A stretch of 64,000 nt of DNA from Curvularia clavata (lineage: Eukaryota): the NCBI GenBank assembly GCA_023920165.1, contig CP089278.1, positions 1,364,001-1,428,000 on the forward strand, given 5' to 3'. The notes under the pieces were generated by a model. That model ran no database searches. It saw only the letters and a list, made by a program, of their open reading frames with translations, and was not told the origin of the DNA. Both the position numbers and the translations under genes were made by a program. Below, piece by piece: positions 1 through 64,000 of this stretch (positions are counted from its first letter, which is position 1; each line of letters opens with the position of its first letter).

Positions 1-187
1 TGGTGATTAGCGCGCCTATCATGTAAGTTTTTCAGAATTAACCCTCTGAAATGTGTGGTTTGCTAATGATTTATTCAGTATCATTGACGAGATCCTTAAA
101 TTTGTTGAGCGCAGCTTCTTCATTCAAAAGGGCAACGAGAAGTTGCCTGCTATCGGAACACAGAATGGAAGGCCAAAGAAGGATTAG
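1..187 (+). CDS. 3' end (partial) of SERCA-type P-type IIA Ca2+-ATPase
   Basis: Removing intron 23..78 (GTAAGT...GCTAAT...CAG) gives VISAPIIIIDEILKFVERSFFIQKGNEKLPAIGTQNGRPKKD*, matching the last TM helix motif (ISxPVIxxDExLKxxxR) of SERCA pumps. Confidence 0.75.
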
Positions 188-764
188 GTGACTGCCGCCT
201 TTTTCTCCTTCCGCCTCTTCCAGATTTGTGTCTTCACTGCATTTTGACTCGCTACCCTGTGTTCGTAAGATAGATCGAGGGAGGGAGGGAGGGATGAGCT
301 AAGTATCATATATCACTGTCATTTTGCAGAAGAGTAAGGCGGAGAGGAGGGGGGAAAGTGAAGTTTTGGTCGTGCATGGAGTGGCTGTTCTGTCAAAGTT
401 TGTTGCGTTGGGAATTTCCCACGCATTCAGCAGATCAGATAGATTGGTTAGACTCGTTAGAAATTTGTGTATTTATGTGTACAAAAATATAAGAATGAAA
501 ATCTTATAAACCAAAAAGAGGATTGCTTGTTGTATAGCGTTAGTGATGAAGGATGAGAGGGACGCGAAGCACTGGCAGTAAACATGGCCCGAGCATCCAC
601 CTTCACCTTCATCCTCACTGCCGTGTTTGGTGCTGCCACGTTTTGATTCGTCAGCGATTGTTTGCTTGGCTCCAACTGCTTGTTTGCTTGCTCTCCTCCT
701 CACGGTGATTTGCGCCTACCATCACATCCGGACATCATCTAGCATACACATTTCAACCGCTGCC

Positions 765-2927
765 ATGCCTCCTTTTGGACTCTATCCGATTCCACGACAT
801 CACCTCTACGAGCAGAGTCCACGCTCAGAGCGCCGGACATTCAACAGCATGGACTTCGCCGATGAGGAGTCGCCACCAAACAAAGACAAAGTCAAGACCG
901 CTGGGGCGCGAGCACAGCGAAAACAAGAGAAACGAGAGCGCAAAGAAAAGAAAAGGCAGGCAAGCGAGTCTCTCGAAGCACAAAAGCCGAAAGATCTTAA
1001 GCAGGGAGAGAAGAAACAGCGGCTGCCGCCTGTTGATTCGAAGCCGACAGCGTTAGTGAAGGGCAGTTCTCGCAAGGAGAAAGACGAGGCTATACAGAGC
1101 ACGCCCGCAACTGCGAAGAAGCGTAAGAGGGAGCGTGATGCGCATATTGACACTCAAAATACCGCCGACAAAGATGTCAACATTAACAAGTTGCTGATCG
1201 ACCCGAATTTCTTGTCGGGTTTGAAGGCAGCTATGGGTAACTTGGGCGCCGTCTTCAATGAAACCGCAAAAAGCACCGAGCCTTTGACTGAGCCTCCACC
1301 TAAGAAGAGAGGAAGGCCAGTGGGCTGGCGCAAGAGTGCTGTAGTAGAGCAAACAACAGCTAACGCTGCAAACACCGAAGAAGCTGCCAACTTCACTACT
1401 GGCGAAGTCAAATCAAAGGCACGCGCATCTGAGAAAGATGTAGCCGCCTTTTCAACCCCAAAGAAATCACTCCAGAATTCAGTTCTCGTCCCAGAGAACA
1501 CGCCAGACTTACTGTATAGCGTGAAGAAAACGCCTGTTCCGCTTCCCAAACAGACAAGTCATAAGACCATTGGTAGCATGAGTGAGCCACCTCGAGGCAA
1601 GACCAAGGGTCTCCGTCCAGAACCCGAAGTTCTTGTGACAGAGACACCTCCCTCACGTTTTTGCCAGACACCTGCCACGACACCTCGTCAGCCACCCATC
1701 CCGTTCAGTCTCGCAAGGACCTCGAACCCGCCCAGTACACAAGCCAAGCGGACGAAGGGACCTACGATTGACATTTCGCCCCCCGAGTTACCGAACTTGA
1801 TACCAAACAATGTTAAAAAAACCGAAAAGTACATCATCGGTAGTCAAGGCTCAGTCAATCCCCTGTCCAGCAGCCAAGCCGACGCCTTCACCTCTTCAAC
1901 ACTCATGAGCTACAAGCAAAAGCTCAACGACACACCCAAACCGCGACCCCGTCGTCGCAGCCGCGCCGGCTCCGTATCCGCCAGCTCCATTTCCAGCGGC
2001 TCTTCTGCCTCAATTAGCATCAAAGACATGTTAGCCCGGATGCCCAAGCCCTCCTACTCACGTGCCGGCACCTCCACATCCCCTATGGTCCTGATCCCCC
2101 AAAAGCCAACCAACAAGAACCAAGAAGCCAACGCAAGCGCCTTCACCACTGCCTTTCTCAACTCTCAAAACACCATCGACTTCACTCTGGAACTTTCCTT
2201 ACTCGCCGCCCACGACGCCTGGCTCCTGGCCGCCCGCACCTGCAGTCCACTGCCCTGTCTCAACAAAGCCACCGGCTGCTCCCCGAAAAACGAGCAACTG
2301 CTCCGGCTCCAACTCAGCGATACCTTGAAACCCAAAGCCTCAAAATCATCTCGCTGCTCGGCTGCTATTGCACGCGCACAGCAGGGCGTTAGTTTTCTAC
2401 GCCATGCCCTGGCGGCCAGAGTGCCGGTCCCGATTGGCCCCGTCGAGGGCGAGTGGAAGTTGTATTGTCCCGCGTATACAGGCACCCATGTGGACAAGTA
2501 TGGATTTGGACACCGCAGTCTGACGATCCATCGTGTTGCTGCCGCCGCTGTCGCCGCCGCCGAGCAGCAGGAGGCGCGGTTCACGGCGTGCCTGAATATC
2601 CCTCCACGCTCACTGGCGTATATGCTCGTTCCGTTCAAGGTCCCGCCGCATGCGAGCTTTAGGACTACAAGCCTAGAAACGACGGCAGAGGGGTATAAGA
2701 TTGAGGTTATCTTCTTGGGAAATGGGTATTTGAAACTGAGAGTCGATGTGCATTTGTTGCTCTTGGGTAGGAAAGCCGTGGAGGTGGTGGTAACGGCGGC
2801 GGCGACGGAGAAGGCCGGGAAGGGAAAGCAGAAGGCAGTAGGGGTTGAGAAGGCAAAGGTGAATGAGGTGTTTGGGATCTGGGAGTTTCTGGGCATTCAT
2901 GAGAGGGCGGTTGTTTGGGAGGTGTGA
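765..2927 (+). CDS. Hypothetical nuclear protein with AT-hook, long basic/low-complexity region and a conserved-looking C-terminal domain
   Basis: Intronless ORF; first ATG at 765 (gccATG). Lys/Arg-rich NLS-like stretches, KKRGRPVGW AT-hook, C-terminal GEWKLYCP...IFLGNGYLKLRVD...WEFLGIHE. Confidence 0.75.
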   Translation: MPPFGLYPIPRHHLYEQSPRSERRTFNSMDFADEESPPNKDKVKTAGARAQRKQEKRERKEKKRQASESLEAQKPKDLKQGEKKQRLPPVDSKPTALVKGSSRKEKDEAIQSTPATAKKRKRERDAHIDTQNTADKDVNINKLLIDPNFLSGLKAAMGNLGAVFNETAKSTEPLTEPPPKKRGRPVGWRKSAVVEQTTANAANTEEAANFTTGEVKSKARASEKDVAAFSTPKKSLQNSVLVPENTPDLLYSVKKTPVPLPKQTSHKTIGSMSEPPRGKTKGLRPEPEVLVTETPPSRFCQTPATTPRQPPIPFSLARTSNPPSTQAKRTKGPTIDISPPELPNLIPNNVKKTEKYIIGSQGSVNPLSSSQADAFTSSTLMSYKQKLNDTPKPRPRRRSRAGSVSASSISSGSSASISIKDMLARMPKPSYSRAGTSTSPMVLIPQKPTNKNQEANASAFTTAFLNSQNTIDFTLELSLLAAHDAWLLAARTCSPLPCLNKATGCSPKNEQLLRLQLSDTLKPKASKSSRCSAAIARAQQGVSFLRHALAARVPVPIGPVEGEWKLYCPAYTGTHVDKYGFGHRSLTIHRVAAAAVAAAEQQEARFTACLNIPPRSLAYMLVPFKVPPHASFRTTSLETTAEGYKIEVIFLGNGYLKLRVDVHLLLLGRKAVEVVVTAAATEKAGKGKQKAVGVEKAKVNEVFGIWEFLGIHERAVVWEV

Positions 2928-3354
2928 GTAGGGGAGTTGGAGGTGGATCTAGGGATTTTCTGCGGTGATGAAAGGGAGAGTAGGACGAGAGTTTTGTGCA
3001 GAGTGAGATGGGCTGAGAAATTCAGCGCCTAGGTTGAGGTGAAGGTTCAGTGGACTGGTCGGTGAGTTAGAGTTCGGAGTTTGAGAGCAGGTCGGTGTAC
3101 AAGACCAAGATGCTTACAATTATGCTTAGTGCATTGTATGATACCTTTTCTCCCTTGCATAGGCTAGTCTTTATTAGTTTGTCTGTCGCGAACAGATGTA
3201 ATATAACTCATAACCATGTAAATTGTTCTGCCGTGTCTGTCCTCACAATGAGAAACATCAATGACTTCGTACCACGCATAGTTCTTTTTCTACTCTACTC
3301 ACAATTTCCGCTATCTCTATATCTACTGTCTAGCCATGTCTATTACATACCCTC

Positions 3355-4689
3355 TCAGCCCAACCCCACTCCTTTGACACCCTCAAAAAGCGCGTCCTCC
3401 CTCACCAAACAAGCCCTATTCAAATGTTCCTTCCGCACACTCTCAATCCCACTCAAATGCATTGTCAGCTCCAGCTCGCCCACCAGACTCTTCAACACAT
3501 GCTCCACGCCCTTTTCCCCTCCCAGCGTAAGCCCATACACATACGGCCTTCCCACCAGAACGCAATCCGCACCCAGCGCCAGCGCCTTCGCTACATCCAC
3601 ACCAGACTGAACCCCACTATCAAATAATATCTTAAACTCCTCTTCCGACTTCTTCTCAACCAAGTACTCCTTCACCGCATCTACTACATACGGCAGTACA
3701 CCCAACGACGCCGTCCCGCCATCCACCTGCCTACCCCCGTGATTACTCACCACGATCCCCTGCACCCCCACATCCACCGCTCTCTTCGCATCGGCTATAC
3801 TCTGAATGCCCTTCAGCACAATCGGGCCCTTCCAATGCTCCTTTAGAAACTGCACGTCTTCCCAGCTATGACTCTCGCCAGGAAAGATAATCCGCATCCA
3901 CTCTGGCGCTGCGGCATCCATTTTCTGCTCCACCTCCACCCCGTGCTTTTCTTTGAATTTACGGCGGAATACAGAGTCCGTCATGCCTAGTTCCACGCCC
4001 GTGCGATCAGCGCGGAGAAAAGGGTTGTAGCCGTTGTCCATGTCTTCGGGCCGCCAGCCTAGGACATATGTATCTAGTGTGACGAACAGGACAGTGTATC
4101 CGGCTTTCTGTGCGCGGGTTAAAAGCGAAATGGTAATGTCGTCGTGTGCCCGCGACGGCCAGTACAACTGGTACCATGTCTGCTGTGCGTTTTCTGCTTC
4201 CCTATTCGCGTCCGCCACTTCCTCGATGCTCGAACTACTCGCCGTACTGAGGATATATGGCAGCGCCTGGCGAGCTGCCGCACGCGTGGCTGCTATCTCG
4301 CCGTCTGGATTGAAGATCTTAAGTACGCCGACAGGCGCAAGAGCAATTGGTGCGGCGAGCGGCTCGCCAAAAAGCGTCGTACGCAGGTCTGGGAACCCGT
4401 CATACTTGACCAGACGGCGAGGCGCGAACGACCATTTCTTGAATGCGGACCGGTTTTTCTCAAGAGTTTCCCGGCGCCCGGCGGACCCGTAGACGTACGC
4501 TTTTGAGTCGGCAGAGAGACGGGCGCAGGCGAGATCTTCCCATTGGGAGGAGTGGAAGGTCAGGGCTGGTCGCTCGAAGTCGAGGCCGCGTTTGTAGACG
4601 CTGGTTTCGTAGGCGATACCGTCTTCGGCTGGGGTGCGGGAGGAGAGTGATGAAGTGGGCTTCGGTTGAGACGGGGTGTTTGAGGACAT
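3355..4689 (-). CDS. FMN-dependent alpha-hydroxy acid oxidase/dehydrogenase, lactate 2-monooxygenase-like
   Basis: Motifs APIALAPVG, WYQLYW, VTLDT, GPIVLKGI, VVSNHGGRQVDG, DSGV and GRPYVYGL; intronless; start taken at MSSNTP (4689). Confidence 0.93.
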   Translation of the reverse strand: MSSNTPSQPKPTSSLSSRTPAEDGIAYETSVYKRGLDFERPALTFHSSQWEDLACARLSADSKAYVYGSAGRRETLEKNRSAFKKWSFAPRRLVKYDGFPDLRTTLFGEPLAAPIALAPVGVLKIFNPDGEIAATRAAARQALPYILSTASSSSIEEVADANREAENAQQTWYQLYWPSRAHDDITISLLTRAQKAGYTVLFVTLDTYVLGWRPEDMDNGYNPFLRADRTGVELGMTDSVFRRKFKEKHGVEVEQKMDAAAPEWMRIIFPGESHSWEDVQFLKEHWKGPIVLKGIQSIADAKRAVDVGVQGIVVSNHGGRQVDGGTASLGVLPYVVDAVKEYLVEKKSEEEFKILFDSGVQSGVDVAKALALGADCVLVGRPYVYGLTLGGEKGVEHVLKSLVGELELTMHLSGIESVRKEHLNRACLVREDALFEGVKGVGLG

Positions 4690-5400
4690 GTTTGTGTAGG
4701 GAGTAGCCAGCACCAGACTTCGCTCAAAGGTATTGAGAATGCGAGAAAATGAGCATCGTAACTGGGATACATATCAGTGGGATCCATAGTATATCTATGT
4801 GTTATGCCCTACGTCAACTACATCACTGACTCCGTAGCAGACAACCTACCCTCGGAGTTCTTCGGAAGAGGACCAGACTTATTACGTCTTGTACAGTAAT
4901 GTGATGAGTTGGCTGTATATCAACTACCATACTACACCCGGTAAATAGAGTCCGGGATGCCGGATACGGCAATCATACTGACGTCACGCACTGAGTGTTG
5001 CTACTATAACTGGTATACATGTCAAGGACAGGCAAATGATACAGCAGAGATAGTAGTATTGTCAAGCCACAGTACGTTAACAGCACATGGCAAGACAAAT
5101 AAACATACGTCCATTCCTACCCTTCACATCCATCATCCAGACCTAAACAATAGCCAAGGTATTTCCCATTCTTCTAACCAACCCTCAACCACCTAGAACC
5201 GAAGAAAACCCAGTATCTTTGACATGTACGAAACCAGTGCGAATGAATCGACTGACAAGAAAGAAAAATAATGACAAATGGAAAACAAAAGCCTCTACGG
5301 GCCGAAACCTCCCAAACGCCATTGATGCAAAATCATTCCGATCGTCGTGATGGCAAGCTCCTCTCTCCCATGCAGAAACCCATTTGTTCCATCTCTTTTT

Positions 5401-6376
5401 TTATACAGCAACGCATCCACCGTCAATCTTCAAGTGGCCTCCAGTCATAAACTTGCTGTCCTCGCTAACCAAAAACGCGACGACACTGGCGACGTCATCT
5501 GGACTGCTGAATCGATCCAGCGCTGTCTCTTCCTTGAGCTCTTCGAGCTTCTCTTTACTCCAGCCATCCTTCCAGCCAGTTGTTTGAATAATGCTCGTGT
5601 GAATGGTGTTGACACGGATACCGAGAGGACCGAGCTCTTCGGCGGCGGTAAGCGCAATACCGCGCAGAGCAAACTTGGACGCGCTGTAGGAAATGAGGTT
5701 GGGGAAGCCGCGGAGACCGGCGATGGAGGAGCGGATAATGATGGAGCCAGCGCCAGAGGTGGTTTGCATTGCTGTGGCGGCGTATTTGACACCGAGGAAA
5801 GCTGCAGTTGGACGTTAGCGCATGGGACATGTTGTGTGACGTAACGTTGTGTTGCAGAGACATACCAGACTTTGCATTGATGGTCATGATCCTGTCAAAG
5901 TCGTCCTCGGTAACATCGAAAATGCTCTTGGATGCGCCTCGGTGGCAGCAGTTCAACAGAGCAGCGTCGAGCTTGCTGAACCTCTGCACGACCTTCTTGG
6001 CGCAGGCCTCGACATCAGCTTCCTTGGTGGCATCAGCTACAATGGTGAGCAACCGAGACTCAATTGGCACGCCGGTTGCAATGGCAGCCTTGAGGACGGG
6101 GATGGCGGCCTCGAGAGCATTCTGGTCAATGTCAATGAGGGCAACATTGCAGCCCTCGACAAGCAATCGTCCAGCTGATTCGACTCCGACTTTGCCGCCT
6201 CCGCCCGTGATCATGACGACCTTGCCCTCGAGACGCTGGATGGGCAGCGGCCGTGTGAGGTTGGTGGATGTGGGCGCGCGCTCAATGCCCGGGCGCGGGG
6301 CCTTGTTCAGGTTGAGGGTGGAAATGTTGGATGCGAGAGGCATACGCATGCTCTCGGTGGTGTGTGTTCGCTGCAT
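5401..6376 (-). CDS. Short-chain dehydrogenase/reductase (classical SDR)
   Basis: Two exons (intron 5802..5865, GTATGT...GCTAAC...CAG). RLEGKVVMITGGGGKVG Rossmann motif, catalytic YSASK, GIRVNTI, C-terminal FMTGGHLKIDGG. Confidence 0.92.
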
Positions 6377-7606
6377 GGTCAAAGATGGTGAAGTGGTCGA
6401 GAAGGGCCGTCCAGCGGTGATGGGATGCTTGCGCTTGTGTCGAGCACCAGGCGGGCGCCAGAGTGGTTTTGATATTTCAGCGTGCCATTTGATCCGACAG
6501 CATCCCCCCCACCCGCCGGACCCTTGTTTCTCTTTCCTCAAGATGACGTATCCCGGGAAACCCTAGGCGAAATCTTTTTCTGCGCTGGTCAAACACCGGA
6601 TGGCCATCCGTTGAGGCTCTTACAGCGGCTGTCCCCACTGCCCCCACCACCGCCACCCAATTGCGCCGCCCGCCGTCTTTTGCCCGCACCACCTTCTCCA
6701 ACTTTCGCACAATGAGCGGTGGGACATGTCCACTCTTTGCTATCACCGATCCTACCCCATGTGTCTGAACGTGCCTGTTGCTGCGCCCAACGCGTGCACT
6801 ATCTCGGCGTGGTAATTTGCTCGTTTCCACCAGTCGCGCGAGAAGAACAGGGACCAATCTCACATGCTCGCGGTACCGACCACCCCACGACGTCAACCAA
6901 GGCGGTCAAGCGGAGCACCATTACTATGCCAAACTGGCAACTAGCCCGGTCAGGTACCCATCTTGATAAAGTTTAGGATGCAGAAAAATCACTGCAACTT
7001 ATGCTGATGGTGCTGTTGTCACCGCTTAACGCGGAACAAAAAGTTGAGTTGGCACTTCGTATCTGTATCGAAGCCCAGAGGCATGCGGCGAGTCAGAAGG
7101 TAGTATGGCAGAGTGCCATGATAGGGTTCTCATCATGCAAACGTCATGGTACAGCCGGCCGGGAGACGACAAGGTGGATGAACAGCAAAAGGGTCTCGGA
7201 GCCTTCGCCTGATGTGTGAGCTAGCTCTCCAGCAGCAATTGACCGTACCTCAATCTTAGCCGGGATCAGCAGTGCCAGGTGCTGTCGTATGTCCTCACAG
7301 ATCCACCAGCTTGCTTCTCACTGGCTACTCAGCCCCATGGGACTTGTGAGAGTAGCCACCATCACCACATCAACTCCGACCCCCATCTCGTCGTGTGAAC
7401 TGGATGTGGGGATTAGTGTCAATCCGCGGTCGGCAATGTAAAAACAACGCAAGACAGAGCCCAACGCATGCTGGAGCAGGTGACATCCAGTCTTTGACGA
7501 GCAACCTGCACAGTCATGAAAGAGTGGGACAATCATGCAGCTCAACGCCAATCATGTCTTCATCCATTTGCATCACACGGCACTTTTCTCTGGACCCCTT
7601 TTACCC

Positions 7607-8626
7607 CTAACAATACTTCGCCGAGCACCAATCCAAGAAGTAGTCAATCCCATCCGCCAGTGCTGCTGCACCAACAGCTGCATGGTCACTAAACGGGTAT
7701 TCGCGAAGGCTTATATCCCTTAGTGCAGAGCTACCCTCTAGCGCACCATACAGTCTCTGTGACAAAGTAGTCATCTGCTGCGACACGAGGATGCTCTTTC
7801 TAAACTCAAACTCTGCATCCGTCTCCGTTCGTCTCTGGATTGGATTTTGCTCTAGTGCACCGTAGCTGATCTGAAACCCAGGCTTAGTCGTCTTGTTCGA
7901 AACATTCCCAGAGGAATATGAAATGAGAGGCGCAAGGAATTCCGCGTTGTTGAAGACGTAGTTGTCATTGAAGAAGAGCGCAGGCGAGGCGCTTAGAAAC
8001 GTATCAAAAAGGTCGGGGCGAACAGTGAGAGCATACAGGACAAAGAGACCACCAAAGGAGTGGCCGTAGAGAGCATCGCGGTCAAAATCAGCTTTGGGGA
8101 AAACAGTGTTGCGGACCCAGGGTCGCAGGGCAGAGTCAATGAAATCAATGAAGTTGTCTGCATTTGAGGGTACCCCGGGCACAGCGGGTAAAGGACAATC
8201 GTCGCACACGGGAGGCTGGTAGTCGTAGCTGCGATGGGTACTGTACGGGGAATCCTCAATCGTCTCTGGGTAGCCAATGCTCACTACGATGCAGTCTGGC
8301 ATGTTGAACTCAACGGGACGACGGCGACGAAGAGCTTCTGTGGCTGTCAGGCCTAGGGCGTTGCCGTCCAAGACGTACCTAATATTGGTGTGAGTTTGTG
8401 TGATTCCAACCTTGCCACCGATAGGCTCGTGGGCGTCTTACATCGTCTCTACAACTGAGCTTTCTTCCCGAGAAGTCCAATTCAGCGGCCATGCCACCTG
8501 GATCTGATACTCCCAGGATCCATTGGTTGCGCTCCAATATCCAAGGTTAGGAAGGATGTTCGTGGGCCACTCAGTAAGGGTTGGAGCGAATTGCCATGTG
8601 CCGATAGAGCTCATTGCGGTTAGCAT
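7607..8626 (-). CDS. Alpha/beta-hydrolase, IroE/BesA-like (siderophore-esterase family) esterase
   Basis: Intron 8379..8441 joins VVETM to YVLDGNA. YQIQVAWP, IVVSIGYP, nucleophile elbow GHSFGG, SASPAL and a C-terminal His (SDH). The start codon is uncertain. Confidence 0.85.
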
Positions 8627-9690
8627 ATGTAAGCTTGCTTTCTCAGTAGATGAAGTTTGGGATAGAGTCCAGGGACTTGAGCAATGTTGGACTTTCGCAG
8701 GGTTTTGTACCTGAATGCCGCAGGATCACTTCTTAAGAGCACAAAACCAAATAGGCGGGTTAACGCTCGTATTTGATGTAAGCCTTACACTCTAACTGCA
8801 AGGCCACCACAGCGATTTCGCTTGGGAAGGCTAGCAGATAAGGGAAAGGATCCTATTCCTGGCGGGTCTGTCTTAACACCCTTGTTTTAATGGGTGAGCG
8901 TATAGATTGCCAAGACGGGAGATCATCTTTAACGCATCCGTTCTTCACCATGAACTCCGTCGTCAAGGTTCTATAGCATTAAAGCAATTCAGGATATTTT
9001 GCAAAGAACTCTTTCTTTCACTCAAAGGTCTACTGTCGAGTTGTGGCAGTCATGTTTTGAGATTGCCGGGAGCCAAGGGATCATGCCAATGGCGATAGTC
9101 GATTGGAAGGATTTACTAACAACAGTAGACTGTCTTGGAAAATGCCATCACATATGCTCAAGCGCCAGTAATCCTCTTCTGTTAGTTGGAAATTTCGATC
9201 CATGCACCTCTTCATGCAGGAAGATTTCGGATAGGAAAATCTAGTATACGAGTGATAATCGGATGCATAGATCCGAAAGACCAGGATACCTAATCACCAC
9301 GTGTGTCCGTGTCAGTGCGTAAGCCACATACGCACAATGTTGCCACGATCCAATTACGAGCAATCCAGAATCAATTATCTGGGACTAAAGTTGCGTTGAA
9401 CGGGATTGAATCTCATCTCTAGTTTATAGCCGATGCTGTACCAAAAACTTGTATTACAGCGATTGGATTAGCATGAGTGCATTATGTCATACTGACAGGA
9501 AGAACAACTGCTGCCACGACTAGATATGAGATGTGACAGCTGACATCCGGCAAGACGATGGTTTAAGATATTGGACTGGCGACAGCTCCTCAGCCTTGCT
9601 TAGTATTATTGATGGAAAATGCAACAATGCATGCAAGTTTTCTAAATGTGAATTAATATGATAACTATACGAGAAGGGCAACACTCTGCT

Positions 9691-11532
9691 CTAGAATGCG
9701 CCCCGTCCAGGCAGTGGATCGTTCTTTGCAGGACACGATGCATCGTATATCGAAGGATTAACGAACTTGGGCTTAACGCTGTTGTCATAGGCCAGTTCGA
9801 CTAGGGTGGCATTGCCTGCACAGTGTAAGCATGTTGCTGTAATTGAAGGTAGGTTGACTTACTGGACACGTACTGAGGCCACCCATACTTGGTCAAGCCT
9901 TTTTGAGAGTCTCGTGCGAATGCAGCCCATGCACCCTGGATATAGGCAATGTACTTGTTCTCGGCAGGGCTGTTTGGAAGGCCAGAGATGTCCTGAGCCG
10001 TACCGAAAACCATACCAAGATCAGAACCGTGGTAGGCCGCGCTTCCTCGAGGCCCGAGACCTGCGCTACCATTGTAGAGGCGAAGGTTATCCCAGTCGCC
10101 ATGGTACCTGTATCGCCATGTGGGGACGTCGTGCTGAGCCCGGTATGCGGCCGAGAAGGCAGCAGGGCAACTAAAGCTCCGCTCAGTGAACAAGTCCCAC
10201 TGAGCATCGGTGAAGTTGAGCTTGGCCGCCCAACCGGAAATCCGATACCAACCGTCCTCATGATCAGCATTTCCAGCTAAGAAGGGGATTTTGGCAAAGG
10301 ACCCTGCTTCCGAAAGCTGCTGATAATCTGCGAATACTGTTATATTGTCAACGGTCGGGTGGAAAGGTGGTTGTGCCAAGCCAACACTAGGAAGCGCGGG
10401 AGCCTTTGCTGCAGCAGCCATAACAGCTGATATGTTTGCTGAGCGAACGCAAGACAACACTGCGGCAGAATCATCCCCGGGACCACCGCAGCCAAGAGTC
10501 TGGGATACATTATACCAGATGGCCTGTGAATATTCCACCGTGTTTGGAATGAAGCTCAGTGAAGTACCAGACATGGAGATGAGACCAGAAACAATAGGGT
10601 CATTCTTCCAGGCAAACGCCCAGTAATCAACAGCAGCGGCACCGGCACTTTGCCCGAAGATTGTAATGCGCGAAGGATCACCCCCGAAGCCCTTGATGTT
10701 GTCGCGCACCCACTCTACAGCAGTGCGGTGGTCACGCAGTGCTGCATTCTTCTCGATGCCAGGAGCACCGGCGAAGCCAAATATGCCCAAGCGGTAGCTG
10801 ACATAGTCAGTGCATGTACGCATGCGAAGTTAGTTTATCTTACTTGAGAGTCACTACTACAACGTCCTCGGCATCAGCAAGGTACTGTCCGTTGTAGAAG
10901 GGGCTGTAAGGGCCAGGAATTTGGAACCCTAGACAGTGTATTAGTGTAACATCTTTTTGACTCGAAACGCAGCAATAACATACGTCCTCCATGAAAGAAT
11001 ACCAGCACCGGCTTCTTTGCATTAGGTTTTCCGGCACTTGCTGTCCAAACATTGAGCTTCAAGCAATCCTCGGATATCGAGTTGTTGCTCTGCGCAGCAA
11101 AGTTCTTCCACACACGTAAACCGGATGGCTGCGTGAAGTTTGGGAATGGGGACACGGGCGGTTTGACAAAAGGACAGTCACTACAACATGATTAGAGAGA
11201 TCTTCCACCTTGTTCAGTGGAAACATACGCCGACTACAACTGTTAGCATGTGCTTCTGAATTTGTAGCGTGGCTATCACCCACCCACTCGGCCGCCTCGA
11301 ATACGGTCCCTGGCGGCGCCTCGAACTTCTTAGGTGCTGCAAATCGCAGTTCGCCTACAGGTGCTTCGGCATAACGAATTCCCAGAAATTCAGTCACGTG
11401 TGTCTTGTTAGAGGCTGGGTGGCCGACTACAGTGCCACTAGACGTTTTGATGCCTGAACTGTTCGCCGGCGCTGTAACGGCCAAGCCGAAAAGTGAAGCT
11501 ACAGCTGCAGCCGAAAGGAAAAAGTGCTGCAT
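9691..11532 (-). CDS. Secreted type-B carboxylesterase/lipase (cholinesterase family)
   Basis: Signal peptide; FLGIRYAEAPVGELRFAAP, SEDCLKLNVW, VFFHGG, YRLGIFGF, FGGDPSRITIFGQSAG and AYHGSDL. Multi-exon, including a 5-nt microexon; last exon ends ...DPLPGRGAF* at 9691. Confidence 0.95.
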
Positions 11533-12560
11533 GTTGTCAACTCGAAACCACGGCAGCCCCAGTGAAGATTTCAGTGGCTGGTTTGGCGACGAGGGATGGC
11601 AGCGGGCTTATAACGGAACAATCCCACGTTGTGGTTCGCCGCTTGACTACCACGGGAGCAGGCTCGCTAGCTTGCTGCCCATGTTCCTTCGTTGCCGTCG
11701 ACGTATTAGATATACACCGGACGAATGAGGATGAGAGAAACGCCGGCCGAGGCAAACGGTGAACGTGTGAAGGACGGCAATCGATCAACGTTAGGGGCGC
11801 GGCAGGGCACCAGCACGACGACAAGCAACGACATGACGGTACATGCGGGTGAGGATTCATCTCGGTTGCGTCCATTGACACTTGAGACGTATGCGCTAGC
11901 CCCAAAACGACAAGTCCTCCTTCCCAACCACACGGAACCTTGCTATCTTTACAACGACGTGACGAGTACCAGACTCGTGGAGACGTGATGCGCATCCTTC
12001 TGATGGCAAATTCTCCGCGAGTTGTTATTTACATACTCCAACTACTGCATGTTTCAATGCATCTCAAACACACGATGCGCTCGGTCATGTCAGTGGGCAC
12101 TGGCATAAAGGGCTGCTGCCGATCTCCATCTGCCCTGGTCTCGTCGACAAACAGCCTTACCTCTTCCGTCATGACACCGAGCCGATCCTTACTTTTCCTA
12201 CTTGTTATACGGACAATATCTTCGCCCTAGCAAGGAAGACGCCGAGAGGGCGCGCAGACGGCTGTAGAGTCCACCTTTGGAAGTTCCCGGTAACTGGGAC
12301 CAGATCCAATCGTAGCGTTGGGCAATGATGCAGGATTTACATTCACCCTCGCGATAGCCCTGATTGCCCCACAAGGCAGGTCCATACGTAGGGCAGACGG
12401 CCCACGGCCCTCGCCCTGCATATAGCGGACCGACAACTATGGCCTCTCGGGAGATATGACCTTGATCCAGGACAGCTAATTATGCTGCCAGGTCCCAGAA
12501 TGCCTGGGCCGCTAGCTCTACCAAAAAATACCTTACACCTTCGATACGTCGTCACTCGGA

Positions 12561-14014
12561 ATGGCTCCCAACGTCGGCCTGGGCTCCCAAGGGCCAGTTG
12601 AGCGCGGATGGGGCCTTTGGCTCACCAGTGTCCTGGCTGTCGTTCTTGCGGGGTTTTTTGTCGGCGCACGCATTACTCAGCGATTCCTCAAGAAAAACGG
12701 CATGGGAATGGACGATTATTTGATTATTGCGGCTTTGTTCGCCTCGGTTTTGTTGACAGTTACTGAGTGTCAGGGTGAGTTGACCCTGGCTGTACAGCAG
12801 ACAATCGCTAACGTGGTACAGCTGTTGTGTATGGATATGGTAGGCCCTGGAAAACACTGCCTACAGAATCTCGCATCATTGCTCGCAAGTGGTTTTATGG
12901 GGCAAACAGTAAGTAAATGTCCAGCAGATATTTTTTCCGCCTGTTTTGGTCTGCATGCGGAAGAAGAGACTGATCAAGGCGTGGTGCTGCCATATCGCTA
13001 GAAACTTATGCTAACCCGTACAGTCGTTTACAAAGTAGTTCTTCTGTTCAACAAAATGTCTGTTGTGTGTCTATACTATCGCATCTTCGCCGTCACCACA
13101 AAATCTTTCCGCATTGCCTGCCATGCTATGAGTCAGTACCAGGGTCGAAACTGCATTGGAGCTACTTGCTAAACCACACCTAGATATATGGCTGGTCACT
13201 ACCGGTATCGCTTTCACCTTTGCTACCATTTTCCAATGCACTCCAGTGGCTGCTTTCTGGGACCACAGTATAAAAGGTTCCAAGTGTTTCCAAAATGAGC
13301 CCTGGTGGATCTCCTACGCGACCGTCCAGATCAGCACAGACTTCGTGCTTCTTGCAATGCCACTTAGGCAGATTCTGAGACTCACCATGGGAACAACTGA
13401 GAAATTGGGAGTGGCACTTGTGTTTGGCACAGGCGGATTGTAAGTGCGTCGGTTGTCCTCTTCAAGCCACGTTACTGACACCACAAAGCGTAACTTTTGC
13501 GTCCATCTATCGTGCTACGACTATTGCAGCATCCGCAAGCAACCCAGATCCCACTTGGGGCCCCATCCCCGCAACTGTCTGGTCAGTCATCGAGGCAAAC
13601 GCCGGCATCATCTGCGCGTGTTTGCCAATGCTCCGCGCTCCATTCGTGCGTCTTTTTGGACCGCTTTTCGGCTCTCACAAAGGCAGCAATGGCAACACAA
13701 AGCGACAGTCATACGCACTGGGCTGGAAAAGCAACCACCATCCTGGAGTCGGCCATGCGAATACTATATCCCATACGAATGCAACGCAGCATGATAGCGA
13801 CTGCGATATCATCAACAGTGATGCGCTTCCAGAGAGCAGACCTGGTGCATTGAACCACGTTGGTAAGGACATCTTCGTTACCAATGAGTTCAGCATAGAG
13901 CGAAACGAATTACAGAAGCAGAGGACAGAGACCATGTCATGCGACGATACGAACACCGCGAGAAGCGTCAGTGAGGATAAGCCTGAAGGAAAGAGCCCCT
14001 ACTACCACGTTTGA
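12561..14014 (+). CDS. PTH11-like integral membrane protein (fungal rhodopsin-like GPCR candidate, no CFEM domain)
   Basis: Multi-exon. GMDDYLIIAA, KMSVVCLYYRIF, IFQCTPVAAFWD, STDFVLLAMPL, KLGVALVFGTG and WSVIEANAGIICACLP are PTH11-family hallmarks. Confidence 0.9.
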
Positions 14015-15189
14015 TTTGAACGATTCCTTCGCCACTTCGATTTTGTTACGACATTACACGTTTTTATGATACGACATATTCAATATGCATCACCAACATA
14101 CCTAATCCGACACCTACGGAGCGCTCCAGATATTCACTAGTGCCAGCCTCGCCTACGCCGAGCAGTGCAACCTGCCGTCCTACAGAGCCTACCTGCTGAG
14201 CGGGTTTCTCGATATACATTATCGCCTGTTGTGAAAGGTCGAGCTGTGGATCTCGGATGCCCTGCAGCTTCAGGCTTACCGAGGTCTCCTGCAACAATTG
14301 CGTCCCACTAGAACGGTACGGCGCTTCCCGCGAGTGCAGCGCCACACCTCTGACCTCAATGGTGAAATCAACATGGCTAGAGTCAGTGATCAATTGGCGG
14401 AAAACTCAACCACGTAGAATCCCATGATTCTGCGTCATACGCCAAGATACACAGCTACGAATCGGACATGTTACAGCCGTGTACATTACGGGCTGCGGCA
14501 TAAAGCTTCCGGCAGTTGTAGCTTCTGTAATGCCAAGAGAGCTAGAGACTTTGGTCTAGAGCTGAAGGGGTTGAGGATTTTGAAATGGCTGGATCGCACT
14601 ACCAAGGCTCCAAAATAAAATTTGTAGGCATTCGGCGCCTGTCCGATTTGTTTTTTAATGTTACCATGGGCAGCTATACTGTTGTGCATAGGTTTGAAAC
14701 AGGCTAGCCAACAGTCTGGCCATGACAGCAAATTCTGGCAAGAAAATTTCTCTGTGCACTTTGCGCAACGTGCTTTCCGTTGAGTGAGGCATTTTTGAGA
14801 GCTCATGCTCGGCATGCACCGCGCCACAGTCATGGACAGAACAGATCTAGCAAAAGGCATGGCATACATTATTGTAGTGCTTGAATACTGCGGTACTGGT
14901 GTCTCTCACGAATGAGGGGTCTGCAAGTAAAGCCAATTCAGGATAAACGGCCTGCAGATCTGCAAGCCCCGCTCCTTTTGTGCACGCGGCTGCGCCACAC
15001 CTGAGGATTGGCCAATGCCTCAGACGTCATGCGCACATGGGGTCAGGGTGAATATTTGGTTTGCATCTTGCCATGTATTCGGCCTCTTTTTTAAAGCTAG
15101 CGTCTAGGCCCTCGTAGTACGACCTTCCACCTGATTGTTCCTCTGTCGCTGCCTCTCAGTTATCTGAAAATCCAGAAAGCCTCGCCACC

Positions 15190-16824
15190 ATGTCCACCAA
15201 GCCCACGACTGACTATGTCGAATCGACTGAGCCACCTGGGTCCAAAACCAAGGCCCAGATGCTAACGGATGTCTTCTCTCTTGCCACACAGTTCAGTACT
15301 TGTGTTGAGGCTTTCAATCTCATCCATCCGACAAAGGACCACGACCACGCCCAAAAGGTAGCGCTTGCCAAGCTCGGTCTACAGCAAGGCAGATTGTTAA
15401 TATTTGGAGATGCCGTTGGCATTTCTGCGCCACCTGCAACCATTGCACGACACATGATTCCTAGTCATCCTGGAGCAACAAATCCGGATCCGCACCTGCC
15501 TGTCAACTTCGGTGTGCGAGATCCAAGGCTTGATGAAGAGGTAATCAATGCAAAGATCAGGAAAGCGCTCCATGAGATTGCCGGTCGACCCAGCAACATG
15601 TCTCGAGATGAGTTGATGAGCGTGTATGGTTTGAAGAGCCCCAAGACATTTTCCAAGTCGGAATACCCCGCGCTAGACAGCAACCGGCTTGAAGGTTTCC
15701 GCGAGAAGTATGGCTTGCTGAAAGATCTCCTTACACAGACTGGCGCGCGGTCTAGCTTGAAGCGCAATTTGAGCATGACAACGTCGCACTGGCAGGTCAA
15801 AGATACGACGCGCTTCAACGAATACGTAAAGGTAGTGCGCACAGAAGTCGACGCTCTCATTGATCTCATGGGCGTAAAAGAGCAGGTTGACCGTGGAATA
15901 CGATCTGATCTCAAAAGCATGGGCTGGCACCCTGATTTGAGCGGCCCAGTGGTACGACAGGACTGGGAGAAGCTCCGTCTGATTCGCGAGGCGTGTGAGG
16001 TTGACTATCCTGAATATCTCGAGGTTATCGACAAAGCCCTACAGTACATCAGCCAGGAGCTCAAGGAAACCAGTCTTGCCCACCACCGCGCAGAACTTGG
16101 TCTCGGGCAACCAAGTATAGAAAATCCAGGCCGTCGGAAATCGGATCAACAAACACGCTCTACACCAACAGCCCCCAAAGCACCAGCGTCAATCACTCAC
16201 AAACCGGAAGGGAAATCTCACCTCCAACTCGCCGCTGAGCGCGCTCTAAACCCCAACGCTGGCAAAGAAAAACGTCCCAGCTGGCTCTCTGCCTTTAAAT
16301 TCAAATCCTGGAAGAGTAGCAAGAACCAACAGTCAACATTAGAGAAACAGCGTTCAAACAGTCTTCCACACGCATCCACTGTAGACCCCCAGCGCTCTCT
16401 TTCTGCAACCGAAACCTCGGACCACATTATAGACGACCTGAGTCCTCTGCAGGCCGTCCGCTCCAAGTCTGTCGGTGCAATTCCCGAGATGCCGCAGTCT
16501 CCGCCGGGAAATCTCGATGCGCGAGTGCACGACTTGTCGCTCGAGCAGCACGACTCTATTCCTCCCATTGCAGAAAATGGGGGCGAAGTCAAGACTTTTC
16601 CTGAGCGAAAGACTGCTGGCATCAGTTCTGGTACTGCTGAATTGGACAAGAATATGCTTGTGCAGGTTCAGACTGCGAACAGTGAGACAGCAGAGAACAA
16701 GGATCAAGCTCTTGACAATGTGAAGACGGCGAATAGTCATATTGATCGCCATGATATGTACCCTGCAGTGGGCAGAATCGAGACAAAGGATATTAGGAAT
16801 GTGGCGCATGTAGCTGGACGGTAG
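15190..16824 (+). CDS. HeLo (prion-inhibition and propagation, HET-S N-terminal) domain protein with disordered C-terminal tail
   Basis: FSTCVEAFNLI...LGLQQGRLLIFGDAVGI parallels the HET-s/HET-S HeLo N-terminal helices; WQVKDTTRFNEYVKVVRTEVDALIDL matches the HeLo C-terminal W-x-x-x-D-x-x-x-F motif; intronless, 544 aa. Confidence 0.82.
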   Translation: MSTKPTTDYVESTEPPGSKTKAQMLTDVFSLATQFSTCVEAFNLIHPTKDHDHAQKVALAKLGLQQGRLLIFGDAVGISAPPATIARHMIPSHPGATNPDPHLPVNFGVRDPRLDEEVINAKIRKALHEIAGRPSNMSRDELMSVYGLKSPKTFSKSEYPALDSNRLEGFREKYGLLKDLLTQTGARSSLKRNLSMTTSHWQVKDTTRFNEYVKVVRTEVDALIDLMGVKEQVDRGIRSDLKSMGWHPDLSGPVVRQDWEKLRLIREACEVDYPEYLEVIDKALQYISQELKETSLAHHRAELGLGQPSIENPGRRKSDQQTRSTPTAPKAPASITHKPEGKSHLQLAAERALNPNAGKEKRPSWLSAFKFKSWKSSKNQQSTLEKQRSNSLPHASTVDPQRSLSATETSDHIIDDLSPLQAVRSKSVGAIPEMPQSPPGNLDARVHDLSLEQHDSIPPIAENGGEVKTFPERKTAGISSGTAELDKNMLVQVQTANSETAENKDQALDNVKTANSHIDRHDMYPAVGRIETKDIRNVAHVAGR

Positions 16825-17133
16825 GACCGGGACGGGATGAGTGAGTAGTGCGTGGTCCTGCAACATAATGACTTGTTTCGTTCTCTCGTTAGATACCAAT
16901 ATTACTTCATGATATTTCAACGCTCTTCTGCCGGAGTGGTAGGGAAATGACAGCATTTTTTTTTTAAATTCATCGCTCATACTTTGTCGATAAACAAGCA
17001 AAAGGGTATAGCCCATCACTTTCCAGCCCAAACTCGAAATTTCTTTACGAGATCAAACGCCAGTCCAACGACATCGTCTTCTCCTAACAATTCTGTGCCG
17101 CATATTCTCCTTGCGCCTTAAAAATCATATCGA

Positions 17134-18250
17134 TCACCTCGTAGGAATAAATCCTTGACTATCCTTCTCCTGTTGTTCAAAGCTCTGCTTGAACGCTGCC
17201 AACCCCGCCAAAATACCACAAACCATGAAAAGCAGCGAAATGATGGACCAAATGACGCCCCAGCACTGCGAGGAGCCGCCGTAGCGCTTGGCGAAGACGC
17301 TGGCATCTGACGAGTTTACCTTGCGCAGAATTAGGTCATCGCAGATGTCCCAGACGCTGTACAGCGAGGACATGACGCCAATGAAGAGCTGCGAGGAGGA
17401 TTAGCTTTCCGGGACAGGAGCACAAAGATTGGGGAGTAACATACAACCATAAATCTCAGCGCCTCGCCATGCTCAATAAACCAAAATGCGACGAGCAAGC
17501 CCACACTGAGCAGAATCGTCACGATAGTCAGCCAGTCCTTTCGCGCCCACCATAGCGTAAGCAGGAAGCATACGCCTAGGACGATGCTGGCGACTTTCGA
17601 TGCGACGATGTTGAAGCCGCAGAAGGTAAGCAGGGCGCCGATGAGAGAGGAGCCCAGGTAGCCCGCGGGCAAAGTGATGATTTGCTTGCCGCCGCGCATA
17701 TGCGTTACGCCACCTTCGTGGGGGTCGAGTGAGATTGATTCCACACGGCCGCCTGTGCAGCATGCGGTTATTGCATGGGAGAATTCATGGAAGGCGATTA
17801 CCAGCATCTGTTTTTAAGAGAAGGGTAAGTTAGTACAAGATACTGTTTGAAAACGGTGCTCGCGGGTTTTGCTTCATGTCTAGCATCTTGCCATGCTTCT
17901 CGTCCTTCGCTGCAGAGGGATTCCCTCAAGGCCAGATCCACCTCCCACCCTCTTTCATCCTGTCTCCCACCAACCAAACCAACTCAGACAACAAAGTTGA
18001 ATCCAAAACGTACCTTGAACGGCCACAACACCCATCTCACATACGGCAAATTCCACAGCAACGCAATCGCAACCACATATGCCGCGATAACCCCGAGCGT
18101 AACACCCTGTGTGTGATTTACGCTCAACCCCCTCCTTTCAAGATGATGTGTCGCATGCGGTGAAGAGGTAGAAGAATAAGATGAAGCGACCAGTGCTGCT
18201 CTCTGCGCTAACGCCCCGACATGAACGTCGAGAGGAAGTGGCGGCGCCAT
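17134..18250 (-). CDS. Peptidase M50B-like membrane metalloprotease
   Basis: Three exons (first intron 17808..18013). LWPFKMLVIAFHEFSH (HExxH), EGGVT, LPAGYLGSS, SLYSVWDICDDLI and SDAS; several TM helices. Confidence 0.9.
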
Positions 18251-18888
18251 GGCTCGGTTCTCCGCCTTTCAGTGCTGTAGTCCGGGGAATGACTGGTGGT
18301 GTCGCACCGTCTTGACAAGACAAGCAAGGAGAATAGATAGAGAATAGGAAAGGCGGTTGACTTTAGGTTATAATGGTACGCAACAAGGCAGTATATAGCG
18401 AAAGGAAGAGCTGAGATTTTAAGAGAGAAAAAGTTTGGATGGATGGAAAGGTGGAGTTGGCTGTAAAGTTGCTTGTTTGGTTTGTTGTGGCTGGAGCATG
18501 TGCGGGGTGGGGACATGCAGCGTGGAGCTGACGCGTTTTGGTGACATGCGCCACGCTAAAATTAGCTTGGAGGAGCGTGGCTTAGCGGTGTTTCGTAACG
18601 TGACGACGTGGGTTTCCTGTGTTGAGTATCGTTTGTTAAAAGAGGACTCTTATCGTGGTATAGTGAGAATCACTTCGTGATTGATGGTTCTGGTATTGCT
18701 TTTTCTTTCGAAATCATTGAATATCTGTATTGCAGGATGATTTCATTATACTTCTATTTTACATGAGATGCAATGCTAACAGGCATGATGCTATGATGCT
18801 CGCAATACAAATACGCTCAAAGGACATGAAAGAAGAGAGAAGACCGTTTTACCGGTGTTATGCAAGATGAACCAAAGAGCCAGTACTT

Positions 18889-20811
18889 CTAGTTAACACG
18901 CTCTTGGTGCAACGACATGCCCCTTTCAGGCGAACTGTCGTCCTTGTCTCCGTACTTCTCCTGAACACCACCATTAGCAGCAACCGCACTATGGCGGCGT
19001 TCCCAGTAAGAGTCGTCGCGCTTGTCGCGGGAAAAGTATCCAGCAGGTACCCACTTCTTACTGGTCCTGGCCGAAAGGTTGTTGTCCGAGTACATGATGT
19101 CAACGTTTTCAAGAGACAGGCCCTTGGTCTCGAAAAGGAAGAAGTACACGATGGCTGCTGCTACAAAGTTGCAGCCGAAGAAGACAAAACCAAAGGCGTA
19201 TCCGATACCGTCATCGGCATAGGGCGTCAGGAATCCAATCAAGAAGTTACCTAGCAAGTATTGTTAGTCAAAGACAAAGCATACTGTATCAAGACATGAC
19301 CTACCGAGCCAGTTGAAGGCCGTAGCCAAAGAGGCTTGCTTAGCACGTGTTCGCAGAGGGAACGTCTCACCAATGACGACCCAAATGAAGGGTCCCCATG
19401 TAGCAGCGAAACTAGCGATGAACATGCAAGCAGCGACGATCATCACAATACCGGAAACCTCATTTTCTGTGGGAGGTAGAACAACGCCAATCACGGCGAA
19501 AATGAGGAGCCAAGTCGCTTGCCAGAGACCTCCGAGAATCAGTGGGATTCGACGGCCCAGGCGCTCGATGAGGTAGAGACCAGGGAAAGTCATGGCTACG
19601 TTAACAGCACCCAGAATAAGTTGGACTTGAATGGGATCCTGAACGCCGGCAGACTGGAAGATGGTTGCGCCATACTAAAACTCTGTTAGCCACTATATTA
19701 TTACAATTACTGTGCACAAGGACTTACGTAGAAAAAGTAGTTGACGCCGGTCCACTGTTGGGCGAACTGGAGGGCACATCCGAGCAAAGTCCTGTATACA
19801 ACACGTGGGATACCGGAAGATGAACGGGCGAAACATTCCTTCCACGAACCCTGACCAGCACTCTTCTGCTCATTGATCGAATCTTCCATTTCCTTAAAGT
19901 CCTCATTGACCAAGGCGTTGTTAGGATCATGCTTGAGGCCACGGAGGCGCGCCATGGCTATGCGTGCGTCTTCCCATCGGCCCTTGCCAGCCAACCATCT
20001 AGGCGATTCAGGTGTGAAGAGAACACCGAAACCAAGAGGAATAGAGAAGGCGATACCGAGACCAATGACAATTCTCCAGGATGCAGAGTTATCCTGACCT
20101 GGGTTGTCGCGAACACCGTAGTTGATAATGTTAGAGACTATTGAGTAGGTAAGTATCTGCCATACACCAAAGAAGCCGAACAAGACTTACTCAGAATACC
20201 AACCGTGATCATGAGCTGGTACGACGCGACGACAGGGCCACGGATTTCGCGAGGGCACACTTCGGATTGATACATCGGAACACCAATGGACAGGATACCG
20301 ACGCCAACACCTGCGACGATACGACCAATAGTCATGTGAACCCAGCTCTCCATAGCAGTGACCTGGATAGTGTTTCCGACAATGAAGATAATCACACCAA
20401 CGGTAAGGTTCTTGCGGCGCCCAAAGAAGTCGGCAGTGTAAGCACCAGCAAGCGCACCGCAAAGAGTACCGATAGACATAAGGGAGACGAGCAAAGACGA
20501 GATGGTTGGGTCGAACGCGACACGACCGTTACCCTGATCTTGTCCGAAGCGGTCAATGAAGTCGCGGAACAAAAGGATACCGGAGATTTGGCCCTATACT
20601 TGATCAAAAAGATGTTTAGGTGAAGGCGAAACAGTGTTGAAGCATACAGTATCGTAACCGAAAAGGAAACCACCTATCGAAGTGATCACACCAAGCATGA
20701 TGGCCTCGATGCCACATTCGGCGCCGCGAATCTTGACAGAACTTTCATATGTTAGTATATACGCATTTGTATTGCGTGCAGTTTCCACACTCACACTCTA
20801 CCCAAACCCAT
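18889..20811 (-). CDS. MFS sugar porter (hexose/monosaccharide transporter)
   Basis: Spliced N-terminus MGLGRVSVKIRG...GGFLFGYDTGQISG, DFFGRR, PMYQSE, PESPRWL, QQWTGVNYFFY, GETFPLRTRA and ETKGLSLE; multiple canonical introns. Confidence 0.96.
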
Positions 20812-21129
20812 CTTGACGGTAACAGATTGAGCCCAGCAAGAAAGCTGAAAGAATCAGAAATTGCTTGTTCAAGAACATCGCGAACCTGCAGGGTCTTTTA
20901 TGTATCGTCTCCGAATCCCTTGCCGACTTTGGCTATGCGGTAATGCCCAGCTTTGCGCCCAGCCTTGCGCCCAGACATCCACTCCGGGCCTATACGTCAT
21001 CGCCGCCACGCCGTCAAAGGCGCTCGAGCATCCAGGGCCTTACGCTTCTTGGCTCGAGTTCCGCAACAGCCAAACGAATTGCGTCTGGGCTTATGAAACT
21101 GCAGTAGTGGGCTTGTCCACGCAACACAG

Positions 21130-21990
21130 CTCCTGGAGAACTAAGGACCCATTTGTGGAGAAGTTAGTGGTGATTCGACAGCCAAGACTGCTCCGCCGAC
21201 TATTCCGGAGAGGGCCAATCATCATTGTCCCGCTAACCAGAATTCCGTATGAGTTGGATCAGATTCCCATGTGGGCATTCGGCGACGGACGCTTCCTATT
21301 GTTTGCTATGGCTTGGACGACGTGTGCCCTAGCGCCTCTGATGCCCATTTCCCATCGATGCCGTAACGGTCGCGTGCTTTGAGCCCGTTGTGCCGCTCAA
21401 CCGGTTCCCAGAAGCATGGCCATCTGTTGTGGGGTGTAGATCACGCTGTATCAAGGCAACGTGTACACCCAAAGAACGGTCGGACGTCGGTGAAGATACT
21501 TGACTTTGCGATAGAGGTGGGGATGCTGGGGGGGCGCCTTGAATTCAATACAGGTCTGTGCTGCCTCAACATCACCCACTGTCCCCCCGACTTTCTCTCC
21601 GCCTCTTCAACAGGTGCCGCTCGAGCCGGTCCAGTCTTATGGGCTCGCTTATTCTGTCCTCCAATCTCCGCCTGCTCATAGAAATGCTCCAGTCTAAAGA
21701 GCTCGTGACCCATTGTAAATGCAACGTGAGCCAGGTTTCGGTCTCAGATCGGCGGAGCCGGCCCACATGAGGCTCAAGGAAGCCACCAAGAATTTTCCAT
21801 TGGCTTGGTTCGGATCCGCTTCGCACGAGAAAAGGAGGAAAAAACAATATCGGCAGTTCCGCAGTCGTGGGGAATGCGTGAATAAATTCTGAGGGGCAGT
21901 GGAGTGGTGTGGTGAGGAGAAGTAGGGGGTTGCGGAGGTGCAGTGGTGTGATGGTGTGGAGATATGGAGAGGCCTCACTTCTTTCCCCAG
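21130..21990. promoter_or_regulatory. Cluster of CreA/Mig1-type SYGGRG sites upstream of the sugar transporter
   Basis: At least 14 SYGGRG matches on both strands (21133, 21155, 21191, 21429, 21517, 21526, 21597, 21666, 21687, 21752, 21867, 21899, 21932, 21956, also 21985) within about 860 bp. Confidence 0.5.
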
Positions 21991-22475
21991 ATGTTGAATA
22001 AGACGGAAGGTCCAGAAATCTTCTCCAAAACTCCTGATGAGATGGACAAAGACCATTTTATATCATCCGTGAAACTATGTGACAAACTCTCTCGAAGTCG
22101 CAACTCGCAATTTGTCGCTCGCTGTGGTTTAACTTGTCGGAAGGATTGGCCATGCGCAGAGGCGAAGGCACAGTGCCTTGGAAGCCGGCGAGCATGACTC
22201 AGGATGTTTTGCAGCTGTCGAGCCATCCAGCAGCCTTATTGTCTGCACATTTGCTGTTATCGTGGTTGCGAGCGGTCCGCGCGCTTGAGCCGCACCCAGC
22301 CGCATCACGTGCAACAGTCTAATCGTCACCAGAAACGGCAATATCGTGACGTCACTATCACTCCCAGACTGTATGTAGAAACTACAGTAACATAGCATCA
22401 AGACACCTTGGAATATCTTCAATCAAATCAACCCTCATACATTGAAACAACTATCTCTAAAAGGAATTGTACAAT

Positions 22476-22950
22476 ATGGTCAAAGACAACGACACTGTGA
22501 TTGAGTCTGTAACCCGCGTACGCAACACTGACACCTCGTACTCATCTTACTACCAGGGAGTTCAATGAGCTTGTAAACATGTCCGCTGATGAGCTCCAAG
22601 AGTGGCTCGGCGGCGAGGAGTCTCAGAATTCAGGCTGGACCAATGACTCCTCATCCAGCGGCGAGACGGTGGGCCATGAGTCGGGCCGACGTATCGTTTC
22701 CATCCTTTCCAAGAACCCAAAGAAAGACCCTAGCAAGTATGAGGTGAGCCTCTGATTCATGCCGGCCTGATAGAATATGCGCGCTGACTTCATGTCTTCG
22801 CGTTTATAGCAGGAAGACATTGACCATATGAGAAAGGTGGTAGCGTACTGCAAGAGACATCTTGCGCAAGAAGAAAAGGCCAAGCAGGATACAAATAGCA
22901 AGAGCTACAAGAGTTTGAAGAACTGGGGCCATGATGCCTTGAAGGCTTAG
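22476..22950 (+). CDS. DUF3140-family small protein (absent from the ORF track)
   Basis: Three exons (introns 22505..22556 and 22744..22809/22812): MVKDNDTVIEEFNELVNMSADELQEWL...GETVGHESGRRIVSIL...DIDHMRKVVAYCKRHLAQE...SLKNWGHDALKA*. These are DUF3140 signature motifs. Confidence 0.88.
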
Positions 22951-23084
22951 TGTGTATGTCTATGTGTATGTCTGGTTCGAGCATAGAAGAGTTTTAGTCC
23001 AGGAAGGGCCATGAACGTCTCAATCGAGTAATGCACAAGGACCGATTAGGTTGTAATGCTGCTACCAGGATTCCGGCCAGATAA

Positions 23085-25858
23085 TTACTCATTTGTTGCT
23101 AAACAGAGGTCCTGCACAATGGTTAGAAACCCCCTTGGCAACAACTTGGGCCTAGCATCGGATAACTTACTGTACCGTTCCACGTGGCATTATCCAACCA
23201 ATTCAAAAAGTCTTCTGCCTCAGTGGGTATCGGCTCCAGACCCTCAGTCATCGGCATGTCGAAGAATTCTTGACCAGTACCAGCAATCACAGTCGTCGCC
23301 TCTTCCCCACTTTCCTGATTGCGGTTCGCATGAGGCTCATAGTTAAGAACCTCATCCAAAACCAAGGCAAGCATCTTATTGATTTCGCTGCAAAGCTTGT
23401 GGTTTCCATCTCCCGGTAAAACGATCCATTCAACGCATGAGGTTAGTATGGAGAGATTCCGAATGACGTCTGCGCGCGAGATGGTACTCGGAAGTGGGAT
23501 GCCCTTGATTGTACATCGGCGGAGTTCCAAGGCTAGCACACCCGCAGCCGGAGAACAGTAAAAAAGAATGACAGTCGGGAAGTGACGGCGGGTCTCGTAA
23601 ACACGGTTGTTAGGCATTGTCGATACAATGGAGGTTGCGAGGAGTTTCAGTGACACTTCTAATAGCGCAGGAAGGGCCTGTTGAGTTATCTTGTGAAGAA
23701 GACGCTGCGCCTGAAACTCTAGATGCAGATAATCCAAGTAACACGAGATCATCCGGACAGCAGTTCCGGGTCCTCGGACGCTCCAGGCAGAATCTTCCTT
23801 ATATGTTTCATATCGCAGATACGTTGGTAGCGCTAACCACCACGCTGTGCATTCTGCTGAAATCGCTCTTCTGAAGTTAGATCTTGGCCGAATAATAGTA
23901 GGTACTCACTTACTGTATATTCCGCACCACATCGCTATCCTTCTCCCCAGCAAGACTCTGCTCTAGGAGCCTTTCTTTGAAGACAGCAAATTGACACCTA
24001 AGACGAATGAATGTTGCAGAATTGAGATGTTTCTCAGTATTCCAACCCGCACTGTCAAGCTTGGAAAGTTCTGCGTTCAGCATCCCCACATCATCAGTGA
24101 CCACAGCCTCGTCACTGATATCCAGCGGCATCTTACGGTCACTATATCTCCAACCCATCAATGGAGGTCGTCCGTAAAAGACTGCTAGTGTCTTGTCTGA
24201 ACGATACATTGCAGCATACAGCCTCCTTCTGAACTCTCGCATGAAGAAGGGTTCAGAATTGTCTCCTTCTGAATTGGAGCCCTCACAATGTACGCCTGCA
24301 GCATACAGGGCGCATACACTGTCGCCTAGTCGTCGCCATGTGCCGTGGTCTATTTAGCAGTCAATCCCTGAATCAACGATATCTCCAGACGCATACGCAC
24401 AGTTGTCTCCATATAAATTACTGGCCAACAGCCCAGTGATGTACACAAGACACACCATGACTACTATTGTTAGTGGAGTACGGCTGTATCGTCTGGGAGC
24501 AGCTTCAACTTACTATCGTTCACTGCACCATGTGTTTGGCAGATGTTGATGCAAATGTTGGTTGCATGCATGATGTCTTCGACCAACTCGTCCTTGTCGA
24601 TTTGTGTCCCACCTTCCAATGTAAATATGGGATCGTTCGGGGATGTATAATGAGCCTGTGAGCCAGCCATGACCAATACAAGGCCCAGGGTTTCCCATCT
24701 CAAGTTCTTTCCGGTGAATAATGTGTGAAACTCGTCCGGTCTCATGGTTGCAGGCACCTTCATGGGGCGTGCGGTATTCCTAGTCATTTCAGCGTACAGC
24801 GAGTACACATCACCATTAGCAGACTTTAGCAGCTCCATGTCTTTGCGGAGTTGAGGAAGTGCAGAGAGCATCAATGGCCCAATAAGAGGCGCAGCCTTAT
24901 GCGTTTCGAAATACATGATTAGTGATTTTTCGAAGAGACTAAACGGGGAGAGCGATGATACTATCAGATCACCCAAGGCAAATTGACAGTGCCGATGCCC
25001 CATACTTCTGCTCATTGTCGGAGAACTCGCAGCAAGTCGCTCTGAGGGCTGTTCATGCGCCGCTTCGGGTAGTCGATGCTCTTCCGTGAAGACGGAGGCG
25101 TAGCTTGTTGACCCCAAGAAAAAGTTTCTTGCCGGATCAGGCCCATTTTGCGTATTCTTTGTAGTAGATTCAGGTGGTGTTGGCCATTTGTTACTGGCCA
25201 CCCCAGGATCTGCATCATTTCTTAGAGTGGGAGGACTTATTGTTAATGGCGTTAGTCTCCCTTGGCCGTTGAGGAGGCTTCTATCCGTAGACTGTGTTCC
25301 GAGTCTTCGCCGACGTGATTCTGGTTTCTTTCGTGGAGTTCCCGCAGGCTTGGTCATCGGATTAGGATGATAGAAGCACTTGCCTTTGTTAGAACGAAAG
25401 ATCATTCAAGTCGTCTCTACGAGATGATGCAAACATTCATGAACCTAATTCCAGCCTGCAAGCTCTTCAGAACATTTTGAGACGATTCACATGCATTGGA
25501 AGCATTCTGTAGCTACCCCTACTAGACGAAAGCGTCTTGAACATCTGGCGCTGTCGCATGGTGGGAGGGAAGCATGCTTGTAAGCACCCGGTATTAAGCC
25601 AACTTACTTGTTCGGTCATACCACGGTTGTGGCACTTCTGACATGTCGGCGTTGTGTGATCGCATTTAATCTTCGATATGCGACATGGTTCACATGACCT
25701 GTGGACGCTTAGTATCCGGTGTCTCTGAGAAGAAGCTCGGATTCGGAGTGATTCTCAGGCCTTGCGCTTGGTCACCAGTGCTAGCGCGCACCGAGCCCTC
25801 GTCGCACATTGACAGTCGGAACGGCAACGTACCTTGGCTTTCCGTTTCTCCGCAACAT
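23085..25858 (-). CDS. Zn(II)2Cys6 transcription factor with fungal-specific TF (middle homology) domain
   Basis: Spliced N-terminus MLRRNGKPR|SCEPCRISKIKCDHTTPTCQKCHNRGMTEQ|CFYHPNPMTK; FFLGSTSY, NLRWETLGL, EFRRRLYAAMYRSDKTLAVFYGRPP and MPLDISD. The last exon (stop 23085) is tentative. Confidence 0.9.
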
Positions 25859-28300
25859 TATGGATACTTAAGCTTGGATTCTGGTGGTGTAAGAAAAATG
25901 GTAGCGCTTATCTCTCATGTTGATTCAGATGCCGTGATGTCAGTTTTCATTACTCCGAGCCTGTACGTAGCCAACTCCGAAATCCTGATGTGCGCACTAA
26001 AAAAAACGACGCTAATCCTAACAGACCTTCCAGTCACGACGCCAATCACCCAAAGGAGTTTATCCGGTAATCCATATCCGAAGGTGCGGAGTTTTCGGAA
26101 CAATACTAGTTACTTGTAGCTGCGATTTACAAAGCAGTTGACTTAGTTTAAGCTCTTGTACGATTGCAGCGACTGTAGATATCTAGTTCTCAAATTCGGA
26201 TGCATGCCAGATACGCTACAAATTTACCGACTCACAGCGACAGCAGTACATTCTAAATTCTTGAACAAGAAATGCACGAATTAGGTGAGAATCAAGGCTG
26301 TAGTGAAGGGTGTCACTATTATGCATGAGCACCTATCCATGGATTATTTTCTTGTGCCATTAAGAGCCCTCTGAGGACAAGTTCTGTGGGATGCCACTGG
26401 AGGATTGTGCCAAGTTGGGTATGAGCTTCATGTAGGCTAATCAATTGAGTTCAGTTGGATCAAAGAACACGCCCGAGCAGCTTGGAAGCGGAAATGAGGT
26501 GATACGTGGAGGTGCTTTATGAAACTTTCTAATGCACCTAACACTAAGAACAAAAAAGCAATGAAGATTCCAAGTGACTAGCAAAGTCAAGGTGTCCGGG
26601 TAGCGAATTCACACCTTGCAGTAGTTGTACCAGATGCACACCGTATCACGTGACAGACTTGGCTTCCATGCAGAGCGCTAGGAGGATCCCGGCGGTCCTC
26701 CCATTCCACAGAGCCTGCACTACACTGTACCATCCCTCGTGTTCCATCGTACGTCCTGCAGGGCAATTGATCACACCCGACGGCTGTCATGCTGGATGCG
26801 TGTTGCATGTGCAGCCCAAAGCCGGATTCTCACATCATTATATAGAGCCAGCAGCAGGAACAAATCGCTGATGATTGAGGGCTGCCTCGGCGTTCCTGGG
26901 TTCAACCCTGTGAAGCTTCCGATGGTCACAGGATCCCTCGTCGGGCGTCCAGCAAGGCGAAATCGAGATACACAGCCCTCTAGTCCAAGCAGCCAACAGC
27001 ATCATACGCACCAGGAACAAGGTAGACATGACACGGCCTCACTCGCACCAGCCTCCTTGGCGTCTTTCAACTTTTGGCTTCTGTTTGGCTACTCTCACGA
27101 GACGAGGAATCGATCCCTAACTCCAAGTGGTTATACAACATCGTATCGAGCAAGTCAAATGTGGCTTAGCGTCGTGTCCTTCCGAATCAGTTGGCCTCCC
27201 AGCTGACCCCAGCTCAACAAACACCCGCTGAGCAGCAAACCTCACAAATTGACACGAATTCTCACCATAGATGTTTCGTTCACTCAGTATCGGTGGATGC
27301 ATTGACGGCAAAGGCATCTGCCCGTCTCCCGACCAGGGCGCCCAGCTGATGGAGAGACTCACAAGGCGCGACAGCCGATTCACCAACTCGGCCTTGTTTA
27401 CTTCGCTCAGTACTCATGTTACCGGCTTCTCTGCGCAGGAAGTTTGTGTCCCATCGATGCAGGTATCCGGGTGGAAGCATCGGGACGACATGTTCCTTGG
27501 TAGAACAACTGGCTCTGCTTTCTTACCGATGACACTCTTTGGTAGCATGAGCTGGCAGCCCTGAGTACCGGTGAACATAGCAGAGCCGCACTAGAACGAC
27601 AATCGGCGTTGCTCTGCCACCCATTACCGTCACCTCGACGTGCCCGTCGCTCCGCCAATGCTGCTATTGGCTGAGGTATGGGTTAGCGAACAAGGCGCAG
27701 CCAGCTGTGCATTGCATAAGTCTGTGCCTGAGGCAGTCCGGCGGCTACGTCCCAAGGTCGGCTATCCCAAACCCGCGCAAAGGACATGCAAAAAGCGCAA
27801 CATACAGACAGAAAACAAATGCGACGAGCCACTTGCGACTGAGTCGGCAAGCTCAAACAGTGGGTGATTTGCAGTGCAGCGCGGGGCGGCGCGAAAGTTG
27901 GTTGCGGTTTGGTGTGATCTAAATGTTGCGCAAAAGCATGCAGCTAAGCCAATAGCTTGCTTTTGCCGGGTTGCTCTTCACCGGTCTTCGCGGGGCAGCG
28001 TAAGATGGGCTTGAAGGCCATCACCATCTGAACTTCTGCCCATCAGCCGCCCCGAGACAAATTCTTCCTGCTCGTTATCCTTCGAGTCGTGTTGGGAGGC
28101 TCTCCATCGGCTGGATCGCCCCTCGTCCGTGTTCGTTGTTGCGCATCGCTGTTTTACGCGCGCGCACAAGCCGTTCGCGACAGCTTCTTCATCCTCTTTG
28201 GGGGCCAGTGCATTGAGCTTTTGGCATTCTTCAGCAGAGGGTGCGCAGGGTCTAGGAAGACTCTAATTCCTGTTTGGCCCTCGGTGGCCACTTGCGCGCC

Positions 28301-31020
28301 ATGTCGGCATACTCACAGCATTACGCCTATTCGGAACAACCTCTTTTCGTCGACCCTCATGCTTTTGTCTACGGCGGCCAGTATGATGCCCGACAACGGT
28401 CCAAGACACCAACAGACTCCTTGGTCAATCATACCGGCCTCTCGCCTGGCCCACTTACAACCACACCACCTTTGAGTCGGGGCCCATCGCAGCAGCCGGA
28501 GCTCCTTCAAGATCCTGAGCACATGCTATGGGACAATGGCAGTTCCTCGACGTCTCCTACCTCTGTACGGACGCCAGACGGCGATTCATTCGAGGTAGAG
28601 ATGCTCGACTCGGAATCGATACGCAACTACTACCACCAGAATGGTAATACCATGGCAGCGCAGACGACTCCAAACGGCCTACCAACCATGGATTCCAACA
28701 TGATGTTTACTGCTCAAGGCACCTTAAGCGACCAAGGTATGTTACCTTGATGCTACTGGTTTACGTATCTTCGCTGACGTGCCTATAGTCGTTCAAGCAG
28801 CCTTTAATGTCACAATAGCTGAACAGCAAATGTTCCAGCAGCAATACAATCTACAGGCTCAGCAAGCACAGCAAATGTCAATGATGCACGCCCAAAACAA
28901 CATGTACGACCAGAACTACACCACCCAGCCACCCAGTCATGACACGTGGAGTGGACAGGGGCATTCACGGTCTTCGATGATTCCCAGATCTGGTCACGTC
29001 ATGTTCGATGCTACGAGCGACTCGGTGAACTATTCTGATTATTTGATTGATGTGGACACCTGGGCAGCACAATACACAGACCCTTCGTCTCTCATCTCGC
29101 CCAGCGAGCCTACTGTTCCAGTTCATGAGAATATGTTCTTTTCCCCAATACAAAACCTTGCTCCTGCATTCGATCCGGTCCCCCAAACGCCACTACAGCA
29201 CCGCAGCTCCGTAGACATGCAAGAGAGAAGGCCATCGCCTCCACCCGATCAGCAGAATTTTGTCAACTACAATGCTTCTTCCAGTCTCTTCACGGATAAT
29301 TACATTACTGGCAATGCATTCTCAGCGTCACCATCGGCAGCATCCTCAGCCGGTTATCACCCACAATCCCCTTTCCAGCCAGCTATCAGCCCATCGGCAC
29401 CTAGCCCAGGAAGTTCCGACGGCATATACTCTGCGTACCAGCACTCGGACTCTGGGATAATGGTCGATCAGTTTCAGACGCAGCAGTTTGAACATTTGCA
29501 ACAACCGCAGATGCAAGCACCAAAAGTAGACCACACTGTCCACAGCGGCGTACCCGAAATGAGTTTTGATGCGTCCCCCGAACCGGAATCGTCCGGAAGT
29601 GCAGCACAAAAAGCGATGGCGGCAAAGTCTGGGGGCAGAGCATTGGGCACTCACTTGGAGCCCACGGTCGCCAAAGCAGCGCACGACATGCGCAAGATTG
29701 TCGCGTGCTGGCACTGCGTCTTGCAGAGAGACAAGTGCGGTCCTGGCGAAATCTGCGATCGCTGCTTCAAGCGATCCCAGCGGCCCAACGCTGATTGCGG
29801 TCTTGGATGCAATCGGATGAAGCTTATCGATTTATCGCCATACTTCTTGCCTCCAGTAGTCACGCAAATGCACGAAGATTCGAACCTCACCCGCTTCGTT
29901 ACCCAATACATCCAACAGTGGGGCAACGATGAGCTTACGGTCTACATGACATGTGGTCAGCACAGCATGCCTAGGATTCCCGTCAAGGTCTATGAGTTTG
30001 TTCCCCGAGGAGATGAGTTGCTGGTGCAGATCCAATACAGGCTTGACCCAAAAACCCAGACAAGAGTTCCGGTCAAGAAGCGAAGTCCAGCACTGGGCAT
30101 GGTACACATCAACCACAACGAGGAAAAGAAGTATGACAAATATATTTCCGATATTGTCGAAAACCACCTTGATGCTTTTGGCGAACTCTGTTGGATGGAA
30201 GACGATAACGATTTCCAGCAAAAGCTTTTCAAATTGATGACGCGCGTAAAGCCAAAGTCGGACGACGAAGCCAAGCTCCTTAGGGAAATCTTCCGCCTTA
30301 TTGTGGTCACATTTATCATGTCACACACGCTCACAATCGCCGAGGAAACCAAAGCTGCAACCTTGTCGCGTATGCATTCATACGGCGGTCCCAACTCTTA
30401 TGTTGAGAACTACACATCGCCACGCATGACGAACCGACAGCTCAAGTACTTTTTCTCACGCCTTCAACGGTCCATCCAAGCCAACGTTCTCAACAAGCTG
30501 CAACAAATTCTCAAGTCATCTAAAGGATGTGACAAATGGCTTGCAGCATTCGTTGCCGTGTTGGGCATGTGCATGGCGCTCGAAGACCAGCAGAAGACTA
30601 TCCACCTTGTCATGTCGACCAGAGCTCAGACCGAAGGCATCGACCCAAGGGATGCGCAAGACCAGGCAGATGATACGTGTCGCGAGATTGACCAAAGAAT
30701 ACATTTCGTGCAGCAGATCTTCCGGTGGAAGTACAACCGCAAGTGTAATCCTATGCGGGATGCTGATCTTGACTGGGAGAAGGAAGTTGGGTTTGGAGAT
30801 GCATCCAGCGTAAACTTTGTCAGGCAGACTGCGCAGTTGGTAAAGGAAAACAGTGAGCTATCCCGTTGTAACAGAACTTTCATTCAATATGTGCTAACCA
30901 ATGGCAGTCGACTTCCTACAACAAAGACAAGCAGTAAGCATCTCGCCTAGAAATCAGACGAAGTATACCTCGCGCCTCGTCGGGCAGTTTCTACTTTCTT
31001 TCTGGCTTCCAAGCGTATAA
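28301..31020 (+). CDS. Putative transcription factor with an internal zinc-cluster-like motif and Q/S/P-rich N-terminus
   Basis: Three exons (introns 28737..28788 and 30853..30907). CWHCVLQRDKCGPGEICDRC...CGLGC at 29706..29810, then a helical C-terminal domain ending ...LLSFWLPSV*. Confidence 0.85.
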
Positions 31021-32009
31021 TGCTGTTAGTACCTTTGCACCAGTCACGGCCTTTGTCTTGGTTTTGTTGCGTTTCTGTGTCAAAAGATTTGTTTACTTTT
31101 CTCTCACGACATTATGTGTGCAACGGCCAGATCTTCCAGAGAGATACCCTCTCTGTTTCGTTTCAAACACAAAAATACGTGGCGCGGCATGTGTCCTTTC
31201 GATATACGATTCACGACTTCGAGCTCCTTAACGTTTCACGACACCATATTTTTATACCCTTTTTTATCTTGTTTCATGGATAGCGTTTGCTTGTGTATCG
31301 GAAAAGAGATTCAGCATCTTCAGGATCGGTATGACATGAGCAAATGACGAGCATGTAACGCAGCATATCTACTATAATGAAGTTGTATCACTGCAAAATC
31401 ATTCCATCTCACGAAGTTGTTCAATCGTGACGTTGTTAGAATAAAATACTCTTAGACTAAACTTGTGTATTTGCGCTACTTTCCCCGGCCTTCTGCCTTT
31501 CATGAGTTGCCAAACTGAACCTATACAAGCGCCGAGTCGAGGAGCATCCTCGCAGCATTGCGTAAGCTACTATGAGTGCTGAATGCACCATACACTATGT
31601 CGAGGTCTGGATAGTGCTGTTTATCCGATTAACTGTTCCAGCTGTGTAAGTCGAGAGTGATGGAAATGAGTGTTGATATATCCTCGAATGGACAATGAAA
31701 TCTTCTTGATAAGATCACGTTCAACATCGCGTCTAGACTTCCATGTCCCAGGGAGCAGATCCCCCATTAGTTTGGGCCATGGAACACAAAATCCTTGATA
31801 GGATAACTTCTTCTAGCAATAGATGTGACTTATTTGCCGCCTTTATTCTTTGACAAGATGCTATAACATGACTCTTCCAAACAATTCCAATATAGGTGCA
31901 TTATGTATTGAACTTGGACCGTGCGAAAAGCGGCTATGTACATCCTAAATGAGATTTGGCAACACTAGAGTAACCTGTAGACGAGAAAGTTCTCAAACTG
32001 CCCAGTTGT

Positions 32010-32393
32010 TCAGCAACCAGGGCCGAACGAAGTAGGGTGGCAAGTGCCACCGCTATTGCTATCGGCACCACAGCAATACATGTGGTTTCCTCCAGAGCAA
32101 ATGTTGTAACACCCATCCTTGGTAACCCAAAACGCTGCCTTCTGTGACCCACCCTTGTCGCCCGAGCATGTCACATATGTGTTCTGCAAGCTTGGCGTAG
32201 ATTTGACTTGACCGCAAGCACCAGCGATTGCGTCGCAGAAGAAGGTCTGGCCGTTGTCGAAGCTGTAGATGGCAGAGTGTGTTGGCACATTGCCGCGTCC
32301 TCCGTTGAGGCTTCCGCTTTTGCAGCGAATGGTGCCAGTGGCGGAAGCGGAGCCAATGGCCAGGGCTGAGATGGCGATGGAAGTGAGCTTCAT
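32010..32393 (-). CDS. Small secreted cysteine-rich protein (127 aa, 10 Cys)
   Basis: Signal peptide MKLTSIAISALAIGSASA; Cys at 24, 53, 60, 76, 95, 99, 107, 108, 118 and 127. A 5'-UTR intron (32394..32450) ends directly at the ATG, and TATATAA lies upstream at about 32547..32553 on the minus strand. Confidence 0.88.
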   Translation of the reverse strand: MKLTSIAISALAIGSASATGTIRCKSGSLNGGRGNVPTHSAIYSFDNGQTFFCDAIAGACGQVKSTPSLQNTYVTCSGDKGGSQKAAFWVTKDGCYNICSGGNHMYCCGADSNSGGTCHPTSFGPGC

Positions 32394-33614
32394 CTGTAGA
32401 GCGGAGTTAGTCTTTTGAAATACTTTCGTCTCAGTGCTGCTTCTACGTACGGCGAGTGGGTATGTCGTGAAGTGTTGATTTAGTGCGTAGTGTGTTTGGT
32501 GAGTCGATGCTGCGATGAAGGACGGTTTGGGTTTTTTGTAGATTCTTATATATTTGCTGTAGGGACTATCAAGCTCCTCAATAGGAAATCATGTCAAATG
32601 TCTCGCGAACAGCTCATAGCTTCGGCCCGACATAATGCTTAGCAAACGCCGGTTTACGTTCAAGTCCGTAGCAATGAATCATGTCAAGTCTAGGGAGCAT
32701 GGGACTCTCTCGGGCATATGCACCTTCACTAAAGGACCATATTGGTCAAGGAGAAGTCTCTGATTTCGATGACTTGCGCAATTCGCCTAGGAACTGTTCG
32801 CACTTTCTTCTCATCATGAAACCCGAAATCTCGGCGTATACGACAACGATAGCTATACTGACGCCTCATACAATGTAGCGGTGACATGTTTGCGAGGACA
32901 ATAGCTGGGCACATGGGTCTTGCTTACTCACCAATTTGGCATACCTACACTGGGGCTGAACCGCAGAATCTGAGATTTAGTTTCGGGGTTCAAATCTTCA
33001 TCTATAGAGAAAGGCGAGGCTAGCCAACTGTAAAGACGAATGGCCGCAGCCTACTAGCTATTTATAGTAATGTAGTTAGCACGTTTCCATAAACAACCAA
33101 TGATCATAAGAATCGATATTTACGCTAAGGTTGCAGTCACTCCCATTTTGTGTTCCTTACAATGACCAGTCTAACTTCGGGCTTAGCGCCAAATTCGTAA
33201 GCAGCGCGTGGCACCACAACAACCGAGCGATATCATTTTACCCTGTGCGAGCATATTAGATATGCCGAGGCATGTTGTGAGAATATTTTGAGCACATAGC
33301 ACTATACCGGTGTCGATGTCCATCAGAACATAAATCAAATAAATAGCGTTGAAATTGTAATCAAAGTTTTTGGTTTTGTAACGAGCCACTTTCGATACTT
33401 CGCAACTTCGTCCTTTCGACGCTCCTTTGTGAATACCATGGTGGAGATATTTTTCATTTAGCATTCATACTGCTGAATCATTGGTGCGTAATACTCCAAA
33501 GTAACACCATGTGAAAAATCGATCCTCATCCGTCCAGGATCTATTCTGCTAGATTTCTCTAAATAATTGGACTTCTACCCTTCAAATCACCTCTTAGTCA
33601 ACGTCTCGACAATC

Positions 33615-34616
33615 ATGCTGTTGGACCGGGACTCCTCTTGGAGCCATGGAAATGACTCGCAAGATGAGTCCCTCTTGCCAAACTACGACACGAAACAAGA
33701 TGTAGGAGATAGATCCACGGTCCAAAGAATCATCAGTCACAACGCTCTTGTTATCTCGCTTGCTCTAAATCTCGTTCTGGGGGTATTTTCTTTCACCCTA
33801 TGGTTAGCCCACAGCAGATACATGCACAGCCTCGATAACATGGCAAGCTATCCTACATTTAACCCTGGTAAGGAAGGCTTCTTAAAAGCTGCCATATACT
33901 GACCGTAGCCAGTTCCGCTGTCTGCAAGAACCTTTGAGCATGATCACTCTTTCGACGGAGATCCACACGACGACAAGGGGCCATGGGAAGGATTGATACC
34001 GAGTATGTCAATTTCCATACTCTTACTAGCTAAACAACTTATTCGCGTCAAACAACTATAGCCGGCCGAGGCTTCGTAAGGGTTTCCGACCCAAGCGAGT
34101 ATGGTCTGTCACCTGGCGTTCCCCTTGGGGACGAATTTCCCAAGCAACAAGGATATTTGGTGTCAATGTATCACCAACTTCATTGCATCGTAAGCAAACT
34201 TTTCATTTTCAATCAAAACTGGAGCACCTCACCCTAACATTTCATAGGCCGTTTTGAAGAAGACGATCATCGAAGCTCAAGATCCGGAAAATCGCCCAAC
34301 ACATTTCTCGAAGCTCAATGTGACTTTGCTTGGCAACATTGAACTCGAGCATTCCCATCACTGCGTTGAGTATCTCCGACAGGTAAAAACTCAAGCTATT
34401 GTCTGTGAAGGAATTAATCCCGGAAAGCTAATCTTGTATCTGCAGGCCATCCTCTGTGCTGGAGATCTAACACTGGAGCCAGCTGAATTTATAGATGGCA
34501 AGATTTCTCACGCTGTGAGTGGTTGGGGTGTGAAGCATGTTTGCCGCAACTCCGATTTCATTTTCGACATGGTTTCAGAGCGTGCTGTGAACAACGCCTC
34601 AGGGGTTACTGCGTGA
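33615..34616 (+). CDS. DUF3328/UstYa-family oxidase (type II membrane protein, two HxxHC motifs)
   Basis: Five exons (introns 33868..33912, 34003..34061, 34190..34247, 34383..34445). TM helix ALVISLALNLVLGVFSFTLWLA, WEGLIPTGRGFV, VSMYHQLHCI, HSHHCVEYLRQAILCAGDLTLEP and GWGVKHVCRN. Confidence 0.93.
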
Positions 34617-36804
34617 GGGGAACATTGGTAATGCTGTAGTTTTAAACTGGTAAAAGAAAAACAATTCAATACCGATACTCGCGGTAACATGGCGCTGTGT
34701 AAATAAATCCAATGTTTGTGGCCACGATCAATAATGCAGTTCTGGAGGCTGTTAAACCACATGATGGTATCCAAGCGATAGATAGGCACTCTTTGAGTCG
34801 GCCATCTAATGACAACGCCATGCGACCTGAGTCTTCAGTACTAGCAGAGGCTCATCCTCTGTAGTATGCTTAGCACTAAAGTTTAATATCACTCGGACTA
34901 GGTATTCAATATACCTGTAATGCCAAATATGTGATTGGTACACATATGGTAATATTGTGGATAGAAGGGATTGGTTTAGAGCTGTAGATACAATAGCAAT
35001 AGATTGTCTCATACAATATTCGGGAGACGGGTTTTCAGGTTACCTATCCACCAAGACCTAGTCATTTCTTTGTATCTGGCTGCATACGCTATTGATGAAT
35101 CCTTGTAATCGCTTGTGCCAATTGGCTCATACTAGATAACGTGTCTACCAATGACCTTTTCCGTCAGCGAGATGCTTGTCTGTAAGAAACTTTGTTTGCT
35201 AACAGTGCCCTAAACTGTTCTGTTACCGACCAACATAAACATAAAGCTAGACTGTGAAAGCTTCTTCTACCACATCTTCAAGTTCTGCTATGTGTTTCTC
35301 ACATGCCCGCCCCATGGCACTAAGGCTTTAAGTCGGCTCACAGCCGGTTGCACCGGCTGGTCCACTTGTTGTGTTTGTGAAATCTCACAATCGATGCTAT
35401 CTAAACCAAAGCTCATATGCCAAAGGGGTTTTCCCTGTCTCTTCCTTTCCCTGTCTACTTTCATGACCGCGGACGCACTCATAGTTTCAAATACTTGGTT
35501 TTGCAAACCACATATTATCTTGGCCGTCGCAGTGACTAACCTTATCTTCAAAACGAGCTAGTTGATTAGCACAACATTCCTGCAACGAGAGGCGTCCAGG
35601 AACCATCTCTCTTCAGACGGACACCCCTGCTCTAACCTAGAACGGCATATAAACACCTTCCTTGCAGGGGGCTGATAATGCGCATCTAAGAGTATTTCAC
35701 ACACCCTTCTCGCTCTCACCTCGGTACTACAAAAGCAGCTGACTGCCAATCGTCGATTTGCCGAAGATAAGGTTTCAGGCTAACCGCTCACGTGTGCGCG
35801 TTTTGGAAGCGAGGCCTGAGGTTGGTTTGAGAGACCTAGGCTGCGGCTGAGGAGGCATTTCTTGTGCCTCTCGGCGAATTGGCACCGGGAATTCGCCGCG
35901 TGTCTAAGGAAAGAGGGGCGAGCTCATTGCCAATTCTTTTTCGGCAGCTTGGCCATGGTCTGATTGTGGCGTAAGTCATGTTTAAATGAGAAGTCGAGAA
36001 TTCGATACGGGCTTGTTTGAACTGTGATATGGGTAAGGTTTTACTTAGGTGTAATTGAAGAGAGTTTGCAAGGGAAGAGTGGGGTACGACGCACCTAGCA
36101 GAAACACTGGCTTGCGTAAGAGTGGCGTGCAGGTCGTTTCTAGGCCGCAAAGTATAATGTATGTAAGCATGGGACAGGATTGGTCCGGAACTAAGGCCGT
36201 TCACTGTGATGCACGCGGCACGGGATCACGTACCTACGCACGATGGGATCCGGCATGTCAGACGGAAAAGGGGTCAATGCGTGGCTGGCCACCCATGAGA
36301 ATGAGGCCGTGCCTAGGGTGTGCCCTGCATATTATGTAGGACCGATTGAGCAGTTTATTGATGCTCCCTCACGTAGAGGAGCCGAGTATTTGTATATGAA
36401 GAATACGTAACAAAGAGTGAAGAAAATTAGACAAAGGAAAAGTTTCGCTCCAATGCGAAGTGGTATAGGCGTCAAACTCCGTGAAGAAAAGGAAATCCCC
36501 AAACTCCATGCCGATTGTTCCGGGTCGTAGCACAGTAGTTAAAACCGGGTATTAGAACAAGAAACATGACCATATAAAGCAAAAGAGCAAAGAATCATGC
36601 GTGGAGAAGCATACTAGAGGCTTGGCTGCAATCATCTGCCACATCGTCGTCGTGGTCGTACCTGTGATTCTGGTATTCCCTCTCCAGTTCTACGCTCATC
36701 CATTTCCAGTCACTAATGGAGAAGCTCTTGCTACTGCCGCAATAGTCAGCCTACCCACTCTGTGCTACTACCGAGGCAAGTGAAGAGAAAGTAGGGGGAA
36801 TTAC

Positions 36805-39683
36805 CTACTGCTTTGGCCGCCCGCCCACATTTGGGAAAAGCAGTCCGAGACCCTCTTCCCAGCCGCGCTCTGTCACAATGTCGATCACAGGTCGGCCAGA
36901 CTCATCAAGAGCTTGTAGATCTGGGGGTCCACCCATCTCAAGGAGAAGCTTGAGAATCTCAGCATCACCATTCTCGACAGCTTGGAGAATGGCGTTCCAG
37001 CCACGGTGCATCTTGTTGATGTCTGCACCCCGTGTAAGCAGCATTTGGATGATCTCTGTATCGCCGTTGTAGCGGCGGAGGGCTTTGACTATAGGTAGGT
37101 GTTCGCCCGGGGCATTTGGGTCGGCGTTGGCGACGTCGAGAAGGTAGCGAACAATAACTTTGCGTTCCTCGCGAATGGCAGTCGTAAGAGGTGAGAAGAC
37201 ACCACAGTTCTTGTCCTCGACGCTTACGCCAGCTTCGAGGAGAAGCTTGATGCTGTCGAGCTGGTTGGCAACGACAGCCATTTCGACTACACCGCGGAAG
37301 GCACGTGGGTTCGGGGTCGCGGCGAGGAGTTTCTTAAGAATTTCAGGGCGTTTGACAGCCATGCAAAGAGGCCAATCCTCGCCTCGAATCGTAGGATCAG
37401 CTCCTCGTTGGAGTAGAATGTCGACGAGCTCGGCCCTGTCTTCCCGGATGGCGGTTGTAAGCGCTGTGCAACCTTCAGGTGTTCGGTCGTTGGGGTTGAC
37501 TCCATGGTCGAGCAGATAGATCATGGCATCCTTGTCATTGAATTTCACGGCCGTCTCGATAATGCCCTTGGGTTTGTTCAGGTCCGCACCAGCTGCTACT
37601 AGTTGTGGGAGGAAGTGTGTGCGCTTGTGAGTGATGCACTTGAAAGCTGGGTACTCTGCCGCATTGAAGTTGGGATCTGCGCCGTGGTCGAGCAGATAAG
37701 TGACAATTTCAGGGCTGTTGTCGCGAATAGCCGAGCAAAGTGGTGTGTAAACATTGTCTTTACGCACATTGGGTGAAACGCCGGCTTCCATGAGGATCTT
37801 GATGGATTCAAGCTTCTTCAAACTTGAGGCTAACTCCATAACACCCGGTGTCTTCTTGTGATCAGCACCCCGCTGCAGCAGCAATTGCAGAGCCTTCGGC
37901 TTGTATGTCGATGGCCACAAGGGATGCTTAGGACCTGGGAGATTGGGGTTGGCGCCATGGTCCAGTAGTACCGTCATCAAGTCGATACGGTTTGCTTGGA
38001 TGGCCTGGAACAAGGGCGTTGTGCCTTCTCCATTCTTCGCGTTGGGGTCTCCTTTGCCACTCAGCAATACTTCCACGCATTTTGGCGATGTTGTCTTGTT
38101 CATGGCGGAGATGAGCGCTGTAGAACCGTTCTCCATGATAAAGCCGATATCACCACCGTTGTCGAGGAACAGCTGGACGAAGTCAATGTAGTTCTGGGAT
38201 GCGGCCGTCGACAGAGGCGATTCAGAATCGGGCCCAGCGGAAAGATTTGGGTCAGCGCCATGCTTAAGCAATACTTTCGCACAGTCGAGGGACTGGCCAC
38301 GAGTAGCTGCAAACAAGGGCGTGACGCCTTCACGATCGAAGCCGTTTGCATCTGCACCGTATCGTAGAAGCAGTGCCACAGTCTCAACATCTTGGTTGTG
38401 TACGGCTACCCGAAGCATAGCAGACTCGACATGTGGTTCTGCTTTGGCGCCGCCCTCAAGCAATTGCTCCAGTATTCGGTGTCTTCGCTGTTCGACGGCA
38501 TTGAATAGTGCTGCTTTGCCGCCAACATTCTTCGAACCTCCACTCTGGCGCGGTCCCCAATTTTGAGACGCTACTAAAGAGTCGACTTTAGATGACGCGA
38601 GGTGATCGTCGTAGCGCTCACTGACACTGAGGGAGCGGAGTTTCTCTTCTATAGGCGAAAGACCAGAATATGACGAGACGACCTCCTCGTAAAGAGGATT
38701 CTCATGGTAAGGAGCATTTTGGTGGTACATTGTTTCCCTGGTTGATTCACTGGAACGGGCACTTGGCGGGGCCGGTCGCCAGTTCTTGTGAAGGTCGACG
38801 ATACTCGATGATAATCCACTCTCGTCTTGCCTTGAAATCGAACGCTCACTGTGGAAATTAAATCCCTCGTCGTGACGCAGTTCGTTCAAAGACGGCCTGT
38901 CCAGGCGGCTTGCAGCGGGCATGACCGGTGGGTCTCGGTCTCCATGGTGGCTAGCAGGTTTTGGTGGCGTTGGTGGGAGATTTCCCGTGGGAGCAGGATG
39001 CACAGGAGGAAGGGTTGAAGACTTGCTGGGGTTGAGACGCTCCAATGCAGCGATCAGTCCAGCGTAGCCGATTCCCATTGAAGCATCCGCTCTAGCATCG
39101 CCAATCGTCCATCGGAACATGGCTGAGCTGACTTTCAAGGCATCACGACTCCGCGCCAGAGTGTGGCGCATTTTCTCAACGTCGGTATCCGCAAACATCA
39201 TCCGAAACTTCATGCCAAAACCACCTTTGTGGTTCTCTTTGTCAACGACTACGCCACGTTAGTACCCTAAAAATGAATGCACCTGGGCTTGAAACATATG
39301 ACGAAACGTCTGATATGACACCGGAACTCACATTTGTTAACCATCTGAGCAAGCACAGAGAACTCCTCGCCAACTTGACGGACCCGCCTGTCAAGCTCTT
39401 GAGATACTTCAACGGGAAGCCCATTGCGTGTTTTGCTAGTCTCTTCAACGCCAGACTCAATAGACCATAATTCCTGAAGAAAACTATTAGCTCCGTCGCA
39501 AGAGAGAGATCCGTCGTTGATACATACCTGGCAGAGCTCAATAAATTCTCTTGCAAGCTGCTCGAAGCCGTGAAGAGGTGTCTTTGCAGTGCTCAAGTAT
39601 TCGAGCATGCGGATTGCGATGGTGTTTCCTTGTACATTGACACGCTTGCATAGCTCAAGCGATGTTTCCTTTGCCGGAGCCAT
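36805..39683 (-). CDS. Ankyrin-repeat protein with N-terminal helical (HeLo-like) domain
   Basis: Many GxTPLxxA/GADPN repeats. Two 5' introns join MAPAKETSLELCKRV...EFIELCQ|ELWSIESG...QMVNK|FVDKE...KFRMMFADTDVEKMRHTL to the large exon. Confidence 0.88.
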
Positions 39684-42362
39684 AACGAAGTCTGTGGAAA
39701 AAATGAACGAGGACTGGGGAAAAGAAAAACGCAAATCAACGAGCGGGTGAAGGGAGCCTCTTTACAATGCACCACAAGACGGCCCAGACTTGAGCCTATC
39801 TCCAAACAACAACAAGTACCACGGTAAGCCAGCCCATTCGCTTGCTAGCTTGTGTGATCGCCGAGTCAGGGACACCCGTATCCGAACAAGTCGCGTTATG
39901 CCCTAGCTCCAAAGGTTGTAGTGGATGTTCGAGAGGTCTGAAATAAGGTTTGACCCATCGCTTGCTCCGGTTCCAAGCCGGCCATCCGTTGGGCAAGTGG
40001 CAGTCCGTTCAAGGATACCCCGAGTGTAACAGCTGCCATGCCACGTGAAGGGAAACTAGGGATTGGTTCAACGGGTCGAGCAGACTGTTTTTTTCTTCAA
40101 GTATTTACGAACCCCTTCCCCATCCCAGCAAGTAGCAGACCCAAACGTCAGCCCACTCAGTTCTAGGTTTATTCTAGCCGATGGCAATCACAAACGTCGG
40201 GAAGATGTGCTTCTTGGTATTGGCGCGGGGGGCTAATGATAGCCGCGACTTTGATCTGCACATTACGTGCCTCTTATGCTGTCACTTGCATGTGTATGTG
40301 AACTATAAGTTGGCAATGCAGCAAAAGAAGCTTTGCCGTAGTCCGTAAGTTGTTATCTGCGAGGCTGCATCGGCATGACTTATATCCCAGTCACAACCGC
40401 TTGTTCAGGCGCTCCATGCAATTAACAAAACCCCAAGGTAAGGATAACAGTCAGCCAGCCGCTGTGTACGAGTCGCCAATTTCCAGCCGGCGGGGCGTCG
40501 ACCTGGAACGGAAAAGAGCAATCTGGTGAACGCCACAACCCGCAAATGCGATTTCCATGTTCATAACGTTTTCAAAGCATTTCCATAGCTTCTAGCCGAA
40601 CCATTGCCGAGCCGGGATCACTGTTGCTTCAGCTCAAAGCACCGTGTCAGTACACCTGGCTGATCATCGGACGGCGTGTTTTGGCATATGCAGCGACATG
40701 GTGGTGTAGTGGGGGTGCTCAGAAAGCAAGTGAAGTTTCCTCAATCATCCCGTGTTCCTGAGTCAGGCGTGATTGCGCAGTATCTGGCGTACGAGGCGCT
40801 GTCCATACTCCGCGGTCTGGCAAAGGGCGGGCTGATTTCTATCGACATGGCTGCAATATCCGCCCGGCAATTTTCACAGATCCAGATACCCGTGAAGTGG
40901 ATCTTAGCACCGTGGCTGTCAAAGGACTAGAGGCCTGGCCAGCTCATAGGCATTTGCATCGTTGCAATACTCTTTGGTAGACACATAGCCACTGGCGCTA
41001 GACCATGGTAAAGTTTCGGCAGCAAGGCGCAAAACGCGAAACCGAAGGCAACAACCCAAGCACGCAGTAAACTCTTGCCGAGGGATGGTCTAGGCTGAGG
41101 GGCCCGTACCTTTTTGCATGCGTAATTACGAGTGCTGAGCTTCAGATGGACGTCATTTTCTGTAATACTTGACAGGATGTTCCCTACACAGGCGGCAAAT
41201 TGGCCCCTCGAGTCCTGAAAATCCTCCGCAAAATGCACTGAGGCTTGGATCCTGGGTCAAAGCACGCGCTAAGGCGCCATCAGCACTGGCCCTGACCACA
41301 CGACCGGCACCATGGACGCTATCAGGGATGTCCTCAAGAATAGCGAAAGAACCTAGGCTGTTCTTGAGCGCTCCGCCGTTTGTCCTATTCGAGTCTGCGC
41401 TGTTTCTATGATGGCTCCCCTATCGGTGGCGGACTCTGGTTCGTTTGGCCAGAAGAAAAAAATGCTAGAAGAAAGGAGGTGGCCCATGGAGCTGGATTGC
41501 ACTCCGACGCTATTTTAGAAAAGACGATGTGTGGCCAAAGGCGGCACAGCAACACAGGGCTGGAAATGCATGTCCAGCGATGGTGGACGAATCAGCATCC
41601 AAGTCAGGAGTATTGGCATGAAGGGCCTGCTTTCTCGAGGAAGAATATGTCCGTGATAATACCGGAACTCCCTGAGAGGCGACAGTTCGACGCCGTGAGG
41701 CTCCGTGATCGCGCTATTGCGCTATTGCGTTATATGCTCCGCACGGCTCAAGTTTCCATAGCCATGGGTCGTACCAACCCCATAAACTAGCTGCTCCAAG
41801 GATGAGTGTAATACAGCGTCCTTGAGAGGGGTTTAGCCTCCAGCACAGATATCTGAAATGAAGAAAGAATGTGTATTTGAGTAGCGAGGCGGTCATGTGA
41901 TCGCTCTTGCGCCAACAGAACACATGACCAATGCTTCCCCTGCATCACAACTCCAGTTGACGCGCCGTGCGCCAATCTTGAACGTGGCTCCTGATTGATA
42001 AGCGAAGATGGGTGTGGCGCTTGAGTCCGAGTTCAATAGGCCCAGGCTCGGGTGTCTGCAATGTAGTGTCATCTCCTGGCAGTGCTTGCTGGAAACAGTC
42101 TGGGTCGTTCTGGCCATCTGGGGTACAGCAAAGGGGTTGGGGTGACACAGTCAGTGCTTATGGTTCCGATCGATGTCGGGGCGTCGCCAGAGGTCGTGAC
42201 GAAATGTGAGGAAAGGTCGCCGTTGCGCGACCAATGGACAGAATCGACACATATTCACGTGACCGTCCCGCAACCATCACGCACGGCCCTCTCAACACGC
42301 GTGTAACAAAGCCCAGCATCGCTCATCAACTGTCGCGACTAACATTCACAAAGCAGACTGTC

Positions 42363-43129
42363 ATGACCGAACAAGAACTCTCTCTCCTCACGTCTGGCGA
42401 TGCGATGCCTGCAGATCTTTCGACATTCAACATGGTCGACCTCATAAAGACGCCGCACAATGCGCGTCTCTTTAAGGAAGTGCAGAACCTCAAGAAACTC
42501 ATCAACGAGCTAGTAGACTATCAGCTTGCTCACCCGAAAAATCCGAAGGCGGAATCGCGCGAAGAACTTGACAATGAAAGAAACGCGACTCAGGAAATCG
42601 AGAAGCGGGAGAAATACATCCGCGCGCAACTGTCTATCATTAAGACGCTTTATAGGCAGAGTGTGCTCAAAGTGCGCGAGGAGAAGGCCAAAACATCAGA
42701 TGACAGGGCTGTCAACGATGCGCTCATCTTGGGTTTACACAATCTGAAGTATGAGGAGCAATCGTTACGCTCAGAGATTTCTGCTGCTGAGAACTACGAG
42801 TATGTTTCTTTCAAACTGCTACATTACACTACTGACAGGCATACAGTCATAAGTACACGAAGCTGCCCCTCATACCTCTCGAGCAGTTCCTCGAAGAATT
42901 TCCCGAGCACAAGGAATCCACCGAGCACGATCTCATGACTGCGCGTATCGAACACGAGCACCAAGTTCGCCTCAAATTAGAAGAGCGGCGACAGGAGAAG
43001 CTCAAACAAAAGCAGAAACTTATTGCAGAGGTCAAAAAGGGCAAGGATGATCTCACCAAGCTGGATACCATGGTTGAGAAATTCATCGAGGCTGCAGAGC
43101 CGATTAAGAAAGTTCTGGCCATAGAGTAG
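42363..43129 (+). CDS. THOC5: THO complex subunit 5 (Fms-interacting protein/Thoc5 family)
   Basis: Intron 42800..42846. VREEKAKT...LHNLKYEEQSLRSEISAAENYDHKYTKLPLIPLEQFL...HDLMTARIEHE coiled-coil signature. The start could instead be a downstream Met (e.g. 42432). Confidence 0.78.
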
Positions 43130-43988
43130 ATGGGCACTGCTGGGTTTCTAGAAAGAGCGCGCAAATTATCAGGCTATCCAAGAGTTCCCTCCTGGGGGTG
43201 GACGTCCTCATGAAGGAGACGCATGACGAAAGAGAGAACATACAGCAACCTGTAGTCACGGAATCGGACCCATACGATATCGACTGCTATTGGGCAGGTT
43301 AACTGCCGAATACTGTTGCCTAAGGACGTGTGAAGGAGGGTCGACGGAAGCCTTCATCGGCAGACCAGGCTGTTTAGGCACAACTCACAGACGCGCGTGA
43401 AGGGCCAATGAATACCCTTGTCACGATCTGCTCAGATGCCAAAGGCAGCTTCTGTTCACCACCGATATGAAATTCACAGTGCAAGTTAGAAGCGCACACT
43501 GGAGCCGCTAGGATCATTCACCAGAAGTCGCACAACTGCTGCAAGAGTATGATCTGAATATCTGCTGGTCTACACAACCACCTAGTGATATGGCAGAGGG
43601 TTTGGAATCCTCAAGGCTCATAGCAACTTGACCTTTGCTCGGCATGGTAGCCTAAAAGTACAAGCAGTTTTCACCAAATATATACAGTTTATATGACGAC
43701 ACGTCTTCCATATGTCCTATGTCATACCTTAACTATCATCTTCGCATCTGCCTGATCCATGTACGGTCTCTTAAGATAGTTGGTGGTTTTTTGAAGAGTA
43801 CAGTGACGAGCATGCGGAGAGGAATATTGGAGTAATACCACTGGAGCCTAGGCTCCGTCACTTCGCAGTGGGGCGAGACCCTGGTCTATCACTTATCTTA
43901 GCGCGTCGGGGATCTACAGTATGCGCTCACGCTCCGCGTTCAACTTGTTCCTATTCCACCTTGCCTCCTACCATCACCTCTAATTTTT

Positions 43989-46900
43989 ATGGCTTCGTTC
44001 GAGGGAAGCGCCGATATCTTGAGCGCAAGTATATATGCGCCTACCGCTGCCCAAAAGTCCAGCAAGAACCTATTTTCTCCCCCACAGAATGGCTCGAGCT
44101 GTATCCATATAATACATTCTCTGTTTCCCACGTCTGAGGCGCGCATACTTGAAGAAACCCCAGCAAAGCGTCGCAAAGTTGGCGATGGCAATGTTGTCGC
44201 TCTATACCCAGCAATAGAATCAAATGATACGGGGAGTGTTGTTCTCCTCAAGATATCCCTACATCTGGTGGATACATCGACTTCGTCGCCACGATGTTGA
44301 ACTAACATGTATACAGAGCACGCCTGCTGCATCACATACAGACGCAACTGTAACGAACTTTCCGACCGAATCGCGAGAGCCTGTTTTAGTTGAATTGGAA
44401 TCCATTCGAAGCGAGCACTCCCAGTCGACTTTCCACATCGGGCTGTTCAATGTAGCCAGAAACACTGGGGTAGACATAATCGCTGCGACTCCGGCTCCTT
44501 TCCCACACGCGATACTACCGCATCTCCAGGTTGCTGCTACGCTTGCCACTACACGACGCGGGAAGAAATCCAGGCCCGTGTCCCGCGCCGCCTTTAGTCG
44601 TTGTATGCTACACCCGCCCGTGTTCGGACAACGCTCGTACAAGCTGGAGATTGAGATACGGTGGACATTGGGCATATCAGTGGTTGAAGAGCGCAATGTC
44701 AGTTGTCATTACATGAATGAGGATTTGAAGCTCCTCTCTACCTACATGACGAATTCGGCTGCACAGGATGACAAGCCATGGACCCTGTCCGATTTCTACA
44801 ACTCGGTTCACGTACCACCGCGAGATCTCAAGGTCTCGTCACGTATCAAGCAAGCCCTGGTTGAGACATCGTTGCTACCGTTCCAAGAGCGAACTGTGGA
44901 CTGGCTTCTTCGACGAGAAGGCGTCAATTTCTCTCCTTCCGGGATACTCGAGCCTTTCGCTCCCACTTCTCCGCCAGCATCTTTTAGATCAACGCAGGAT
45001 GCGGCCGGAAGATTGTGCTACAAGAGCCAACTCCGAGGTTTGATAGTAACCGATTTGTCTACGACCACTGGAGATGCGCTGCAATCACTGAGGGGTGGCA
45101 TCCTTGCTGAAGAGATGGGCCTAGGCAAGACTGTTGAGCTGATTGCGCTTATGGCCCTCCACAAGCGGAATGTCCCTCACGACAATGTCTACGATGCATA
45201 CACGGGGGCCCATGTGAAGCCCTCTGGAGCTACCCTGATCATCACCCCGCCCTCCATCCTGGAGCAGTGGATAAGCGAAATACATGTCCATGCGCCTGAG
45301 CTCAAAGTTTGCCATTATATGGGACTGCCTCGCGCATCAGCACCTAAAGATCACCATGCAGCCGCGACTGTTGATTATCTTATGCAGCACGATGTGGTTG
45401 TGACCACGTACCAGGTTCTCTCGAGAGAGATTCATCATGCCATTCCTCCTCCCGATCGTAGCTCTCGGCGCGCCAAACGTTGCGAACGCCGCACCAGCCC
45501 GCTCGTGGGCATATCTTGGTGGAGGGTCTGCCTTGATGAAGCGCAGATGGTCGAAAGTGGAGTGAGCCAGGCCGCCCAAGTAGCCCGAATGATACCACGT
45601 TGTAATGCTTGGGCCGTGTCTGGAACGCCTCTGCGTAAGGATGTTCAGGACCTACGTGGGCTTTTGGTGTTCCTTCGTTGCGATGCTTATGCGAACAGTA
45701 AAGCAGTCTGGGGCGGTCTCGACAAAGTGTCATTTAAAGATATTTTCCATGAGATAACACTACGGAATACCAAAGACAGGGTCCGCGATGAACTGCAGCT
45801 GCCGCCACAGAAGCGCATTATCATAACCGTCCCGTTTACTACCATCGAGGAACAGCACTATGATGAGATGATGCGCCAAATGTGTGATGCTTGTTGGCTC
45901 ACACCAGAGGGTCTACCATTAGAGGAGGGCCGTGATCTAGAGGATGCGGAACGGATCGAGCGTATGCGGGAATGGTTGGTGAGATTACGCCAGACGTGTC
46001 TCCATGCGAACGTAGGCCGAAAGAATCGGAAAGCCTTGGGTGCAAGGAACGGTGCTCTTCGCACTGTACATGAAGTTCTGGAGGTCATGATCGAACAAAA
46101 CGACACCAAGTGGAAGGCAGAAGCTCGTGAGATGATCCTTTGTCTACTTAAACAAGGCCATATTCAAGCGTATGCCGGGAATTTCGCCAATAGGGCACAA
46201 TCTGCGCTTCCATACTACAGTGCTGCGCGAGTAGAGGCACAGTCATACATCGCATTGTGCAGAACTGAGTTGGCAGCAGAGCAAGAAAAACTTGGCCGAA
46301 CATCTGAAACTACCGTCCACGATGTTCATGAGGATGAAGAAGCAGACATGGAGAACATGGGCCGCATTCCCGTCTTGCGAAGATCTCTGCGATCATTCTT
46401 GGAACTCGAGCATGCTGCGCAGTTCTTCACGGCTACAGCGTTCCATCAAATGAAAGAAGACCCAGCTAGCACCGAGCCGGGCTCGGAAGACTGGCATGAG
46501 AAAGATAGGGCTGAAACGAATTACTATGAGGCAGCTAAAACGGTCCGACGTGAACTCTTAAGAGAATCGAAGAACAGGGCTAAGGAACAGATGGAAAAAG
46601 TCAGCTCAAAGAAGCCTTTTCATCAGATACCCAAAATTGATGATCTTCTCGATCTGGGAGGCATTGAAGCGCGGAGGATACTCGATACAATGGACAATAT
46701 CAGCGATTTCCTCAACGCACAGGCGGAGCAGCTACATGCATGGCGCTCAAAGATTGTTGAGATTCTCCTCACACGTCTGATGGATGATGATGATGACCAA
46801 GAAACTACCGGCGAGGAGTACGATGAGTCCCTAAAGGCTCAAGATGAGCTCTATGTTTACATTATGGCTCTTCGCACCTTGGTCGCTGACCGTCATGCTG

Positions 46901-48573
46901 CTGTGCATGGCCTGCAAGATGTCCTTGCTGAACATGAAATAAAGGCTGCTGAGAAGCAGGCGCTGAACAAAGATCTCAGAGAAGACCGAGGTCATGCACC
47001 TGAGCTGGTAATTGAAGTTGCAAACGTGCGGCGTAAGTTGAAAGGGACCTTGCAGACTGGATCCTTGAAGGGTGTGGTATCTGCCATTCGCTCAGTCATC
47101 ACCGGCATACAATGGAAGGCAGATACTGGCGACATACGTGCCGCTTCGGAACTCAGCATACTCCAAGAGCAACTCAACAAGGTCCAAGCTATTGCCACTG
47201 AGCAAGCGAAGGCCATTACGGAATTAGAGAAAGAGCAGGACATGTATCGAACCACGATGAACCAGCGCTTAGAATACTACCGGCAGTTCCAACAAATTTC
47301 GGATACGGTTGCAAAGTACAAAGAAGAGCTTGACGAAACTTTCGATGCCCGCGCTTTCAATGAGACGGAGGCCCTACGAGCAAAGAAAAAGGAAAGTGCT
47401 GCTGTTTTCAAAGCAAAATGCACCTATCTCAAGAACCTCCGACGTGAGAATCAAGAGAATGCAGCGGCCGAATGCATCATCTGCAGAGAAGACATCGAAA
47501 TCGGCGTTCTAACAGCGTGTGGTCATAAATACTGCAAAGAATGCATAAACCAATGGTGGCACGATCATCGGAGCTGTCCAGCTTGCAAACAAAAACTCGG
47601 CTCTTCGGACTTTAAGGATATCAGCTTTAAACCCACGGAAATCAAAGCGCAAGAAGAAGATATCAATTCGAATGCCAAGAAGCCGGTGCCGGCCATGTCT
47701 TCGTCGTCATCCTCTTCTTCCTCTACCCCTGGCACCTCGTCTGAAACAGTGCCGCCGTCCATCTACGCTGATATTAGTACTTCCACAATGAAGCAAATCA
47801 AAACAATCGATCTCAACGGCTCCTATGGCACGAAAATCGACATGATCGCACGCCATCTCTTGTGGATCCGAGCTAACGATCCCGGCGCCAAATCCATCAT
47901 CTTCTCTCAATTCAGCGACTTCTTCTCTGTGCTACGCGAAGCATTTAGAAAATGGAAAATCGCTGCCACAAGCATAGCCGAGCGTGATGGAATACAGCGA
48001 TTCAAGACAGATCCCGCGATCGAGTGTCTTCTCCTCGACGCAAAGTCCGATTCCTCAGGCCTAACACTGGTGAATGCCACATACGTCTTCTTATGTGAGC
48101 CACTCATTAATGCTGCAATTGAGCTGCAGGCCATCAGTCGTGTACATCGTATTGGACAGAAGCGGGGCACGACAGTATTCATGTACCTTGTCGCCGGGAC
48201 CGTAGAAGAAGCGATCTACGACATTAGTGTTAAGAGGAGGCTTGAGCACATTTCTTCGTCTTCTTCCTCTTCCAACAAGAGCAAGGACAAGGATGCAGAG
48301 GGTTCTAACACACAATCTCCCAGTGTTCTAGGCGAAAATACCCTCGATGCAGCTAATTCAGCTGAAATTGAGGCTGCACCGTTAAAGAATCTGATTAGGA
48401 CAAAGGGCGATGGCGAAGTTGTTCCGGAGCATGATCTCTGGCATTGCCTGTTTGGAAAGAAGTGGCGCCGCGCTGTGGAGCCAGTGATTCGAAGCGAAGT
48501 AGATAGGGAGCTGAGAGCGGGTGCTGCTGAGATGAGAATTGCCGATGCGGACCAGGCAATAGTAGATGTGTAG
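43989..48573 (+). CDS. SNF2-family helicase/E3 ligase with RING finger (SHPRH/Irc20-like)
   Basis: GGILAEEMGLGKT (Walker A), WWRVCLDEAQMV, WAVSGTP, RING CIIC...CGHKYC..C...CPAC, KSIIFSQF, GLTLVNA and QAISRVHRIGQ; probable intron 44268..44317. Confidence 0.93.
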
Positions 48574-49328
48574 ATGGGAGTAGTTTTGATCGGGAAGTCA
48601 TTGCAATGTAGGGGATTGAGAAGCAAAACGAGTATTGAGTTTGGTTGGTTATCGTCAACAGAAATAGTGGATGCGTTTGTCTGTAGACATATACCCTTCA
48701 TCCAGAACTGAGATGGCTCTTAGATTCAAAGAGATTTGAGTTCGCATCTCGGCTACTTTGTCGTGATCCTGATCTGTCATACATCATTTTCAGAGTCTAG
48801 TGAATGTCGAGTGCCATCATATGTTCCGCTTTTAAGGGGAGCCTTGACATTGAACTGCAGGATTTCACGGGTGCAGCCATATAAAAAATACATAGAAGTA
48901 TCGGCACAGGATTGAACGCAGTAATTTGAGCACCGAACAGTAGCAGAGTAAATATTGATATTTTCTGACCAAAAAAACTCGTCATGAGTTCATAAAGCGA
49001 CTGAAGAGTCGTAATAATAAGGACCTGCCAGACTCATAATGTGGTATCATAGAAACAAACGAAATGCAAGAGACGACAAAGAAAGACGCCTGGTTCATGC
49101 GATGAATTCAAACGCCGAAATTATGCAGAAGCCAGTCAGTATGACGTGCAGGTATTCGTAGGGAAAAAGAAAAGGACTCAATCTTAGACAAACGCCAATG
49201 CTAAAAAGGAGCGAGGAGTGATGGAAGACAAAGACAAAGGAAGAGAAGATATATACTCGAAAAGAAGGGAAGAGTCTCGGAGAGACCAAAAGAAGGACTT
49301 TGTATGAGAGGGAAGGGGAAAGAGAATG

Positions 49329-50651
49329 TTAGATGCGAGGCGTCTTCCAATCCCTTACCTCCTGCATCGGGCCCTCATCAAACCCCGCACGCTCCATCAG
49401 CTTGGTAAAAGTGGTGTGTCCCGAATCAGCCGTAAAGCGGTTCGCACCTCTCATTCCAGGAGCTTTGGGGGGCTGTAGGAAGCCAGAATCATTGTTGTGG
49501 TTCGCAGGATATACGCCCACGCTCCCAGTTGGCATCAAAACATCAATCGTCTCTGAACTCTCTGTACGCATAGCACCTGAGCGACCTTGTGGATAATGAG
49601 GCTGGACATGTGACGGTATAGCACTGGTGCGTCTTGAACTCGTGCGCCGTTCCGAATGAATGCGTTTAGGTTTTGGCGGAGGAGTTTGGTAAGGATCGTT
49701 ATAAGGGTTTCCAGCGCGAACAGCAGGAGGCGCGGGATTTGCAGGCAAACCAAAGCCAAAGTTGAGCTTAGGGGTGCGCTCCCACATACTTTTGATTCTC
49801 GGTGTAAAGCCGTGAACGATGGTGTTGTTGTTGGTTTCCTTCATGCCCTGGGCGATCCTGTTGATAGAGTTTGGAGAGGAGGCTGCAGAGCGGCTCCCTC
49901 TGCGCATAAAATCCGTGCGTGCGGCGAGCTGGGGATCGTAGATTGGATCGCTGATTTGACGTGCAACATGGCCGAAGTCACCTGAGTATCGGTTTTTCTC
50001 ATGCGATTCGCGGCGCTTTCGGATGACCCAGAGGAGAGCAAGGGTGCTCAGGGCACCGATGACGAGGCCGGGGAAGAATCCTGTAACAAAGGAACGGCCA
50101 TCGAAAGAAGACTTTGTTTCCACGGGAACAGATTTCGGGCAGTCTGAGGCCTGGGACGCGGAGGTAGGGCTAGTGGGTGTGGTGGGTGAAGGCGTTGCGG
50201 TGGATGGACTAGATGGGGATGGTGTTGGAGAAGTGTCTTTGGCGCACATGCTGCCTTGACATGTGTAGCCGAGAGAGCAGCACTTGTCACCGCATTTTGG
50301 TAGTTCGATACCATTTGTCTCGGAGAGGTGCATCTGGTTGTCTGGATGCAGGGTTGCGTTGAGCTGAGTGACATCGCAGGTGGTTGGTTGGATGTAAGAG
50401 CAATCTGAGCCGGCTGGACAGCAGATGACAGATTTAACGGAGCCGCTGTTGAGGCCCATGCAAGTAGAAGACTTGGGGCAGCAGAAGGAAGAGGGAAAAT
50501 CGCTTCCGCATTGTTGAAGATCTGTGTTCCCTCCACATGTCTCTGCTTCTCGGAGGAAGAGAGCGGATGCTTGTGTAGTTGTGATGAACAAAGTGAAGAG
50601 GAACAGGATGGATATCCGTGATAGCCTTGGAAACGGTGTGACTGGAGCCAT
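49329..50651 (-). CDS. Single-pass membrane protein, Mid2/Wsc-like architecture with Cys-rich ectodomain
   Basis: Signal peptide, Cys-rich modules (CG..CCP...C), S/T/P linker, TM GFFPGLVIGALSTLALLWVI followed by RKRR, and a cytoplasmic tail with ISDPIY. Confidence 0.85.
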   Translation of the reverse strand: MAPVTPFPRLSRISILFLFTLFITTTQASALFLREAETCGGNTDLQQCGSDFPSSFCCPKSSTCMGLNSGSVKSVICCPAGSDCSYIQPTTCDVTQLNATLHPDNQMHLSETNGIELPKCGDKCCSLGYTCQGSMCAKDTSPTPSPSSPSTATPSPTTPTSPTSASQASDCPKSVPVETKSSFDGRSFVTGFFPGLVIGALSTLALLWVIRKRRESHEKNRYSGDFGHVARQISDPIYDPQLAARTDFMRRGSRSAASSPNSINRIAQGMKETNNNTIVHGFTPRIKSMWERTPKLNFGFGLPANPAPPAVRAGNPYNDPYQTPPPKPKRIHSERRTSSRRTSAIPSHVQPHYPQGRSGAMRTESSETIDVLMPTGSVGVYPANHNNDSGFLQPPKAPGMRGANRFTADSGHTTFTKLMERAGFDEGPMQEVRDWKTPRI

Positions 50652-51220
50652 TGTACTGGTAATAGGAAGGGTATGTTGGGTTTATTATAGTGAAGAGGTC
50701 GGACCGGCGACACTCGATAACGTGACTTGGAACGAAACAAGACAGCTACGAGACAAACAAGCTGAGAAACATATAGAAAAGGCGATGCACGAAACAAATG
50801 AAGCAGACAAACGATTGACACGTCCTACCTTGGATATATTTACCAGCAAAAAACTAAAGACGCATGAGCCGCATGTGACGCTGGCCCGCAGCCGGCCATG
50901 TTCTGCAAATAGAGCATTCGAGGCGCCGAGTGGACAACAGGCACTGTATGGCTGGCAAGACAGCTGTACAGTCTCGCTAGTAGCGTCGGCAGTGGCAGGC
51001 GGCTCTCTAGGTCGTGTGGCTCTGCGTTGGCCAGCAGTTAAGTGGATGAAACGGAATGCGGGCGCTTGCAGTTTTGGAGTTTTGAATGGGCGCAGCGAGG
51101 ACGCGTCGTGATTGGACGGCGGGGTTAGCGTGAATCCCGCAAGGCTCGGGAAAAAGATGAACTTGGAGAACGACTTGGGTCCGACAATTCGATCGCTCGC
51201 CCGGTTAATCCACACATATC

Positions 51221-52250
51221 ATGATTGCACGGTGTTTGGCCCGGCGGCCGGGTGCCTTTCAGTCTGCGACTGGGGCCTGGAGGGTATGTCTGGCGCTGCT
51301 GCTGGTGACGGAGGTGGTTGTGGTGATTTTGTCGCAGTGGGAAACTGACGCTGAATAGAGAATACCATCTTTCGCCCGCAGCATATACACCGTCCCTACC
51401 CTTGACAACCATGTGGAAATACAGCAGAAGGGCATTCCACGGCTCTTCACCCCGCAGGGCTTCAAGACGGCGTATACCGACTACCAGCAACACATGATTG
51501 ATGAACTGAACACTATGACAGACGGTACGCCATGAGCCATTGCGAAACAAGGCGGAGGCTGAGACTGATCCTGCGAATGTAGGCCAAGGGTACGAGAACC
51601 AAGAGCCAAAGTCGCTCGTCATTGAATTCGCCCGCGACCCGACCAAAGCATATGCCTTCAACGTTGCCAGCATGGCCTTCAACAACCACTTCTTCTTCCG
51701 TGGTATCAACGCAAATCCGGATGTGCAATCGCAGCCATCCAAGGCGCTTCAGATGCAGATCAACAAGGACTTTTCGTCCATGGATACACTACGCGAGACA
51801 TTCCTTGCGACAGCAGAGGCCATGTTCGGGCCTGGTTTTGTCTGGCTGGTGCAGACCGACGACTCAACCTTTGGCAGTCTGCGTATTCTGCCCACCTACC
51901 TCGCTGGATCGCCGCTTTCGGGAGCCCACTACAGGCGACAGTCGCACGACCTGAACACACATAATGTAGACTCGCATCAAGCGCTCAACAAGGTTGGAGC
52001 GTTTGGGGCCTCGGCGAACCAGAATCAAGGGCCTAAGAAGCCGTTGGGCGGTGTTGATGTTGTACCGTTGCTGTGTGTGAATACCTGGGAGCATGTCTGG
52101 CTGCAGGACTATGGTGTACGGGGGAAGAGGCAGTTCCTTGAGGCATGGTGGGACAGGATCGACTGGAACATGGTGGAGCAATACACAACGCTGTCGCCCA
52201 GAAATGGCCAGGGTAGGCAGCAGTGGAACTTTGAGGGGTTTGATTCATAA
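51221..52250 (+). CDS. Fe/Mn-SOD-fold mitochondrial small-subunit ribosomal protein (Rsm26/Mrp1 type; mS42/mS43)
   Basis: Three exons (introns 51284..51358 and 51525..51582). Arg-rich presequence MIARCLARRPGAFQS; FNVASMAFNNHFFF, FGPGFVWLV, TYLAGSP and VNTWEHVWLQDYG (SOD ligand Asp replaced by Asn). Confidence 0.85.
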
Positions 52251-53434
52251 CCCAGCTGCTGTACACTGCATGTAGATTATGTATAAGATGTGTTGAAACA
52301 CAGTGCCACAAGGTAGGGTATTGCGTGCACAGAATATGGACAAGGCATTAGATAGTCCAGATGTATTACGCCGGAACACCCCTCAAAAAAGATTGCCGTT
52401 TGACTGCAGACCAATTGTCTAATGCCTTTTTGCTGGGCAACTAGTCGTTTCCTAAAGCAGGCAGAATGTTCCTTTGGTGCGCGGCACTCGTTCTTCGTAT
52501 CTTCTTCCCTCGCCACTGCCGCTATCCGATTTCTCGCCAGGCTGTGCACCCATGCATGCATCCCGAGCGCCTTCTCACGTCCGCAATCCTGCGCACTACG
52601 TACATATGAGAGTGAGCGATACGAAATGCAGCGCACACCTGATTCGACCTCTAGCACAGCAAACAACGCAAACACCAGGGCCGGGGCTGGGAACAGCCTG
52701 ACTACGGTCCTCACCGGACACACACCCACGCCACTGGTACGAGTGCATCATGCAGGGAGCTCAAGGCAGATCCAACAGAGTACACACGCTTGTGTCCGTA
52801 TACTCGTGTATCGCCCCAGCTTGAGGCTCAAAGGTCATCAGGTGGCCATTCTTATCCGCACAGCCGGCGTCATCCTATACGCCACACGATTGGCGCCGCT
52901 TCGGGTGAACTACGAAAATGCAAACCTTCAATATCCACGGCGCGAAGAGTCTAGTCCCTGAAGATCCTCACGTATGTACCGAAGACTACGCTCAGTCGAG
53001 TTTTGCTTTTGCAGAAATAGCACAAAATGACACTTGGAAGTCATTCATCACCAACTATGGTATGACGAGAGTGCACAGCCTCACGGTACCCATGACATGC
53101 ATGTACCGCGTTGTGCTGATTTTTCGCCGAGCCCTTGGAAAACGTTTGCATGGATGCAGCGGTTCGCGTGTTTGCACCCTTCAGCCGTGAGTTTGGACCA
53201 ATCAACCTGCTGTGATCTTCGCCGGATTTGGTCGTCGGTCAGAGAGCCCTGCACTAGAAGCTATACTATGACCTCACATAAACTAGGAGCACTGGTTAGC
53301 TAGGGACACTTTGATACATGTCAAACCACTTTGCCTGAGATACCCGCCGTCCAAGGCTCCACTTTAACACTCAAATTGCCACGCCTTCTTTTACTTCAAT
53401 TCTTGGAGACTCATCTCTCAAGTTCCTTGTGAGC

Positions 53435-56127
53435 ATGGCAGTACTTGCAGCTATTTTACCGGTGGTTTCAAGGAGTTCGGCTCTTGCGCTCGAGCTGTTC
53501 AAGACGGCCGCGGCATGTCCTGAGGCTGCCAAAGAGCTGGTCGAGGTTGCAAATAAGATCAATGGGTTTGCGAGCATTCTCAAGCAAGTCGGAACTATCA
53601 TCAAAGAGGACGATCGGTTGCCATCACCAGAGGTAAGTCAAGATTCTGTTCAAGGCTGTGCTTCAAGGGTCCTGGTCACATGATATCCGGGCATCCGGCG
53701 AAGCAGTTGGAAAGCACCTCCATAATGTATATCGCGAGTGCGATATCAAGGAGCGGAAGCGGCTGTTTAGGAAAGGGTTCCAGGGCGAGAAAGGCAAACT
53801 TCACTTGCCAGTGGTGATGCTAACATTGCACAGGCGTTTGACGCGTTAGATGATGTGATTGAACAATCGCAGAATGTTATGAGCAGCTTTGAATCGGCTA
53901 CGTCGACTGGAGAAGCCCAAAACAATGGCCGAAGAGATAGTGCTCGCTCTGTCGAGAGCAACCAACCGCAACTGGACGCATCCATAACGGCAAGACTGAC
54001 CTATCTCATGGCGCATCTTGAAGCCCTGAGCACGACTTTATCAGTGCTACTTCAAACTCTGTATACTGCGCAGAGTGTCATGTGGTCGAGGTAAGTCAAC
54101 TTTCTTTAATCAAAAGTGCCGGAGATTTTAATTGGCTTCTCGCTCCCGGAGCAGCAGCTACTTTTTTTTATTCGAACAGGGATGGACGTGTCGAAATCTC
54201 TTGGGGAGACCTGACTGACAACGTCAACAGGCTTCGGCCTACAGTATCGCCACAGCAAGCCGCTAAGGTTGTCGACAACGAAAAAACTCAGCTCGAGACA
54301 CTCATCATCCAACAGCAACTGTCGATTCTTTCTGCTAGAAAAATCTTTGAACAATCGCCATGGTCAGATGCGCGTTTGATAACTGAAGAAGATTACTCAC
54401 AAAGTTTGGTATTACCGGAGCGAGGCAAATCGCCTAAACCATCCAATCTGCACCCATACCGACATCAAGAATTGTCTACGCTCGAAACTTTAGAAGAAAT
54501 AGAAGCCAACAGATTATCGTCCATATGCAGGATCTCAAGACCACATGCTGAGTACCTACTGGATCGATGGACAAGCCTACCCCAATTTGAGAGGCGCCTT
54601 CAGGAAGAAGAGTTGGAACAACGGAAGCAGAGGCAACAAGGTCAGCAAGCTACTGTCGAGTCCGATAGCGAAGAAGAAGAGAGACAAAGAGCCAAGGTCA
54701 CAAGAGATGGTGCGCAACGATCGAGTGAAACAGGCACACAGCCGCTATTTACAGAGAACAATTTACCCAGCCCAGAGTTGGAGAAGCATTTCGGCCCCCC
54801 AGCACCACCGACTCCAGCTGACACACCCCACACGTCTCACGCAAGTCTTTCGTCTACTTCCCCAAGGACAAGCATAGGAAGTCTCCCTGTTGAAGCTGCC
54901 GCTGCTGTGGAAGCCAAGGAAGAAGATGCCGAGCTAGATCTTGAGATACCGTGGAAACTATGCACACGCAAATACTATTGGCGGTTTGTCGATGCAAAGC
55001 AGGTCGGTTCAAATACTGACCAAGCACCCTCGACTGCCTTTTTGGAGCGTAGTAGCTGGACTGAGATCATGGCGAGCTGGGTGTGCAAAGAAGCTATTCA
55101 GGAAGCGCGACTGCCATTCACTCAAGTACAAAAGGAAAAGAAAGACAGCAGGAGAACGAGATTCGAGACCTGTTTCTGCATTGAGCGCCCGCTACAATTT
55201 GACCAAGTCAAGCGACTTGTGGAACGAACAGTTGAGATATATCGAAAGAATGCACCGCCCACCCCACCATCCGAACCCAAGCCTAGGACATCGTCCTTCC
55301 ACCGGCAGCCACCACCACCATCATCCAGCGCCCAGAAAGGCAAGCCGGTTGACCGAGATCGCACACCGATAGCCCGAAATACGCACCCGCCGCTTCATCG
55401 CGCCAGCAGCTCCATGAACTTTCCTCCACCACCTCCCCCTCCCCCTTCGGGACCACCATCTCTGGATCGCTCAATGTCCATGCCAGGCCCAGCTCTTGTT
55501 CCCCCAAAGCCACAACCAAACAATATTCCGCGCTCACCGAATCTGCAAATCCCGATACCCCCACACCAACAATATAGCCAGCATCATCCAACACAGTTCC
55601 AGGCTCCTCGACTTCCAATGCATTCCCCGCAAACAAACGGCTACCCATCCCAACCGACAAACACCGGTGTTCCACCCTACTATCCGCAATCACCAGCACA
55701 AAACGTACCGCACCCATACTCCGCCACGGCTCCGCCAATGTCTCCACGCGCACCGCACCTGCATGCCTCAAACTCAGCCTACAACATGAACTACAACTAC
55801 AACAACAGCAGCAGTAGCAGCCACCCCATGCAAGCCTCCCCCCTCCGCACATCCTACCTGAGCAACCCTCCACCTAGCTATCCCGGATCACTCTCTTCCA
55901 CCTCAAACCGACGCTACGACGACGACCTAACGACCTCAGACTCGGAGTCTGAACGACCGCGGCGTAGCAGGAGGGAAAGAGAGAGGAGCAGAGCCAGGTA
56001 CACGGATCGATATGGAGACAATGGAAAGTATGGGAAGAAGAGTAATCATGTGGGGAGAAAGGCGGCGGGCACGCTGTTGGGTGTGGGTGGTTTGACGGCT
56101 TTGTTGGATGGGCTTAGTGGGCTTTAG
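53435..56127 (+). CDS. Protein with HeLo-like (fungal STAND N-terminal-type) domain, central conserved domain and Pro-rich tail
   Basis: Three exons (introns about 53633..53833 and 54091..54230). N-terminus MAVLAAILPVVSRSSALALELF...AAKELVEVANKINGFASILKQVG; central WTEIMASWVCKEAI...FCIERPLQFDQVKRLVERT. Confidence 0.75.
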
Positions 56128-56736
56128 GGAAGGGGCTTGGGTTGGAGTTATGATTATGATTATGATGTAATGAGATACCTACGTATACATGTATTTATGT
56201 TGAGAGTAATTCAAACAATCCTTTAGTAGACAGACATGTGCATATATGCATACGTGCGTAGGCGGTATACTCATCCCAAAATCACCACCTGCTTTTGCTG
56301 CTGCGAGAGAGAGCGAGAAGCGAAAAAAGAAAAGGGAAAGACAGCACACGTGAATCTCTAACTGCATACATTCGCTCACAATCTATCTATCTGCTGACTG
56401 TCCTCACATAACCCGTTGATTATTGCTTTGTTTGAAAAAAACCCCTCCTTGCTTGCTATCCTCCTTATGCAAACCCGGCCCGTCTGCGACCTTGGTCCGA
56501 ATATTCCTGATGACACAGCGTTGGCACCAAAAGGAAAAGAAGAACACATATCCCTACACCGATTTTGCACAGTAACCAGACCCAACCAAAAGCGCCATGC
56601 TACTCTTTGTGTAAACCGGCAAAGCACAAACAGATGTTTATAATACACGTGATACCCCATCCGAGCGAAAGAATAAGATGACCAGGAACCAAGATAAACA
56701 ATTAAAGACAGACAAAAGAGAGCTGGGGCAACGCAA

Positions 56737-59270
56737 TCAAGCCACTCTCGGCAAAGCCGGCAGGGCATTAGCATCCCATTTTGCCGCCTGATTGCGTGCA
56801 CCAGCATCCAGCATTGTCTCATCCTCTGTATCATCGTCACTGACATCCTCGGGCTCATCCACATCCATCATATCCTCCGCCTCGTCGTCTTCTTCATCCC
56901 CACTCTCCAGGATACCACTCTTCGCCGCCGCACCAGCACCGGCAGCCAACGGGTTAGCGTTATTTTCTCCCTTTGGTCTGCGAGCTCGAGGCGCGGATTT
57001 TCCTTCTTCCCAGCGCTCGAGGCGGCGAAGGGCTCGACTCAGCATTTTGGCGCGGTAATAGGATTCCTCGCCGTGGTCGTTTGTTTCGCCGCCAAAGTCG
57101 AGGGGAACGAGGCCTGAGGGCATGGGCGGTGGTGTTTTGGTGCCGCCACCTCCGCCCGTGGCGGGATAGTCGGCATCTATGATACCGTTGGATGAGCCGA
57201 ATTGTGCGTAGCATTCTTCGTCGGTGTCGTAGTCGTCGGCCATGCCCTTGCATCGGATCCAGCTACGGATGAAAGAGTTGGTCTTGCGGCGGCGCTTGGC
57301 TGCTGCCTTGTACTCGATGCGGATGCCGCGGTCGAGGATGACGTCGACGCGGCGACGGCGATATTGTTCTACGGCCAGTTGGTGTTGGGTCAGCGGCCGG
57401 GTGCGCTTGTGCGACGGATCAGAGCCATTCAACGGCAGGTAGAAGCCGTGAGGACCGTTGAAGGTCGGGGCTGATGTCGAGGGCGATTGCCCATCTTGTG
57501 AATTTGTTGCATCGAGTTTGGCTTTGAAGCTGCGGGCAGGACCGCCACTGGCTCCAATACCAGATTGCCTACTACGGGACCAGTTACCCCGGCCAGGACC
57601 CTTGGGCGCAGGGGATGCCGATGTGGGCCCGTCTTCGTTGAGGAGTGTATTTATACGCATGTTGGGTGTAGCCAACTTCTTAGCTGTATTGTAGACGCTG
57701 TTCGGTGGTGACGCTGAGCGGGTACGGTCAGTATCCGAGGGGTAGTCTCGTTCAATCAGTGATTTCGCAAGCTTGCCACGTCCCCGTGCAGAGCCTATTG
57801 TTTGTAAGTTGAGGCCATCTCAAGCCAATACGCTCTGAGGCTTACCGTGTGATGGTGACTGCCGATCCCTTCCAGGTGTCGAGGCACCATCGTCTGCAGC
57901 GATCGAAAAGACGGGATTTTGGTTGAAACCTATGGTAAAGTCAGGGCTGTTTGGCGTTGTGCAGGGTAAATCATGGCCACTCACCCTTCTTGTTCGTACG
58001 CTTGGGGCCGGTCACGACAGGCGCCATATCACTTGCGAGAATCGCAGTTCTCTCCTTTCGCTTAACCTCACCAAATGCCTGCTCGTCAGGCGTATCGACA
58101 TTCTCCAAGGCCTCTTGTTCAGGGGTGAGAATCTCGAACGGCGGGCACTTGATGGGAAACTCGGCCGTAGTTGGGTCGTCTGCCGGTCCAAACTGTCCGG
58201 GACCGAAAGGATTACCCTCAGCGGCTTGCTTGGTAAAATCGCTTTCCAAGTACCACCACATGAGCCATAAAAACGCTGTGGCTCTGCTCTTGCTGCTCAG
58301 ATTTGAACGCATGACGAGGTCAAAGAAGTCGCGTGGCGGGAAGAAGTGTAGCTCTGAGATCTTGGGCGCGTACTGCGAGAGGACGAAGATGAGGTTTACG
58401 GGATTGGTGCGTGGAACTGGGGCAGCCATGATTTCCTCAATGGTACTAGGTTGTTCCTGGTCTTCGGTGGCCCCCTTGAGGATAGATTTCAGGCGTGGCG
58501 CATCTTGTAATTGCTTGTAGGCGTTGGGGTCTTGGTGCGCTTGGAGAGAAGGGATCGAATGGTATGTTCGCAGTTGGGCGCGCATCTCCGGGAAGACTGT
58601 CCAAGGTTAGATGGGTGGTCGCGAGAGGGGCTTCTTGTTTCTCACAGTTTAGGGTTGTGTTCATGCGCCCGACGTTGACCAGCAGACAAACCATGGCCAT
58701 GTTGATTGCGGCTGGGCGCTCTGTTAATAGCTTGTCTTTGAGAATCTTGCTGCATTTGCTGCTTTTTGCCATGGCATCGAGGTAGATGTCAGCAAACGTG
58801 TGTCCGCTGGTCGAGTCTGACTGTTTCGTGAAGACGCGCTTGTCATCCTCGAAGACGAGCTTGAGGAAGTCGTACTGGATATCTTTGCGCCACAAAGGTA
58901 TGCCATCGTCCTTTTTCAAATGCTTGATCTTGTTGCCACTGTAAACAGACGACACACTCCCGTTTGCATTGCGTCGAGTGGTGGTGGTGGTGGCTGTATA
59001 ATGTGGTCGCGCAGGGTCGTTTTCGGTGGCAGGCTTGGAAGCTTCGGGCGCATCACCACCCGCCTCGCTTTCTTCAGGGGCAGGCGTGTTCCCTTGCGAG
59101 GGCGAAGGCTTGGGGTCGTCCATTTGTGGATCGGCGGCCAGAATGTGTCGCAAGCTGTTGCGTGAGTCGGGCTCTTCGATGCGAGGGGGCTGTGGTGCAG
59201 AGGTCGGGGCGGAGGCCGTAGTAGTGGTAACAGCAGGAGCAGCGGGAGCAGCAGCGGGCGTGTCAGCCAT
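56737..59270 (-). CDS. IES1: INO80 complex subunit Ies1
   Basis: Four exons. IKHLKKDDGIPLWRKDIQYDFL, AMVCLLVNVGRMNTTLNFFPEMRAQLRTYHSIPSLQ, KQLQDAPRLKSILK and RATAFLWLMWWYLE. Confidence 0.92.
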
Positions 59271-59932
59271 GGCGAGAGCGCGATGACTGGGTACCAAGTC
59301 AATGCTGGGTGCGCCGGGGGATGCGATAGGATGGGAGGTCGAGAGGCCCTGGAATGGCCCTGGAACGCGCTGGAGCGTCGTAACCCGCGCGTCGGGTCAG
59401 GTCGTGTTGTATCGCTTGTATCGAATTGCGCCCACTGTAGGTAGGGGTCAGGCGAAGTAAGCAGAGGGGGAGAATATCGCAGGTCCAGCAGCGGCGGTAG
59501 CACGGCAATCGCGAAGATGGGAGCGCCATGGCAGCGACGAGCCATCGCACTGTCAGCCCGAGCTCTGACGCTAACGCTGCGGCTCCAGCCATGGGTACGC
59601 AATCGCATCGCGAACGCCCGCTCGGCTCCAGCCTCACATTGGGCCGACAAGGCTCCACTTCACCCAGGTTGACAAGAAACACTCTCTTTTCGTCCACACA
59701 ACTTCTGGTATATGTTTCACTATAACAACAAGAGGCTTTTGGTCCTGGCCCAGCAGTCCAGTCCATCGCGCCCAAACTATCAACTTGAATCCAATTCCAC
59801 GCCGCGCTGCGAGTCCAAACAGTGAAGAAGAATAACTAGGATATCTCAAACAAAATGAATCAAGAGCACATGTGAGGCTCAAACGCCCAAGCCGAAGCTA
59901 TGCTATTGCACCAAAAGACAGCTTGGCCTGCA

Positions 59933-59956
59933 GCAAGCAAGCAAGCAAGCAAGCAA
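59933..59956. repeat. (GCAA)6 microsatellite
   Basis: gcaagcaagcaagcaagcaagcaa between the RhoGAP 3' end and the Ies1 start. Confidence 0.9.
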
Positions 59957-60223
59957 GCTCGCCAAAAGAGAAAAAGAAAAGAAAGAATCATCCCCCTGAA
60001 CCAGTGGCATATCCAACCCCTATTGAATGAGAAGAAAAAAACGCCATGGAGTCGTCGAGTGAAAGTACCCATACTCACTAGTATCCAGGCCCTGTTTACA
60101 AATCATGAAGGATCCCAGTCTGGGATCCAGCATTAGAAATAAAATCAGAATAATAAAGAAATATTAGACAGAATCTTAGTAGATCATGATCTATCATCGT
60201 ATCGCTGTTTAACTGGGATTCGC

Positions 60224-60578
60224 TCAGTCAAATGCTGTCTCTTCTTGAACCATGAGAGGATTATGTTGGTAGTGTCCGCGATTGTTTGGTGGATTGGAAC
60301 CAGTAGATCCCTTGCGAGAGCCACCCATGTTCATGCCCATGTTCATGTTCATGTTCATGAGTAGCATCCCGCTCTCCCGCTTCCGTTGTCGCTGCTCTCG
60401 AGCATTCCCGGATTGTACAGCTCCGTTCAGGCTACCGTATCCCTCTCCAGATCGGTATGCTTGCTCATAAGCCGGAATCTCATAGCTAGGCCGCATTGGA
60501 ATAAAACCAGATTCGTAGCCGCTGTACTGCCCTTGCAGTTGCTGTTGTAGTGGTGGTGGTGGTTGTTGCTGTTGTTGC

Positions 60579-60610
<32 letters not shown>

Positions 60611-63600
60611 CTGTTGCTGCGGTGGTTGTGGTGGTGGATAGTTGGGAGCGCCATGGCCTTGATAAGGCTGACCCGGCCGATCCATTCGCTGCTGGAAGGT
60701 CGTGTCATTGTACCCAGGCGTAGGAAGGTCTGAGAACATCTGCCGCCGTGGAGATCGGATGGCATCGTCACCCAAGTGCGAAGTATCGTTTCGGATCTCA
60801 TGGATCGGCGAACTAGCTTCATCGAGAGCCGTGCCGAAGATGTCGGAGAAGTCGGTCAAGAAGAACGAAATCAGTGGTGCTGGAATGTTGAGCGTCGGTG
60901 CGAATACGATGCCGACGTTGCGCACAGTCATCTTGTTCACCCCTGAATTATCGACAATTTCAATGAGGAACGACGACAGATGTCTCAGCAGTTCAAAATT
61001 AGGTCGTGGCAGTTTGTGCACAAGGACATTGAAGCTCTGGATCTTCTTGGTCCGTTCATCCATGTCTAGGTAGCGTTAGTAAGTTTATCACTTTACCAAA
61101 ATCTATCAGAAACTTACCGAGAACTTTGAGGAAGTCAAGATGTAGTTCTCGAGTGAGGATGGACGCGGGCAATTCTCGCAGGTACAGCTTCAGCAACGAA
61201 GCAACTGCGTGAACGTCGTAGTATTGTCCATCCAGAAGTCGAATGTCGCCTTCATTGTTGAAGCGATCGCGCAGCCCTTTGATGACAATGTTGGACCCAC
61301 TAAGCCTAAAGATGCCTTCTTCATTGATCGCTCTCTTGGCCCGGAGGTACTCCAAGCATCGAAAGACAACAGCAGGTAAGGCGATGTTGATACCATCAGG
61401 CTGAGTGTACTCGACTGCCTCCATGAGGGGAATGCCGAAGATGCTGCGGTTCTGAGGCATCCGATGCTCGACGGGTGGTTGAATAGGAGCATTGATCTGA
61501 ACAGGTGCGAGATCAGATGAGCCACCACGGCCTCTGAAACCAAATATGCTGCGTTTTTTGTCCTTTGCAGCTGTGGGCGCGGGCGATGACCTATTGCCCC
61601 AATTCTCCATGTCCTTGATGGGAGCGCCGTTGCTTGGACCGGAGATGGCAGGATAGTGGCCTGAGCTGTCTTGTAGGAAATTTTGGTCCTTGGGCGATGG
61701 CCGCGAAGGTTTCTCTCCTAGGGCTTCCCGATGGTTGGGTCCACGGATCGGGGCCTGTGCTGCCACAGTGTCTTCGTAACTGAGACCTTGTACACGATCA
61801 TGTTCCATTACATCTGGGCTTTCTTTCCGCTGTGAGCGTGAGAACTCTTGGCTAGCCTGGTGCTTCTGAGAGCGAGTGTTGGTAGGAGCACGACCCTCGG
61901 TTGGCGATGATTCTTCCTGAATATCAACGTGTTGCAGAAGAGCTTCAACCCAGGCGTCTCGCTCCTCATCGTTCTCAGCACAAAGGACATGTCGAACTAA
62001 GCTTGAAGAGTCCTTTCGTTTAGGCTCCAAAATGAGAAAAGCATGGCGGTACTGGTTGTCTTCGGAGTCATCCTTTCGCTGCGGGGATTGTGTTGACTGC
62101 TGCTGTGACTGCTTTCCAATCTGTGCGTTCTGCAACTTGATGGTGCCAAGATGCGCGCCACCTTCGCTCTCATAGTATCGGAACTCGGGCCCATCCAAGA
62201 CGAAGAAACGTGCCTTCCAGCCTCCAAAGTTCTTACCGCGCTTGGTAAGATAACCTTCCTTGCGTTGGGACTTGGCAGCAGATACAGTGGGTCCTGAAGT
62301 AGACTCTGGGGCTAACCTATCGCCAGCTTGCGCGCCAATCACATCAGCTGACAGATATTCACAAACCACGCGCGCTGTCCTTTCGTCTGTGGGGGCTTCC
62401 AAGACATTGTCAAAGTACTGATTCAGGGCAACCCTTCGAGCATCAATCTTGGCAGGAGCATGGCCTCCGAACAGGGCACGGTCTGGAAGCTTTCCTTGAA
62501 AGTCACACAGCGATCTCAGTTGGGCGTCCAGGGCCGGCAGTGTCGCAATCGTCTTTTCTACGCGCCACAGCTGCCTGTTGTCAGACCGAGCGTAGACTGC
62601 AAGAATAAAGACTGGATCCTCCTCCTGGGGCTTTGGGGCAAGAAAACTCAGACGTGATGGCCGGAGTCGAGATGAGAATACCTTGACCTGGATAGAAGGG
62701 AGCGCGTTAGGGGGAAGCAAAAGGCCTGGGTATTGATCCGAAACAAGGCCACGGTAGACATGCTCTGCGTCGGGTACATCGTTCAAAGTGGGACTGCTTG
62801 ATGCAGAATCTGGACTGGCTTGTGCACCTGGCACTGCCAAAAGGCCTGCGGAAGATTCTTTACCGGGTTGCGCATTCCTTTGGTTCTGGTTCGCTGGTGG
62901 TGATTGGTAGGATTGAGGCGTGTTTGGTGGAAATGGGACTTGGTGCTGTCCGGGCCGTGTTGCTGACATGTTCATGATACTCGGCGACATGGGTGGTGAT
63001 GCTAGTGCCGACTTTGGATTTCTGGGCAATGGTGACCCGAGAGGTCTGTCGGTGGGACGTGGGCTGGATGGAAGGCCAGGGCTGAGGAGGGGCGAGGCAA
63101 CGCTTCGGTTGGCTACCATGGAACTATCAGAGTTGGTCGGGCTGAGCAGAGCATTCAGCGAGTTCGCAGGTGGGTGTCGGGGAGAAAGAGGAAGGCCGGA
63201 TTGAAGAGCACTAATCTGACGCGGTGAGAGAGGTACAGGGACTGGTTGGGGCTCCTCGTTGTCGGTTGTTTCAGCTGGTGCCGCCTGCTTGCTGCTGCTT
63301 TCACTACTTTTCTTTTTTGACTTGCTCCGAGCTTCCTCGTCTTTCATGTACATGGCCTCGCGTACCCTGTCATCCTCCTCGCGAGTCTTTCTCCTTCCTC
63401 GCTCGATAATGGGTATTTCATCAACTTCCAAGGTATCATCATAGTCAGAATCGACATCGTCACCATGTACTGCCTGGTGGAGGTGCGCACTGGTTGTTGC
63501 AGGTTTAGAGAGATTGAGAGGAGCTGGGGGAGCCTTGCGCAAGGGTTGAGCGGGCTTCCGGGGAGACGACTCAAACCCGTCGCCACCAATGACAGGGGTG

Positions 63601-64000
63601 GCTTGAATGAGAGATATCTCGGGAGGTTGGAGGCCGGAGTTAGATGGGGCCAAAGTTGCATCCGAGGTGTTTTGCGGTGGTGTTGTTGGGTCCGGAGCCT
63701 GTACTGATGGGGGTTGGGGGGCATTGTGGGGTTGGAGAACAGTACTATCAAGACCAAGACCTCTGCTACCAAGGCTTAGGGGTTGCACAGCGTAGTCTGT
63801 GGGCGATTGCATAGCTGACGTCGGATTCGAAGCGGTAGAATGGGAAGGCGATGTCGCTAGTTGTGAGTCTGGTATGATGTGTGGCGGTGCCGGGTGCTCT
63901 TGTGCCAAAGGCGAGGACCTGTGTTCGGCTGGTCTGGCATCGGCGGGCTTCGCAGACTCGTCGGGTCGCTCACTGGTGACGGGCGACTGGCTCGGGTCGT
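60224..64000 (-). CDS. BEM3: RhoGAP with PX-like and PH domains (Bem3-like), 5'-truncated by the window
   Basis: LWRVEK...LPDRALFGGHAPAKIDARR (PX-like), KEGYLTKRGKNFGGWKARFFVL (PH), EEGIFRLSG (Arg finger), VASLLKLYLRELP and NKMTVRNVGIVFAPTL; one intron near 61070..61117. Confidence 0.9.
60563..60619 (-). repeat. Mixed CAG/CAA repeat encoding Q19 in the RhoGAP tail
   Basis: 19 consecutive CAG/CAA codons on the minus strand. Confidence 0.9.

What the first reader, a model, noticed from the sequence alone, without database searches (positions are those of the whole stretch)
32010..34616. Stand-alone divergent pair: DUF3328/UstYa oxidase plus a non-repetitive 10-Cys secreted protein (candidate new RiPP-like or secreted-protein modification system)
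Seen: two head-to-head genes about 1.2 kb apart, with no other recognisable gene between 31.0 and 36.8 kb. One encodes an intact membrane-anchored DUF3328 protein (HQLHC and HSHHC). The other encodes a 127-aa signal-peptide protein with 10 Cys, several aromatic or His residues (Y43, Y73, W89, Y96, H104, Y106), no tandem core repeats and no KR/RR Kex2 sites. No NRPS, PKS, tyrosinase or repeat precursor is visible in the window. Established: DUF3328 enzymes oxidatively cyclise Kex2-processed repeat precursors in dikaritin RiPPs (ustiloxin, phomopsin, asperipin-2a) or tailor small-molecule scaffolds such as cyclochlorotine. Inference: both products enter the secretory pathway and share a promoter, so the oxidase may crosslink, hydroxylate or halogenate a folded disulfide-rich protein. 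That would be a minimal two-gene system with a precursor type outside the known repeat paradigm.
Basis: partly seen in the sequence, partly recalled or inferred. Interest (0 to 1): 0.85.

Follow-up and report, generated by a model that had tools for sequence, protein, structure and literature searches.

The report
Conserved copper-oxidase and small secreted-protein pair
A fungal copper oxidase gene of the UstYa type lies head-to-head with a gene for a small disulfide-rich secreted protein, and the same two genes are also neighbours in a distant fungus, so the oxidase may modify a whole protein rather than the usual repeat peptide.

Summary
Both genes are real. The small gene (32010-32393, minus) encodes a 127-aa signal-peptide protein with 10 Cys, no dibasic sites and no repeats. 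The DUF3328/UstYa gene (33615-34616, plus) has five coding exons and gives a 258-aa protein with an N-terminal membrane helix, HQLHC and HSHHC. Spliced RNA-derived contigs from two studies show both genes transcribed.

The key new result concerns Aspergillus granulosus, a different fungal class. The best database homolog of the oxidase (KAL2814808.1, 50% identity) and a homolog of the small protein (KAL2814809.1, 50-55%) have consecutive accessions on one 285,682-bp contig. The pair is therefore a conserved unit, not a chance neighbourhood.

The small protein belongs to a rare, unnamed fungal family: 22 hits among 1.84 billion representatives, no Pfam family and no clear fold match. The 'cyanovirin-N' label given by a source is not supported here.

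Nothing yet shows that the oxidase acts on the protein. Its first coding intron is retained in the assembled transcripts of both studies. The closest small-protein homolog, in Ascobolus, has no detected matching oxidase. I put enzyme-substrate coupling at about 0.4 and neighbours by descent only at about 0.35. It is a good lead, a new variant of a known kind.

The parts
31921..32009 (-). 3'UTR of the small-protein gene (contigs end at 31921 in X1 and 31931 in X4)
   Evidence: RNA-derived contigs, table 8. An adaptor-like loose end lies at 31931 in X4 (table 7).
32010..32393 (-). Single coding exon of the 127-aa secreted protein with 10 Cys (stop codon included)
   Evidence: Identical to P0025. 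Homologs.
32394..32450 (-). 57-nt intron in the 5'UTR; its acceptor site directly abuts the ATG
   Evidence: Joint 32393->32451 with CT..AC ends in X1 (table 5); seen in one run only.
32451..32498 (-). 5'UTR exon of the small gene, as far as the contig reaches; it holds no ATG
   Evidence: side of 48 letters; sequence read.
32499..33311 (.). Spacer between the two divergent transcripts; candidate shared promoter region
   Evidence: The RNA-like runs X1 and X4 have no cover over 32503-33170, and the first cover on the oxidase side starts at 33312 (X1) and 33382 (X4). X11, judged to be DNA from its cover without joints, covers the spacer in pieces. The promoter function is inferred.
33312..33482 (+). 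First 5'UTR exon of the DUF3328 gene; it contains short upstream ORFs
   Evidence: table 8 (X1 record 3); sequence.
33483..33536 (+). 54-nt 5'UTR intron of the DUF3328 gene
   Evidence: Joint 33482->33537 with GT..AG ends in X1 and X4.
33615..33867 (+). Coding exon 1: cytosolic N-terminus and membrane helix (residues about 44-66)
   Evidence: It aligns with P0027 from residue 41 onward.
33868..33912 (+). Coding intron 1 (45 nt; GTAAGG donor, CTGAC branch site, CAG acceptor). It is retained in the assembled transcripts, which puts a stop after codon 95.
   Evidence: Pieces 33537-34002 (X1) and 33862-34002 (X4) are contiguous. The spliced reading is supported by an alignment to P0027 without a gap at this point and by the public model P0028.
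33913..34002 (+). Coding exon 2
34062..34189 (+). Coding exon 3, ending in HQLHC
   Evidence: Intron 34003-34061 is spliced in X1 and X4.
34248..34382 (+). Coding exon 4, with HSHHC
   Evidence: Intron 34190-34247 is spliced in X1 and X4.
34446..34616 (+). Coding exon 5, with two further invariant Cys (stop codon included)
   Evidence: The 63-nt intron 34383-34445 is spliced in X1 and X4, although the public model P0028 reads through it.

Best explanation
This is a conserved two-gene cassette. One gene encodes a DUF3328/UstYa oxidase. It is anchored by one N-terminal membrane helix, and its catalytic domain carries the HxxHC...HxxHC site that binds two copper ions in the characterised member CctR. 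That domain faces the lumen of the secretory pathway. The other gene, transcribed in the opposite direction across a spacer of at most about 0.8 kb, encodes a signal-peptide protein of about 109 mature residues with up to five disulfides. It belongs to a rare, unnamed fungal family. My proposal is that the oxidase meets the small protein in the Golgi, endosome or vacuole lumen and oxidises it before secretion. The likely reaction is a side-chain cross-link or a hydroxylation at an aromatic or aliphatic residue. One candidate site is the Tyr96-Asn97-Ile98 stretch between Cys95 and Cys99, which has the same Y-x-I spacing as the ustiloxin core YAIG. The secreted product would be a modified small protein, or a fragment cut from it, that acts outside the cell. 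Shown here: the gene structures, the family membership of the oxidase, transcription of both genes, and adjacency of the homologous pair in a second fungal class. Inferred: topology, copper chemistry, and every step of enzyme-substrate coupling.
For: 1. Conserved adjacency. A search with the C-terminal half of the oxidase found 1 protein among 171 candidates. It is P0027 of Aspergillus granulosus, which carries PF11807 at 91.4 bits and is 50% identical over 219 columns with one gap. P0027 is KAL2814808.1. The small-protein homolog P0003 is KAL2814809.1. Both lie on a contig of 285,682 bp. Reading consecutive accessions as neighbouring genes is my inference from usual GenBank practice.
2. Both families are rare. 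The small protein has 22 hits at E<=0.001 among 1.84 billion representatives. P0027 has 9 hits at E<=1e-5 among 408 candidates, and apart from the window's own protein the next relative is only 33% identical. By comparison, DUF3328 genes average 9399 per 1461 strains (PMC7329392, passages). With roughly 10^4 genes per genome (general knowledge), a chance neighbour is expected well below 1% of the time.
3. Same compartment. The small protein has a signal peptide and the oxidase has a membrane helix. CctR has its C-terminal domain in the lumen of Golgi, endosomes and vacuoles (PMC12435403, passages).
4. Transcription. Spliced contigs of both genes are present in 2 of 2 RNA-like runs, from two studies.
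5. The catalytic residues and the two C-terminal Cys are invariant across the 9-sequence subfamily alignment and are present in the window's protein.
Against: No DUF3328 enzyme is known to act on a folded protein. Described substrates are Kex2-processed repeat peptides or small cyclic peptides (passages of PMC6514808, PMC9632046 and PMC12435403).
The small protein has no dibasic site and no repeat.
Coding intron 1 of the oxidase is retained in the assembled transcripts of both RNA-like runs. That form would give a 95-residue truncated product. Contigs can hide a minority spliced form.
The closest small-protein homolog outside the genus, in Ascobolus immersus (59-61% identity, all 10 Cys), lies on a 770,941-bp contig. 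No P0027-like oxidase with that contig length appeared. The same holds for the members from Trametes polyzona, Tricholoma matsutake and Aspergillus udagawae. That search is word-limited, and other DUF3328 subfamilies were not examined.
Tyr96 is present in only 8 of the 20 family members that cover the column.
Only 31.8% of DUF3328 genes lie within 15 genes of a repeat precursor, so many act on unlinked or unknown substrates.
Confidence: 0.4

Rival explanations
1. The two genes are neighbours by descent only. The head-to-head pair was inherited or transferred as one DNA segment, and it stays together because a shared spacer is hard to break. The oxidase tailors an unlinked peptide or metabolite. 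The small protein is an independent secreted effector, lectin-like or antimicrobial protein.
For: About two thirds of DUF3328 genes are not near a repeat precursor (31.8% of 9399 lie within 15 genes). Family members in at least five other named genomes show no detected P0027-like oxidase on a contig of the same length. The small protein is closer to the Ascobolus protein (59-61%) than to the Aspergillus one (50-55%). That fits patchy transfer or loss rather than a stable co-evolving pair. The root metatranscriptome run X7 holds pieces of the small gene only, which is weak evidence.
Against: Both proteins are about 50% identical between two fungal classes, so the adjacency has survived long divergence. 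Both families are rare, yet they co-occur. Both products enter the secretory pathway.
Confidence: 0.35
2. The small protein serves the oxidase instead of being its substrate. It could be a luminal copper carrier, a redox partner that supplies the electrons the enzyme needs, a substrate-presenting partner, or a protein that protects the producer from the product.
For: CctR needs copper and an electron input (PMC12435403, passages). His104 and the Cys-Cys pair at 107-108 are nearly invariant in the family, and His39 is invariant in the 7-sequence alignment. The adjacency is conserved.
Against: The conserved Cys most likely form structural disulfides in a secreted protein. The Met next to His104 is not conserved. 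No characterised DUF3328 pathway in the passages I read needs such a partner. Family members occur without a detected matching oxidase.
Confidence: 0.15
3. In this species the oxidase gene is a relic. It is transcribed but mostly not spliced into a productive message, so the pair no longer works together here.
For: Coding intron 1 is retained in the contigs of both RNA-like runs, while the other three coding introns and the 5'UTR intron are removed.
Against: The spliced frame is fully open, the splice signals are canonical, and all catalytic residues are present. Intron retention is common and can be regulated in fungi (general knowledge). Contigs drop rare forms (tool text).
Confidence: 0.07

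Closest known systems
Dikaritin RiPP clusters (ustiloxin ust, asperipin-2a apr, phomopsin phom)
   Same: A DUF3328/UstYa oxidase gene lies next to a gene for a signal-peptide product. The asperipin cluster is also small, at four genes (PMC6514808, passages). Known cross-links join Tyr side chains to beta-carbons, and the small protein has a Y-x-I stretch like YAIG.
   Different: The precursor here has no tandem repeats and no Kex2 sites, which are the hallmarks used to define dikaritin precursors (PMC9632046, passages; tested). It is predicted to be a folded beta protein of 10 Cys. No tyrosinase, transporter, reductase or methyltransferase gene lies beside it.
CctR, the DUF3328 hydroxylase of cyclochlorotine
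   Same: It shares the HxxHC(x)nHxxHC motif, a single N-terminal membrane helix, a luminal C-terminal domain and extra C-terminal Cys (PMC12435403, passages; window features).
   Different: CctR tailors a non-ribosomal cyclic peptide inside a larger cluster. No NRPS is in this window. Sequence relatedness to CctR itself was not measured, because I held no reference sequence.
Plant BURP-domain copper cyclases
   Same: They are copper-dependent side-chain cross-linking enzymes with four planar His, which PMC12435403 names as the closest analogue. They show that a copper enzyme of this kind can act on cores embedded in a larger polypeptide (PMC12186524, search-listing abstract only).
   Different: They belong to an unrelated protein family in plants. 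Their cores are short peptides, not a disulfide-rich folded domain.
Alt a 1 / PevD1 family of small secreted fungal beta-barrel proteins
   Same: They are small, secreted, Cys-containing fungal beta proteins. They are the top structural matches of the model: 5xmz Z 5.7 (rmsd 3.7, 93 aligned) and 4aud Z 5.5 (rmsd 3.9, 91 aligned).
   Different: The Z scores are below the level that the tool calls meaningful. There is no sequence or Pfam match. I do not file the small protein in this family.

Membership tests
DUF3328 / UstYa (PF11807) | Match to the Pfam profile above the gathering score | tested here: met
   The public model of the window's gene (P0028) scores 57.4 bits against a cutoff of 25, and the A. 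granulosus homolog P0027 scores 91.4 bits. Three exons give colinear sub-threshold hits.
DUF3328 / UstYa (PF11807) | HxxHC(x)nHxxHC motif | tested here: met
   HQLHC is at 152-156 and HSHHC at 192-196 of the 258-aa model. Both motifs are invariant in the 9-sequence alignment A3. The motif definition is from PMC12435403.
DUF3328 / UstYa (PF11807) | Single N-terminal membrane helix with a non-cytoplasmic catalytic domain | tested here: met
   The only hydropathy peak (19-residue window above 1.6) is centred on residues 48-56. The topology is inferred by analogy with CctR.
DUF3328 / UstYa (PF11807) | Copper and dioxygen dependence; disulfide-linked homodimer | not testable with these tools
   Two further Cys (206, 235) are present and invariant in A3. 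Their equivalence to CctR C190 and C213 was not aligned.
Dikaritin RiPP gene cluster | Precursor with a signal peptide followed by tandem core repeats separated by kexin (KR/RR) sites | tested here: not met
   There are no dibasic pairs. No tandem repeat lies in or near the gene. No repeat or dibasic ORF of precursor type occurs in the 64-kb window. There is no internal repeat by hhalign (probability 0.2%).
Dikaritin RiPP gene cluster | DUF3328 gene beside the precursor gene | tested here: met
   The genes are head-to-head, 1,221 bp from ATG to ATG. Their homologs are adjacent in A. granulosus.
Cyanovirin-N homology domain (CVNH, PF08881), the name a source gives to three family members | Match to the Pfam CVNH profile | tested here: not met
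   None of the 23 family sequences matches CVNH at E<=0.1. There is also no match at E<=1 for the window protein or at E<=10 for P0001-P0003.
Cyanovirin-N homology domain (CVNH, PF08881), the name a source gives to three family members | Two tandem sequence repeats forming a pseudo-symmetric fold | tested here: inconclusive
   Comparing the N-half with the C-half by hhalign gives probability 0.2%. No CVNH entry appears among the listed structural matches. However, the model is of middling confidence (pLDDT 73.5), and a family that is not listed is not excluded.
Alt a 1 / PevD1 family | Fold and sequence similarity to Alt a 1 | tested here: inconclusive
   Z is 5.1-5.7 over 91-96 residues. There is no Pfam or PDB sequence match.

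The most novel reading that the evidence does not exclude
A UstYa-family copper oxidase uses a folded, disulfide-rich secreted protein as its substrate. It installs an intramolecular side-chain cross-link, for example Tyr96 to the beta-carbon of Ile98 in the C-Y-N-I-C strand. This would be the first protein-level substrate for the family. It would also define a minimal two-gene cassette that moves between fungal classes as a unit.
Probability: 0.2. Interest if true: 0.85.

Novelty: new variant of a known kind. Interest (0 to 1): 0.6.

Why it matters
DUF3328/UstYa enzymes were shown to be binuclear copper enzymes only in 2025. By the 2020 survey read here, most of their genes lie away from any repeat precursor, so their substrates are unknown. 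A pair conserved across fungal classes points to one concrete candidate substrate of a new type: a whole small protein. It can be tested with two expression constructs and a mass spectrometer. If confirmed, genome mining for fungal ribosomal natural products would have to look beyond Kex2-repeat precursors. Some 'small cysteine-rich effectors' next to DUF3328 genes would also need to be re-read as modified products. If refuted, the pair still defines a new, rare family of secreted fungal proteins and corrects the public gene model of the oxidase.

Tried and rejected
Complex prediction. I sent the luminal domain of P0027 (two copies) with mature P0003. The verdict was 'no answer', so it is not evidence either way.

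Metagenome context. A smaller alignment, A2, returned one locus, L001. It matches only about 30 residues, carries no DUF3328 match, and the matching frame overlaps a long opposite-strand ORF. I rejected it as spurious. The longer metagenome and Logan contigs that hold family members could not be fetched.

Whole genome. None is held for this window, so I could not look for a repeat precursor elsewhere or count DUF3328 paralogs.

Earlier findings of this scan. Three look-ups found nothing.

Fold of the small protein. Foldseek on the PDB gave no match at E<=0.001. VIA-align gave best Z values of 5.1-5.7, to generic small beta-barrels. No cyanovirin entry was listed. A PDB sequence profile search gave 0 hits for the small family and 0 for the oxidase subfamily. 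The ESM Atlas listed only unnamed fungal clusters scoring below 0.9.

Internal repeat. By eye, residues 21-53 resemble residues 73-99. hhalign does not support this.

Third example of adjacency. I looked up the sources of 20 of the 22 hits; P0019, P0021, P0023 and P0024 were not looked up. None of the named members shares a contig length or a neighbouring accession with the oxidase relatives.

Run X7, a root metatranscriptome, has no cover on the oxidase gene. A part without cover proves nothing.

Contig depths differ strongly between the two genes and between the runs. I did not use them to rank expression, as the tool advises.

Literature. Four full-text searches listed no paper whose title or abstract links a DUF3328 enzyme to a non-repeat folded protein. 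I read passages only and no supplements.
Full report
OBSERVATION

The minus-strand ORF 32010..32393 encodes 127 residues. It has ten Cys, at 24, 53, 60, 76, 95, 99, 107, 108, 118 and 127. There is no dibasic pair and no N-glycosylation sequon. The N-terminus is hydrophobic and ends in A-S-A.

On the plus strand I built a five-exon model for the DUF3328 gene: 33615-33867, 33913-34002, 34062-34189, 34248-34382 and 34446-34616. All introns are GT..AG. The model gives 258 residues, with HQLHC at 152, HSHHC at 192, two further Cys at 206 and 235, and one hydropathy peak at about residues 44-66. The two start codons are 1,221 bp apart.

The public model of this gene, P0028, is 204 aa. It starts at an internal Met and reads through the last intron. 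It still scores 57.4 bits on PF11807 against a cutoff of 25. The three larger downstream exons hit the same profile colinearly.

P0028 is named by its source as a protein of Curvularia clavata. It lies on a contig of 3,309,251 bp, the same length as the contig that carries the window's small protein, P0025. So the window is from that species or a near-identical strain.

SURROUNDINGS

Pfam on 21 long ORFs of the window found these families:
- FMN-dependent dehydrogenase
- short-chain dehydrogenase
- esterases
- fungal rhodopsin domain
- HeLo
- ankyrin repeats
- SNF2/RING helicase
- Fe/Mn superoxide dismutase
- RhoGAP/PH

It found no NRPS, PKS or tyrosinase. Tandem Repeats Finder and a scan for ORFs with dibasic sites plus repeated 5-mers found no Kex2-repeat precursor. 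A tblastn of all collected proteins against the window found one copy of each gene.

TRANSCRIPTS

I laid Logan contigs of four runs on 31000-36000. X1 and X4 come from two studies. Their records do not say whether they are RNA, but their contigs are spliced.

The small gene is covered from 31921 (X1) or 31931 (X4) to 32393. X1 also shows a 57-nt intron, 32394-32450, that ends directly before the ATG. The upstream exon holds no ATG.

The oxidase transcript starts at or before 33312. It has a 54-nt 5'UTR intron (33483-33536). Coding introns 2, 3 and 4 are removed in both runs, exactly as in my model. That includes the 63-nt intron which the public model translates.

Coding intron 1 (33868-33912) is not removed in either run. 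The pieces 33537-34002 (X1) and 33862-34002 (X4) are contiguous. The retained form stops after codon 95. Even so, the spliced reading is the biologically coherent one. It aligns with P0027 from residue 41 to the last residue at 50% identity with a single one-residue gap.

Either the productive mRNA is a minority form under the sampled conditions, or splicing of this short intron is regulated or failing. Contigs cannot say which.

The same X1 contig runs on into a minus-strand intron (34859-34914, CT..AC). So a convergent spliced transcript overlaps the 3' end of the oxidase gene.

X11 covers the spacer as well and shows no joints, so it is probably DNA. X7, a root metatranscriptome, holds two 151-nt pieces of the small gene only.

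THE SMALL PROTEIN'S FAMILY

An exhaustive phmmer search over 1.84 billion representatives gave 22 proteins at E<=0.001. I dropped two of them, P0019 and P0024, as long repeat-rich proteins. The word-indexed search gave three close hits:
- a 95%-identical protein from a Logan assembly;
- Ascobolus immersus RPA86271.1, 59% identity;
- Aspergillus granulosus KAL2814809.1, 55% identity over 84% of the query.

Source look-ups for 20 of the 22 hits added Trametes polyzona, Tricholoma matsutake (two paralogs) and Aspergillus udagawae (two strains). The rest are unnamed metagenome or Logan proteins.

The 23-sequence alignment shows these features:
- a signal peptide;
- six core Cys (24, 60, 95, 107, 108, 118);
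- a nearly invariant block of the form F-W-I-T-x-D-G-C-x-N-I-x-x-G-G-x-H-x-x-C-C;
- His39.

The four extra Cys are specific to the window, Ascobolus and A. granulosus subgroup.

None of the 23 members matches any relevant Pfam family, and a PDB sequence profile search gave no hits. UniRef calls three members 'cyanovirin-N' proteins. I could not reproduce that label. There is no CVNH profile hit, no internal repeat by hhalign, and no CVNH entry among the listed structural matches.

The AlphaFold model (pLDDT 73.5, pTM 0.63) is an all-beta protein of about eight strands. Its best matches are the Alt a 1-type effector PevD1 (Z 5.7, rmsd 3.7, 93 aligned) and Alt a 1 itself (Z 5.5). They sit among unrelated small barrels at Z 5.0-5.6, which is below the level the tool regards as meaningful. 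I therefore treat the family as unnamed.

THE KEY RESULT: CONSERVED ADJACENCY

A search with the C-terminal half of the oxidase among longer proteins returned one protein out of 171 candidates. It is P0027 of Aspergillus granulosus: 292 aa, with PF11807 at 91.4 bits. Its accession is KAL2814808.1. The small-protein homolog of the same fungus is KAL2814809.1. Both are on a contig of 285,682 bp, and their JGI identifiers are four apart.

Consecutive protein accessions in a genome submission normally mean consecutive genes. That step is my inference, and the orientation is unknown.

Searching with P0027 gave 9 proteins at E<=1e-5 among 408 candidates. The window's own protein was second, at 50% identity. 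The next relative was only 33% identical. So two rare genes that are each other's best or near-best homologs are neighbours in a Dothideomycete and in a Eurotiomycete.

For scale, a 2020 survey counted 9399 DUF3328 genes in 1461 strains (PMC7329392, passages). With roughly ten thousand genes per genome (general knowledge), a chance DUF3328 neighbour is expected well under 1% of the time in one genome. It is far less likely to involve the matching subfamily twice.

LIMITS OF THAT RESULT

I could not fetch fungal contigs, so several things are unknown:
- whether the flanks are also syntenic;
- whether the pair is head-to-head in Aspergillus;
- whether the Ascobolus, Trametes, Tricholoma or A. 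udagawae genes have any DUF3328 neighbour.

None of the oxidase relatives lies on a contig whose length equals that of those small-protein genes. So a P0027-like oxidase is probably not linked there. The search is word-limited, and other DUF3328 subfamilies were not examined.

The small protein is more similar to the Ascobolus protein than to the Aspergillus one. That is the reverse of the species tree. It suggests transfer, paralogy or uneven rates.

MECHANISM

DUF3328 proteins were recently shown to be membrane-associated, dioxygen-dependent binuclear copper enzymes. They work as disulfide-linked homodimers, and the HxxHC(x)nHxxHC motif holds the copper. The catalytic domain of CctR faces the lumen of Golgi, endosomes and vacuoles (PMC12435403, passages).

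The window's protein has every sequence feature of that description. A signal-peptide protein passes through the same compartments. The simplest functional reading of a conserved divergent pair is therefore that the oxidase modifies the small protein in transit.

Known UstYa-type reactions join Tyr side chains to beta-carbons, as in YAIG (ustiloxin) and FYYTGY (asperipin-2a) (PMC6514808, passages). The small protein has Tyr96-Asn97-Ile98 between two Cys. Side chains two residues apart on a strand point the same way (general knowledge), so this is a plausible site. But Tyr96 is present in only 8 of 20 members that cover the column, so this is a lead and not evidence.

I rate enzyme-substrate coupling at about 0.4.

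RIVALS

1. Neighbours by descent only (0.35). Most DUF3328 genes are not next to a known precursor. The small family occurs without a detected matching oxidase. A shared spacer can preserve a pair without any shared function.
2. The small protein serves the oxidase as a copper or electron carrier, or protects the producer (0.15). This rests on the conserved His and Cys and on the enzyme's need for copper and electrons.
3. The oxidase gene is a transcribed relic here (0.07). This rests on the retained intron.

COMPARISON WITH KNOWN SYSTEMS

The oxidase is a member of PF11807. The pair is not a dikaritin cluster as defined in print, which requires a signal peptide followed by tandem repeats separated by kexin sites (PMC9632046, passages). 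That defining feature was tested here and is not met.

The pair may still work like a dikaritin cluster. It would be a new variant: a non-repeat, folded precursor or substrate.

Four full-text searches listed no paper whose title or abstract describes a DUF3328 enzyme paired with such a protein. I read passages of six papers and no supplements, so this is not proof of absence.

VERDICT

The enzymology is open. Interest 0.6. Novelty: new variant of a known kind.

Noticed in passing
window 33840-34616 (+): The public protein model of the oxidase gene (P0028, 204 aa) starts at an internal Met, so it lacks the membrane helix. It also translates the 63-nt last intron as 21 extra residues. RNA-derived contigs of two studies splice that intron out, and the A. 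granulosus homolog lacks the insert.
   Followed up: yes
window about 34650-35022 (-), intron 34859-34914: A spliced minus-strand transcript converges on and overlaps the 3' end of the oxidase gene (one contig of run X1). Its only ORF from the first ATG, at 35012, is 34 codons in the spliced form. That ORF has a hydrophobic start and a Tyr/His/Trp-rich end. It is probably non-coding or antisense RNA. A short non-repeat precursor cannot be excluded, and its conservation could not be tested.
   Followed up: partly
window 28830-30950 (+): The tail-to-tail neighbour of the small gene is a 706-aa Gln-rich protein with a C-x2-C-x6-C-x5-C-x2-C cluster. Pfam gave no hit. The ESM Atlas places it with clusters carrying PF27566 KpeA and Zn(2)-C6 domains (score 0.97, 230 of 256 features shared). 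Its 3'UTR is on a high-depth contig in run X1. It is probably a conserved regulator rather than a cluster-specific one. The role of KpeA in secondary metabolism is recalled, not checked.
   Followed up: partly
window 33312-33614 (+): The 5' leader of the oxidase mRNA holds two very short upstream ORFs (ATGs near 33317 and 33438) and an intron. Together with the retained coding intron, this suggests that expression is controlled after transcription.
   Followed up: no
window 35686-36000 and beyond: A low-depth contig of run X1 covers this stretch, where no ORF of note lies. It may be a long 3'UTR of the ankyrin-repeat gene (36805-39213, minus) or another non-coding RNA.
   Followed up: no
window 15118-16821 (+): An ORF carries a HeLo domain (prion-inhibition and propagation, 108 bits), a fungal cell-death and incompatibility module. 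It is unrelated to the finding.
   Followed up: no
proteins P0002, P0003 and P0022 (other genomes): UniRef labels three members of the small-protein family as cyanovirin-N proteins, yet no CVNH profile, repeat or fold match could be reproduced here. The label may be an over-prediction that has spread through automatic annotation.
   Followed up: yes
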